A stretch of DNA of 64,000 nt from Monocercomonoides exilis PA203 (GCA_001643675.2 LSRY02000028.1:372001-436000); one strand, 5' to 3'; counted from the first letter of the stretch, positions 1 to 64,000 are shown. Made by a program: numbers and translations. The notes: generated by a model from the letters alone, not told the origin.

Positions 1-3000
1 GAATGCTAAAGCAGAAGAAAGAAGACTCAAAGGCGATCGCGTTGGCCGAATGTGTCCGTTCGCTTCTGCTGATTTTGCTGCTTCGGATGCTTCTTCTTCG
101 GCTGCTTCTTCTTCTTTCGCTTTTCCTTTCCCTTTCCCTGCTGCCTCTTTCTTTTCTTTCTTCTCTTTTCCAGTTTTCTCCTTTTGTGCATCCTTTTCAG
201 CTGCTATTTCTTCCGTTTCTTCGTTTGATGACGCTTCTTTTGGACGTGGTTGCTGGACAGCCACTCCACACACAGAAAGAAGCTCAGAAAGAGAAGGAAA
301 GAGCGAAGGAGAAAACGGATTGGATTCGCTGGATTTGCTGCTTTCAGTAGAAGATGAAGATTTCTCGTCTGATTCCTTTTGTGCATTTGGAGGAAGAGGG
401 AATGAAACAGCTGGAGGGGCTATTGACAACAGCTCCTCCCATGCTTGTGAAGGGTTGGATTCAATAAGAGAAGTGATGCGTGCAATCTGAGCATTAACAT
501 CACTTGCAGCAAATGGATTGTGGAAATCAACAGGACTCTTTGCATTGCTTGTTTCCTGTGTGTCATTTTCTTGTGGCTTCTCTTTGTTCTTTGAAGCTTT
601 TTGGTTTTTATCTTCTTGAATTGTTGTTGCTGTCTGTGTTGATGCAAGCTGATTGCCTTCATCTTTCCTTGTTTCTTTTTCATTCTCCACAAAGTTTGGT
701 GTTCCTTCAGGCCAAATGAGTTCTCTGACAGAAGTTGTGCGCGTTGCCACTCCGCAAAAAGTGGCAGAAAGAGAGGCAAACGACGCACTCAATGCACGAT
801 GTCCGAGAAGCAGGTGAATTCGCGAGAGCTGAGAAGGAAGAAACGTCAATTCTTTGACTGGTGTTGGTGCCAGCTGCGAGAAATCCTGAGAATTGCTGGA
901 TGAGGACGAGGATGAAGATGAGTCTGAAGACGAACTGGATTGAGATTCGTTTTGAGATTCGCTAAGTGGAAGATGCATCTTAATACACATAAGAAGCAGA
1001 GAATCTAGTGTAAGTGCAGCTGTCAGCAAAGATTTGATCATTGCTGGAACAAGCATGGTAGACAAAGGTTGTGATGTAGATGAAATCAATCCAGCAGTTG
1101 CAGAAGTTTTATCTCCATCGTCAGAAGAAGAAGAAGAAGAAGCGCTATCTTGTGCTGATTGAGCTTGTGCTCCTTCTTTCTCTTTTTCTTTTTCTCCTTT
1201 TTTCACTTTATCTCCTTTTGAAGTACCAGGTCTTTCTTTCTTCGCCGCATTTTTCGAGTCTTCGCTGTTTTCCTTTGCCTTCTTCTCTTTTCTGGAAGCT
1301 GGTCTCTTTGTTGTTGTTGACAAAGTCGAGCCCAGCAATCCTTCTGATGTGGCAGTCGCATCCAAAGATGCTGTCTCCTGGTTGGATGCCTCTTCATCGA
1401 TCGTATCCAAAATCCCTCTTTGCCTCAGCCTTTCCTTTCTCTTCTCTTCTCTCTCCTTTCTTCTTCTTTCCATTCTTTCTTGTCTCATCCTCTCTTTGTC
1501 TTCTTCTCTTCTTCTGACAGCATTCAGCATCTCTTTCTCCACAACAGCGCATTCACCACTAAGAGTCTTCACCATTCCCATCACAGTCTCTCTCAAGGAA
1601 ACAACTTTAGTGGATGCATATTTTTGAGATATGGTTGGTGTCGAAGGAGAGAAAATCAATGCAGATAAGCAGGATGCCATTAATCGCTGTGCCCTGAACC
1701 ATCCCAGTGAAGGAAGAGAAGATGAGTTGGCATTCAAAGAAGATTGGCGCGCTTGTTCATTCCCTCCATTAGAAGCACTTTCACTCTTATTTGAGTCATT
1801 TCCATCAGAAAGTGGCAATGCTGAAGCAGCCATCGGATTAGGAACGCTTTTCAGTGCTTCCACAATCACCACCAACGAGCGAATGATAGCTGGGTGTGTC
1901 TTTCCTTGCACAGACAAAGCGCCTGTGTGAGAAAGCACAGCAAACAGACGCGAGGCATATAGAACCACATTCGAGTGGTCTCCAATGAGCAGTGCTGCTT
2001 CAATGGCAATGGAAAAGGCAGAGGCTGATCGCTGGAGCAGAGAAAAGGAAGATGAAGACGACATCACTGAGCACGATGACTGAGTGAGTGATAGCTGCGA
2101 TGGTGAAAGATCTGGCCTTAATGAGCTTGATTCTTTTGATCGACTGCTTGCTCCACTTGCAGATTCATTGCCATCTTCATCATTCACACTATCGTCATCT
2201 GCATTGTCTTCTTCTTCAGCTTCAATATTTTCGAGCTCTTCTAACAGCTCCTCTTCATTAAACTGACTCTCTTCTTCTTCTGTTCCTGTGTTAGCTCCAT
2301 CTTCTCCGGTGAATCGCTGTGTGATGTTGTATCCCTCCATTCCTTCATTCAGTTCATCTAAAACTGTTCCTTCAGTGTTGTCTGCTTCTTCAGCAAGCAA
2401 TGCGTCCAACTCCTGCTTCTTCTGCTCTTCTCTTCTTTCAATCGCGATCATCTCCTTCCTCTCTCTTTGTTTTCTCTTCATCACCTCCAGCATCTTCTCC
2501 CTCATTCTCATTTCTCTCAAAGCCGCTCGTTTTCCTCCATACAACTCAAATGCAGTCATCCCAATGCCACTGCTGCCACTTCCTCCAGCTTCGATCTCAT
2601 CCTCCTCTCCACCGTCATTGCCCATCGCATCCATTCCTGAATCCATCCAGTTCTTATCACCTTCTTCAGAATTTCCGCCTCCTTCGCCTTCTTCTTCCCT
2701 TCTTCCTTCACTTCTTCTAATTGCTTGCAGAGCTAATGACATTCCAACACGTGCTGCTGAGGAGGCCACACCGTAAACAGAAGAGCGAGGCAGCAAGGAA
2801 GCCAGTTCAGTGTCAAGAAAGTGCCGCACAGAAGACATTGTGAGTGAAGGAGTGGTATGAGTGTAGCTGATCGATGGAGAAGATGAATTGGGAAGAGTGT
2901 CTGTATTAACCATCACAGCATACGAATATATCAGCTTTGCAAGTGTCAATGAATTGCCCATCAAATACGTCGACACAAGCGTTGTCTTTCCAGACGGTGA

Positions 3001-6000
3001 GACCGCTTCCAATTGTGGACTTGAAGCCAGATCGCCCATCTTAATCTTCCTGTTGCTCCGAACTGTGTGTGCTGAATGGACCATCTGCCCAATCTGATTC
3101 AGTGTGGACGAGAGCGAAGCAAGCAATGACACAAGTGGAACAGGATAGCATGTTGTGATTGGAGCAGTGGCCATTCCAATCACTTTGATGTTCGTTATTT
3201 GAGAGCCATTTGGTGAAGAAGCAGATTCAGCCTCCTTTTTCGAAGTGCTGGCTGTTGAAGACGATGCTGTGTTGATTGAAGCAGTTGAAATAGGAGTTCC
3301 ATTCTCATCGCAACGAGCACAGCCAAAGATGTATGAGGCGTTGCTGTCCAATCCGCTAATGGTCACTGGCTGGTAAGGCTCAAGTGGAATTCCTGTGCCA
3401 GAAAGTGTGGTTGACTTCATGGAAAGACCCGTGGCTGCATCAGACTTCTTTCCGTAAAGAATAAGACGATATGGATATATTGGAGCTGATGATGATTGAT
3501 TTGATGAAGAGCTAACGGAGGATGGAATAATCGGAGTCTGTGCAGGATCAATGGGAAGCAATGTGATGGATGTGCTTGTGCGTGAAATCAGCAGCGGAGG
3601 AAGGGGTGGATTCTCCATCAGTGCCAGTCGTTCTGCACCAGACGTGGCTCTTTCTCTCTTCCTGTTGATGTGGAGCACTTCATTCCTCATCTGCTGCATC
3701 CAAACAGACAGCGTCGCTTCAGCCACGACGGCAGTCGCTGCTGCTGACACGGCCTGATGGCAGCTGCTTACAACGATGCTGCACAGCTGAGTGATCATAC
3801 GCGTTCTCTCGCGCACACGTAGCACTTGACGGGTGATGGGTGGAACGCCACTTGCAGAGGAAGATGAAGAAGATGGAGAAGAGGAGGAGGAAGGAGAAGT
3901 GGCTGAAGGTACAGAAAACCCGAGACCATCGTACACTCTCGATGGAATGTACCTTCCTTTCTTTTGTGTTCCTTCGAATTGCTTCTGTTTCTCAATCAGA
4001 GTTTGTTCTTTGTCTTGCTGATTATTTCCTTTCTGTCCGTTTTCTTCTGCTTTTGCTCCGGAAATATCGCTTTCATCGTCAATTTCTTCAATTTCCGCTG
4101 TTTTTCTCTTTCCGTTGCCTTCTTTTGAGTGGCGCTTCAGCAATGTTGTCTCTTCCTCTTCTGCTTCTTCAGCTATCAGACGCAGCAGAATCTCACATTT
4201 CGCGCGAACTGACTCTTCGTTAAGCAGAAGCCGTTCATACGGATTCAGATGCACCGCAGCTGAAATCTCTTCTTCAGCTGTGAGCGAAAAAAGTGGAGGA
4301 AAATATTCATCCTCCAATGTGCCTGATGATGCTGGTGAACCATTTGAAGAAGAAGAAGATGATGATGATGACGATGATGAAGGTACAGCAGACGTAGCAG
4401 AGAGAACAGAGAGTGTGTTTGAGTTAAGTATGCTTGTCTGTGCAGATGGTCGTGTTGTTCCCTGCATTCTCTGTGTAGCTCCTCTGTCAATAATCGGCTG
4501 TGTCTTCTTCGAGCCAATCCCAACAGCCGTCCCCAGCGCATCCAGCGTCTCCTTCTTGGTAACTTTCTGTCTGAAGTGCGCGTCATACACTTTCTTCGCC
4601 TTGTTTCCTCCGCGCTTCATCTCCACCCAAAACAGCGAGCGCATAATCTGTGCATACAGCGCTCTCAGGTCGCCTTCCACCACCCACATCGCATCTGTCT
4701 CGAAGGGTACAGTCAGTGGAAGCTGCAGCGACGTATTTGCTGCCTGGGAGATGGATGTGTAGGATGAGTATGTCTTCACCACAACCTCCAGCATCGACGC
4801 TGTGATGAGCCCGTTCCCTCGGCCGGTGTCGGGAATGCCTGGAAGAGCAGGCGTTGTGGTGCAAAGAACATAGTCGAGGAAGTTGCGATCAGCAGTGACC
4901 GAGTCCAAGAAGGAGTGCTGCTGGGCAAAGGACGAGAAGTGGCTGAAAAGAGTGGACTTTGCAGATAAAAGGAAAGTTCGGCTGGATTTGAGGAGAAGTG
5001 AAGAGAGATGTGGAGTGAATGACGCAGCAGGAGCATCAGAAGAGTTGGAGGTGGCGGGAAATGAAGTCGAAGAGGCGATGGCAGTGTTTGTGGACAAGGG
5101 CTTTGAAATGACAGCAGATGTGTGTGTTTGAAGAGCTGTGGCTGAGTAAGTGGAAGAAGAAGAAGATGATGATGATGATGATGTTCCTTTCATTGTTTGT
5201 GACTGCATTGAAGACGAAGCCAAAGGAGATCCCACAGGTTTCACCGGCGCAGTCTCATTGATCCGCTCCTCTTCCTCAAAAATGCCGCATTCCATTCGCT
5301 TCTCTCGCATCAAGCGAAGAAGACGGCACAAGTGCAGTTTCAGCTGCTCACGATGCACTAACTGAGAGCAGCCTCCATTTCCTATCCAAACAAGGTGCTC
5401 CGCTGGAATCGTCTGTGTGGGTGTGTTAATGAACGGAGAATTAAACATCCTACTTGCCTGAGTTTGAGAAAAAGGTGATGTCATTGTAAATGACGACGTA
5501 GGTACCAATGCAGATGAGCCAAGCATTGATGAGGAGAAAGCGCCAGAAGCAGACTGAGCATATGCTGTCTGTCCATTTCCCAGTGCATTTGTCTGAAGCG
5601 GATGAGCTGCATTTCTTTCTCTGTCCTGTTTTTCGCTCGAAATGCCAGCTTTCTCTTCTGCTTCGATTGTTTCGACCAGTTTGCGCGACAGTTCCGCACA
5701 GATGATGGCTGCCTCACTGTGCATTTGTGGATCAATCATCTCCTTCCCCAGGCAGAATACAGTCATAAGCTGCTGCTGGTATTGTTGCCGTTGACGCTGT
5801 GAAATGCTTGCAGATGGAGAGGAGGCTGAAGAAGAAGAAGAGGAAGAGGAAGACTGAGAAGGTGATAAGTTAGCATTTGAGTCTGGAAGTTTAGACACAA
5901 TGGGAAGATGAGTAGATGGAGAGAATTTATCTGAGGGAATCAAAGCGAGTGAAATGATGCACAAAAAAGTAGTTGTGAAGCGAAGCAGGAGCGGCAGAGG

Positions 6001-8403
6001 AAGAAGCGACGAAAACGAGAGAGGAGTCGATGACGAAGACGAAGAGAAGGCGAGTGCCTGGATGTGGTGCCAGAGCACCGCGAGGGCGTCGACGACGACT
6101 TCAGATGGGAGAGAGAAGGCAGCGCTGAGTGCAGCTGACGAAGTCGGGCCAGAAGACACTGAAGCTGATAAATTCTGCGCCATTGTGTCGATTGCCCTGC
6201 CTGTTTTCGTGAGGAGTTTCGTGTCTGTTTTGAAAGTTCCGCTGGCTGCTGTTGCGGGATCTGATGGCATTACAGCTGTTGAGGTGGAAGGAGAAGAAGA
6301 AAGAAGCAGAAGGAGAGAATTCCCTAGGCGCTCTACGTGAAATGGCATTGACAGAAAAGATGGCTGTGATGAAGAAGCAGAAGAAAACTGCATTTCAACA
6401 GGAAATCTCAAAACACGCTCTACAAGAGGTACCTGCGAAGCGAGAAAAGATGAAAGATATTCTGAAGGAGATGGAGTAGAGGAAGAAGAAGATGATGATG
6501 ACGGTGAGGATGAGTTGAAATTGGAAGCACTTGAATCTCCTCCGTTGACTGAAAGTGGAGCAGGTTCATCGTCTTTGCTTCCAGATGAAGTGGTTGGAGA
6601 AGCATCTTTCTTTACAGAAGTTTGAGCAGCAAACTGAAGTGGTGAATTTCCGGCAGCGCAGTTCTGCGTGCTCTTGTTCATCAAAGGCGACAGTGCGCAG
6701 TACAGCCGCACCTCGTTAATTTGCGGAGGAGAAAGTGGTTCTGCCAGAGAAACCGGGGCACACAGCGGAGAATACGAGTCAAGCGCGCTCAAAACAGAGG
6801 CGCTGGGCATTTCAACGCTGAGCGAGTCGACAAGGCCAATGCGCTGCATCGCCATGACTCCGACTGCCCGATCGACAGAAGCGCCGAGCCGGTCGAAGAG
6901 TGGGAAGTAGTCCCAGGCGAAGGAGAGCCGAACGGCACGTAGGAGAATCAGCGGAGGAAGGAAAAACGGATCAGAAGTGTTATCTGTCGAGGCATCTGCA
7001 CTCGAAGCAGATGGTGGATCAAAATAAGGGTCTTTGGAGTCTTCTTCTGCGAAGAATTGTGGTCGAGGGATGTCTGTACCATTGGCAGCAGTCGTGTTGA
7101 TGTCTGCTCTTGCCGCAGAGGATGGACGTGAAGAAGGTCTTCCAGGCTTCTTCTCTGCAGATTTTGGTCTCTTTGCCTTTTCTTTTTCTGGTTGCGAAGT
7201 TTTCTTCTCAGTGGAATTAGACTGTGCAGAAGCGCTTTGCGATGGAGTTGCCTTTGATGAAGATTGGGTCGATGACAATATGTGCGCGGGGAAGATGAGA
7301 TGTTGGATACACTGAAGAATAATAGTGGCATCTGCATTTTCAAGTGAAGCATTTTTATCATCTTTATTTGAAATGTCATTTCTCTCAGTATTCTTCTGCT
7401 CCAAATCATCGTTAACTTGTTGGATTTTTATTTGGGATTCTGTATATGGGTTTCCTACAATCTTTTTCTGAGCTGTTGATATTAGATTCAAAAGAGCTTC
7501 GATCTTCCGAATTCTTTTCACTCTCAATTCATCGGTTGTTTCTTTTGTTTGCGCTTCTGTGTCTGTAATTGTGTCTTCAGCAGTCATTCCTTTCGCATTT
7601 TGCGCTGTTGTTTCAACAAGGTTGTGAATGAGTTGCACTGATTCAAGTGCAGTCTTTTTTTTCTGATAAAGATCATACCTAATTTGCAACAATCCAACTT
7701 TTTCGATTGCGTCTTGAAGCATTTGTTCTTCCTCGCCTGGCAAAGGAGTATCATCCATATGTTCGATTTCGTTCAATTCGTTCACCTTTGACCAAGCTTG
7801 TTCTGCAGCTTGTGCAGCTCGATCAATATCTCCTCCAGATTCTGCCGCATAGCAAAGAGCTGTGTAAAGTGAAACGCGCAGAGAAAGATGACGAATAGAA
7901 AGCAGTGGAAGCGAAGACTCAACGAGAGCAATGCAGTCTGCCAATGGTGCACATGGAAAAATCGAAAATCCAACTCTTGTCAAAGTTTGACAAAGAGTAA
8001 AAATGCATATAACTCCTCGATGAATTAGCCAGTATAAACGAGCGGGTGAAAAACTGCGTACAGTATATAATAAAGCCAGAGTAGATTTAATTTCATTCAT
8101 AATCAAAGAAATATTATCTGATGAGGAAAGCGATGGATCTCGTTGCAAAATTTGTGAAGTCGTGCAAGTAGATATTCCTAATTGTGCTTCAACGAGTAAT
8201 GGAAACAACTCTTCTAATTTGCTCTGTGCGTTTTCTTTTTCTTTAGGCCTTTCTTCCTGCTGAAAAGAAGTTATGAGTTGAGTCGCAAGATTTTTGGCTT
8301 GAGAAAAGCAAAGGGAAATAGCATCGGTATAGGAGTTATTTTCTTTAAGTTTTTCTCCTTCTTCTAGCAAAAAGTGAAGCCTCTCGATGTCTTGTTTCGT
8401 CAT
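1..8403 (-). CDS. CFAP54: CFAP54-like cilia/flagella central-pair protein, 5' portion (>2,800 codons, continues beyond the left edge)
   Basis: Manual translation from ATG at 8403 gives MTKQDIERLHFLLEEGEK...YWLIHRGVICIFTLCQ...ESSLPLLSIRHLSLRVSLYTALC...AWSKVNELNEIE, resembling the CFAP54 N-terminal (DUF4486) block. The same frame at ~3480-3300 gives LYGKKSDAATGLSMKSTTLSGTGIP...VTISGLDSNASYIFGCARCDENG, resembling the CFAP54 middle block. The frame is still open at positions 1-60. No minus-strand ORF in this frame is in the track, consistent with no stop before the edge. A short upstream exon is possible (AG at ~8431). Confidence 0.75.
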   Translation of the reverse strand, partial: MTKQDIERLHFLLEEGEKLKENNSYTDAISLCFSQAKNLATQLITSFQQEERPKEKENAQSKLEELFPLLVEAQLGISTCTTSQILQRDPSLSSSDNISLIMNEIKSTLALLYTVRSFSPARLYWLIHRGVICIFTLCQTLTRVGFSIFPCAPLADCIALVESSLPLLSIRHLSLRVSLYTALCYAAESGGDIDRAAQAAEQAWSKVNELNEIEHMDDTPLPGEEEQMLQDAIEKVGLLQIRYDLYQKKKTALESVQLIHNLVETTAQNAKGMTAEDTITDTEAQTKETTDELRVKRIRKIEALLNLISTAQKKIVGNPYTESQIKIQQVNDDLEQKNTERNDISNKDDKNASLENADATIILQCIQHLIFPAHILSSTQSSSKATPSQSASAQSNSTEKKTSQPEKEKAKRPKSAEKKPGRPSSRPSSAARADINTTAANGTDIPRPQFFAEEDSKDPYFDPPSASSADASTDNTSDPFFLPPLILLRAVRLSFAWDYFPLFDRLGASVDRAVGVMAMQRIGLVDSLSVEMPSASVLSALDSYSPLCAPVSLAEPLSPPQINEVRLYCALSPLMNKSTQNCAAGNSPLQFAAQTSVKKDASPTTSSGSKDDEPAPLSVNGGDSSASNFNSSSPSSSSSSSSTPSPSEYLSSFLASQVPLVERVLRFPVEMQFSSASSSQPSFLSMPFHVERLGNSLLLLLSSSPSTSTAVMPSDPATAASGTFKTDTKLLTKTGRAIDTMAQNLSASVSSGPTSSAALSAAFSLPSEVVVDALAVLWHHIQALAFSSSSSSTPLSFSSLLPLPLLLRFTTTFLCIISLALIPSDKFSPSTHLPIVSKLPDSNANLSPSQSSSSSSSSSASSPSASISQRQRQQYQQQLMTVFCLGKEMIDPQMHSEAAIICAELSRKLVETIEAEEKAGISSEKQDRERNAAHPLQTNALGNGQTAYAQSASGAFSSSMLGSSALVPTSSFTMTSPFSQTQASRMFNSPFINTPTQTIPAEHLVWIGNGGCSQLVHREQLKLHLCRLLRLMREKRMECGIFEEEERINETAPVKPVGSPLASSSMQSQTMKGTSSSSSSSSSSTYSATALQTHTSAVISKPLSTNTAIASSTSFPATSNSSDAPAASFTPHLSSLLLKSSRTFLLSAKSTLFSHFSSFAQQHSFLDSVTADRNFLDYVLCTTTPALPGIPDTGRGNGLITASMLEVVVKTYSSYTSISQAANTSLQLPLTVPFETDAMWVVEGDLRALYAQIMRSLFWVEMKRGGNKAKKVYDAHFRQKVTKKETLDALGTAVGIGSKKTQPIIDRGATQRMQGTTRPSAQTSILNSNTLSVLSATSAVPSSSSSSSSSSSSNGSPASSGTLEDEYFPPLFSLTAEEEISAAVHLNPYERLLLNEESVRAKCEILLRLIAEEAEEEETTLLKRHSKEGNGKRKTAEIEEIDDESDISGAKAEENGQKGNNQQDKEQTLIEKQKQFEGTQKKGRYIPSRVYDGLGFSVPSATSPSSSSSPSSSSSSASGVPPITRQVLRVRERTRMITQLCSIVVSSCHQAVSAAATAVVAEATLSVWMQQMRNEVLHINRKRERATSGAERLALMENPPLPPLLISRTSTSITLLPIDPAQTPIIPSSVSSSSNQSSSAPIYPYRLILYGKKSDAATGLSMKSTTLSGTGIPLEPYQPVTISGLDSNASYIFGCARCDENGTPISTASINTASSSTASTSKKEAESASSPNGSQITNIKVIGMATAPITTCYPVPLVSLLASLSSTLNQIGQMVHSAHTVRSNRKIKMGDLASSPQLEAVSPSGKTTLVSTYLMGNSLTLAKLIYSYAVMVNTDTLPNSSSPSISYTHTTPSLTMSSVRHFLDTELASLLPRSSVYGVASSAARVGMSLALQAIRRSEGRREEEGEGGGNSEEGDKNWMDSGMDAMGNDGGEEDEIEAGGSGSSGIGMTAFELYGGKRAALREMRMREKMLEVMKRKQRERKEMIAIERREEQKKQELDALLAEEADNTEGTVLDELNEGMEGYNITQRFTGEDGANTGTEEEESQFNEEELLEELENIEAEEEDNADDDSVNDEDGNESASGASSRSKESSSLRPDLSPSQLSLTQSSCSVMSSSSSFSLLQRSASAFSIAIEAALLIGDHSNVVLYASRLFAVLSHTGALSVQGKTHPAIIRSLVVIVEALKSVPNPMAASALPLSDGNDSNKSESASNGGNEQARQSSLNANSSSLPSLGWFRAQRLMASCLSALIFSPSTPTISQKYASTKVVSLRETVMGMVKTLSGECAVVEKEMLNAVRRREEDKERMRQERMERRRKEREEKRKERLRQRGILDTIDEEASNQETASLDATATSEGLLGSTLSTTTKRPASRKEKKAKENSEDSKNAAKKERPGTSKGDKVKKGEKEKEKEGAQAQSAQDSASSSSSSDDGDKTSATAGLISSTSQPLSTMLVPAMIKSLLTAALTLDSLLLMCIKMHLPLSESQNESQSSSSSDSSSSSSSSSNSQDFSQLAPTPVKELTFLPSQLSRIHLLLGHRALSASFASLSATFCGVATRTTSVRELIWPEGTPNFVENEKETRKDEGNQLASTQTATTIQEDKNQKASKNKEKPQENDTQETSNAKSPVDFHNPFAASDVNAQIARITSLIESNPSQAWEELLSIAPPAVSFPLPPNAQKESDEKSSSSTESSKSSESNPFSPSLFPSLSELLSVCGVAVQQPRPKEASSNEETEEIAAEKDAQKEKTGKEKKEKKEAAGKGKGKAKEEEAAEEEASEAAKSAEANGHIRPTRSPLSLLSSALAF

Positions 8404-8810
8404 GAGAGCAACTAAACTTTTTGAACCGTTCTATTTCCAAAGAATAATTTATGGTATAGGATCAAGACTACAACAAATTGAAAATAAATAGAATAATATC
8501 ATATTAAAAAGTGTTCAAGTCATTTTGCAATACGTCGAATATCATTTTCTACATTTGTTTCGATATTTAATGAATTTTATAATTGAAAAAAAGTTTTCTG
8601 GTGTAATATTTAAATCTATCTTAAATTTCACATTTTGAAACCAAAAAATTGGAACTAAAACTGGTTGCTTACAAAAGAAGTGTAATGAATAAAAATCGAA
8701 TAAATATCTAGAAAGTGTTTTTTAAAGCTTAAATAGGATGAAATATGAGTTAATTTAGAGAAGTATTCTCAAAATATTTGTAGAAATTAAAATAAAATGA
8801 AGAAAACACG

Positions 8811-10264
8811 TTATGAAGATTCAGACTCATCAGATTGTGGTTGTGTAGAAGGAGAGGAAGAAGTGGCTGGCTGGCTGGCTGGAGACTCCTTGCTCGGCGA
8901 GCGCTTTGGAGAGCCCGTCAGACGCATAGACGAGCCAGTGCGTTCGTAGTCTCTCATCTGCTGCTCTGTCGGCGCTTCCATCTCGGCCAGCCACTTCGGA
9001 GGCTTCCACACACCCGTCTTCCGATAGCTCATCATCGCCTCCTTCAGCGCTTTCTTATCTTGCTCCTCCCGAATCTCCGCATCGCGCCGCAGCCTTTGCA
9101 GCTGCGCCTTCTTTTGCTCAATCTCTTTTCTGACTTTCTCCTCTTCCTCAATCCGCTTCCGCGACTCCTCCTTTCGAAATTCCTCTTTCCTCTTCATTCG
9201 CTCAATGTATTCCAGCTTCTCCTGCTTCTTTTCTTTCTCTAGTTCTTTTTTCTCCATTATCTCTCTTTGCCTCTGTTCTGCAATCTCTTTTCTCCGCAGC
9301 TCGTCCATTTCTTGCCGAGCAAGAAGCTCTTCCCGTTTTTTCTCAGTTTCCTCTCTCATCTTTTTTATTGTCTCTTCTCGTTGTCGGGCTTTTTCAAGTT
9401 CCTGCTCTTTTTTTTCTTTTTCTTTTAACTTTCGTTCTTCTTCTTGTTGCTTTCTTCGCTCTTCAATTTCTTGTTCCCTTTTCTTATAAAGTTTTTCTCT
9501 TTCAGCCTTTTGTTTTGATTGCTGTTCTGCAACCTGTTTTTTCTTTTCTTCGGAACGCTCTTTTGCTTCTTGAACACGTCTCCTAACTTCAGCAGCGTGT
9601 TCTTCTTGTTGCCTTTTACGAAATTCATCCTTTTCTTCCATGTCTCGCATCATCTGAATGCTCAGATCTTCTCTCTTTTTTTCCATTTCAACCTGTTGTT
9701 CGATCTCTCGTTTCTTCTTCATTCGAAGTTCCTTCACTCTTTCTTCCTCCTTTAACAAGCAATTGTGTAAAATAATGAAAAGGGAATTTGAAATCAAATT
9801 TGACCACACTTGCGCAATTAATCGTTCAGCTTGTTGTCTTGCTTTTTCAAGAGCATCCATTGTTTCAGCATGCTGCGATTCACTATTATAAGCTTCCTTC
9901 AAAGTATTAAAAAGTGCTATATTATTTAATAATTGTTTTGAACAGTATAAGTTTAAAAAAAAAAGAAAAAGAAAAAATAATATTTACTTTCGCGTTTTGC
10001 TTCACGTCTCTGGCGTTTTGTATCCATGACACTTGAAGACAATGAAGGTTCTTTACTAAGTTTTGCATCTTCATCAAAAGGCCGCAAATCGTGAATAGTT
10101 ATTCCTTCTCTGCCAAATATTCGTTGTGTTCTTGGTGAAAGAACAACTTGTGCTGTATTCCCTGGAATATCGCTAAGAGTCATTGAAGATAGAGATAAAG
10201 TTATTTTGTGGATCCTTCTTGTTGTAGATCTTCTTGGAGTAGGCGTTGAAGGTTGATCATTCAT
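8811..10264 (-). CDS. Charged coiled-coil protein, 3 exons (weak CCDC177/CCDC185-like N-terminal SPR motif)
   Basis: ATG 10264 (MNDQPSTPTPRR...VVLSPRTQRIFGREGITIHDLRPF). GT-AG introns at ~9987-9918 and ~9809-9751 join it to the E/K/R/Q-rich ORF 8811..9902. The family resemblance is weak. Confidence 0.6.
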
Positions 10265-10353
10265 TTTTTCTAACTGACAAGAACAAAGAATGGTTACAAA
10301 AATTCTTGAACGGGAAAATACAAATCTCCAACAAAAAGTCAAGAGTTGGCAAC

Positions 10354-11784
10354 ATGCAAATGTTTTCTACAATGGTTGTTAGTATTCAAGCGAATTCTCA
10401 AGAGCTGCACTTAAGATTTTTTGGTTGTGTTTATTTTGTCTTTTTTCATTTATGAATTTGGATATAATGATAATAATATGAAAAGAATTGTTAAAGCAAT
10501 TAGAGCATTGTGAGGATTTTGAGGAAGGTAATATTATTAATGAATTGAATAAATCAATATATGAGATGGACAAAGAAGAATTGGACTTAAGAATTCTTCA
10601 GGAAGATACGTTAAATAAAATTGGAAAAATGATTGAAAAAGAGGAAATACAATTGAAAAATGCATGTATTTTATTGAAGCATGTAGGGTATTGCATGGTA
10701 TTGAAAGAGATTGATTATGAATGCTTCAGAAAATCATCATTGCGTTATGAATTTGAAAAGATGATATTCAAAGAATATGGCAAAAAAGATGAAAAGAATG
10801 AAATGCTTTTGGTTGATCTATGCGAATGCTATTTATTATTTCATGGCCGCAATTTAAGAAAAGAATTGCTTTTAATTTGTCTGAGATGTCTTTTGAAAGC
10901 TGCTTTGAACAAAGAGGAAAGTAAAGAAGCGCAAAGAAATGTCGAAATCGCTTTGCTCGCTATGAGTAACATTAATTCTGGAGAAGTTTGCTGATTTTTA
11001 AATTTTTAATGTAAAGTTATATAATGGTTGAAAACAGATTATTGGAAAAGAATTATATCTGAATGAGATAAAGGAAATTATTGAATATCATCAGCGGAAT
11101 TGCAACCTCACTCATCTTGCGTATCAATCTGCGTGGAGTTTTTTATTTTGCAGATTGTTTGCAAATTCAAAATTGCTTGATGATTTTGTGAATATACTTC
11201 ATTTTGCAAGGGAAGCAACAAGGGAGTTGAGTGCTTTGAGAAGAAAAGTCGACTGGAAGGCAAGCAGAAAGGAATTGAAGCACATGAAGAATGCGATAAT
11301 CGTCAAACGATGGTGTAAATTATCACTTTCAGCTATTATTTATCTTCAGAGAGGAGAAGTTGCTGAATTGATTGAATGTGTTGTAAGTGTATGCAAATCT
11401 GCAAACAACAAGCGTAGAGATATTATCAAGGAATTCATTTCAACTATCGAAGAATTGATGATAACTACCAGAGAAAGTTCTATAATTTTATTGCTGAGGG
11501 GCGGGGTGATTGGTGTTATTTTGGAAGATATTTCTCAGACAACAACAAAGAAAGAGGAGATATTCAATTTTTTAAAATTTATATTTCATTTTACTCTGCG
11601 GTTGAAAGGAATCACAAAAGATGAAGGTGACATAGAAATTTGCAAAACGATTAAAAGTGAGACAATTGTTAAGTTGGAGGAAGGTGGATATGAAGACATG
11701 ATTATAAGTTTTTATACAACATTTATTCTGTATTCATCAACTATTCCCACTAAAAAACTTCTATACTATTTTGCATTACCTTGA
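10354..11784 (+). CDS. Member of a lineage-specific expanded hypothetical protein family (Monocercomonoides-type), 3 exons
   Basis: ORFs 10488..10994 and 11155..11784 are joined by introns at ~10424-10485 and ~10987-11038. Motifs LLKHVGYC..LK, FEKMI..E..KK.EKNE.LLVDLCECYL, CLLKAALNKEE.KE.Q..VEIALLA.SNI and KLEE.GYED.I.SF match, from recollection, this multicopy family. Confidence 0.65.
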
Positions 11785-11983
11785 ATAGAAAATTCTTTAT
11801 CATTTCTGATTAGAAAATAATAAAAACATTAAATTTTTGGACAAAATTCAGAAATAAATCCACTGATTATAATTATTTTTTTATTGATCACTTGTTTTGC
11901 TCATTTGGATTCGTAATTTTTGTTTGTATGTATCTAAAGAAAATTTATGTTCAAACAAAATTTGTGAAAGCAGATGCTTGGTA

Positions 11984-12379
11984 CAGATATCGCATAAAAT
12001 TCAGGACATCGCACAAAATACCGGACAAGATCGATTTCACAATAACTGCAAGAGGAAAAATTCAGGAAATTTTCCTCAAAATACATCACATTAATGCAAA
12101 CTTAGTTGACATACAAAACTTTTAAAACTACTTTATTTGTGCTCAAAAAAAATTTATGTGGAAATCTTGGAGAAATAGAATTTTGAGTTTCTCCGAGATT
12201 TGAATAAATATTTATTTCTGAACACAAATAAAGCTGAAGTGAAGTCTTGTATATCAAATGAGTTTGTATTGACAAGATGTGTTTAGAGGAAAATAGTCAT
12301 AATTATTTATCTTGCAGTTATTGTGAAATCGATCTTGTCCGGTATTTTGTGCGATGTCCGGTGTTTTTTGCACAAACTG
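11984..12379. mobile_element. Foldback MITE, Tc1/mariner-type ends (TA|CAG...CTG|TA), 396 bp
   Basis: 50-bp perfect inverted repeat 12004-12053 vs ~12310-12359. Degenerate symmetry continues out to the TA-CAG termini and inward to a central hairpin (AAATCTTGGAGAAA...TTTCTCCGAGATTT, ~12162-12201). Flanked by TA on both sides. Confidence 0.8.
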
Positions 12380-12441
12380 TATATATCTTTTCGATTTAAA
12401 TTTTTATTAAATAAAAGATTCATTTGCCAAAGTTAGCAAGC

Positions 12442-12496
12442 AAAATAAAATAAAATAAAATAAAATAAAATAAAAACAAACAAACAAACAAACAAA
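12442..12496. repeat. Compound microsatellite (AAAAT)n(AAAC)n
   Basis: Directly visible tandem repeats. Confidence 0.9.
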
Positions 12497-13360
12497 GTTA
12501 AAAAAAACTGAATATCATTCATGAAAAAATACACTCTTCCTAATTTTGAGGGTTATCATGTTTTATTGAATAATTGGCATCAAAAACAAAAAAGTTCGAA
12601 TGAAGAAAAAGAATAGATAAAGTTTTAAGAACGTCTGTGATTAAGCACGAATTTTTTGCTTAATGGATATTGTTCCGAACAGTATTTTCTTATCTTTTTC
12701 TCGATTTTAAGTGATGAGTTCGTTTTTTGTGTGAAAATGAAATCCCTTTCATAATCCAGCCGTTGAAAAAAATAAGAACAAATCGTTGATTTTTTCGTAA
12801 ACGGTAGAATAATGACTCATCTCAAAAAAATATAATGTCGTGGAAGATAATTGGGCTTTTTGCAAGATATTAGTAACTGACCTTTATTAATGAGTTCATA
12901 AAACTCTGATCCGAAACCGTTCTTGGTTTTTTCAAGAAAAAAATCATCACTGGTCGAATGATCAACCTTTTCCCTTGTCATTATGATTTAAGTGTTCTTT
13001 TCCATATGTCACATATTCAGACGACAGGGTTATTATTCAACCTCAATTTTTTTTTCCATTTGCTCTGACCTATTATTTCATATCGAAAGTTTTGTGTCCC
13101 ACTTTTTGAAATAATGACAAGATTCTTTGCATAATAGAAATCTATATTGTGTTTAAAATTTGTATTTTGAAATGAATCCCTTTTCTCATTGGAGGGGAGA
13201 GAGAGAGATGGGGGGTATTAAAAACCTTTCATCAATTTTCCTTGAGAAATTTATTGATTTCAAGGTGTGTAAAGCCTCATTATTCATTCAAAACATATGT
13301 TTTTTATAATTTCAATGAAATTTTTAATTATAAATAATGAGATCAAGACTTAGCAAATAA

Positions 13361-14647
13361 ATGAAAGTTCTTGAAGAGCTAAAAAGAAAATAACGGCTTG
13401 CAAAATAAAAGCATGCCATGCCATCCTTTTTTGAGGAAATTATACAATAACTTGAACGAATGGCACATATTGTTTATGATGATGTTATCAGTATCAAACA
13501 TGCCATCAATTCAGAGCAATTCAGCTGCAACAGAAAAAAAAAACGCAGTTCTGGCGTTGCAAGCTGAAAGGGCAGTGGGAAAACCGTGAAGGCCGCAGGT
13601 TATCAATGGAGAGAAGGAAGAAATAGTTCTTGATGTGATCATAATTGACACTATTTGTGAAACCAGTCAGACAATGAAGAAAACAAGAGAATTGGTTTGT
13701 TTTAATTTCATTTTGCACTAATAAACTTATTTCTTAAGATGGAAAATGCTTTTAATGATTCGAAAGACGAAAACGAGCCTTATATTTACGGTTTCAAATG
13801 CAGCGGCTTATTGACTTCTAAAGCGTCATCCAGATCTGAAAAAGAGCAGTCCTTAATTTTTTGATGTGAACAGGTTGGCTGTGTCATGCAAGAGTGTAAT
13901 GGACACATGGAATCAAATGATGAAAGGATTACACGAAGCTAATAACAACAATCCTTCATTAATATTCAACATCGACGAATCTTCTGAGCGTGTGCATGCA
14001 ACTACAAATATCAGCGTTGTCCATTCATCAAACTAATGGGCTGAACACTGCAGGGAAGCTCAAAAAATGGACAAGGCAACACTTGTTGCTGCTGTGGCTA
14101 TCGATAGTTATTCATTTCTTTGCATCATTCTCTGGTCAAGTGTTTTTCAACCGGATTAACTTAAGTCTCTATTCTCACCGACCCTTGGCATCTGGATCAA
14201 CAAAAGTGGTTGGATGGACAAGAAAAACTTCAAGAAATATGCAGAAACAGTTCTTCTGCTTTCCATCGTTGAAAAAAGTGAGAATTCAGTTAAAACCGGA
14301 TATAATCAAGTCGAATATAATCTCATTCGTTTATAATCACATTTATCGATGTACCGACATTTTTGGCCTTTATTTCGTTCATTTTCAATCAAATAAAATC
14401 ACAGGGCTAAATATATATTATCACATTTTGTTTCATAATGGGTGAATTTTTCATTGAAAAATCGATTTTTTGATCAAAAATTTCGATTTTTTAAATTTTT
14501 CAAAATTATGTTTAAATAGTTTAAATAATGTGAATAAAAGATAATAATAGATTTCGCAAGTGAAAAATGCGTTTTAATGAAAATTTTTCAAAAATTTTTG
14601 ATTTGACCGAAAATATATTAATTAATAAATGGGGAAAATAAATTATT

Positions 14648-14687
<40 letters not shown>

Positions 14688-15990
14688 AAAAAGTATTGAA
14701 AAATTGTTTGTTTAATAACTTTATTTTGCTTTCTCAGATTTCAAAACAAATTTGATTTACATATCCGTAAACAGGCATCGTTGAAATCAAAACATTAAGT
14801 TTCCCCACCTTTTTCGAATTTCAAAAAACCGACTCATTTTTATTATGTTTTTTGATATTAAAAAGTGAATGAAATGTGCATAATTTTTCAATGAAAATGC
14901 TTGAAGCGAAATATTTTGCCCCATATAAATAGAAATAACAATTTTTTATGTTTTATAATGTTTTTAGAATATTTTAAAATAAGTTTGAAAAATCAAAAAA
15001 TTGAGATTTGGGTGATTATTTTCTGATATCATGTTTTTTATATTCAAAAAATTCTGTTCGATAATATCCCTTGAATATCAACAGAATAATACTGAACAAT
15101 TAGAAGGCTTATTCAAAAATATCTTCATCTTTATTTGAGCTTAAACATTTGTCTTGCTAGCAGTTTTGATAATTCAACAATTCAAACACAAAGTCTCTCC
15201 CCAATGACAAAAAACGTTTGAAAAATTGACACATCGAAAAAAGTTATGATTTCAAGAATGTTCAACCATTTTTGATCAAAAAATCGATTTTTCAATGAAA
15301 AATTCACCCATTATGAAACAAAATGTGATAATATATATTTAGCCCTGTGATTTTATTTGATTGAAAATGAACGAAATAAAGGCCAAAAATGTCGGTACAT
15401 CGATAAATGTGATTATAAACGAATGAGATTATATTCGACTTGATTATATCCGGGTTTGATTGTATTTCAATGAAAACTGAGTAATATCTTCTTTATATCT
15501 ATACCCATCTTTCATATAGGGATCCTTCTATTTGGATTCCCTTGGAAAAAAACAAAACCGATAGCATCACATTCATCTCCCACTGTACTCATTTATCTCA
15601 GCCACTCGATAGAGGAGTATTTGTAACTCTCAAAGCTTCTATTTCTTCATCATTTGGTGTTCCATCATCTGCTTCATCGTCTGCTACGAGAAAATAACTT
15701 GTTGAAGTGCTTCCTCAAGCAATTCACTCCGCTTTCTCTCATTCTTACATCAAAAATGCTTTTGAAGAAAGCGGAGTCTTTCATAAGACGTTTGGTCCGG
15801 TTCTTCTCAAACTCCCGAAATCATCAAGATATCCTCTTCCTTCCCATCGTAACCGTTTCGATTATTTTGGAAAGTTAATCACAAAAAAAGAACTTCTAGA
15901 AGATTGTGAGAGATTTATTTGGGAGAAATGAAGAAAACGATAAGGAAAAAGACATGAAGCAAGAGGAAGAAAACGAAAAAGATGAAATAA
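13361..15990 (+). pseudogene. pogo-family DDE_1 transposase pseudogene
   Basis: Fragments in several frames with stops and frameshifts: VGKP*RPQVINGEKEEIV (HTH linker-like), IFNIDESS (~13965), KSGWMDKKNFKKY (~14205). After the insertion: LLYIYTHLSY...HCTHLSQPLDRGVFVTLK (~15590) and IKNAFEESGV. Confidence 0.8.
14287..15462. mobile_element. Non-autonomous long-TIR element (1,176 bp) nested in the pogo transposase
   Basis: 186-bp apparently perfect inverted repeats 14296-14481 and 15268-15453, extending imperfectly to CAGTTAAAACCGG / CAATCAAACCCGG termini (pogo-like). TA on the right flank, TT on the left. AT-rich non-coding interior with a poly-T tract. Confidence 0.85.
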
Positions 15991-16410
15991 ATTAATTCAT
16001 ACAAAAAATCTAAAGAAAACGCACTGACGTTATTTTTGATGATCCAAACGAAGAGGAAATAGAAGATATGCAAAGAAAACCAGGAAAAAGAAAGATAATT
16101 CGAAGAATTGATTCTTCTTTTGTATTTTTTTAAATTTTTCCAAATTTTTCACTTCAAAAATTTGGGTCAGAATAAAAAAATGGGTTGGGGTTAAATAATA
16201 ACCCTTCAAATGAATTTGAAAGCTATTTTTGTTGATGCAATCAAAACATATCATATCCAATGCTTGATGACAATTATTTGCGAAATTGTTTTTCATTTTT
16301 TTTGTAATTTCTAATTAGCATTGAGGGAAGCTTAAAAAAAATTCTTATATAAATAACGCAAGCTGTTTATTGAACAAAAAATTAATCAACATATTAATAC
16401 ACAAGAAATA

Positions 16411-17967
16411 TTATAATTCTTTCTTTGCATCATCTTTTGGAGCATCATTTTTCAAATATTTTTCTTTTTCTGTCTTTTTTTTACCTCCTTTTAATATGGC
16501 ATCCTTAACTGATTCAACCTTTTTCTTTCTTGCTTCTTCTTCTTCCTTCATTCTTTGTTCTTCTTCAAGCTGCTTCTGTTGCTCTTCAGTCAGTTGAGGC
16601 TTGAAATGCTCTTCAATCCACCTCTTCTTCCTTTCTCTTCCAATCTCTCTCTTCTCCTTCAGATTTCGTGTCTTTTGCTGGTAATCTTTCTTATATTTTT
16701 CTCTGTTTTCCTGACTTTTAGGCGGAGGGGAATGCATCAGTGCCTTCAATCGCGACGGCCTCGGCAGTCCTCGAAACCTTCTCCCTGTGGGCGTTTTGTG
16801 TGCCCTTTCAGCCTCACGCGCCCTCTCCTCTTCGAGAATGGCTTCCTCTTCCTTTCGTCTCGCTTCAATTTCCTGTCTGACTTGCTCCTCTGACCGAAAT
16901 CCCTTTGTAATCGCTTTTTTGTCTTTCTTTTTTTTCAACGCAATTTTCTTTCTCAGATCCGATTCGATTTGAGCATCCACTTTTTCGCCCTTATTTTTCT
17001 TTTCAGATATTAATTTCTGTACCTCTTTTTCAATTGCAGCTTCTTCTTCTTTTTGAATTTTTTCTTTTTCTTCCAAAACTTTTAACTCTTTCTCTTTTTT
17101 CTTCTTTTCTTCTTCTTCTTCTTCGTCTCGTGGTTTGGCTCGCTCATATTTTGGATACCAATATTTATCTGCACCATGCCCCATATAATGAGAATCTTTC
17201 TGCCGTTTGTCGTATACAAGTTTTGTCTGTTCCACTCTTTCAAGTCTTCTTTCATCAAACTCCATTGGTGTATGATCAAGAAGAGTAACATCAAGAATTA
17301 TAGATGCCCCAGCTATTAACATTGAAGTTAAAATAAATAGCAAATTAAAATAAATTATTACAAACGAGGGACAATTACTGTAGCTCCTCTTGTTCCATAA
17401 GCAAGATATGATGGAATAATCATTCTTCGTGTTTCGTTTAAACACATTCCAATAATCCCCTGTTGAAATGAAATGTTAAAAAGAAGGCTTTAAATCTTAA
17501 ACTTGTTTATAAATAATTAAAAGTTCTAACCTGATCCAATCCTTTTTGTATTTTGTTGTTTAAACAAAGTTCAAATTTCAATTTAAAATTTATTTAAAAT
17601 GAAAATATTTAATTTGCTCAAAACAAACCTTCAATAGATTCTCCATATCCAACTCTAAAAGAATATCCTTCATCAGGTTCTGTACAATCAACCTCTTTTT
17701 CAGAAGAAAATAGAAACAAATGGAATGATATCTAATATACATTTAAAAAATTAAGCAGAGGTAATATGATTATATATTTCTAACCTCAACTTGATCGCCT
17801 TTTTGGACGCGGTCAACGCAATTTTCTGCTGGCTTAAGAATTTCAACTTGTATGGTTTTTGGTGGTTTCTTTTTGGGGGTAAAAGATTTAGGAGGTTCAA
17901 TTACTGTTGCGGCACAAATAGCATCTAATGCTAAAAGGGCAAGAAACAAGACATTGAAGTGTCTCAT
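16411..17967 (-). CDS. ER-lumenal FKBP-type peptidyl-prolyl isomerase with long charged C-terminal tail ending KKEL
   Basis: Signal peptide MRHFNVLFLALLALDAICA. Spliced FKBP domain ...CVDRVQKGDQVE/ISFHL...FRVGYGESIEGLDQGIIGMCLNETRRMIIPSYLAYGTRG...GASIILDVTLL. Includes an 11-nt micro-exon at 17531-17541. C-terminal KKEL followed by TAA. Confidence 0.85.
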
Positions 17968-18433
17968 TTCAGAAAAAAATAATAAGAAAGATATGGGAAT
18001 ATTTCTGCATATAAAACTCAAATCAATGCTAATAGCAAAACACAATCAGAATTACAATATTATAAATTAATTTTCATTTTTATGAATTTTCAAAAATGAA
18101 AAAAATTGTGTTTGAACGCAAAATGGACACTTCTTAATTAAAAATATTAAAAATATAATAAAATGCTAAGAAATCAACAATAATCCATTTCAATTTTGTT
18201 GAATTTTTGAAAGCATTAAATATATATTTTTTCTTTTCATTTGTATATTTTTTGTTGAAATGCCACATTTTTTTTAAAAAAAAATTATTTTTTTCTTCAA
18301 TTCCCAACAGTCAATCCAAATCATAATGAAAAATTTTGATCATATCTGAAAAAATCAACTTTAATAAAAAAAAATCACCAATCAAGCATTTCTATTTTCG
18401 AAAAAGTCCCCCATAAACTATTTTTTGTGATTA

Positions 18434-21400
18434 ATGGAATCGAGATATGCTGTTCTCCAGGCTTGTGACCGATGTCGCATGAAGTATGACTCAGTTTATT
18501 CAATACAAAATTATATCGGATTATTAATTTGATATTTTCCGTGGTGATCCAAAGGAAAACAAAATGCGACGGGTATGTTTTTTGAAAATACATATAAAAA
18601 GGATATACATGAATTTTCCATATTTATTTTTATCTTCCCTTTTATACATAAATTTTATAAAGTGGACATCCATGTGCTTCATGTAAACAACGAAGATTTG
18701 AATGCACTTATGATATGCCTGTGAAAAAACGAGGTCCAATGAGTAAAAAGCGTCTGTGAATTTAAAACATAAGCACTATTTAATTTTTACTTTTTTCATC
18801 TCTCTTATATTTTTAGAAGAATCATCAACACTTACTGATTCTTCCACAAACACAAAAAACCAGGATTGGTCCAGAATTAACGATGCCATCACAGAAACTT
18901 TGACTGTTGAACCTGAAATACCACCTGCAACTGAAGAAACAACATATTTCCCTCCATTTCAAATTTTGCAGGATCCGTCATATCCTAGAGTGCTTGTATT
19001 TCATACAGGAACACCAAGATATTTGCCTCATCTTGACCCAAATGATTTCGAGCCATTTTATGACCTATCTATTCCTTTTTTGAAAATAGGAGAAAATAAA
19101 TTTATTTATTTGGAAGTGTTTAGACGATTTATAAACCCATTTTTAGGAATGTTCTCTCCTGATATGTCATATTTTGCACATTTTCCTTTTAAAACAAAGG
19201 AGATTTTATTCACAATCAAACAGCAACGACTCCTTGAGCAACAGCAATCGCAGCAACAGAAAAATGCTCCAACGGAAGTTAATTCGAATCCATCATCAGT
19301 TGCCAATTCAACATCTCCTCCACCTATCCCCTTTCAGCGCCCGAAGGATTCACTTCCGACCGACTCGCAGCTTCCTTCATCTGCGCACATGGGCCTCAAC
19401 AAAGCAGAGCATCTCTCACTTCACTTTATGGATGCGCTGCACATGCAGTTCTACACTATCATCGCGCTTGCTGCCAAAGCGCTGGGGCACACCCGCACTG
19501 CAACCATCTGCATCCGGCAGGCGCGTGTGTACGGGATGGTGCTGTCAGATGTGGTGGGCAACCTCCTCAGCCACAAGATGTCCCTCCAGAAGCGCCTCGT
19601 CAACGGCATCGTGCCGATGAAGCACCTCTGCCGCAAAATCCTGAAGTGCTTCCTGCACAAAAACAAAACTGACAGATGCGAATTGAATAAGGATAATAAA
19701 AATGCTGCTCCTGAAAGTGTGAAGACTGAAGTAAACACATCTTCTTTGAGCGCATCAGCGTTCCCTTCTTCACATCCAGAGCCTTTAAACGCCAGCACAC
19801 AGGCATCTGAGTCAACCAATTCCTCTTCTTATTCTTCTTCCTCTTCCTCTTCTGATCTCTCCTCTCTTCCCATTCTGCCCATCGCATCCATCTCCAGCCG
19901 CCCTGCCACATTCAACTTCTCCTCAAACCGGCAGGCGTTTCTCTGCAAAGGCGGGTTCTTCAACCCGCTCCCGCTCATGTTTGGGCTGCAGTCGTTTCCG
20001 AAGCCGAAGATCAAGCGGCACACGCGCCATCCGATCTGCCAGAAGACAGGGAAGATCTGCCCGACGCTGCTGAAGCACCTGGAGCACGAGTGGGCAGCAG
20101 AGCAGGAGAAAGAGAAAGAGGCACGGGAGCTGAACGAGCCGGTGCTCATCCGCAACAACGAGGAGCTCATCTGCTTCATCCGGATGCTCTCCACAGACAT
20201 CGCTGTCTCTCGTGCCCTGCCCTTTTCGCCTCTGGACATTTTGGAAGGCTCCTTCGTGATTGAGTATCTGAAAGGCATGTTTCTGATAGCCAAGTTCTAC
20301 TCGTCGCACCAGTGCCGCCGTGCTGAGCAGCTGTCGCGCAGCACAAGAGAGCTGATGAACTCGAAGTATGTGCAAGACTTGATACTCTCCCCACACTCCC
20401 CTTTCTTCTCGCTGTGTGTGAACCCGAATGCTCCGGTGGCTGTGCCGTTTTCGGAGTTTAATTTGGACAGCGTGCTGAAGGAGATGAAGGGGCTGCTGGA
20501 TGAGCTGCAGGAGATGACAGGGGGTGGAGAAGAGAACAAGAGTGAGGAGGTGAATATAAACAGCGAAATGGACGAAGATGTGAAGGATGGGAGAAAGAAT
20601 GAAGGGGAAGAGCAAATAAAAGAAGAATCAAATAAAATGATTGACGATAATGAAATGAACATGAATGACAACACAAACAAAGAAGGAGAAAGCGAAAAAG
20701 AAAAAGAAAAAGAAAAAGAATCAACAGGAAGCGATTCAATTTCATTGAAAGATGCAAAAATGAATGGGGAGTCTATTCACACACACGAACAGCACTGCAC
20801 TCATCTGCACACTGCAATCTCAACCACGAACTGCTCATCGTCAGCCATCCTCTTGTCTTCTCTTATTCCGCTCATATCGCCTGAACTGTCGAGACAGCAG
20901 ACACCAAACTTCCAAAAGACTATGACACCTCGTTTTTCGATTTTAACAGCACAAACGCAAACACAGTCATCATCATCATCTTCTTCTTCTTCTCTTTCAA
21001 CATTATCTTCCTCCTCTTTATCCTCCTCCTCCTCCTCCTCTTCTTCTTCTTCTTCTTCTTCTTCTTCTTCCACCAGCTACTCTCTGGTATCCATCCCAGA
21101 CAAGCCACCGTATGTGTACTCTTGCAACATCGCAGCGCCAACACTGGATGAAGTCATCCGGCGTTCGATGACTGAGATCAAGCAGCACAGCTCGTGGGTG
21201 GCCACGCTCATTCAGCCAGGCTCTGAACTGTCTCTGGCAGGAGGTGGGTGGTGGAGAGAGAAAGGGAAGAAGAAGGAAAAAGGGAAAGAAGGAGGGAAGA
21301 AGAGGAAAGAAGAAAGTGAAAGACTGGAAAATGAGGAAGAAGTGGAGAGAGAGAAAGAGGAGGAAGAGAATGGAGCGATTTCTGTGATTGCAACACGCTG

Positions 21401-24400
21401 CGTGAAATCCAACAAGGCGCGGCCGGCTTATCTCTTCAGATTCATCCCGAAAGTGGACAAAGCTAAACAGCAAGCAGATTCTTGCTGTAATTCTTCATCA
21501 TCATCATCATCATCTTCTTCTTCTTCTTCCCAATCAACCAACGCAAACGTGTGTCATCCGCGCTGCTCTTCAAAAGCACCACCGGCAGCGTCGACAATCA
21601 CCTCATTGAAAGATGCAGTGGTTGCCACACACGCCTCCATCAAAGCATCTCAATCAGCTGCTCTGTCAGCATATCGCGACCAGGGCGAGCTGTTGGGCAA
21701 TGACGGATTTCCTGTCTCTTCATTGTGGTCAGAAGAGGAAAAAGAGAAAGAGAAAGAAAGAGAGAAGGATGACAGACTGCTCCCAGCATCCCCACACAAT
21801 TCTGCACTTGTAGCATCGTGCACAGGCGTAAACACAAACACCGCCAATTCGACTGTGTTTATGAAGGACTCTAACACAACCAGCCACATTTCGCGCCCGC
21901 GGCGTACGCTCTTTTCTGAGACGTGCCTGTGCCACGCGCTGTCCTTCCTGGAGCTGTCTCTGAGAGAAGACATCGGACTGAGGCAGAAGATATCAGCAGC
22001 CCATTCGTTCTCCACGTTCGTCATGTGGTCCCTCTTCCCCATCACCCACCTGATGCAGCAGCCCCTGGCGTCGATCTCTTTCCCCTTTGCGGCGCTGGAC
22101 TTGAATCACAGAGAAGAAATACTGCTTGTGCTGTCATTTGCACTGTTTGAGAGGATGTGTGTGGTCGGAGGCACGAAGAGGAGAGGGCCGATGCTGGTGG
22201 TACTGGAGAAAGATGCAGAGAAGGAGCAAGGGAACGGAGAGAATGGAAAACAAGGAAAGAAAGGAGAAGAAGGATGTGAAGAAGATAAAGACAACAAAAT
22301 TGCAAGTGACTCACCTGTCTTGCTGTCTCCTTCTCCATCCCCCACGCCCGAAGAAGAAGCAGTGCATCCAAAGTTCACTGAGATTGAAGATCGACTTGTG
22401 AAAGTGTTTCAGATCAAGAACAGGGCAAGTTTGTCTATCATGACGTGTGTCATAGACGAAGATCCATGTCCAAGCACTGCCTGCTTCTGCCGTATTCCTC
22501 CCTCGGCATTTCTGAGGGTGCCCACACACCAGTCGAAGAAGGAGAAGAGAAATGCAGAAGAGAAGAGGAAAGAGGAGGAGGTGAGGAAAGAAGAGAAGGA
22601 GCTGAAGGAGCTGAAGGATGCAAAGGAGATTGATCCGTCTATCAAAATGGAGGAGGACAATGTGATTGTTGAGACAGTCAATGATTCCGCTAAATCTGAT
22701 AAATCCACTTTATCCATGCTATCTAGCTGCTCTCCTTCACCTTCATCTTCATCTTCACCTTCTTCCTCTTCTTCACCCGCACCTAAAAACAAGGTGATTG
22801 TTCCAACGGGCTACCACATAGTGGCAGAGCTGTCTCTTCTCTTCGACTACATCGATCCACAATGTGTGGAAGAGCTGAGGGAAGCAGAATTGGACCAGCA
22901 GAAGTTGAACTGCTGCGGAATCTACCATTCGAAGAGAAACAAAGAGGAAGACGACAAAAAGGAGATGGAGCAGAATGGAGGAGGGGAATCAAGTGAAAGT
23001 GAAGGAGAAAGTGGAAGCGAAAGCGAAGAAGAAGAAGAAGATGATGATGAAGATGATGACAGGATTGATTGTGGCGAGTGTTGTGTGGATGCAAGTGCAG
23101 TTGATGCCAAAATGAACACAGACAACAGCGCCAATCTGATTGAGCGCATAAAAGAGAAGAGAAAAGAAACTGCAAAACACAAAGTGGGCGAATGTTGTGA
23201 GTCGAAGAAGATGAGCAAATGTGAAGATGGAAAAGAAGGAAAAGATGAAGAAGAAGGCGAAGAAGACGCACTGATGACATACAGCTGCGGGTGTGGGTGC
23301 ACCATGACCTCCAAAGAAGTCGATTTTGCGCTGCTGATTAAACCACACTCGCCATTCTTCCCATCCTTTGCCAAGTGGAAGAATCCTCAACAGCCACCGC
23401 TTGTGTCAGACTCAGCTACACAGCAGACAGGAACAGCAGGAACAGGATCAGGAACAACAGGGACAATAACATCTGTATCAACAACAGGGATAGCAGGGAC
23501 AACTACAACAATTGCTCAACCAGCATCTTCAACACCCAATGCTCCTTTGTCAACTTCAACTGCTGCCAATCCTGTCGTTCAGCAGACACAGCCAATTCTG
23601 TCTAATCAACCAGTCATCAGCACAGCTGCTGTTCCTCTTCCTTCTATTCAGAAGCCAAATCCAATCACACCTTCAGTCTTTTCAGATGGAGCAGCACAAT
23701 CAATTGCAACATCTACTGCATCTTCAACAAATTCAACAGTGTCATCAGCACCAACCTCAACATTAGCACAACCATCATCAACAACAGTAGTATCAACTAA
23801 TGTCAACAACAACAATGCCATGAATGACTCCTCAGTTGCTGAGTCTCTCCTCCCTCCTCCTCTTCCTCTGCCCCAGCCACTCCCAGAGCCCCCCTCAAAC
23901 TGTGTCACATCCCATTCATATTCAGCGCCTGCACCGTCTGTTGCACAAATCGATCTTCACACATTCAAATCTCAATATTGGACACCCGTCCACCGCGACG
24001 CTAGTGAATTTCTGTCTGCTTTCTTTGACCTCAATCTCGTGGAGGTGTCACCTTCAGCTACTTCTCTACCAGCCATCATGCTCCGCACACTCAACTCGTT
24101 CCTCAAAAGGAAGATTTCAGAACTGCACAAAAATGCTGATTTGAAAGGGAAATGCACTGGAGATGGCGAAATTGATGGAGAAAAGATGAGTTTTCCGAGT
24201 TTCAAGCAGATTCTACCGCATCTGCTGGCTGATATTCTGCGCATCCCTTGTTTGTCCAGACTGATTGACGAAGAGACACAAAAGACCATTCAGGACATAT
24301 TCGACAGATCTCGCATCAATACTTCAGCTTCTTCTTCTCCTCCTTCTGATTCTTCTTCTGCTTCTTCCACTACTGCTATATCATCATCCTCTTCCTCTTC

Positions 24401-27400
24401 CTCCTCTTCTTCGTGCTGTTCTTCCACTCCCTTTGAGCTATGCATCTCCCCCGAAGATCTCGACACCCTTGCCAATCTTGTCCTGAAGCAGTCTTCGTAC
24501 TCTCTTTCCTCTGGCTGCGCCTCTGGTCTCCACTACGTCTTCCCGCCCACCCTCGCCCCTCCCTTCAATTCTGCCCCCTGCGTCTCCCCCTTCATCACCT
24601 CTCAGATTCTCTCTCACTTCTCTCTCTTAACACCAATCTTGGCCTCCTTCAATCTCTGGCCATCAGCGTTGGTGGCAGCAAACGAGGCGGTGCGTATCGC
24701 TTCCAGGCAGTTCCATCGAAAAGGGATGATTTCATTCATCACCTCTTCTTCCTCTCTCACCTCGTCCACCACAAACAGCCTTGCCACGGTTCACAATGCA
24801 TTTCCTCCACTTGCACTGGCATATCAGCAGATTCTGACATCTGCTCTGGCTGCTCTTCCATCTTATGTGTATCTGCCTTCTTCATCTAACAACAATAACA
24901 ACAACAACAATAATAATAATAATGACAGTAATACTAATTCATCATCATCTTCTTCTCCTTCATTCAGCAGCAGAAGCACCCTCGACGATCTGATCCAACC
25001 ATATGCCCTGTGTGTACATCCCTATGAGAACTCCCCTGCACCCACCATCCATTCGAACTCTTTGCTTCGCGAGTCCTTCAAGCAGTTCTTTGTTCTGGTG
25101 CAGCTGATGCGACACTTCAACACCGATGCATTTGTCGTGCAGGCTTATGAAACGTCCATCATCTTCTTCAAAGAACTGCTCCAGCAGTTCAACATACACA
25201 AGACTGCTAAGCCCATCCTCCCCACAGCTGTCCAACAACCTTCTCTTTCTCCTTCCTCCTTGTCTTCTCTCGCTGGCTTCTCTTCCTATTCTTCCTCATA
25301 CTCTTCAACTGCCCCTATCACTCCATCTCCTCTCTGTCAGTCCAGCACTTGTTCCTCCTCTTCCTCTTCTTCTTCTTCAGCAGCCGTCGAACACTTTGTC
25401 TGCCACTGCCCCAAAACAGGCTCTCAGCCCTTCGTCTGCTGCTGCTTCCCATTCGAGACAAACACCAAAGAGCTTCCTCCTTTCTTGTCTAACTTGTTTC
25501 TGAAGACCGTCCACTTCTTCCTGCAGCACTCGTCGCATCTGCCTTCTCCACGGCACGATTACCCGCCAGAGACACACCCAGCACACTTACTCAATTTTGG
25601 AGATACAGTCTCCATTCACACTTCAAGAGCATCCATCTTTGAGGAGGAGAAGCGCATACAGATGGGCGATATGGACTGGGATCCTGCGTGCATCTTCCAG
25701 TCAGACGAGGAAGAGGAGAAGGAAAGAGACCAGGTGAATGTGAGGAACCTGGTGTCGTCAATGAAGGCGCAGGCAGCATCTGCTACAGGGAAAACGGAAG
25801 GCACACAAGGAGTGAATGCGAATGGAGCGGGGTTCAATGCGTCTTCAGCGACTGCTTCATCATCATCATCATCATCATCAACAACAACAACAACAGATAT
25901 AAAGCTTGATACATCTTCTTTGGATTTAGTTGCAGGGAATTCTTTGTCAGCATCTGCATCATCTTCTTCTGCTGCTGCTTCAATAAGTGGGGTGCCTCCG
26001 ATGGTGAGTTCGATACTAGCCAGCACAGTTGTTGAGCCAGCTCCTCTGAATGGGAAAGAGAAAGGGCGCGAGAAAGGGAAAGGGATGAGCATTGAGGAGA
26101 GAAGGAAGAGGGCAGCCGAAAGGCGATCGCAGGTGTCAACGAGAGAGAGAACAAAAGAACAATACAGATCGATGATTAAACCCAATGCAGACGACGACAA
26201 CATCGGGAGAGGGAAAGTGAAATCAGAGGAAGAAAGAATGAACATGAAGAATGCAGAAGATGAAGACGAAAGAAGAGCGAAAGAAGAAGAGGAAGAAGAT
26301 GATGATGAGAAGATACCAGGCACCGTGTTTCCAATGACTGTCACGTATCCTTTGCCCATTCCTTCGCTCTCATCTGGTGTCAATTTCCCCTCTTTCCCTT
26401 CATTCCCTTCGTTCCCTCCATTTCCTCAGCCGCTTTCCTCCTCTTCATCTTCAGCCAATCAAAACAAGCTGCCCAGCAATATGCCGATGGCTCAGGTGCA
26501 CAAGAACCCACTTGTCCATTCAAACACCTCTCCTCGTCTGCCTCAGATGAACGAACCAGCCTCTTCTTCCGACACAACATCCTCTTCGCTCGTGAAGGAA
26601 GTGCGCATTGCACTGCACTCAGTCACAAATGAAGTGACTGCTGTTCCCATTGGCACAGAACCAGAGCTGTTTTCATCAGCACCTCCTACCCCGCTCTCTT
26701 CATCACTCACAGCCACACCCAATCCAGCTGGGAAGGCGTCTGGAGCTCATTTGGGAAAGAACGCCAACAGCAGAGAAAGCACTCCATTTTTGGGGGCAGA
26801 GCAGCAGGAGGAGAACAGCGATGGAGAGAACGAGATGTATATGAATGGAGACGATGGAGGAAGAGGGAAGATGAGGGGGAAAGGGAAAGGGAAAGGAAGA
26901 GGAGGCAAAAGTGGGATGGGTGGAGACGAATACGAAGGAGATGGTATGTCGAAGGTGAAGAGAAGCTTCAAGGACTTCACACATGATAGTCAGCTTCTGT
27001 CTGGGAAAGGAGGGAGTGCAATGCAGGCAAAGAAAGGGAAGAGGCACAAGAGAAGACGAAACCTGAAAGGAGGCGAAGAATCAGACGAAGACGACGATCT
27101 TGAAGAGTTCTATGGATCAATGGGTGGAGGTGCTTCTGGAGGGAATGGCAAAGGCAAAGCAGGATCCGATGTTCAGGGAAGTTCTGCACCGTTTCCTTCA
27201 GTTGGATCGTCGTCTGCTGGTGTTGGAGGACTATCAAGAGGCGCATCTGCATCCGGTGCGGGCAACCAGCCTCTTCCAGGCACAGTTGGTGCTCGCTCGT
27301 CTGCTGTCACATTCCAGGTGCCTTTCTTCAACCAACAAATCGGTCTGCAACTGAAACCTTTGCCTCCATCACCTTATGTCGTCACGCCAAACACGACTTC

Positions 27401-28442
27401 TTCAAATGCTTCGTCTCAATCATCTTCTTCAGGTCCTGGTCAGCAGTATTACCAGCCCTCGTTCCTGTATCCCTCATCGTCGGGTGTACTGCATCCATCT
27501 GCGCTTCAACAGCAGTTCATGTCCCAATCATCTGGCTATCGGCAGGGCTATTCGTATTTCATTGCGCAGCCAAGTTCAAATGCCCAACAACAATTCAGCT
27601 CATCTTCTCAGACTTCAAATTCTGCTCCTCAAAACAGCAGCTCTGCCTCAAATACAAAAGGAGCAGGTTCTTCTTTGCAGACAAAGACACAAAGAGCAGG
27701 AAGCCAGCACATGTTCCCGCAGCAGCTTTCATTCGGACAGGAACCGCTTGTGCTAACACCGCTGATCTATCAGGGAGCATCACAGGCAGCTGGATCTTCC
27801 TCTGCAAGCACAGGATCAGCATCTGGGATGATGCGCACTCCTTCTCCGAGTGCAGTTCCGATGGGGCAATCGCAGCTGATGGCGCTAAGCGGAGCATTCG
27901 TTGGAGCTGATGGTCAACCACGTGGAGACGAGATCTTCCTTGTCAGCACTCCTAGTCTACCATCCACAACTCCTTCGTCACCTTCCCCCTCTCCATCGGT
28001 TGCAGCTGGACGTGGCTCGTTTGGAGAGTACAGCATCTTCAGTGGACAGATGGTAATGAACAGCGGAGCAAACAGCGGGTCAAGCAGTGGGAGAGAAGAA
28101 GAAGAAGGCAGAGGCGGGTTCTTCTCGGGATTATCGGCAGATTCACCGATGATCGACTCGTTTGGCTTTGGGAGCAGCTCTGTGTATTCTCCGCTTCTTG
28201 CGCCGGCAGCAGAGTTTCCTGGCTACAGCTCGCCGATGCTCAGCGGGCGGATGCGCCAGATGGCAAATGGAAGTGGCAGCAATGGCGGAGACAGTGATGG
28301 AGATGGTGCGGCCTCTCTTGTGTCTCCACCTTCATCTTCATCAGGATTCGACTTCGACGACTCGATGGCTGGCGATATGCTTCCACAGCTACTCTTCTCC
28401 ACACTGGGACTGGGGATGGAGGTGGATGCTGAAGACTTCTAA
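18434..28442 (+). CDS. ~3,260-aa protein with N-terminal Zn(II)2Cys6 (GAL4-type) binuclear cluster; putative transcription factor
   Basis: Exons 18434-18483, 18555-18572, 18663-18751 and 18817-28442 (all GT-AG, phases compatible) give MESRYAVLQACDRCRMKKTKCDGGHPCASCKQRRFECTYDMPVKKRGP, which fits C-x2-C-x6-C-x5-C-x2-C-x6-C, fused to the 3,228-aa ORF. Confidence 0.85.
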
Positions 28443-29567
28443 TATAAAAGTGACATGATAAGTGATATGAAAAGAAATTATACAAATGAATCTGTCGAGT
28501 AGCTTTGTACACGATCGTAGGAGATTGTTAAGAAAAGTAATTTGCATTGAGAATCTTTGAGCAAGTTGTAGATTATTTATTTTCCAACAATCTTCAACTA
28601 GAGATGTTACTTTTGAGTCAACCATTCGCCACGCCTTGTTTTACAAAGCCTTTCCATTCTCTTTGTAAGAATTGTTGCATTTAGAGAGAATGATGAAAAA
28701 CGGAGTGTTTTTGTTGAAATTTAAGTGAAAGTTTATCGAAAAAAAAAGGAGGGAACTGATAATATCACGTGAGGAGGGGGAAACGATTTTAATTTTTTTA
28801 ATAAAGAATTGCTTAGGGTTTTTAATTGAATGTTACGCATTGCGATTAACTTATAATCGAAAGTGCAGTTTTTTTTTATTGGCTGTAAGTTGATGAATAT
28901 CCATTATATTGCTTGATAATTAGTTATCTTGTGGCTTTTTTGTTGGAGAAAACTGTGGTTGCTTTTGAATATTAATATTGATGGCTTAGTTATTTTGCAT
29001 GTTGTTTTCTTTTTGTATGTATTCGTTTTATTTTTTGAACTGTTTTTATTTGCATCAATTATCACCGTTTTCTTATTCGCAATTGCAAAAAAGTGGAAAT
29101 TTTCATACCAAGTTTTTGATAAGAAGAATTATTATCTGTCAATGTTTCGAATGAGTGATATATCAGTAATGATGTAATGTGAAATTGTTTTTGTTCTTTT
29201 CTTTCTTGAAAGTTGATTTGATTTACATAGATTTCATTATTATCCCTCCATTATGTGATTGTACTCTTATTTATTATTGCACAAAAAGACGGAAACCTTC
29301 AAGCAATTTTAAAATTTTGTTTAATGTTGCAACTATTTTAAAGTGGTACAAAGTTTAAATAGATAAAGTGAGGAACATGAAAGAAATTGTAATGAAAAGT
29401 ATGTTGATTGTAATTGAAGTGGATGAAACAAAACAAACAAATAAGTTATGAAATACACAACATAACAAAAGTTCACAAAGGAAGGAATTTTTATTGAAGT
29501 GAGAAAGAAATGCGAGGTGAGTGTATGATAATTAACAGCACAAGCGTTGTCTGTTTGGAGCTGCTTC

Positions 29568-32500
29568 TCATTCATCATCATCAACCCATTCTTCTGCTTC
29601 TTCGTGTTCATCTTCTTCCATCATTTGATCGTTTGAGCCTGCAAACTGACCACCTTCATTTGCTGATGACTGAGTGTTCCCTGCATCTGCCATTTCGTCC
29701 ATTATTCCAATAGACTCAGGAGTGACTCCTTTGAACTGGCAGATCTGGTCAATCAACTCTCTTTCGAGATAAGGGCCTACCATTATTCCACGCTGAGACA
29801 TCTCCTGCAGCAGAGAAAAGGCGTCGTCCATCTGATGAACTGCATGAAAGTGCTGGATGAGCTGTGCATAGATATCTCCAGTCCTGACTGCCTGCTCCAC
29901 ATCCTCTTCTGACAGCAGCATCTTCAGCATCCTCACCATTTCCATAGGATCGGTGGGCTCCAGTTCTTTCGCTTTCAAGAACAGTTCCACAAGACTGATT
30001 CGCCTGGCAAGCGATGTCACTCTTTGTGCCTTGTCGGGTGATTGTGACAGACGCTGATATCGCATAGCCTCTCTGAGCGCCATAAGAGCCTTCTCATACT
30101 CCAAATACTCGTCAATCTCCACCTGGGCACACGACTCGTAGAATGCAACAAGCGCATCCATTGCTTTCCCTTTCTGATACATTTGCACAATGTACTTCAG
30201 AATCTCAGGCTTTGAACGCCATTCAAGTCGTTCGAGATAATTGCCGACCATCACATACACCTTCTCCTCCCTACAGAGATTGGCAAATGCAATCACTTTC
30301 TCCATGTTTCCACTGCTGATAAGTGAATTGCATGCAGATGTCAAATCACCAGAGTCGGTGAAATACTTCGCAGCAGTTTGATACGACTGCTGGGTGTGCA
30401 GCACTGTTGCCATCGAATGCAGATACTGCTGCTTTTGATGCTGGCTGATCTGAAACGGGTTTCGCTGCAGTCGTTGTGAAGGACCGAAAGGAGATTCAGC
30501 TCGTTCTATCTCTTCACTGTCTTGATCATCACCGTCTTCGCCTGGCTGTTCTGGTGCAAGCTTGCTATTGATTGCATCTTCGATTCTCTGAGCAAGTTCG
30601 TCTGTCAGTCGGATGTTCCTCGAAGAGCACAGATCGAATATTGTGTCAAATTCACCAGCTGCGCAAAGCATGTTGATGGCTTTGTCGAATTTGTCGATAG
30701 AGACAAAGAACTTTGCGCACTGAACAAGCAACGTTGGGTCGGCATCTGAAGAAATATCATCAGCAATTTGATGCAACGATTCAGTCAGGTTTCCTTTGAA
30801 GCAAACATCGATTGCCTCGTTCAATGCGCCCGCTCTTCGATATAATGTAAATGCTTTTTCAAACATTGCTTTCTCTTCATAGAACTTTCCTGCTTCGACC
30901 ATTCCTTGCTTCGTTCCTTTCAGCGCAAGCATCATCACGCCATTCTCACTTTCCCTTCCTTTCCCATCAGCCTCATCCCATCCACCGCTAACATATCCTC
31001 CTTCATTCTCCAATACCATCGCTAATTTCAGCGCTTTTAAGTGTCTTCCACATGCTGCGTACAAGTTTATGGCCTTTGATATTTGCCCATTCTTTTCCAT
31101 CACCTGTGCCAAATGTTGCGCAGCCAGTGTATCCTTTGATTCCATCACCACTTTCTCAGCCTCGTCTGTCCTTCCCATGTAGCAAAGCAGTCGCACCAGA
31201 GGCAAAATTGCATTGCCCTGACGATAATATTTCAGGGCTTCTTCTCCTCTTCCTTCGCTCTCACAGATCTGACCCCACTGTGCTTTAGCTTGAGGTGACT
31301 CTGTCACATCAAGAAAGCGCTTTAAATCAGAGGAGCGTCCAGAAAAATACAGCAGTCGTACAACTTCAGTGTCGGAGGTGTTTGCTTCCTCGTAGTGTTG
31401 AATAGCGCCAACAACATTTCCAGTAGATTCCAAATGCTGAGCATACAGATGGTGTGTGGATGATAAATGAATGCGATCTTTCTCCTTTGCAATCTTCAGC
31501 GCATTCGTCCATTTCCCGCTCCACTGATAGTATTTGTTCACAAGATCCCATCTGTTGCACTCCTTCATCAGCTTCTCTGCTTCGTCATATAATCCCAGTT
31601 GTATAGCCACCATTGCCAGCTGCGCTTCTGGCTGCGGCTCAGCTCTTGCTTCGCGCAGTGCAATCATCCCGCGTATGTGTCCCATGTTGCGCAGGCAGAT
31701 CTCCATAATGTCCAGCCGGCGGGTTTTCACACACAGCCTCGCCATGTTCTCCCACATCTGTGTTGATTTGATCGCCCGCACGTTTTTGTAGGCCTCGTCC
31801 ATGTTGCCCATTGTGAGGTTGAAGGTGAAGTCGCGCATGGCTGTCAGTGTGGCTACGTCAGGTGATGACAGCCCTTCATACTCTCTCATAATTTCCCGTT
31901 CCACAAGCTGCTGCCCTCGCTCCATTCCTGTCGAACGCACAGAGAAAAACAAATACGGAATCGAGCAGCCAAGAAGAGTTTGGTGCTGCTCTTTCATTGT
32001 AAATCTGTCAGAAAGAAGAATTCCTTTGTCTTTTGAGAAAAACATTGTTGCAATCTATGTGGAAATAAATTGAGAAGAAAAAAAATTAATTAATTAAAAA
32101 TTGAAAATCATTCTTTGAAAATAAAACAGATAAGCAATACCTCCAAGTGTCTATCACGAGAATCATGCCATTTCCCATCAATTGGGTCTCTGATGAGTTT
32201 TTTCAGTGCAACGCAGAAGAATCGAGGATCGTGCAAGTCCCACAGATGAGCGATTGGATAGCAGTTGATGGGAAGGAAATCATATGAAAAGAGAGATCCT
32301 CTGTCAACTGAGTACACGTGGATACGTGTGTCAGGGATGGTTGCTCTGCTCAGCTGCTGCACCGAAGCATCGTTCATTTCTTCAGGCGCCACCAGACACT
32401 GCACGCTCACTGCCGACCCGTTTGCTGACACCACCAGTGACACAGGCGCTCCTTTGGTAAACCTCCACGGCGCTGTTGAAAGCACAGCTTCTGGGCCACT

Positions 32501-34955
32501 CACATCCAGCACTTTGACTGTTCCTTGCTTTGATCCCACTGCAAGATGATCACCTTTTGCAGACAGCCCCAAACACACAGGCTCCCCTTCGTCTGCTGCA
32601 AATGGAAGAGACTGTTTGATTGTACCCTTCAGATTCGTTACATACACATTCTGCTCGCTGCATATATACAGCGACTGCCCTTTCACAGCAATGCTCTGCG
32701 ACTGGAAGTCAAAGCGGGTCTCCAGAATAGGCAGACGCGGTGCCAATTTGGCATTTGTTGAACCAGAGCCGTTGATGAACACACCAGAGCTCGCATCTCC
32801 GCTTCCGCCGCTCGAAAAGGATGATCTTCTGGCCATGCTGCTGTCATCATCTTCGTCATCCCCACTGTTCGATGGGTTGATGTTGTAGCACTCTACCGCC
32901 TTGCCGCTCCACACAATCATCCGCTTAGCATCCAGAGTCAGTCCTGCCACTTTGACGCCTGTGTTCAGCTTGATGCTCGACTGCCCCAAATGCTCCAGTG
33001 CCACCTCCTTCCCGCCTGTCTGTATAGCTGCCACACTCTCAGACATCACAGCCTTGTGCTCCGTGTGCTTCACAGTCGTCACTCCTCGGTTGCACAGAGC
33101 ACCGTATATCCTGCCGAGTGGGCCAGGTCCCCAGTGGATGCTTTCTACGGGCTGTTCTATTTCGTGTGTCTCGCACAGCTCCCAGCACTCTGCTCCTGAC
33201 GCCAGCACCACTTCGTCGTCGTTGTTGCCGATCCCTTCTTCGAATGCAGTTGTGTATGTGCCTGATGAAGCAGAAGCAGAAGAGGAAGCAGATGAAGATG
33301 ACGGAGAGAATCCCTTTGCCCCCTTGGAATCATTCACAGCATTAGCCTCGTCTGGATAAAACCTCCACACGCACGCTTTGCCTGAGGCAGTGGCAGCGAT
33401 GAGAGAGCGAGTGTGCTCTTCAAAGGCAACAGTGATGAATGGATCGTCTTGTGTTATGAAACTTTCTCTGGTGCTGACAGTGATAGTGGAATTTGACTGA
33501 GAAGAAGAGAATTCGGATGAAGTGGATGCAGAAGAGGGTGATGGAGTGGATGAGGCAGAAGGAGCAGGAGAAGCAGTGCCTGATGGATTTGAGAGAGTGT
33601 TGGTCTGCTTCCTTTTGACAGTCTTTGGGGTGTCCAGGATGTAGTTGTCGCCTGTGTCGAGATTCAGCAGACGCACAAATGGCTCATCAGCCAAAATGCA
33701 AAGAAGACTCGTTGACTGAGACACCCAGCACGAATCGCGAAGCACAGCATCTGGTGTGGATGATGCAATTGTTGTCTATTGTGGATATGCAATGTTTCGA
33801 ATGAAAAGAAGAAGATAAAAGAAAAGAAAAGAAAGAAATATGGAATTATCAATTAAATATTCTTGCAAAACCGTTTGTGGTGAAGCACCATCAAGAATGC
33901 TGAGATCAAAGGTGTACATCATCAGATTCTGCATCAGTAGTACAGCTGAATCTTTCGTAGGAGAATATAAAATCGACTGGGGAGGACCAGAAAGTTGTCT
34001 AAGAAAGTGTACCCCAAAATATTATCATTGTATTAAAATAGTGTTGTTTTATTAAAAAAATGAGTTCAAACGATCCAATGCAAGTGTAATGATCTTCATC
34101 TTCATCAATATAAAACACGTTTCCATCAGCAGTCACCGAAACGAACTGAGTCGCAGGCACTCTCGATGGATCAGCTGGTGGTCTGCGAAATATAATGTAT
34201 ATTTTTGTGTGAATTACATCAAGTTGACAAAACAAAGAATTGCATACAATGGAGATCTAAAGACAGATGAAACAACAGCAGAACTCAGATTGTACTTTAA
34301 AATTGGGAACATGTCCCTTTCTGTACCTTCTGTATCTTCCATTTGCCATAAGCAAATGTCACCAGCCTTAAATGAACGAGGAAATGAAAAATTAAAAAAG
34401 TTAAAAATAATGTTTTTTTGAAAAACTTCAAAAACATAAAGGATGTTATGCAACAAACTCTGTCTCCTGTTAAAATTCTTGATCCAGACAAATCCCAAAC
34501 AATGCTGTCGATGGGATTCTGATGTTGTTCATCGTACGTTTTTATCTTTTTATGATGGAAAAGATAAATCTTTCCGTCTTCACAACCAGTGATAAGCACA
34601 GTATGATTTGGATCCCTGTCAAATTTTTAAACAAAAAATTTTATTTCCAAAATGCAAATAATAAAGTCAAAAATACCATGAGCATTTCGTAGGTGTTGAA
34701 TCGCAAGAAAAGTCGAAAATGCTTGTCCCCTGTAAAAATATAGTAAATGTAATTTATGTGCATTTTAATTTATCAATACATTGTTAAGAAGTGAATAAAA
34801 CAGAAATAATAATAAAATGTTATTTTTCAACAAACCTCATCATTACAAATGACAACTTTTCTTTCTGAGCCAAGGCCTATAGCGTATATTTGTGCTAATG
34901 TATGAAATGCACCACATGTCAAATTTCTCCATGAAGTATGAAAATTTTTCGGCAT
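29568..34955 (-). CDS. IFT140: Intraflagellar transport protein 140 (IFT-A), multi-exon; start approximate
   Basis: C-terminal exon has FTFNLTMGNMDEAYKNVRAIKSTQMWENMARLCVKTRRLD, AMVAIQLG, KDRIHLSSTHHLYAQHLE and FYESCAQVEIDEYLEYEKAL. N-terminal WD40 exons include CSWDPNHTVLITGCEDGK and WDLSGSRILTGD. Confidence 0.93.
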
Positions 34956-35253
34956 TTGATGAGAAATGATGGGTGTCGAAAAACTGACAAAACTTAAATT
35001 TTCATCATATGTTTAAATTATTTCTCTCTGAGTCTTAAAAGATAAATCATTGATTATAAATATAGCATACGAGCTTTAAATTGACATTTTTTGGGGAAAA
35101 AATCTAATAAACTTTATCAAAAACTTTAATCTTTCAAATATCCTTCATCCAAAAAAATAAATAAGATGTGAAATGAATGTATTCAATCTTTTAAAGTGAA
35201 ATGAATAGATTTTTTACATTTTTTTTCATCTAGTAACATTGAGTTGTGAATTT

Positions 35254-37176
35254 TCATGTGCTTGCTCTTTTGTCTTCTTCAGGATTCAAGTAAAGTGAAG
35301 CTGCAAAGACAATATCTCTTCTAATCTTTGTTGAACAGTTTGCGAACTTCTGATCCAAAACCTCTGATCCCATTGCCTTCGCTGCTGCGCTCATCTGCTG
35401 CAACAGCTCGTCAATCCTTCTCAGACACCTGACAACCGACCCTTCAAACACCGCTGTTTTCTCAATGACCTGCGAAAACGACTCACCTTGTGTCCAGCGA
35501 TACGCCACATCAACCAGCGCAGGTTTGATTGACTCGACAATATCGTCAGCGCTTTCAGGGGCCATTCTGCACTGCTTGCAGATGTCCCGCACTTTCTCTG
35601 CTGTGTCGTGCAGCCGCTTCATTGGCGTGGTCATCTCCTCCCTCATTTCAGCCAGATTGTCGTCTGACTTCTCCTGGAAGAGCATCGCCGACAGCAGCGC
35701 CACCGTCTGCTCGTCGCTCAGCTCGTTGAACAGCCCGCCAAACAGAAGCTCCGTCAGCACAATCTCATTCACTGAGTTGATCTCGGCTGCACATCTGCCT
35801 TTTGCTGTGACCACGCCTGAGTCGTCCACATACCCAAAGCGCTTCAGCACACGCACCATCGCCTCCAATTCGTCTGACAAGATCATCCGCTCTGCTTTCT
35901 CCACCACCCTCTTCTGCGCCTCCACTGCTGCCTTCAGCGACAGCCTTCTCTGATACTTCATCAGCGCCTCATTCATCTCGCTTGTCGCCCACTGCTCCTC
36001 TTTTCCCCGGATCTTCTCCTCCACCATCTTCACTCGCTCCCCCAGCTTCACAAACGAGCTGTCTGTTATCCCCATGTCTTCAACGGGGTCGAGCACAGGG
36101 ATTCCCTCTGGAAAGCGCTCAGCCACTGCAGAGATGGCAGCACCCACCGACGCCCGCGAGTCTGCTGTGCGGAGGTCAGATGGGATGAACAGGCGGAGAG
36201 AAGAGACAGCTGTGATGGACGATAGGACAACAGGGAGGACAGCATACTCAGGCTGCGGCTTGCGCTTCTGGATGGGCGGAGGAAGTGCGGTGGATGGTGT
36301 GAGGAAGGGGGTGGGTGAGGAAGGTGAATCCTCTTTAGAAGAAGAGGATGAGGAGGAGGAAGAAGATGAAGAAGAAGAGCGGGTAGTGTCTGCTCTGAAT
36401 GAGTTTGTCCCGCTGTTTTTGAGATGTGGAGCAGGAGAAGGCACATCAGAAGCAGTGCCAGGCGCAATCTCCAACAGCACATCAATCACATAAATGGATG
36501 AATCATCGTCAGACGACCGCAGCGATGGCAGTGTTATTCCCATCCCTTTCAGATCTTTCTCTCTCTGATTCTCCCGCTTCTTCACTTCTGTCAGAAGAGA
36601 CGGTGGAACCTGCTTCTTCATAAACGACACCACAACACCCCATCCCCAGTCGATCCCTGCTCCCTTTCCATTCAGAGCAGACACCTGCGAAGAGGAAGAG
36701 GCAGAAGAAGACGATGAGTCCTCCTTTGTCTCTTTGCCCTCCTCTGCACTCCACACGTCTTTCCCCCACAGCACACACCCACCTCCATCCACCACACGCA
36801 CCAGTCTTCCTGTCTGCAGGAAAGGCAGCACATGCAGCGGATGCATCACCACAAAGTGCATATCGTCCCTCAGACGCCGCAGGAGCGAGTAAGTGTCGTA
36901 GCAGTCCTTGACTGAGGGCTCGTTGGCGATCCGGATGGAGTCGTGGAGGCTTTGCAGACGGGCAAGCTCTGAAAATGAAGAGGATGATGTGTTGAGTCAA
37001 AGATAATGAGATGGAATGGAGAATGTGTTGAATGAAATGATAATTTTGATTGATATTAGAAAATGATTATAAAAAGTGACAAAAAGAAAGAGAGAGAGAG
37101 AAAGAAAAAGAAAGAAAGAAAAAGAAAGAAAGAAAGAAAGAAAGAAAAAGAAAGAAAGAAAGAAAGAAAGAAAGAA

Positions 37177-37232
<56 letters not shown>

Positions 37233-39956
37233 GATGATTATATTGATTTATCTAATCGGCATGAGCAAACCTTCTCTGTGCTGTGGCACTTTCTTCGTAG
37301 ATTGGAACTGAAGAAACGAATGTTTGATGATAAACTCTGGATTGGCACCTTCAACACGCAGTGTGTTGATAATCATGTTAAAGGAAAGATGAAACTGGGA
37401 GTTTAGAGGAATTGCTTGGCCCTGTGCAAAAAGAAAAAATTTATTTTATTTCAATTTTTTTTTGAAATGACAGCAAGGTTGAAAGAGAAACAGATGGTTA
37501 TTTGATTAGATTGAATAGGGGCAGATAAACAGAATAGAAGGATATGAAGCAAAGGAGAATACAAATAATGTATTCAGCAAGATAACAGCAATTATCATTT
37601 TTTTTTAAATTAGCTATGAAAAGATCCGATTAATAAAGTGCAAGCACACATTAATGATGGAGCGAGCTTCTTGTGGCTCCAACCGCTCATCCAGCATCAC
37701 AATAACAATACCCCTGTCATCCAACCCTCGACGCCCTGCTCTGCCACTCATCTGAATATACTCACCAGACAAAATCTGAGAATAGCAGGTTAATAATGTG
37801 TTGATAAATTAGAGAGAAATTTTATTTTAGAAAAATTAAGTTTAAAAAAATTTTAACAGGGAAATAGAAAAGAAGAAAGAATAACGGAAAATGCATTCTC
37901 AGCAAAGTTCATAAAAATAAAAAATCTCTTTTTTTTTTCAGAAAAACTGTCAATCACAACATCCTTTCTGGACATCATCAATCCTTTTCTTTTCATAATC
38001 TCGATTGTATCTAAAATAATAATAATAATAATAATCCACAACCAAACCCATCTGAACTCTTTCCCATCGAATTTCCTCACAGACGAGAACACAACAGTCT
38101 TTGCCGGCATGTTGAGCCCCATAGAAAATGTTTCTGTCGCCAGCAGCACTCGAATCAACCCTTCTTGAAACAGCAGCTCGTTGATTTCCTTCAAAATAGG
38201 CAAAAGACCCGAGTGGTGGACGCCTATGCCTCGGAGCAAAAGAGGAAGGATGTTTTTGATTTGAGGCAAATTCTGGTCGCTTTCAGGAAGAGTGCCAATC
38301 GCATTCTGGAAGACGGTTCGGATAAGCGCCTTTTCGGGAGATTCTGTTTGGAAATGATGAATAAAATAAAATATAAATGAAATTATGGAAATATTATATA
38401 AAGAATTATCAAAAGTTCAAAAAAAGAATATGAATTCAGAAATTTTTCAAAATAAAATGTAAAAAATATTTTTAAAAAAAAATCTCATAGAAATAATTGA
38501 AGTCTTCCAGAAATATTGTCAGCCACAATGTCAGGCACAGTCCATGTTTCAAATCTTTGAGCAGCTCAAACCTTTTCCCGGAGTAACTCCCGGCAAGAAA
38601 TCGTGCTTTCCCAAGCCAACCGCAATCATCTCCACTTCCTTCTTGCTGAAGCAGAACACAATGCACGGATCGAAGTTCCTGTCCATAATAAGCCTCACAA
38701 TTTTGAATATTTCGGTGAAGTCCTTTTGCCGCCCCACGTTTTTTCGTGTGGTTCCTGAGCCTTGCTGCTCGTTGGTCACAGACATCGACGAAATGGCTGT
38801 CGCAAAAGAAGACTCGCGAAACACGCCGTGTTCATCAAGTACAAGATGAAGCCCCTTGCCACCTGTAAAGGTTGTAATGTTGGTTTTGATTTGAATATTT
38901 CAAAAAATTTTTTTTGAAAAATAATGAATTATCATTAACGTAATACAAACAAGAATTATCAAAAAAAAAAAAGAAAGAAAGAAAGAAAGAAAGAAAGAAA
39001 ATAAAATAAAAAATTACAAATAAAAGTCATAATTGTAAAAGAAAGGCATTAAATTTTTTGTGTCTTTAAAACCATACCAGCAGGAAAAACGTAGTGCTGA
39101 AGAGGGACAGGACGAAAATCTGTGAACACAACATTGCACGGCTGCTGGTGGAGCGTTGCAATCCATTCAGCAAACTCACGAGCATTTGGTATTGTTGCAG
39201 ACAAAAATACAAATCTTGCTTTTGGAGGAACCATGATTATTGTTTCTTCCCACACAACTCCTCTTTCAAAATCTCTCATGTAATGAATCTCATCAAACAC
39301 CACCCATGCAACTTCTCGTGTAACTTCTGATCCTCGATACAACATGTTTCGTAAAATCTCAGTTGTCATCACAAGACATGCAGCATCTGGGTTGATTGTG
39401 ACATCACCTGTCATCAGTCCAACATCTCCAAAGTGTTCGCATAATTCCCTATACTTTTGATTACTCAGTGCTTTAATTGGACTTGTATAAATAACTCGTT
39501 GGTTATCTCGAAGGGCAGTTGCAATAGCATATAAAGCCACAACTGTCTTACCTGCAGATGTATGTGCAGAAACAAGAACGGATTCACCTAACGAATAATT
39601 AAATAAAAATAGGACAATAAGATTCGTATGCGAAGAGTTTGTTGTTTCAAACCTTTATCTATTGACTTTATTGATGCCTCTTGAAAGGCATCCAGCTTAA
39701 AAGGAAAAGTTTTTGCTGGAGGTCTTGTTGGTTGTGGTGTTTCCTTTTGAACCCATCCAGGCGGAAAGCATACTTCGTGCGTGCAGTTATACGAGATGCT
39801 TTCCTTCTTAAACTCTGAGCCAGCACCTTCAATACCGATCTCATCAACTGGACTCGCAAGGGGATCGGGACTTGGAGAAAGATTTGGTGAAGGGCTTGGA
39901 GTTCCTGTTTCCTCTGGAGTAAGAGGCATCCTCTTTTCTATTGCTGACTGTGACAT
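35254..39956 (-). CDS. MTR4: Exosome-associated Ski2-like RNA helicase MTR4, multi-exon
   Basis: [78 protein letters not shown], a KOW-region DWGWGVVV and C-terminal DSHCT ...[13 protein letters not shown]. Confidence 0.95.
37081..37228. repeat. Intronic polypurine microsatellite (AAAG)n/(AG)n in MTR4
   Basis: Directly visible. A similar (AAAG)n run lies at ~38965-39000. Confidence 0.9.
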
Positions 39957-40286
39957 ATAAAATAAATTTTACAGTTGGAAATCTGATGTAATATTAGAAA
40001 TATGTTTAATTTTATCAAAAAAATCAAATAAACAAAAGAAAGCATTACCCAGCAGATAGATAATGGTCTATGATGATCAATAATTATTAACTTTTGTTAA
40101 AACTTAACTTTCATTAAATATTTCTTGAATTTTTAATTTGAATATTGCATCTCAAATGTGATTTTCAAATTATTGCTAAGAAATTAGATTTGGTGTTAAA
40201 AATAGTAACTACAACAACATAAAAAAAACAGTGAACGTATCAAAAACAAGAGCGGATAACTCTCTGAGTATCTAATTTTAAATCGT

Positions 40287-42434
40287 TTAACCATGTTTCA
40301 CAAAGTCGTGTGCAAGCTCTCCATCTTTGAATACAGTGCGCAACGTGCTTGGAAGTGCATGCTCAATCTGATGATGTAACAAAAAAGTTAGTTTTTGAGA
40401 AAAATGCAACACAAAATAGAATTTTTAAATAAATTGATCTTTATTTCAAACCATTCCTTCCTCCTTCTCTTTGGTGTCAGGGTCGATTCTGATTCCAGGT
40501 GCATAAATGATGATATTGGCTGACTTGGATGAGAACACCTCCACTTTCTCCATGCACTCCTGTGACACATAAATCTGAGCGCCCTCTGAAGATTCCACGA
40601 GGAACGAGGCGCAGACGTTGACGACCTGTGCTTTGATGTCCTTCGAGTTGATCAGCTCCACACTCGACACCACATCGTCCACCACGACTGTGCACCCAAC
40701 ACACTTGTCGATGACAATCGAGTTCACTTTGCCTGTAATGCGGATGGCAGACTTCTTGCAGTTGTACATGTACACTGTCTGTTGGATGGTTTCGGATTCA
40801 AATGTGAGGTCAGGCACATTCACTTGGTTTTCCTGAATGGGAAAATAAAAACAAATAGAATTCATTCAAATGTCATTTTGTTTTGTGGATTAACACAGAT
40901 AAAAAAATTGAAGATTTGTAAATAAATAAAAAAATAAAATAAATATTAAATTCATGAAAAACATCCAATAAAGGCATACGCATTTCAATTTGTTGCCAAA
41001 GTTCTGGAAAACAGGTGGTGCAACTGCTTTTGCTGAGAATGAAAGCATCGATTGTTCAGTTTTGTAGATGTATTGGACATTCATAAAAGATTTCAAAAAT
41101 AAATCAAAAAAAGAAAGAAAAAATGTAATGAAACCTTTTGGTCCTGCAACGGCTTCTTCCTTTTCGACTCTTTTCTCGCCGACAGAAGATGGGACAGTGA
41201 ACTTTCTTTCTTCTCTTGGCCTGTTCTTTGTCTTTTCCGAGTCTGAAACATGGCGCAAGCGGCTTGTGATGCCTTCTCCTTGGCACAGTTCTGCAAAGAG
41301 TTTTGTTGTGTCTGCAGCTGGTTTCTCAGCAGCAGTGGCTGAAGAAGCGGAAACAGGCGGAGCAGCAGGGACAGCCGGTGCAGCAGGGATGGCTGGCGGA
41401 GCAGGGATGGAGGAGGAGCTGGAGGGTGTTGAGGAAGACGATGCAGATCCGTCTGTATATTGGTCGATGTCCATTCCATCACGCTTCCATGAGAGTCCTG
41501 TGCGATAATGCTCCTTGATGAAGTCAAGCAAATCAGTTGCCACTTTCTTGATTCCTTGAGCCCATGTGACTTGATCCTGGTTTCTTTAAAAGAAAAATGG
41601 AGGAAAATAATTGAAAATATGCATCCATTTTATTTTTTTTTTAAATTTAACATCATACGTTCCTCTATTTTCACGAATAATCTTCAAATTATAGAAGTCT
41701 GCAACTTGCCATGTATTATCAACATAATCCATAGGTGTTTTCTCAATTTCAACCCAGTTGGCGCATTTCGACAGCTCTTCAACAACTTTCCATTGACCGA
41801 AATTTGGTTCGGTTTTAAATGGAACTGCTTTACCAATTGCCTAAATATAAATATTACTTTAATTCAAATTTTCATAAATTTCAAATAAATCATACGTTAA
41901 TTGCATCAGCAACTGGTTTGTACTGAGCTTTCATTTGCTCTGGAGTTGGCTTCTTGCACTTTAGAGACTTTCTAATAAGAATTTGTTCTTCTCTAAACAC
42001 TTTCTCGAGCATTTCAGTCTAAATTTTCGTCAGTCTTTGAAAGATTTATAAAATTATTAGCTTCAAACCATTTTTGGGACTGGCTCGGGAAGTTTATGAG
42101 CCACTTCAAGAAGGGGAGGAAACACAGCTTCCAAATAATCCTGAAAATGAAATATTGAAAAAATCACATTTTTGTAAATTGCAAAAATTAACATAAATTT
42201 TCAAATTTTTAGCATAAAAAATAGCATGCATCAAATGGGCTTTTCTCTATCTCAACTTCGTCTCCAGCACCTTGATTTCTTTCCAATTTTTCAATGTCTT
42301 TTTCCAGACGTTGCAGAAGAGCCTGAAATTACCATTACGAATATACATCATGTTTCGATTATTAATGTAAAAAGAATGTTTGATAAATTTTGAATTTTGT
42401 CTTTGAAATTACACACTTCAAAACGTGCTTCCAT
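40287..42434 (-). CDS. CAP1: Adenylyl cyclase-associated protein (CAP/Srv2), multi-exon
   Basis: N-terminal MEARFE/ALLQRLEKDIEKLE (RLE motif), FIKEHYRTGLSW, Pro-rich linker, LFAELCQGEGITSRLRHVSDSEKTKN (WH2-like) and CARP domain ITGKVNSIVIDKC...VVSSVELINS...FSSKS. Ends FVKHG followed by TAA. Confidence 0.92.
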
Positions 42435-42581
42435 CTTTGATCTTCAAGACCTTTACTTATAAAAAAAAGAATATTTGAAATGAAAAAAATGATTATAAAA
42501 CATCTATAATAAACAAAATCGAAATTCTTCAAAAAGAAGAAAGAATGCTTGCTGAAAATTGAAGTTGAGCAATTTGAATGA

Positions 42582-44230
42582 TCAAATTCCTCTTTCCGGT
42601 GTGGGGTAAAAGAATAGTTTTGTGTGAGGTTGGGCAACTGATGTGAATATAACAGGAACAATTTCTAGTTTTGGAGAAGAAATGCGTAAAAATGCTCCTT
42701 TATTTCTAACGCCTTGATAAGAAGGAGCAGAGAAGATAGAGATCTGATATTAAAAAATAAAAAGAGAAAATAAACAAATTATTTCGCATCAAATGGTCAA
42801 AAAAATCAAATGTTATAATCTATGCACGAAACAATTTGATTAAATTTTGCAAAAGAAAAAAGATAAAAAATATCTCTATTTTTCGCATACCAGTTTCTTT
42901 TTCTGCTCAACAGAAAAACCTTCTTTTCTCAACTCGTGTGATCGTATAACAAGCTTAAGAGAGTTAGTTTCCAGAAAATCTTGTGTCACATCTGGTCCAA
43001 ACCAATGGCCATATGGCCGATATGATTCTTTCACACCAACTGAATGAGAAGGATCGCTCCACTTTAAAATAACAATTGTATCACATATGTGAACGGTTAT
43101 TTCAAAAATACATAAAGAGAAAAAATTGAAAAGAAAATTCTTGTTAAAAACAATGAAAGTGCAAACCAGCATTTGTGTCATAAACAGTTCTCCACCTTCC
43201 TGTCCTGGTTCGTGAAATCTATCTACCTTTTGTATATCATCCAACGTCACCCCAAGCCTGTTGAATAATCCACCATGCTAAATAGCATTTATCAGTTCAA
43301 TAACCATTGAAAAATCATCAGTGTCATAAATGATGAAGCAAAGAATTGTGTGCAAATGTATTGAAATTTCATGTTAAAATTCAAAGAGTTTATTGAAATA
43401 ATCTTCAAGTCAAATTCAAACCACAAGAAATATTCGTTTGTTAAGTATTGCACAAAGTGGTAATGTGTTGAACGACTCCATAAAATTTGCATAAATTGTT
43501 ATGTCATATTTATACAAACACTAAGTTTAGAAATATATTTTTATATGACCCAAGAAATAGAATTTCACATGTTTCCAATGTTGTTGCATACCTCGGATCT
43601 AAAACCGTAGTCACGTGCGCAAAATGCTGTTTCGTGATTTCCACGAATAAGATGCACGTGTTCTGGATAACAAACTTTCAGTGCATATAAAGTGATACAT
43701 GTCTTGAAGTTTATAATTATGTGTAAAAAAATCATAAATTTTTATTTTTTGTGAACAAACTTCAATACTAAAAGAGCCTCTATCAATCCAATCTCCAAGA
43801 AAAATATATGATAATTCCTCAGACGGCAATCCATTCAAATCAAAAATGTGAAGAAGATCGAAGAACTGACCATGAATGTCCCCCTGTTGAACATATATTC
43901 AATTATTAAAATTTTGTGAATTTAAAGCCGTAAGCAAAAATATTAAACAAACAACTACTGTAACCGATTTTCCTTCGGGTATTTCAATGTCGATGATATT
44001 TGGATATGTTTTTACCATATTTTTAAAGTCTGTGATAAGTTTCTTCACAACCCCATCTGACGGCTGCTGATCGTGCTTCAGTGCGTTAATTAGTCTGGCT
44101 ATTAAATTTTTGTTTGCAAAAATATGGTGATGATATGGAATTTATAGAAACTTTTATAAATCTTATTTTTTAATTAAAAATTCAAACGAAGTGTAGTTCT
44201 GTTGATGTTTTCTGGGCAAAGAAATCGTGC
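42582..44230 (-). CDS. PPP-family Ser/Thr phosphatase, PP5-like catalytic domain, intron-rich; 5' end uncertain
   Basis: Spliced motifs [45 protein letters not shown]...[39 protein letters not shown] and IFSAPSY. Confidence 0.85.
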
Positions 44231-45669
44231 TTTAAATTTTTTGATTTGAAAAAAATAATTTTAATAAATGCGCTGAAAATTCAAAAAATATTTGTTAATA
44301 CCCATGAAAAGCAAGGAGAAAACAACCAAAAAATACCCATAACTATTTCTTTTCAAGAATAATATTTTTGAAAAAGTTTTTTGAGGAATGCAAGTGTAAA
44401 ATATATTTTGTTGTTTTTTTATGGAATAAATACATTTCAACAAATAAATATTCTTCTGGAGCCATGTTTGAACCATAAATATTTGAGCAATTTTTTTGCA
44501 TGTGTTTTCAATAAAATTAAAACAAGTTTCTTGATTATTTATTCTTTTCCACATCGTTGATTTCAAAAGGGATTTTATTTGAAAAATTCGAAATTGAACT
44601 GTTTTCATTATATTTTCTTTTTCATTTTCGTTGCATTATTTTTTTTTAAAAACAATTGATAATCTTCATGGCATTTTCTGTGAAAGACATAAACTCAAAA
44701 TAAGTTTTTTCGACCATAACCAAATATATAATTGTGGAGTTTTTATTTTGTTGATAAATAGAATTAAATCAAAGAAACAAATTAAGTTAAAACGACAGCT
44801 TTATGATTGAGATTTTCTAGAAAAATATTCCTGAAAAAGAAAAATCCACGAAAACAATATTTTTCCATATGTTTCAATTCTGTTTCGAAAATAAAATATT
44901 CAGTGAAAAACAAAAAATATCAAAAAGATTCATATGTGTGTGTTAATTTTTGAAATGAAAACTTTTTTCAGTGCACGAAATATTCAGACTTTGCTTGTCC
45001 CTGTGAATGTCTTATTAATTCAATTGCCAAAATTTTCACTTCTGTTTTTAAAATAAATGAATCAGCTGAAATAAAGTTAAAATGTCTTAACAGAGACTTT
45101 TCACTCTTCAATGATCATTAATTAATATTCAAGGTATTTTTTTTAAATCGAAATTTTTGAAAAAAAAAAATTGGAATCAAAAAAATTACACATATAATAT
45201 CTTGCAAAAATGAAACTCTCTTATTTCGATTGGGTTTCAGTTCCAGTCAAATAATTTTCTCAAAAATTCAAACAATAAATAAATTATTTCACAACGAAAA
45301 ATTCATAAAAAAATTTCAAAAATCTGTGAGCTGAAATTGATATAATGAATATACTATTTTTATTGAACAACGTGAAAAAAAAGAATAATTATTTTTTTTT
45401 TTCACAAAAATTCCTTATTTATAACTGATCAAACTTTGAGTCAAAACTGTCAATTTAAAAAAAAAAAAGCTCTTATTTTGAGAAATGTTTAAGCCATGTT
45501 GCATTATGTTGGAGTGCGTTATGTTATTTTTAATTAATATTCAACTTTTGTTCAAGATTAGCGCAATTATTTTTCTTCATATGAAACTTTTGAAATCATG
45601 CTGTTTCTGAAAAACAATTACATAAACAATTCAAATTCATTGTTGTCAATTTTCCACAAAATACCAGTT

Positions 45670-45955
45670 GAAGGGAAACGGGGGGAAATACGAACTTTCA
45701 AGCTTTTTTTGCACGAAGCATTAAATATTTGTAAATCTCTCTTATTTTTGTAAATCTTTCTCAGATTTCTAAATAAATTGTGTTTTCATATCTGCAAGCA
45801 AATATCATTAATATAATAACATCATGTTGTATTACCTCTCATGTCTTTCAAAAAATTAACCCATTTTTTAAAAAATTTTTTGATCACAAAAAGTTAATGA
45901 AAAGTGCATAATTTTTCAATGAAAATGCCTGAAGTCAAATATTTTGTTCCATATC
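45670..45955 (+). repeat. Diverged dispersed repeat homologous to the interior of the 14287-15462 element
   Basis: Colinear similarity with ~14625-14926. Shared blocks include CTTTCTCAGATTTC and GTGCATAATTTTTCAATGAAAATGC(C/T)TGAAG..AAATATTTTG..CCATAT. Confidence 0.75.
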
Positions 45956-46829
45956 GTTTCAAAAGCCAAAGTTTGATTTTAAAAAAATAGAAGAGGAATC
46001 ACATAACAGCTCTATCAGTTTTCAGGGTTCATTTATGAATAATCACAACAAAAACTTAAACCGAAAATTTTGATAGAAAATATCGTGTTTCAAAAATAAT
46101 AACCCATATATTGTGCCAAAATTTAAAAACTGGTCTTGAAAAAAGTGTATTTCAAAATGGATCAGCCATATGATAATGAAAAACATTAACATTTATTAAA
46201 CAATTCATCTTTCAAAATTCATAAGATTAACCGTGCAATTTTTTTTGCTTATTGAATTTTCTTCCACTTAATTATTTCTTTTCTTTTTATCAACATAAAA
46301 CTATTTTCTTTATTATAATTTGCGAGAATGTCATATTTCTTATTAAAAAAAAAACAGAAAAAGTTTAGAACAAATCGTTTCATTTTTCATTTATTCGCAA
46401 AATTCATTTCAAATACTCTCTTAATGGAAAAAAATTATTCTTTTTTCTATCTTTGAAAAACATATCCACATATAAAAATTGATACAACAATTTTATTCAA
46501 TAAACGTATTTATTAAATGAACCAAATAGAAATGATTTTTTTAACTTTTTTCTTTGTAATAAAATTTTGTATTTAAAATTTCATATTCAAGAATACATTA
46601 TTAAAAGAAATTTGTTTTAAACTTAAAAGAATTTTTATTTAAGATTTCAAACATGTAATGCAAAAATATATTCAACATCAACATCATTATATTATTTATT
46701 ATATACGCAAATAGAGTCTTGGATGATTATTGAAATGCTCAGTAAGATAGATTGAACATGGAAATAAAATAAAAACAAAATATGGAAATAAACGACCTCT
46801 TTTATATTTGCACAAGAGGGGAATATAAA

Positions 46830-49800
46830 TTAAAGATCTTCTTTTGCATCTTTTTTGTCTGTTTTGGCCTCCTTTTTCTCTTCCTTCTTCTCTTCTTTCT
46901 TTTCCTCCTTCTTTTCTTCCTTCTTCTCTTCTTTCTTTTCTTCCTTCTTCTCTTCTTTCTTTTCTTCTTTATTTTCCTCCTTCTTCTCTTCCTTCTTTTC
47001 CTCAGTCTTTTCATTTTCACCTTTCTTATCTTTTAATCTCATTTGTCTCATCTTCTTTCTCTCTGCAAGTTTTCTTTGAAGAATATCTTCAGGATCTTCA
47101 TATTCTTCAATCTCTTCGAAATAGCTTTCATCTGGCCGTTTATTCTGCTTCTTCTTCTTTCTTTCTCTTCTTCTTTCTTCTCTTCTCTGTCTTTTTCTTT
47201 CCTCCTTCTTCTTTTGCTTCTCATATTCCCTTCTCTCCTCGGCATTCATATCTTCCATTTCTTCTGCTTCAAGTTCTTCAACAGTCTTCCCAAGCTTTGC
47301 CGCTTCTTCTTCTTTGACTTTACGCTCGGCCTTCTCCTTCTTTCTCCTCCTCTTCTCTTCCTTCTCTTTCTCTCTCAACATGTTTTCTTCCTCGACTTCT
47401 CTCGCAAGCCAGTCGTCAAAGTCTTCCTCCAAATCATCAGGAAGCACAGGCGCATGTGGAAGTCCCGTCATACTCGACAGAACATCAAACAATCGCTCAG
47501 CATAATCAACCTTGTGATCCACACCATATCCGTCATGAAGCATTGCTGTTTCATACATAGACAGCAAAAGAAGCTCCATCTTCTTCATATCTGACACAAT
47601 TGGTGATTCAAGAACACCTTCCTCATTGTATATCATCTCTTCCTCTTCTGGCGTTCCTTCTTTCACCTCTCTGCCTTCCTTTGCTGCAAGCTCTCTCTCT
47701 TCTCTTCCAGCAGTTTCCATCGCCTTTCTTGCCTGAATGGATTTGAGTGCCTTGTTCATTCTCTGGATCAGATGTGATGCTGGGTTGATCTCAAACACTT
47801 TTTTGCTCATTCTTTTCTTCATCTCCTCCGTCACCATTGAGTGATCCTTATACAAATTGTTCAGCCCGCTGGAAAGCGCTCCTTCACCTGCAACGACAGC
47901 ACAAGGCACTGACTTCTTTAATGAAACACGGTCTTTCACGATCTCTTTTCCTTCTTTTTCCATCTTGTGCAGCTCCCACAGCATTCTTGGATGCTTCTTG
48001 CGATATCTGTCTTCCTTGTCCATCTCCTCCATCTCCTTCTTTCCGGCAATCACAACTGAGTTGTCATCCCTCTTCTTCTCCTTAATCTTCTTTCTTCTCA
48101 TCGCGTATCTCTCCTTCTCTTTTTCAAATAGCTCCTTCTGTCTTTTCTTCTCTTCCTCATCCAGCAGCATCTGCTTCATTTCCTCCTTCTTCTTTTCCAC
48201 TTCTCCCATAGCCAACTTCGAGCTAACCTCAACTCTGTCGACCTTTCCTTCAAGAACAGATGTCATCCAGTTCACCAACGGCACCATATCCTTCTTCCAT
48301 TTCGCCAGCTTCTTCTTAATCGGACCTTTTGACTCGAACTCCTTCACTTTGTTAGCCAGCTCTTCCTGCACTGAAATAATAGGATGCCCATCAAACACCA
48401 TGATACGCAGGAGATATGCTTCGTCTCTCGCGTCAAAGAGAAGCAGAACATCTCTCTTTTCAGACAAGAATGGCTGCAAGAAGGGCGATTCTCTCACGAA
48501 TGACTGTGCTTTGTCAATATCTTCGGTATCCACGGCATAGTACAAAATAGGAACATGATCCTTTTTCGAACGCTGCGATGGATTCTTCTTTTGTGTTTCG
48601 GTCTTCTTTTCTTCTGCTTCTTCAGCTTCGATCTGCTTTGCGGCTTCTTCAATGTAATCGTCAAGTGAAATCAACTTTTCAGGATGCAACGATGAGTTGA
48701 ATCGAAGCAATTTCGCTAAATTCTTTCGATTATCGTCATCGTCTCTAATTCCGTGCTTGATTTCAGCTGCAAATTCCCTGTAAAATGTATCATATGCCTC
48801 AACGTCTTCATCTGATTCGTCCTTTCTGGCTCTGTCTGACAGCTCTACAAGATAGTCCACAATCTTCCTTGCCAATTTTTTAGCAATCAGCTTCAGCGAC
48901 TCTGAACCTTGTAGCATTTCTCGAGAAATGTTAAGAGGAATGGCTTCATCAATGTCCTCATCCTCGACCTTCTTTCCTTGTTTTTTCTTGTCTTTATCGT
49001 ACTTCTCCAACAATGGATCTCTCAAATCATCGACTTCCAACACACCACGCACAAATGTCAAGTATGTTGGGAGGAAATCCATGATTTCTTCAGTAATCAG
49101 AACTTTCTTAACATAGAGTCTCAATCTGCTTATACGGCACACAGAATACTTGTTTCTTCCCGGAGGAATGCGGGGTGGGATGTAAATAATTGTCTTAAAT
49201 CGAACATCTACAGACGAGTGTAAATGGATTTTCCCCAATGGTGCATCTGGACGATAAGCCCAATATGTAACTGTGTGGAAAAAGTCATCATATTCCGTGG
49301 ATGAAATATAATCTTCATCTTTATCTGATTTTGGATCTCGCACCCAAATTGGTGGTTGTAAGTTAACTTGTCTTTCCTCATATTCTGGATCGGGTATAAG
49401 ATCATCATCATCATCGTCATCATCGTCATCTTCATCATCAAATTTCTCTGTCTCAATTAGTTTGTCTTCCTTTCGCTTCTTCCTTTCTTCTTGAAGACGT
49501 AATCTCTCTTCAGCTTTCATTCTCCTTTCATAAGTCCACTGGTCTTCTTTTTCAAAACGGATGAAAATTGGGAAGTTGACGAACTGTGAATACTTCTCAA
49601 CCAATGCATGAACAATGGAAGAATTGGAATATCTAGCATCTTTTAAATACAGTTTCACTTTTGTACCACGTTTGAGATCTTCTCCGCTTGTATCCTCGCG
49701 AATGGTGTACGATTCAGCCCCCACTGATGACCATATGTATTGTGAAGTATTGTATCTCCGAGATGTCACCACAACTTTACTTGCAACGAGGAATGAAGAA

Positions 49801-50302
49801 TAAAAACCGACACCAAATTGACCGATCAAATCACTCTCAACAGTACCATTTGCAACCATTTCGAAAAATTTAAGTGTTCCAGAATGAGCGATTGTACCAA
49901 GATTTTCCATCAGTTCTTCGCGCGACATTCCAATTCCTGTATCTGTAACAGTTATAGTTTCCTCATCTTCATCGGGGTTAATATGAATTTCAAGTTTCTG
50001 CATGTCGCCTTCCCCAAGAATTGCAGGATTTGTTTGGGCCTCCATTTTAACTTTGTTAAGTGCATCTGCGCAATTTGAAATCAATTCCCGCAAAAATATT
50101 TCCTTATTAGAATACAAAGAATTTACGATCAGTTTCATTAATCTTGAAACATCTGCAGCAAATTCTACACGCGTAGCATTTCCAGTTTTTGTTGTTTTCC
50201 TACAAAAAATTAGTCTTAAATACCAAAAGCACAAATAACATCAAACCTGTCTGCTTCTGCTATCAACAACTGTGAAAGCGCCAATATCAACAGAGCAAGC
50301 AT
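46830..50302 (-). CDS. HSP90B1: ER Hsp90 (GRP94/endoplasmin-like), enlarged (~1,140 aa), ends KEDL
   Basis: Signal-peptide exon MLALLILALSQLLIAEADR spliced to EFAADVSRLMKLIVNSLYSNKEIFLRELISN. Also DTGIGM, NLGTIAHSGT, LIGQFGVGFYSSFLVA, IPLNISREMLQ and FEINP. C-terminal EEKK repeats and KEDL followed by TAA. Confidence 0.9.
46870..47000 (-). repeat. 12-bp coding tandem repeat encoding (EEKK)n in the GRP94 tail
   Basis: About ten EEKK-type units in the translation. Confidence 0.9.
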
Positions 50303-50505
50303 CTGTCTACGATCGAATAAAAAGATTCAATATATGGGAGAAGATCAAAGTTAAATATCTTTTTAAAACAAATTAAAAAATCATAAAAAATTGCATAATA
50401 TATGAATTGATTCGTATCTTTCCATTTTGACAAATCGTCACAGATCTAATAAATAATATTTTTATAAACAGTTTTCGTTTTTTTATAACAACAACATAAA
50501 AGCAT

Positions 50506-52820
50506 ATGTCAAAGCTTGAACTAGAATTTGAAGGAAAAATTGATCTCAACGATCCCGTTCAAATTAAAAAATTAGAGCATGTTTGTGATATATTTTTTAC
50601 CAAAATTAACATTTTGTCAATTTTTTATATCACTTTATTTCGCTGAAAAATTGCAATTTCTAAAAGCCTCAATTACCACAGCATGCACCATTTGATGTTA
50701 GAGGCATTGGAGATGGTACGATGGACGATGATTGTGAATTAAAAGAAGATTTTTCTAAAATCAAAGATAAAAATCCTTCTCATATTACAAAATTACAATC
50801 TGATGAAAATAAATCTGTTTCCCAAAAATCTCTGTCATTTATTTCCGAACAACATCAACAAGAAACAAAAAGCCAGCCTCTTGTTCAGTCAAACGAACAA
50901 AATCTCGCATCTCCTCCAAGAGTTTTAGAATTCAGAACTCAACGTCGACAAAATCAAAAGCAAGTTGTTCACGCTCCTCAGTTTCAATATTCAGAGTATC
51001 AAGAACCTCGGTCTTTTTATGAAAGCGTTCAAGATGTGAAAGGTTTGAATAGAATGATTGTTGATCTTCGTAGAGAACTCACACAAACCCGTGAGAAGCT
51101 TGAAGTTTCACTAGAAAAACAAAATCATGTTACAGACCTGGAAAATGCTCTTCGAGAAAAAAGCAAAAAGTTGATTGATATGGAAAGTGAGCTAAAAACA
51201 GAGAAAAAAGAGAACAAAGACTTGGCAAAGGCACTATCAGATCTTCAAAAAGATCAGTTGTCACTTCCTTTGAAAAATGCATCATTGGCAAATGAAATAA
51301 AGCAAACACGAGTGATGTTGGAGCGAACGCAGGTGTCTCAACGAAAGGCCGAGCAATCAGCTAGAATTGCTGATAGAAATTTAGTGTATCAGCAGAAAGT
51401 TAACGAATTCCTGAAGCAAAAAATCGAAACGCTTTGCCATGTTATTGTTGATCGAGTTGGAAAAGAAGGAGAAACGCTTGTGGCTGACGTTATGGGTGAT
51501 GGCTTCATGGTTCCGTTGCCAGACGAGGAAGGTGCCAAAGAGGGTCAGGCAGGAAGTGGGAAAAAGGGAAGGCAAACGTTTCCTGAAACCAAAAGGCAAT
51601 CAGAACAGGCGAAGGAAGAATACGTGAAAAAAGGGCCATATGTCACCCAACTGGAAGCGAAAGAGAAAGAAATAATGTCGCTGAAGGAGCAGCTTGTACG
51701 CGTTGTGCGTGGGAAAGACGAGAAAATCAATAAATTGAACAGATCAAACGAAGATTTGCGGGTTCGACTGAAAGCGTTGGAGGACGAATTGGAGAGACGG
51801 AAAAGAGAGCTGGCAGAAAAGGACAAGGAGAAAGCGTTGCGCACCATGCAGATGAAAGCTCTTGAACAGCTTGCTCAAGAAAAGCATGAGAGGATCCTCA
51901 GAGAACAGGAGGCGAGACAAGCTGCAAAGGAATCAGAGAACGAAGATGGTGGCGGTGAAACTGAAATGTGCCAGGAGTCAAGCATAAGCAGTGAGAGCAA
52001 CAAATGTGTTGATAACGCTTCTTCTGGCGAAGGTGAGCAGACCAGTTTGAATCCACCCTCGAAAGGAAAGATTGTGAGATATGAAGCAAGTGGAAGAGGC
52101 CAACAGTTTATTCCGAGAGGAGGCAGAGCCAAAGGTGGTTTGCCTATGCGGCAAGTCTCAACAAAAATGCCACGCGTTTCTGGCACAGTTCGTCAGCCAT
52201 TGCCTGGGCGTCGAAATGCCAGCTTTGAATACGGAGAAGTTGACAGAAGCAAACAGAAGTACACTCTTTCTGCTCCGGCTGTGCCACCACACGCGAAAAA
52301 AGCGGGTTCTTTTTCTGAAAGCAGAAGAGGCAAGATGTCTGGTCCTTTTAAAACAAATGAAAAGCCCCAGAATTCAAAGTATGTGGCTAATTCGCGTGGT
52401 GCGCAAAGACACATAATGGAAAAATCGCTGCTAACACAAAGAGAAGGGAGAAACGAACGATCAGGACAGAATGGAAAGCCGAGAATGGAACAAAAACAAC
52501 AAGGATTTAAAACAATCAAGCAAAAGAAAGAAGAAATAGGCGAAAGCTATGAAGAAGAAGAAGAAGAGGAGGAGGAGGAGGAAGAAGAAGAGAGAACGAC
52601 TAATAAATGCGATGATAAAGATGCCGAAAATGAAAGCGAAGATTCTCTTTCTGATGCTGTCATAACATCACTCGGGAAAGAATCGACTGAAGTGCAGCTG
52701 TCATTTATAGCTGTTGAGCAGAGCTCTGTCGCAGAGTCAGAACTATTTTTGGATTCTGATAGAGTGAACAAAAAGGATTCAAGTGAAAGCAAAAGCAATG
52801 CCAAAGGTAGTGAAAAATGA
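50506..52820 (+). CDS. Coiled-coil protein with lebercilin-like segment, 2 exons
   Basis: ATG 50506 exon (MSKLELEFEGKIDLNDPVQIKKLEH, donor GTTTGT) is spliced into ORF 50721..52820. Segment ELKTEKKENKDLAKALSDLQKDQLSLPLKNASLANEIKQTRVMLERTQ resembles the lebercilin domain pattern (KAL...LP...NE...R..L...Q). The product call is tentative. Confidence 0.55.
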
Positions 52821-53439
52821 AAAGAGAACGATATGAGCAAGTGAATGATTATCCTTTAGAACAGTCATCGGTAGAAGCACTCAAAAACACGTTTACATGT
52901 GTTCCAATGTTGCACATCCTCAATTTATTCTGGCACCGTTCAAAGAATGTGCTTATCAAAAAAAGAATACAAAATTTGAGGAAAAATGGAGAATATGCAT
53001 GACAATGTTGTATCGTCTGTTTTGTCAGTGGGAGAAATTTTGTTTGGAAAGTGAAATTTCATTTTCTATGCCCCTATAAATAATTGCTCGAATAATGATT
53101 TCTAAGTTAGTTGAAGATAAATTAGCTTTGTGTGAAGTTCGGAGATATTGCAATTAGGCACAGCTGTTTATATTAAAATAGAGCTTATATAGAAGATAAT
53201 ACAATTTTTCCTTTTTCACAAAAAATAGTGAAATACTACACAAATAGTTAATAAGGGCATGAACAATAAATTTTAATAAAATTAATTTATTTCATGTTGG
53301 CGTGTTATTTTAATCAGATGTTTTTTTTTTTGCTGTTTCATGTTACATTTATTTTATCAATTGAAGAATTTTTTAAATATTCTTTGGTAGTATTAAAGAA
53401 AAAAATTTTTAAAGTTATAAAAAAATTTTTTTTTAACTA

Positions 53440-54137
53440 GTGGGGGACTAAACCCGGGCCGGGGAGGAAACCCGGGCCACCAGTTTTTTAAAAAATATTT
53501 TCCAATTTTTTAAGCGAAAAAACATTTTTCAAAAATGAAAAAAATATACATAATATCACATGTGAATATGCAGCAATTCATGTGATTGGCACGTCCAAAT
53601 GTTTAATGCCTCTGTATATAAAAAATAATTTGTGATCACATAAAATTTTTTGATTTTTTCTTTTGAAAACAGAAAAAAAAGAATTTTCACTTTTCGTTAA
53701 CTTTTATGTTTATTTCACACAAATGGAATTTATCTGCTCACGTTTATTTGTTTCTTCAAGGTCTCAACGAGAAATAAAAAATTTTCTGTAAAAAAATTTC
53801 GACTTTTCGTTGAGACCTTGAAGAAACAAATAAACGTGAGCAGATAAATTCCATTTGTGTGAAATAAACATAAAAGTTAACGAAAAGTGAAAATTCTTTT
53901 TTTTCTGTTTTCAAAAGAAAAAATCAAAAAATTTTATGTGATCACAAATTATTTTTTATATACAGAGGCATTAAACATTTGGACGTGCCAATCACATGAA
54001 TTGCTGCATATTCACATGTGATATTATGTATATTTTTTTCATTTTTGAAAAATGTTTTTTCGCTTAAAAAATTGGAAAATATTTTTTAAAAAACTGGTGG
54101 CCCGGGTTTCCTCCCCGGCCCGGGTTTAGTCCCCCAC
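53440..54137. mobile_element. Palindromic foldback element (A): ~330-bp perfect arms with a 36-bp spacer
   Basis: 53437-53770 is the reverse complement of 53807-54140. GC-rich ends GTGGGGGACTAAACCCGGGCCGGGGAGGAAACCCGGGCC. Flanked by a duplicated TA (or CTAG; the two cannot be distinguished). Confidence 0.9.
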
Positions 54138-54138
54138 T

Positions 54139-55105
54139 AGAACTTGATTGATTTGACTGCGTCAAGTGGCATTAGATCGGTCAACATCCAATAAGATCGA
54201 TCTAATGCCATTGAGACCCAGTCAAATTGGATGTGACTCAGTCACATCCGATGCTTTCAATTCTGGGTGTCATGATCAAAATATTTTAGAAAAAATTTGT
54301 AATAATAATTAATAATTAACATCTCATTTTTTATCATTTTAATTGAATATAATGATTTTTCATTTAAAATAGTTTTCTATTTTGTCAGTTTTTTTAAATT
54401 ATTGATATTTCACGGAAAAACCTGGAAATTCTAATTGTTTATGTTTGACAATGATTATTTGAATTATAATAATGATATAAGAAAATTTCATTTCATTTTT
54501 CAATATTAAGAACAAGTTTCATTTGTTTTTTTCATTTCATTAATATTTTCAGAAAAAAGAAAAAATACAAAAAAAGAAGCTTTAGAATCATATCTTCTTT
54601 TTATTTTTTATTCGAAATGAAAAAATATCAAATAATGATTATTTAATAAACACATAACAGTAAAGAAAACACAAAAAAGTTTAATTGTTTATAAATATTG
54701 AAAATTAACAAAAAAAATGAATATGAAATAGTTAATTGATCAAAGCATAAACAAAGTTGGCTCGATTTCAACAGTAAAAATTAACAACTGAGTCACAATT
54801 GCGAAATTTTAAAGTTTCAAAAAACCAGAATCAAAATAAGAAAACAACAAAAACATAGTTATTTACAAAATATTCAAATAAAAAATAAAAACATATAAAA
54901 AGTTCAACGTTCATGAGCTTTAAATAACAAAAATATAAACAAAACAAAAAAATGTTTGATCACAACTTGTGATCATGAAAATCACAATCTCGCCCTTGGT
55001 GAGATCGAGGGAAATTCGATAAAAAATAGATAAATTCGACAAACCAGACTAAAATCGATTTGACTGAGTCACATTTTCGCGACTCAGTCAAATCAATCAA
55101 GTTCT
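54139..55105. mobile_element. Non-autonomous PHIS/Harbinger-type element (B), 967 bp
   Basis: 25-bp TIR AGAACTTGATTGATTTGACTG(C/A)GTC with 1 mismatch; subterminal TGACTGAGTCAC/GTGACTCAGTCA repeats; followed by ACT at 55106-55108. Shares the terminal AGAACTT with the adjacent autonomous element. Confidence 0.88.
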
Positions 55106-55108
55106 ACT

Positions 55109-57446
55109 AGAACTTATTCGAATTTATTTTGTTATATCGCATTAACTTTTTCTTTTTGGTATGAGTTTGATATCATTCCAAAAAGATCGACTAAGTTCCA
55201 ATGTGATTTAATCACATCCATTGTTTTTTATCATGGGTCCTTTTTGATCACAAAAATATTTACATATAAAGGGTGTGTTTGTTGTTATCATTTTTTGACT
55301 GTTTCGATCAATGTCTGAATCTTCACTTTTGAGTGTCTTAGAGAGAGTTGAAGAAAGAAATAAAATGCCTGCTTCTCCTGCTATCAAAGAAACAAAAAAA
55401 ACCACTTCAATCATCGAAAGAGCTTTGAATATTTTGGACAACACACCAACTGCCTTTTTTCGCTTTACGGGCTTCGCCCGATTTGAGTTCGATTTGTTAC
55501 TTCAACTTCTTCAAAAAGAAATATCTCCTCATCGAGGAAAAGAAAAGGCAATCAACAATTTTTCTGATCAACTTTTTTTATTACTCACTTTTCTTCATCA
55601 TGGATCCACTACACTAACATTTATGCTTTCTTCTTCTTTTTATGACACTCAAAATGCAACAATTCGACTTCTTCACAGAATTGCTGCAGACATCAGAGTG
55701 CCCTTGACTGATTTATTTCTCACTTTTCGCCCAGATCGTCTAGAAGGAATGAAGGAGGTGGGTCTTGTTTTGGATTGTACGGTAATTCCCACAAATCGTC
55801 CAGGTGGAAGGTTGGAATATGGAAAGAAATTTTATAGTGGAAAGCATCATATTTACTGTGTGAAGGTGGAAGTTGGTGTTAATCCTCGAATTGGTACTGC
55901 TTGTACAATCAGTCACGTCCAAACTGGGTCAACACATGATTTTGTCCTTTTCAAAGATCATTTACCTCAATTTGAGAGTCAATTGGGAGGAGCAAAGATA
56001 CTTGCTGACTCAGCATACATTGGAGCAAGGCCAGAATTGGGTGCAATAATCTCAAAACCTGTCGGAACACCCGAATTGGCATCCAAAAGAGTGATTGTCG
56101 AGCGATTTTTTGGGAGGTTGAAGACTCTTTTTGCCGTTTTCAGGCGTCCATGGCCATTTGAAGTGGAAAGAGTGGCGGAGTATTTCACAATTGCATGCTG
56201 TTTGACGAATTTTCACATCCTGAAAAATCCACTGACTGCAGTCGACTCAGATGCAAATTCTCGATTCATTGGATATCTGATGCAGTCACATGAGAAGAAA
56301 GTGGAAGCAAAGCGAATCGCTAATGAACGCTATCGAGTCAATATGAAGAAAAGATTGAATCCTGAAGCTCCTACGCCATCATCAATCACAACTCTGTTTT
56401 ATTCGGAAGATAGTTAGACTTTTTTATTTTTACCCATATTAATGTTTATAATGTTTATTTTACTTGTTTTTATATTTACATTACCATAACTATGTTTTTC
56501 AGGCAATTCTGAAGCCCAAGAGCAGCGAACTGGGGAAGATCAAAGAGAAAAAGAAAGAAAAGATGAAAAGGAGAAGAAAGAAAAGAAAACTGTCGAAGAA
56601 AAGGAAAGGAGAGACGAAATAATAATCAACGAAAGAGATGAAGATGAAGAAAGAGAAAGAAACAGTGACGAATTATCAAGTTGGTTTTTACCAAATCAGT
56701 GGAGGTCTCTTCGCTTTCAGCAACCCTCATCATCGTCTTCCTTTCCTTCTGCTTCTTCCTCTAGTGCTTCAATAAAAGAAAAGAGAGTCAGCGAAACTCC
56801 TTTGCAGAGCTTGTTAAACCAAAGACAGTGAGTTTTTCTATTGTTTTTTATTTTTCAATTCACCTTTGTTACCTTTTTATCTAAATACAATATGATTTTA
56901 TTATTGATAAGTTTTTTTGTTTAATTTTACATAAAACATATATAAGAATACAAGAAATTTTTATCGAATAACTTCATTTTATTGTTAATACTCAAAACAA
57001 AATATTAAAATATGAAATGAGTGAATTTGTTAAAAAAATATTATTTAAACATTCAGAACTATCATATTTATACTAAACATATAAAAAATATAGTTAAAAA
57101 TGGTTAAAAGTTATTTATACTCATTAAAATTGCATAAAAACATGATATAAATGCACTAAACAAAAAATAAACAAAACTCAAAAAACGGATCATAAAAAGT
57201 TTTAATAATATATGACAAACATACAAACAAAATGTTAAAACCTAACTCAAAATAATGGTGAAGTAATTTAAGAAACAAAAAAAGTTATGATCACAAGTTA
57301 CAAAACAAAAAAAATTTGAAAATCCTCGAGTTGCCTGGAAAAAGATTGAGAAAATACCGAATTGAGCGAGAAACATTCAAAAAGTCACAAATAATTCGAA
57401 TTTCTTCAATCAATTCGGTGCGGCAGGGAAAATTCGAACAAGTTCT
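55109..57446 (+). mobile_element. Putatively autonomous IS5/PIF-Harbinger (PHIS) superfamily DNA transposon (C), 2,338 bp, ACT target duplication
   Basis: 17-bp TIR AGAACTT(A/G)TTCGAATTT; ACT on both sides (55106-55108 and 57447-57449); encloses an intact transposase ORF. Confidence 0.92.
55311..56831 (+). CDS. DDE_Tnp_4-type transposase (368 aa unspliced; ~476 aa with predicted second exon 56503-56831)
   Basis: FFRFTGF (HTH-like), VLDCTVIPTNRP, FYSGKHHIYCVK, GSTHD, ILADSAYIG and RVIVERFFGRLK: the D-D-E triad appears intact. The GTTAGA donor at 56413 and TTTCAG acceptor at 56502 give an in-frame charged/Ser-rich exon. Confidence 0.92.
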
Positions 57447-57454
57447 ACTAACGA

Positions 57455-57535
57455 GTCCTGGTGGTGCAAAAGGAAAGCATACGGCACTTTATGGTTAAAC
57501 TTGCCGTGATCCTGGTTCAATTCCAGGTTGGGACA
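57455..57535 (+). tRNA. tRNA or tRNA-like gene with atypical 15-nt anticodon loop (literal anticodon TTA; identity unresolved)
   Basis: Cloverleaf: acceptor GTCCTGG/TTGGGAC plus A (3 G-U pairs), D stem GTGC/GCAT, anticodon stem CGGCA/TGCCG, variable TGAT, T stem CCTGG/CCAGG with loop TTCAATT. A box TGGTGCAAAAGG and B box GGTTCAATTCC are intact. Confidence 0.8.
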
Positions 57536-57538
57536 TTG

Positions 57539-57561
57539 TTTTTCTGTTTTTTCTTTTTTTT
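57539..57561 (+). terminator. RNA polymerase III oligo-T terminator
   Basis: T5, T6 and longer T runs begin 4 nt after the tRNA discriminator base. Confidence 0.65.
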
Positions 57562-57788
57562 AGAAAATTTCTATAATCAAAAATATATTTCTTTCTTGTA
57601 AAACACAATGCACAATTTTCTTGATTTGCTATTGTTTGATTAAAAATTATAATTTTAAATAAAAAAGCAGAAAAATGTTAACAAAAATTATAGTACAACA
57701 TAAGCACAAACGAATGAACTTTTAAATTTAAAATTTGTAAAAGTTTAAAAATAAATGAAAAAAATTTATTCTTTTAAAGACCTTTCAT

Positions 57789-60536
57789 TCATATAACTTC
57801 GGGGAATCCATCTCTGATATATCCTGCATTTCTTAATTTCAAATGGTAAAGGCGAGGATCATCAGTTTCCTTCACAAATTGTCTCAACTTTCTTTCTTTT
57901 GCTTTTTGATTGGTGCTGTCTTCTGTAACAGCACTTTCAGTTCTTTCACCACTTCTTTCTCTATTCTCATTCGCCCAGCTGCTGTTGTCACCACCTTGAA
58001 CATATTGTGCGTAGTTAGTTTTTGTTAAACTGTCCCATCGAGCAACATCAGATGGGTTGAAAGGAATTGCTGGAAATGAAATCTGAGGGGATGGTGGAAT
58101 GAGAGACGTCTGAGGTGGATCGTGAAGCTGGGCCATTAGCGATAGAGACGAAATTGGTGGGAAAAGACCAGCTTGATCCGATGATGGAATTGAACATTCG
58201 CTGTATTGCTCATGCGACGAACAAGAAGCCTTTCCGAGCTGGGGTGTTCTTCGAATACTATTTGAGCTGTTTTTTTGAAGATCGCTCATTGCGACTCCTT
58301 TATGTGTTTCATGATATTTATCTCCTTTCGCTGAATTCATTTCACCACTCTGCAACAGATCAATCCTCTTCTGCCTTTCCTCCTCTTCTTTCCTTCTCTC
58401 GTCCTTCCCTCTAACATCGAGAACAGGAGGCGCTGTTGTGTCAATACTTAGCCTTTTCAGTTTTGTCCATGCAATTGCAGGCGGAATTAGAGGAGGAGGA
58501 GGAGTGCTGCAGAGAATATCGTCCTCCTCGTTTTGTGTGAGCGATGGAACATCGTTCGACACACCTTCTTTTTTCTCTCCCTCGTTTTTATCCGAATTTC
58601 TGCAATTCTTCTTTTCATTTGCACTTCTTGTTCTTTCAATAGCTGCCAAAGAACCAGGATAACGGCAACGACCAGGATCGTCGTCCCACAACAACTGTTG
58701 AGGAGAAGGTGTTGGAAATAAATGGGATACATTGTCAGGGGGATGAGTGTTTGATGGGGTCAAGCGCGAACTGCTTGATGGAAGCAGTAGTGATGGTACT
58801 GAAGCAAATGCAGGACGCTTTTCAATAACATGAACATCATTAGCTTCACAACCATCCAGTAAATCTTGTGGATGCTGTTGTGAATCCCATCTAGTACTCC
58901 AATTATTTGATCTTTTTGATGTGTCTTTTTCCGCCTCATCATTTTTCGAAAGAACAGCCGATGACGCGGTGAAATGTTGCTTTAGCAAAAAATCTCTTTC
59001 TTTACTCACACGAGATACAAATGCTGGATGAAGTCGTTTAATGATCGTTTTTTGAGGCGATCTCCCTTTTTCTTGTGGGATTGATGGGCTAATGAACGAT
59101 TTTTCCTGTTGCAATGTAAATTCCGATCCTTTCGAAGAATGTGAATGTGGAAGATGATGATTTTCTTTATGAAGAGATGATTGCGGACTAGTTGCAGAAC
59201 TTCGAAGAAACGAATTCAGTGGTGATATTTCAAATTCATCTGCGCTGCTTCCACTGAGAACTTTCCGAGGTTCGTTAGGCAGAGGCTGTTCTCTCAAAAA
59301 AGTTTGAGCCGAAGAAGGAAAAGCAAAGCTCTTTGGCTGAAGGTGTGATTGCGGAGGAGAAGGGATTAATTCGAGTTGCTCGTCAACTTGTGAAATGATT
59401 TCGTTAAGGGCTGCCTCGAATGATGAAATGTGTTCGTGTAATGCAGAATATTGAGAAAAAAATGATTGAGTTGAAGATTTTTTTGGTAAAGATGTTTGAA
59501 TAAAAGTTTGTGGTGTGGAAATATGACTGCGAGTTTGCTCAACGCCTTCATCCAAAAAGTTGGAATCGCTCCTTATCCTTCGAATAGGAGAAAATCTACT
59601 TTGACTTTTTGGACGGCTTTTGGGTGACTCGCTTTGTGTAGGAGAAAATTTGGATTGTTGATGGCTGGGCTTGAACTTTTTTTCAGGAGAACTTAAACAA
59701 GATTCCTTTTGCCAATTACGCGTTTGTTTATTATGAAAACGATAGCTGCTCGAATGAACTTGTTGATGCGATGATTCCTTGTTTGGTGAAATATGCGCTT
59801 TTCTTGAATTTTTTGGGTGTGGTGAATGGTGAAATGATCGATTCTTTTTCTTTCGCATCAATTGTGAAAGAAGTGGATGCTTCAATGCTTTTGGAGATGG
59901 CTTCAAAGAACTGATTGCAGAATGCGTAGATTTAGCTGTCAATTCTTTTGAATAATAACTATGGTCATGCGAGTGACCGAGAGATGACGAAAGTCGAGTT
60001 GGTGAAATTCTTTTGTGGTTCGACGAGCTAAACTTTGGACTTTGCCTCTTTTTCGGCTTATGAGGAGATTTTTGCTTTGGAGTCATTTCAGAATGGTTTG
60101 AATGAACAATCGATGTTGAAAGCTCGACTTTTTGAGGTGAATGATCTGTAATTTTTGAATGAAAAAGCGATTTTGCCGAACTGTTTAAAGAAATGCCCAT
60201 CAACCAATCTCCAATCTCATCTTTATTCATTCCCAGGGAATAATCTTCGTCATGGCTTTCCTTTTCAGCTTTTTCATCTCTTTTATCTGATTCACTCTGA
60301 TCCGATCCATCACGAGAATCGCTTCTTCTATTTCTCTTTCTTTGTTCTTCCCTTCGTGCTTCTTCTGCTTTTTCCATCAAATCAGGTGGAGGAGGTCGAT
60401 GAGGAGTTTGCTGATTATCTTTTGTAGTTTTTTCATTCGAACTCAATTTGAATTCATTTTGTACAAAATCATTGTAATATAGGTCATTCAGTGCAGACGA
60501 ATTACTCTTGATTTCCTGAGAATTATCGTCCTGCAT
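57789..60536 (-). CDS. Hypothetical low-complexity Ser/Pro/His/Lys-rich protein (~915 aa)
   Basis: Single long ORF; likely start MQDDNSQEIK at 60536. Many SP/SPK motifs and no recognisable domain. Confidence 0.65.
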   Translation of the reverse strand: MQDDNSQEIKSNSSALNDLYYNDFVQNEFKLSSNEKTTKDNQQTPHRPPPPDLMEKAEEARREEQRKRNRRSDSRDGSDQSESDKRDEKAEKESHDEDYSLGMNKDEIGDWLMGISLNSSAKSLFHSKITDHSPQKVELSTSIVHSNHSEMTPKQKSPHKPKKRQSPKFSSSNHKRISPTRLSSSLGHSHDHSYYSKELTAKSTHSAISSLKPSPKALKHPLLSQLMRKKKNRSFHHSPHPKNSRKAHISPNKESSHQQVHSSSYRFHNKQTRNWQKESCLSSPEKKFKPSHQQSKFSPTQSESPKSRPKSQSRFSPIRRIRSDSNFLDEGVEQTRSHISTPQTFIQTSLPKKSSTQSFFSQYSALHEHISSFEAALNEIISQVDEQLELIPSPPQSHLQPKSFAFPSSAQTFLREQPLPNEPRKVLSGSSADEFEISPLNSFLRSSATSPQSSLHKENHHLPHSHSSKGSEFTLQQEKSFISPSIPQEKGRSPQKTIIKRLHPAFVSRVSKERDFLLKQHFTASSAVLSKNDEAEKDTSKRSNNWSTRWDSQQHPQDLLDGCEANDVHVIEKRPAFASVPSLLLPSSSSRLTPSNTHPPDNVSHLFPTPSPQQLLWDDDPGRCRYPGSLAAIERTRSANEKKNCRNSDKNEGEKKEGVSNDVPSLTQNEEDDILCSTPPPPLIPPAIAWTKLKRLSIDTTAPPVLDVRGKDERRKEEEERQKRIDLLQSGEMNSAKGDKYHETHKGVAMSDLQKNSSNSIRRTPQLGKASCSSHEQYSECSIPSSDQAGLFPPISSLSLMAQLHDPPQTSLIPPSPQISFPAIPFNPSDVARWDSLTKTNYAQYVQGGDNSSWANENRERSGERTESAVTEDSTNQKAKERKLRQFVKETDDPRLYHLKLRNAGYIRDGFPEVI

Positions 60537-60789
60537 CTCAAAGTCAAACTTAAATTTTTGATCTAATTTCAAATAACATTTTTTCTCAAACAAAAAAATT
60601 AAAGATATGTTTTGTATTTTAAACGATGAATTCAGAATCAAGCAAACAATCAATAAGAGACAAATAAAAATGCCCATTACAAAAAATTGAATTTCAAAAA
60701 AGGATTCCTTCTTTATGAATACAAATGAATGTGCGTTAATTTCAAGAGATCAAAGAGAAGTTGAACGATTAAAATATTTTTCGAAAGAA

Positions 60790-63678
60790 ATGAATTTCGA
60801 AAGAATTGAAAATGGCTCTGAATTTGTAATGTGCCATTTACGGCAAAAGAAACGAGAAAACAAACTTCATTCTTTTAGAGTTTCGAATGAAACAATAAAA
60901 AGTTTTGATTCTGATAGTTTTGTATGCTATTTTTACCCTGGACAAAACCTTTGACCTTTCTGCATTCAGAAAAAAAGAATTTTGGAATTAATACAGAATC
61001 TTGAAACAAGCGATGAAGAGAATCTTGAAAACACATTACCCTCCCTAAGAAGAATTATAGGATGTGTGCTTTTTATTGAACTTATTTTTTATTATGCGTT
61101 TTGATATTTTGGTAAAAGCAAATATATTTTGTGCAAATTTTGCTTATTCTTGCAATATTTTAGAATGTATTTCTTCAATTTTGGCTTGTAGTCATCGGTG
61201 CTTTATCATTGTGTGATGTGAATCTGTATTTTTGGTTTTCAATTTAATGTCAAAAAATTGAAAAATTTAGGAAATAACACTTGAAATCATTATTAACCTT
61301 GGTTTGCTGAATTAAAAAGATTGAATTTGCTTAAATCTTAATATCAATATATTTCTTATCGAATGATCATTATATGAATTTGAATTCTCTGTTTTATTTT
61401 GTGTTTCCAGTCAAATATGAAAATCGGGAAATAATAAATTCCGTTGTTTTTTCTCCAATTTTCGGTTATTTTGCAGAGTTTCTAACAAAGCAAAGGACCC
61501 AATCAATAACAAAGAGTACAATCACAATTATTCATCTTTGCGCCTCATCCTCAAAGGATTGTCAGAAATGGATTCTAAGAAATAGAATTCATGATTGCAT
61601 CATATCCCTTTTTAGAACATGTTTTGTAACGCTTCAACTGCCGGTCATATCATCAAGTGGAAAAGAGCAAGAGCTGTCTCTTATCCCAATTGCAATAACG
61701 CATTCCGCAGATGTTTATGTGCAATGCATTTATTTTTTGCGCGAAATGTCAAATATATTGGAAGACGATAGTATAACCTCATCTGCAGATATGCTATCAT
61801 CTTCGTCAACTCCCTTTCCACCAACTTCGCCTCAAGTTGCTGCAGACCCCCAACAGTTTATCAATGTTGACCAACTTCGCTCTGGGATGCGCTCCACACT
61901 TATTCCTTTGGTGTTGTGGCTTCTTCAGGATGACATCTCTCCATCTGTTGTTGAGGCTATCATGCAAATAGTTGCAAAAATCGTAAAGAACGACAGACAT
62001 AGCACGAATTTGCTGTGCAATTCGCAGCTCTGCACAAGCGATGTAATTTCAACAGGCTCTCACCCTGTTGCTGCGTCTTCTTTGTCTGCAATTGACGTTT
62101 TACTCACTTGCGGATTTGCTCAGGAAGTGACCGTTAACAACTATGGGATTTTGGATGTTTTGTGCGTAGTTCAATCCATTCTCTCTTGCAACAACCCCTC
62201 ATGGAACAAGGAATGATAATTTATGACTTTTTATGAGCATTCTGATGTATTTGTTAATTCTGCTTTTGTTTTAAAAATAAATATATGTCACTTTGTTTGG
62301 ATTGTGTTTTCAGATTATGGCGGGATGTGGATTATATCCATTTGTTGTTGGATGCTTGTTTTCGTCTTCCGCTGAAACGATAAGTGAAGCTTTGACAATT
62401 ATTGAGTTTTTGTCGTCAAACGATGAAGAGTTTTCAATCTATGTCGCAGAGAAATCTTTACTGACTGTTTTTTCAAGAATGTTGATGAACGATATTGATG
62501 GAGACGAAATCAATACGCCAAGAGTAATCTTAACCATCTTCGATGGTGAGATAATTGCAGCAAATAAAAGTTCTTCAGAAGCAGAAAAACAGAATTTGAT
62601 AAGGTATCCCGAGGATAATTACGAGTGTGTCGATTTAAGGAGTCGTTCTATGGCTGAGCAACACAATGATTGTAATCAGGAAAGTGATGGTGAAATGGAA
62701 AATTGTTCATATTCAATTGAAGATAAAGATTTTGACAGAGCCATTCCGTCTGAAGAAGAATCTGAATTAGCAGAAGGCTGCTTTATTGAGAATAGGGATA
62801 TTGATTATGATTGTTTACCGACTGTTGCTCCTCCATCAATGCAGATGGAACAGGAAGATAAATCTCAAATTGAATGTGAAGCAGAGAATTTTCATTGCGA
62901 AGGGATCAAATCGTCTTCGAAAAGCATTCTTCCATGTCAAATAGACATCTCCTTTCAAATTCCGATCTTTAATTGGAACGAGCGAGCCAGAATATGGTCT
63001 GTCATGAGAACTTTAATGCTTAACATCTTTACTCACAAAAATGGATTTCAATCAACAGAAAAGTATTCCAAAGATTCTATTGAAGAGAAGATTGTACAAC
63101 CTCTAAATTATTCATCCACAGCACCTTTTGATAGTCAAACTATTATTACTGTATCTTCTAATTCACATTCAGCATTATCTCTTAATGATTTTATCCAGCA
63201 TCGTGTTATTGTAGCACTTATTTCAACTTTGGAAGAGCTTGCTAGTTTTCAAAACAAGTCAGATTCCTCACAGCTCAATTTCCTCCCAGTTAACATCTTT
63301 GCCCTCCAACTCTTACAAACAATATTAATACTCCTACGAGCAGGAGAAGAAATGCTTGAAAAATTTAATAAAATGGAAGAGCAGAAATCCATGATGCAAT
63401 CATCTTTGGATACGAATGAAACAACTTTTATAAATTCATTTTCTTCCTCGTCAGACGAATCATATGATTTATTCAAGAATAAACCCCTTTGTGATCTTTG
63501 CCTAAATTACACTAACATTAATACACTTAATTATTTTTGTCGCAGCAAAGACAAGAACTTAGCTGAAGTAGCGAATATGATCTGTTCTCGGTGGATAGAA
63601 AGGGTAACAACACTTGTTATGTGCGACTCTGATAGTGAATGGGAAGATGTTATTGATTCCCTAATAACCAATGGATGA
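60790..63678 (+). CDS. Divergent ARM/HEAT-repeat protein, possibly importin-alpha-like, multi-exon
   Basis: N-terminal LRQKKRENKLHSFR resembles an IBB motif; helical repeat-like exons 61374..62216 and 62293..63678; C-terminal ILLRAGEE...NLAEVANMICSRWIE...acidic tail parallels the importin-alpha end. The product call is tentative. Confidence 0.5.
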
Positions 63679-64000
63679 ACATACATGCAAATGAAAAACA
63701 GTTATTTTTTTGATGATCAGTTACCCAGTATTTTTATATACGGATGAGTTCAGAAGAAAAAATTTCAACTTCTGCGAGTAAATCCGAAAAGAAAGAGGAT
63801 GAGAAAATAATAAGCGAGAAAAAAGAAAAGGAAAAAGCAAAAGCTGGAGCTGTGCCTTCACAAGTTTGAAAAAATCAAAACTTTTTCAAAAGAACTTATT
63901 TTTCGCATTGTTCCATGCAAATTGCTGCTCAAAATAAATGTGAAAAAAAAGCAGAAGAAGGAAGATAAGTCAGCACAAAAAGAAGATATTCAGTCTTCAT

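Follow-up and report, generated by a model that had tools for sequence, protein, structure and literature searches.

Three DNA transposons are stacked upstream of a tRNA gene

In the 64,000-nucleotide stretch of Monocercomonoides exilis PA203 DNA that was analysed (the window), three DNA transposons stand end to end upstream of a tRNA gene. The original upstream flank of this gene (53416..53439, + strand), now ~4 kb away from it, consists of a TATA-like box, TATAAAAAAA (53416-53425, +), a run of nine T (53426-53434, +), AAC (53435-53437, +) and a terminal TA representing the left TA or ACT target copy (53438-53439, +). Element A follows (53440-54137, no strand assigned; 698 bp, GTGGGGG...CCCCCAC ends), then a second TA (54138-54139), whose second base is the first base of element B (54139-55105, +; 967 bp, AGAACTTGATTG...CAATCAAGTTCT). 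An ACT spacer common to B and C (55106-55108, no strand assigned), a re-used 3-bp target duplication, leads into element C (55109-57446, +; 2338 bp, AGAACTTATTCG...GAACAAGTTCT). The proximal ACT target copy (57447-57449, +) occupies -8..-6 relative to the mature tRNA 5' end and an AACGA leader (57450-57454, +) occupies -5..-1, followed by the tRNA gene that anchors the stack (57455-57535, +) and by T-runs resembling a Pol III terminator (57536..57561, +; runs from 57539). At base resolution, the whole order is TA-[A]-TA/[B]-ACT-[C]-ACT-AACGA-tRNA. Unoccupied tRNA genes in our sample are likewise preceded by an A/T box, a T-run and a short leader.

An earlier reading of the window from sequence alone had proposed this three-element stack and its junctions, and both held, with boundaries exact to the base. 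Its claims that deleting all three elements restores TATAAAAAAATTTTTTTTTA-ACT-AACGA-G, and that a TATA-like element lies at -28 and the ACT at -8..-6, were also upheld, the box spanning -28..-19. The arrangement is more than chance, because the same junction type recurs genome-wide against controls without a single hit (below).

The tRNA gene is Lys-like and its anticodon is UUA, which amends the sequence-only reading. ARAGORN with introns allowed identified the TTA anticodon and an 8-nt intron (57493-57500), and the gene reaches 43.2 bits, above the cut-off of 29 (Rfam RF00005, sensitive filters). Owing to its intron, it was missed by default ARAGORN and by an Rfam gathering scan with fast filters. 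A 92% identical paralogue with anticodon TTT is located at C62:191284-191370.

Element A belongs to a pogo-like family found upstream of tRNAs

Element A is almost perfectly palindromic, differing from its reverse complement at 14 positions, and the TA on both of its sides meets the criterion for pogo-like Tc1/mariner elements. Relatives in two other loci (L019 and L047) are 66-67% identical, while an autonomous relative (L005) with similar GTCGGGG... inverted repeats encodes a DDE_1 domain (PF03184, E 1.4e-12). We classify element A as a non-coding, non-autonomous pogo-like MITE, its link to a DDE_1 transposase resting on repeat similarity only. Ends of this pogo-like family were found in the interval upstream of tRNAs at 9 sites compared with 0 in the control, with a spacer of 3-7 nt to the tRNA. 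Thus, the family of element A is itself targeted upstream of tRNAs, in the same interval as the Harbinger elements.

The sequence-only reading had placed A as a later insertion into the TA/CTAG formed at the ACT|AG junction. This is not required, as an A-first history yields the identical sequence. Because the A family homes to the same interval, A may have arrived first, with the stack recording insertion order; such a history matches the polar stacks described below better than insertion of A into the junction.

Elements B and C are PIF/Harbinger transposons with a conserved transposase tail

Elements B and C carry AGAACTT...AAGTTCT inverted repeats with ANT on both sides, which meets the 3-bp duplication criterion for PIF/Harbinger, the target trinucleotide being ANT and not the usual TWA. 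Element B is non-autonomous and has its 3' end on the tRNA side. The 140 bp at its start and the 107 bp at its end recur in autonomous copies of 2.34 kb (B-auto), and its best other copy is 92.4% identical (L026). Element C is autonomous and has copies elsewhere that are 96-99% identical (L002-L005). Both C and B-auto hold the transposase gene only; the second, Myb/SANT-like gene that is typical of PIF/Harbinger, if not universal, is absent.

Exon 1 of the C transposase (55311..56412, +) encodes an N-terminal helical region and a DDE_Tnp_4 catalytic domain (PF13359, E 1.1e-21, residues 154-300, 77.5 bits against a cut-off of 24.8). It is followed by a putative 90-nt intron, GTTAGA...TTTCAG (56413..56502, +), and by exon 2 (56503..56831, +), which encodes an acidic, Lys-rich tail and ends in TGA. 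The B-auto family has the same gene structure, and the catalytic domain is joined to the tail in three annotated paralogues (P0004, P0005 and P0007). No spliced read over the putative intron was recovered, these repeats being covered by fragmentary short-read contigs only, and the spliced transposase was searched one exon at a time, not as a joined protein. One contig from an RNA run is identical to 56534-56807, within exon 2; this single contig is weak evidence that the gene is expressed. Paralogues of the transposase are annotated as M. exilis DDE endonucleases, and its nearest outgroup proteins are DDE Tnp4 proteins of Phytophthora.

The exon 2 tail contains the motifs W-F-L-P-N-Q-W-R-S and P-L-Q-S-L-L. 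Families C, B-auto, D, X/E and Y all retain the tail motif, which the outgroup proteins lack, and the tail is present in all tRNA-adjacent Harbinger families, with 56-70% core identity. Pfam detected no domain in either the tail or the first 150 residues, and an AlphaFold model of the annotated paralogue P0004 was unusable (6-row alignment, mean pLDDT 39). We infer that the tail is a candidate targeting module.

Transposon ends are placed by distance from tRNA genes

The sequence-only reading had suggested that Harbinger-type elements integrate in a tRNA-directed manner, and this was supported genome-wide. In a pattern search of the genome (82.3 Mb, 101 contigs), a Harbinger end followed by a B box at tRNA distance was found at 13 sites compared with 0 in the control, while a looser pattern (AGTTCT-ANT, then a B box at tRNA distance) returned 19 sites compared with 0. 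The mirror arrangement, with family ends just downstream of tRNAs, was found at 0 sites. At least 15 tRNA species have been struck, including Thr, Gly, Pro, Gln, Lys, Leu, Trp, Tyr, Arg, Asn, Ala and Val. The target duplication is separated from the mature 5' end by 1-12 nt (median about 6), and insertions fall between -3 and about -15, with a mode near -8, counted from the mature tRNA 5' end as the transcription start is unmapped. This amends the sequence-only reading, the target being an interval and not one fixed position. The downstream flank of the insertion sites has no common sequence. Thus, distance from the tRNA gene sets the position of insertion, rather than the downstream flank or the identity of the tRNA; insertions peaking within a few bp of the tRNA start, irrespective of the tRNA, meet the criterion for Ty3-like targeting.

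Among the 21 best-scoring tRNA genes, picked blind to transposons, 3 have a family end ≤7 bp upstream (L047, L049 and L050) and a further two (L043 and L044) probably have one. In the transposon-centred sample, a tRNA directly adjoins the elements in the window and in L019 (Ala), L020/L022 (Arg), L025 (Val) and L029 (Tyr), and could be traced through the stack in L002 (Lys), L003 (Tyr), L005, L024 (Gln) and L027/L028 (Pro). All stacks that seemed free of tRNA led to tRNA anchors wherever they could be traced. The end of one further copy (L016) adjoins a tRNA-like gene lacking its 5' part.

A census of 16 exact B-type 3' ends showed 7 facing a tRNA, 8 facing the 5' end of another Harbinger, 1 facing a TA-type element and none facing ordinary DNA. 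By comparison, 0 of 9 exact B-type 5' ends faced a tRNA (Fisher p = 0.024). The sequence-only reading had named as refuting evidence most copies lying away from Pol III genes, or equal stacking at non-tRNA sites; the result favoured targeting.

Close copies of element C had no tRNA within 1.5 kb and were mostly flanked by other elements. Their missing nearby tRNA favoured attraction to the transposons' own ends until the stacks led to tRNA anchors. Two old solo copies (L012 and L013) also had no tRNA within 1.5 kb, and an RNA-like sequence after the L006 copy had no Rfam match. Relatives in metagenomes (P0014, P0016 and P0018) lie on contigs too short to reveal any tRNA, and no empty-site allele was seen among the short-read contigs, which cover these repeats in fragments only. 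Several of the cases next to a tRNA represent duplicated units (C23 ×2, C37 ×2, C42 ×2 and C91 ×3), so there are fewer independent events than hits. The counts also fall short of a full census, as many stacks extend beyond the sequence examined.

Harbinger stacks are polar

Every one of the 9 independent elements that adjoin a tRNA and can be oriented runs in the same direction as the tRNA (p = 0.004), and the 7 junctions that could be resolved within stacks all join neighbours head-to-tail. Harbinger insertion is thus orientation-specific, with the 3' end of the transposase toward the tRNA. The AGTTCT-ANT-AGAAC junction occurs at about 15 exact sites in the genome, and spacers within one stack are identical, with ACT, for example, occurring three times in L004 as well as in the window. 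Where a solo B element precedes tRNA-Thr or tRNA-Leu, its duplication is intact (AAT/AAT and ATT/ATT), and therefore the tRNA lies outside the element.

Using best identity to another copy as a proxy for age, we found that elements become younger toward the tRNA in the window (A 67%, B 92%, C 99%) and in stacks on C37 (79%, then 97.5%) and C12 (85%, then 98%). The remaining one of the 4 testable stacks (L004) showed no gradient with the copies compared.

A model for successive insertion upstream of Pol III genes

On the basis of these observations, we consider it likely, taking both parts together, that the elements inserted successively upstream of a Pol III gene and that their transpososomes are recruited by the Pol III complex, the tether being inferred. 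In this model, DNA transposons would integrate one after another into the same few bp upstream of a Pol III-transcribed tRNA gene, the probable order of arrival here being the pogo-like MITE A, the non-autonomous Harbinger B and the autonomous Harbinger C. Each Harbinger integration would cut and duplicate a 3-bp ANT site at about -8..-6, so that the next element could land in the proximal copy. Such re-use would leave one shared ACT between neighbours and move older elements further from the gene. The Pol III pre-initiation complex on the gene (TFIIIB, TFIIIC or Pol III) is inferred to recruit the transpososome, without contact data; involvement of TFIIIB and Pol III, as raised by the sequence-only reading, is still inference only. 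The likeliest contact would be the lineage-specific C-terminal tail of the transposase, with its W-x-x-P-x-Q-W-[KR]-S and P-L-[QR]-x-L-L motifs. A tRNA gene that already carries insertions would remain a target because the complex may still assemble from its internal A and B boxes.

The strongest rival is a structural hot spot, in which TFIIIB-bent, melted and nucleosome-free DNA at Pol III starts is preferred by any DDE transposase without a dedicated contact. In its favour, unrelated superfamilies (DDE_Tnp_4 and DDE_1) use the same interval, with spacers of 1-12 and 3-7 nt, and the pogo-like transposase lacks the W-x-x-P-x-Q-W motif. The presence of this unrelated family could mean that DDE transposases are drawn to some general property of the DNA or chromatin, which would count against a specific tether. 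However, the strict orientation of Harbinger insertions, maintained although the inverted repeats are identical over about 20 bp, needs an asymmetric interaction, and the conserved-motif tail is maintained in all tRNA-adjacent Harbinger families. We regard this rival as unlikely.

Random ANT/TA integration followed by selection, with only copies in harmless DNA upstream of tRNAs surviving in a gene-dense genome, is less credible still. Complete chromosomes are 62.6% coding (PMC8767320) and safe-haven arguments are standard for tRNA-associated retroelements (PMC5911963; PMC13269885), but selection cannot account for an interval of ~10 bp, for the lack of ends immediately after tRNAs, for repeated use of one trinucleotide or for the young copies (97-99.9% identical) already present, and other tolerated sites exist, since 46% of the assembly is repeats (PMC8767320). 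Own-end attraction or local hopping, whereby new copies settle next to inverted repeats already in place and the tRNA is nearby by coincidence, draws support from the exact Harbinger-Harbinger junctions and from the element-flanked C copies, yet it is very unlikely, as solo elements adjoin tRNAs with intact target duplications, stacks with symmetric inverted repeats are strictly head-to-tail and grow on the tRNA side only, the B-type census contains no 5' end facing a tRNA and no 3' end facing ordinary DNA, and local hopping is ruled out by the at least 15 tRNA species struck on many contigs.

Beyond the model of successive insertion with Pol III recruitment, a bolder reading is that PIF/Harbinger and pogo-like elements independently evolved homing to Pol III starts in an oxymonad, that Harbinger homing is orientation-specific through docking of the tail motif on the Pol III pre-initiation complex, and that the stacks are a chronological record. 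Taken as a whole, this reading may as readily prove wrong as right.

Comparison with known targeted elements

In Saccharomyces cerevisiae, TFIIIB directs the integrase of the LTR retrotransposon Ty3 to sites no more than a few bp from Pol III starts (reviewed in PMC5911963). The M. exilis elements resemble Ty3 in inserting a few bp from the start of any tRNA, leaving the gene body intact and re-using the same gene. In contrast to a retroelement integrase acting on cDNA, they are cut-and-paste DDE_Tnp_4/DDE_1 elements with 3-bp or TA duplications, and they also differ in their strict orientation and gap-free chronological stacks. Dictyostelium TRE5-A, TRE3 and DGLT-A likewise show distance-based tRNA targeting in a protist, read as a safe haven (PMC5633606, PMC9012585). 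These are retrotransposons without stacks sharing a single target duplication, and the TRE target intervals lie ~50 bp upstream or downstream, compared with -3 to -15 in M. exilis. The DGLT-A interval is 13-33 bp upstream of tRNA genes.

Dada elements are also eukaryotic DNA transposons tied to tRNA and other small-RNA genes (PMC8869645). They form a separate superfamily whose sequence-specific insertions fall inside the RNA gene (anticodon or acceptor/D-arm) and disrupt it, with one gene type per lineage, whereas those of M. exilis are upstream, independent of the downstream flank and spread over many tRNA species. Membership of Dada was rejected, given DDE_Tnp_4 and DDE_1 transposases, upstream insertions and intact tRNAs.

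PIF/Harbinger elements (PIF/Pong, Harbinger3_DR) have a DDE_Tnp_4 transposase, short inverted repeats, a 3-bp duplication and non-autonomous derivatives, all of which B and C share; B and C differ in their use of ANT instead of TWA, the lack of a Myb-like second gene and an additional, conserved tail at the C terminus. The preference of known members is for a DNA sequence, not a Pol III gene, that of Harbinger3_DR being a palindromic consensus of ~15 bp.

Tn7-like elements insert at attTn7 next to glmS, directed by TnsD and in a specific orientation. There too, a protein on a conserved gene directs a cut-and-paste element into neutral DNA at fixed distance and orientation, and arrays are possible. 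Tn7 differs in being bacterial, with a multi-protein targeting machine and a single site downstream of a protein-coding gene, and its target immunity contrasts with the repeated insertion at occupied M. exilis sites.

Significance

In compact genomes, distance-based tRNA targeting by retrotransposons is textbook knowledge. Within the literature searched, placement at tRNA starts was known until now only for retrotransposons such as Ty3; no precedent for tRNA-distance targeting by eukaryotic cut-and-paste elements was found, and the target-specific DNA transposons listed were Pokey, CryptonV and the sequence-specific, gene-disrupting Dada only (PMC8869645). If the bolder reading above is true, DNA transposons would for the first time have a counterpart of Ty3 and TRE5-A, and a DDE transposase that targets safe harbours would exist in nature. 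If confirmed, our findings would reveal convergent Pol III-directed integration across transposon classes and in two DNA-transposon superfamilies of one genome, and would offer a simple one-protein transposase whose candidate targeting motif is testable for programmable safe-harbour integration. The natural stacks would then give the time order of insertion events, and some of the repeats still unclassified in Monocercomonoides exilis, an amitochondriate model, would be explained.

The window stack and its anchor tRNA

At the window stack, the junction sequence proposed in the sequence-only reading held exactly, base by base. By sequence inspection, the upstream flank comprises a TATA-like box (53416-53425), a T9 run and AAC-TA. 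It is followed by element A (53440-54137), a 698-bp, near-perfect palindrome with TA on both sides; element B (54139-55105), with termini AGAACTTGATTG...CAATCAAGTTCT; an ACT (55106-55108); element C (55109-57446), with termini AGAACTTATTCG...GAACAAGTTCT; and a second ACT (57447-57449), from which AACGA leads up to the tRNA gene (57455-57535), with T-runs behind it. The proposed empty site held too, as removing all three elements gives TATAAAAAAATTTTTTTTTA-ACT-AACGA-tRNA.

Element C carries a single gene, with exon 1 (55311-56412) encoding a DDE_Tnp_4 domain (E 1.1e-21), followed by a 90-nt GT..AG intron, putative and drawn from conserved gene structure, and a 108-codon tail exon running to 56831; no Myb-like second ORF was found in the element. 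Transposase searches were done exon by exon, with the two exons queried separately, and splicing and expression rest only on conserved gene structure, annotated paralogues (which carry M. exilis protein names) and one RNA-run contig. Element B is a deletion derivative of 2.34-kb autonomous elements (B-auto), sharing 140 bp with them at the start and 107 bp at the end. The family of element A makes TA duplications, and an autonomous relative in locus L005 encodes a DDE_1 (pogo-type) transposase.

The window tRNA was not called by default ARAGORN or by the Rfam fast filters. With introns allowed, ARAGORN folded the gene into a good cloverleaf, placing an 8-nt intron in it and reading the anticodon as TTA; the Rfam tRNA model gave 43.2 bits, above its cut-off of 29. 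The gene is 92% identical to an intron-containing tRNA-Lys(UUU) gene on contig C62 (191284-191370; L052). Its anticodon, UUA, is a reader of the stop codon UAA, and position 37 is a U; another copy with UUA lies on contig C44 near 651381, and the 8-nt intron and an upstream transposon are present in all three genes. These genes may form a tRNA family that is decaying or suppressor-like; this oxymonad is reported to use the standard code.

Harbinger elements end just upstream of many tRNA genes

We searched the Nanopore assembly of M. exilis PA203 (82,301,135 bases, 101 contigs; PMC8767320), whose published description puts DNA transposons at 3.72 Mb and mentions neither tRNA nor Harbinger (PMC8767320). 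Within the top 30 matches to C, elements terminating 1-7 nt 5' of a tRNA were found at the window copy and at loci L019 (Ala), L020/L022 (Arg), L025 (Val) and L029 (Tyr). Near-identical C copies had no tRNA inside 1.5 kb; they continue into further elements via ...AAGTTCT-ACT-AGAAC... junctions, and their stacks terminate at tRNAs in every case that could be traced. The stack at L002 leads through an element of family Y to tRNA-Lys, that at L003 through a D element to tRNA-Tyr, that at L005 through an autonomous pogo-like element to the tRNA at C50:245436, and that at L024 to tRNA-Gln(CTG), while L027/L028 (C22:114061-120361) holds at least five elements, with ACT at all readable junctions, ending at tRNA-Pro(AGG). 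Many stacks extend past the ends of the fetched loci, and tracing is therefore partial. The D family is 96.6-99.9% identical overall, indicating recent activity; two tandem D-family Harbingers in L027/L028 are 99.9% identical.

A tRNA-centred sample of the 21 best-scoring tRNA genes, picked blind to transposons, contained a B-type end 6 nt upstream in two tRNA-Gln genes and an A-type end 5 nt upstream of one tRNA-Thr. Two tRNA-Lys(CTT) genes (L043/L044) probably have another TA-flanked element upstream, and the other genes have a native A/T box, a T-run and a short leader. With a rough figure of 5,000 transposon ends across 82 Mb, the chance of at least two independent matches comes to about 5e-5. 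The end at L043/L044 is of a third TA-flanked kind (...CCCGGGTATTTGACACGC-TA), 8 nt 5' of tRNA-Lys(CTT); a similar inverted repeat occurs at C12:1381931, directly behind a B-type 3' end.

Across the whole genome, the pattern AAGTTCTANT, 48-78 nt, GGTTCRANTCC gave 13 matches, and the looser AGTTCTANT, 48-80 nt, GGTTCRANNCC gave 19, each against a control of 0. The mirror position, with an element end 10-40 nt behind the B box, gave no matches genome-wide (control 0). The matched genes include Thr, Gly, Pro, Gln, Lys-like, Leu, Trp, Tyr, Arg and Asn; Ala, Val and Lys were added from fetched loci, bringing the total to at least 15 tRNA species. Part of the tRNA-adjacent matches are duplicated transposon-plus-tRNA units. 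From the duplication to tRNA +1 the spacer measures 1-12 nt (median ~6), and no common sequence was found among the spacers compared (AACGA, GCGT, AAAGAA, GTG, AT, GAA and others), so position is governed by distance to the tRNA gene and not by a motif 3' of the cut. Two old solo copies have no nearby tRNA. At L016, from 3418, a C-like 3' end adjoins a tRNA-like gene that retains the T-arm and 3' acceptor and has lost its 5' part, through either insertion inside the gene or later deletion.

Insertion is polar and stacks probably grow on the tRNA side

B-type inverted repeats are identical over ~20 bp, and the two ends can be told apart by subterminal sequence. In a census of all exact B-type ends in the genome, the 16 3' ends (the transposase-3' side) adjoined a tRNA (7), a Harbinger 5' end (8) or a TA-type element (1), and never ordinary DNA. 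None of the nine 5' ends adjoined a tRNA; they met Harbinger 3' ends (2-4), pogo-like TA-type elements (3) or ordinary DNA (2-3). All nine independent tRNA-adjacent elements with readable orientation were co-oriented with the tRNA (p = 0.004), and all seven resolvable element junctions were head-to-tail. At tRNA-Thr and tRNA-Leu, solo B elements have perfect duplications (AAT/AAT and ATT/ATT), placing the tRNA outside the element. The sequence-only claim of tRNA-directed integration is supported: insertion just upstream of many tRNA genes is shown to be distance-based, orientation-specific and repeatable.

Throughout a stack the spacer is one and the same trinucleotide, as expected if each newcomer re-uses the proximal duplication copy. 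Of four stacks open to this test, three show best identity to any other copy climbing towards the tRNA: 67%, 92% and 99% in the window, 79% to 97.5% on contig C37 and 85% to 98% on C12. The L004 stack did not fit this gradient with the copies compared.

Duplicated transposon-plus-tRNA units, often inverted pairs, occur on contigs C23 (301.6k/321.4k), C37 (337.6k/338.4k), C42 (663.8k/682.8k) and C91 (1075k/1077k/1239k); one example is a head-to-head tRNA-Arg pair with a B/B-auto stack at each and arms 99% identical. A B 3' end joins an F-type 5' end (AGAACTAAAACGAAATT) at C1:536511, C7:1364027 and C25:823641, with the same ACT at C1 and C7 and an ACT-ATT spacer at C25; this recurrence could reflect segmental duplication or mobilisation of the pair as one composite. 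In an ENA metagenome contig (L053; 2707 bp, GC 52%), two DDE_Tnp_4 genes lie head-to-tail, their element ends abutting near 1447. Head-to-tail Harbinger stacking may thus extend to another organism; no anchor can be seen on so short a contig.

A pogo-like family uses the same target window

The whole-genome pattern CCCCGAC-TA, 3-7 nt, tRNA gave nine matches against 0 in the control: pogo-like (DDE_1) ends lie 3-7 nt 5' of tRNAs at C8:100986, C11:1039932, C16:378579, C25:1082148 (L047), C37:255210, C44:651365, C47:841403, C50:245436 and C56:141320. A second superfamily therefore uses the same target window.

For the window stack we propose that A would have arrived first, into the TA at -7/-6; B would then have targeted an ACT made of the last two bases of A and the T of its duplication, and C the proximal ACT copy. 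This history reproduces the observed sequence exactly and accounts for the three of nine B-type 5' ends that adjoin a pogo-like element end in an identical register. The earlier suggestion that A inserted into the ACT|AG junction is not excluded, but is less economical.

Possible mechanism and alternatives

By analogy with Ty3, for which recruitment via TFIIIB serves as the model, we infer that the Pol III pre-initiation complex may recruit the transposase, with the transposase tail as a candidate targeting module. Behind an acidic, Lys-rich stretch, the tail carries W-x-x-P-x-Q-W-[KR]-S, then a Ser-rich run and a terminal P-L-[QR]-x-L-L. Families C, B-auto, D, X/E and Y retain these motifs despite catalytic cores only 56-70% identical; P0004, P0005 and P0007, all annotated proteins, contain them as well, and the nearest outgroups (ENA metagenome and Phytophthora proteins) lack them. 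Insertion shifts the native TATA-like box kilobases from the tRNA gene, and no TATA-like replacement near -30 was found in the element ends. Already occupied genes receive further insertions without that box, which suggests that complex assembly continues from the internal A and B boxes.

In the main rival reading, DDE transposases in general prefer DNA that is bent or open at the Pol III start. Use of the same target window by both superfamilies favours this reading; the strictness of Harbinger orientation and the conservation of the Harbinger tail speak against it. Attraction to own ends was rejected as the main cause because symmetric repeats alone cannot yield the observed polarity.

Separately, related sequences of ~95 nt lie directly behind Harbinger 3' ends at L006:3851-3945 and C37:392292-392373. 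Both contain a B-box-like GGTT(C/G)GAAC, and a T-run closes the L006 copy. No tRNA was called in either; Rfam was run on the L006 copy only and gave no match. They might represent an undescribed Pol III-transcribed RNA that is also a transposon target.

In the open-access literature searched, no DNA transposon is reported to target tRNA genes on their upstream side, and precedent elsewhere is possible. The target-specific eukaryotic DNA transposons listed by Kojima 2022 (PMC8869645) are Pokey, CryptonV and Dada, and a 2026 review (PMC13269885) names nothing but retroelements for the tRNA-upstream niche. In M. exilis, two superfamilies of DNA transposase integrate just upstream of many tRNA genes.
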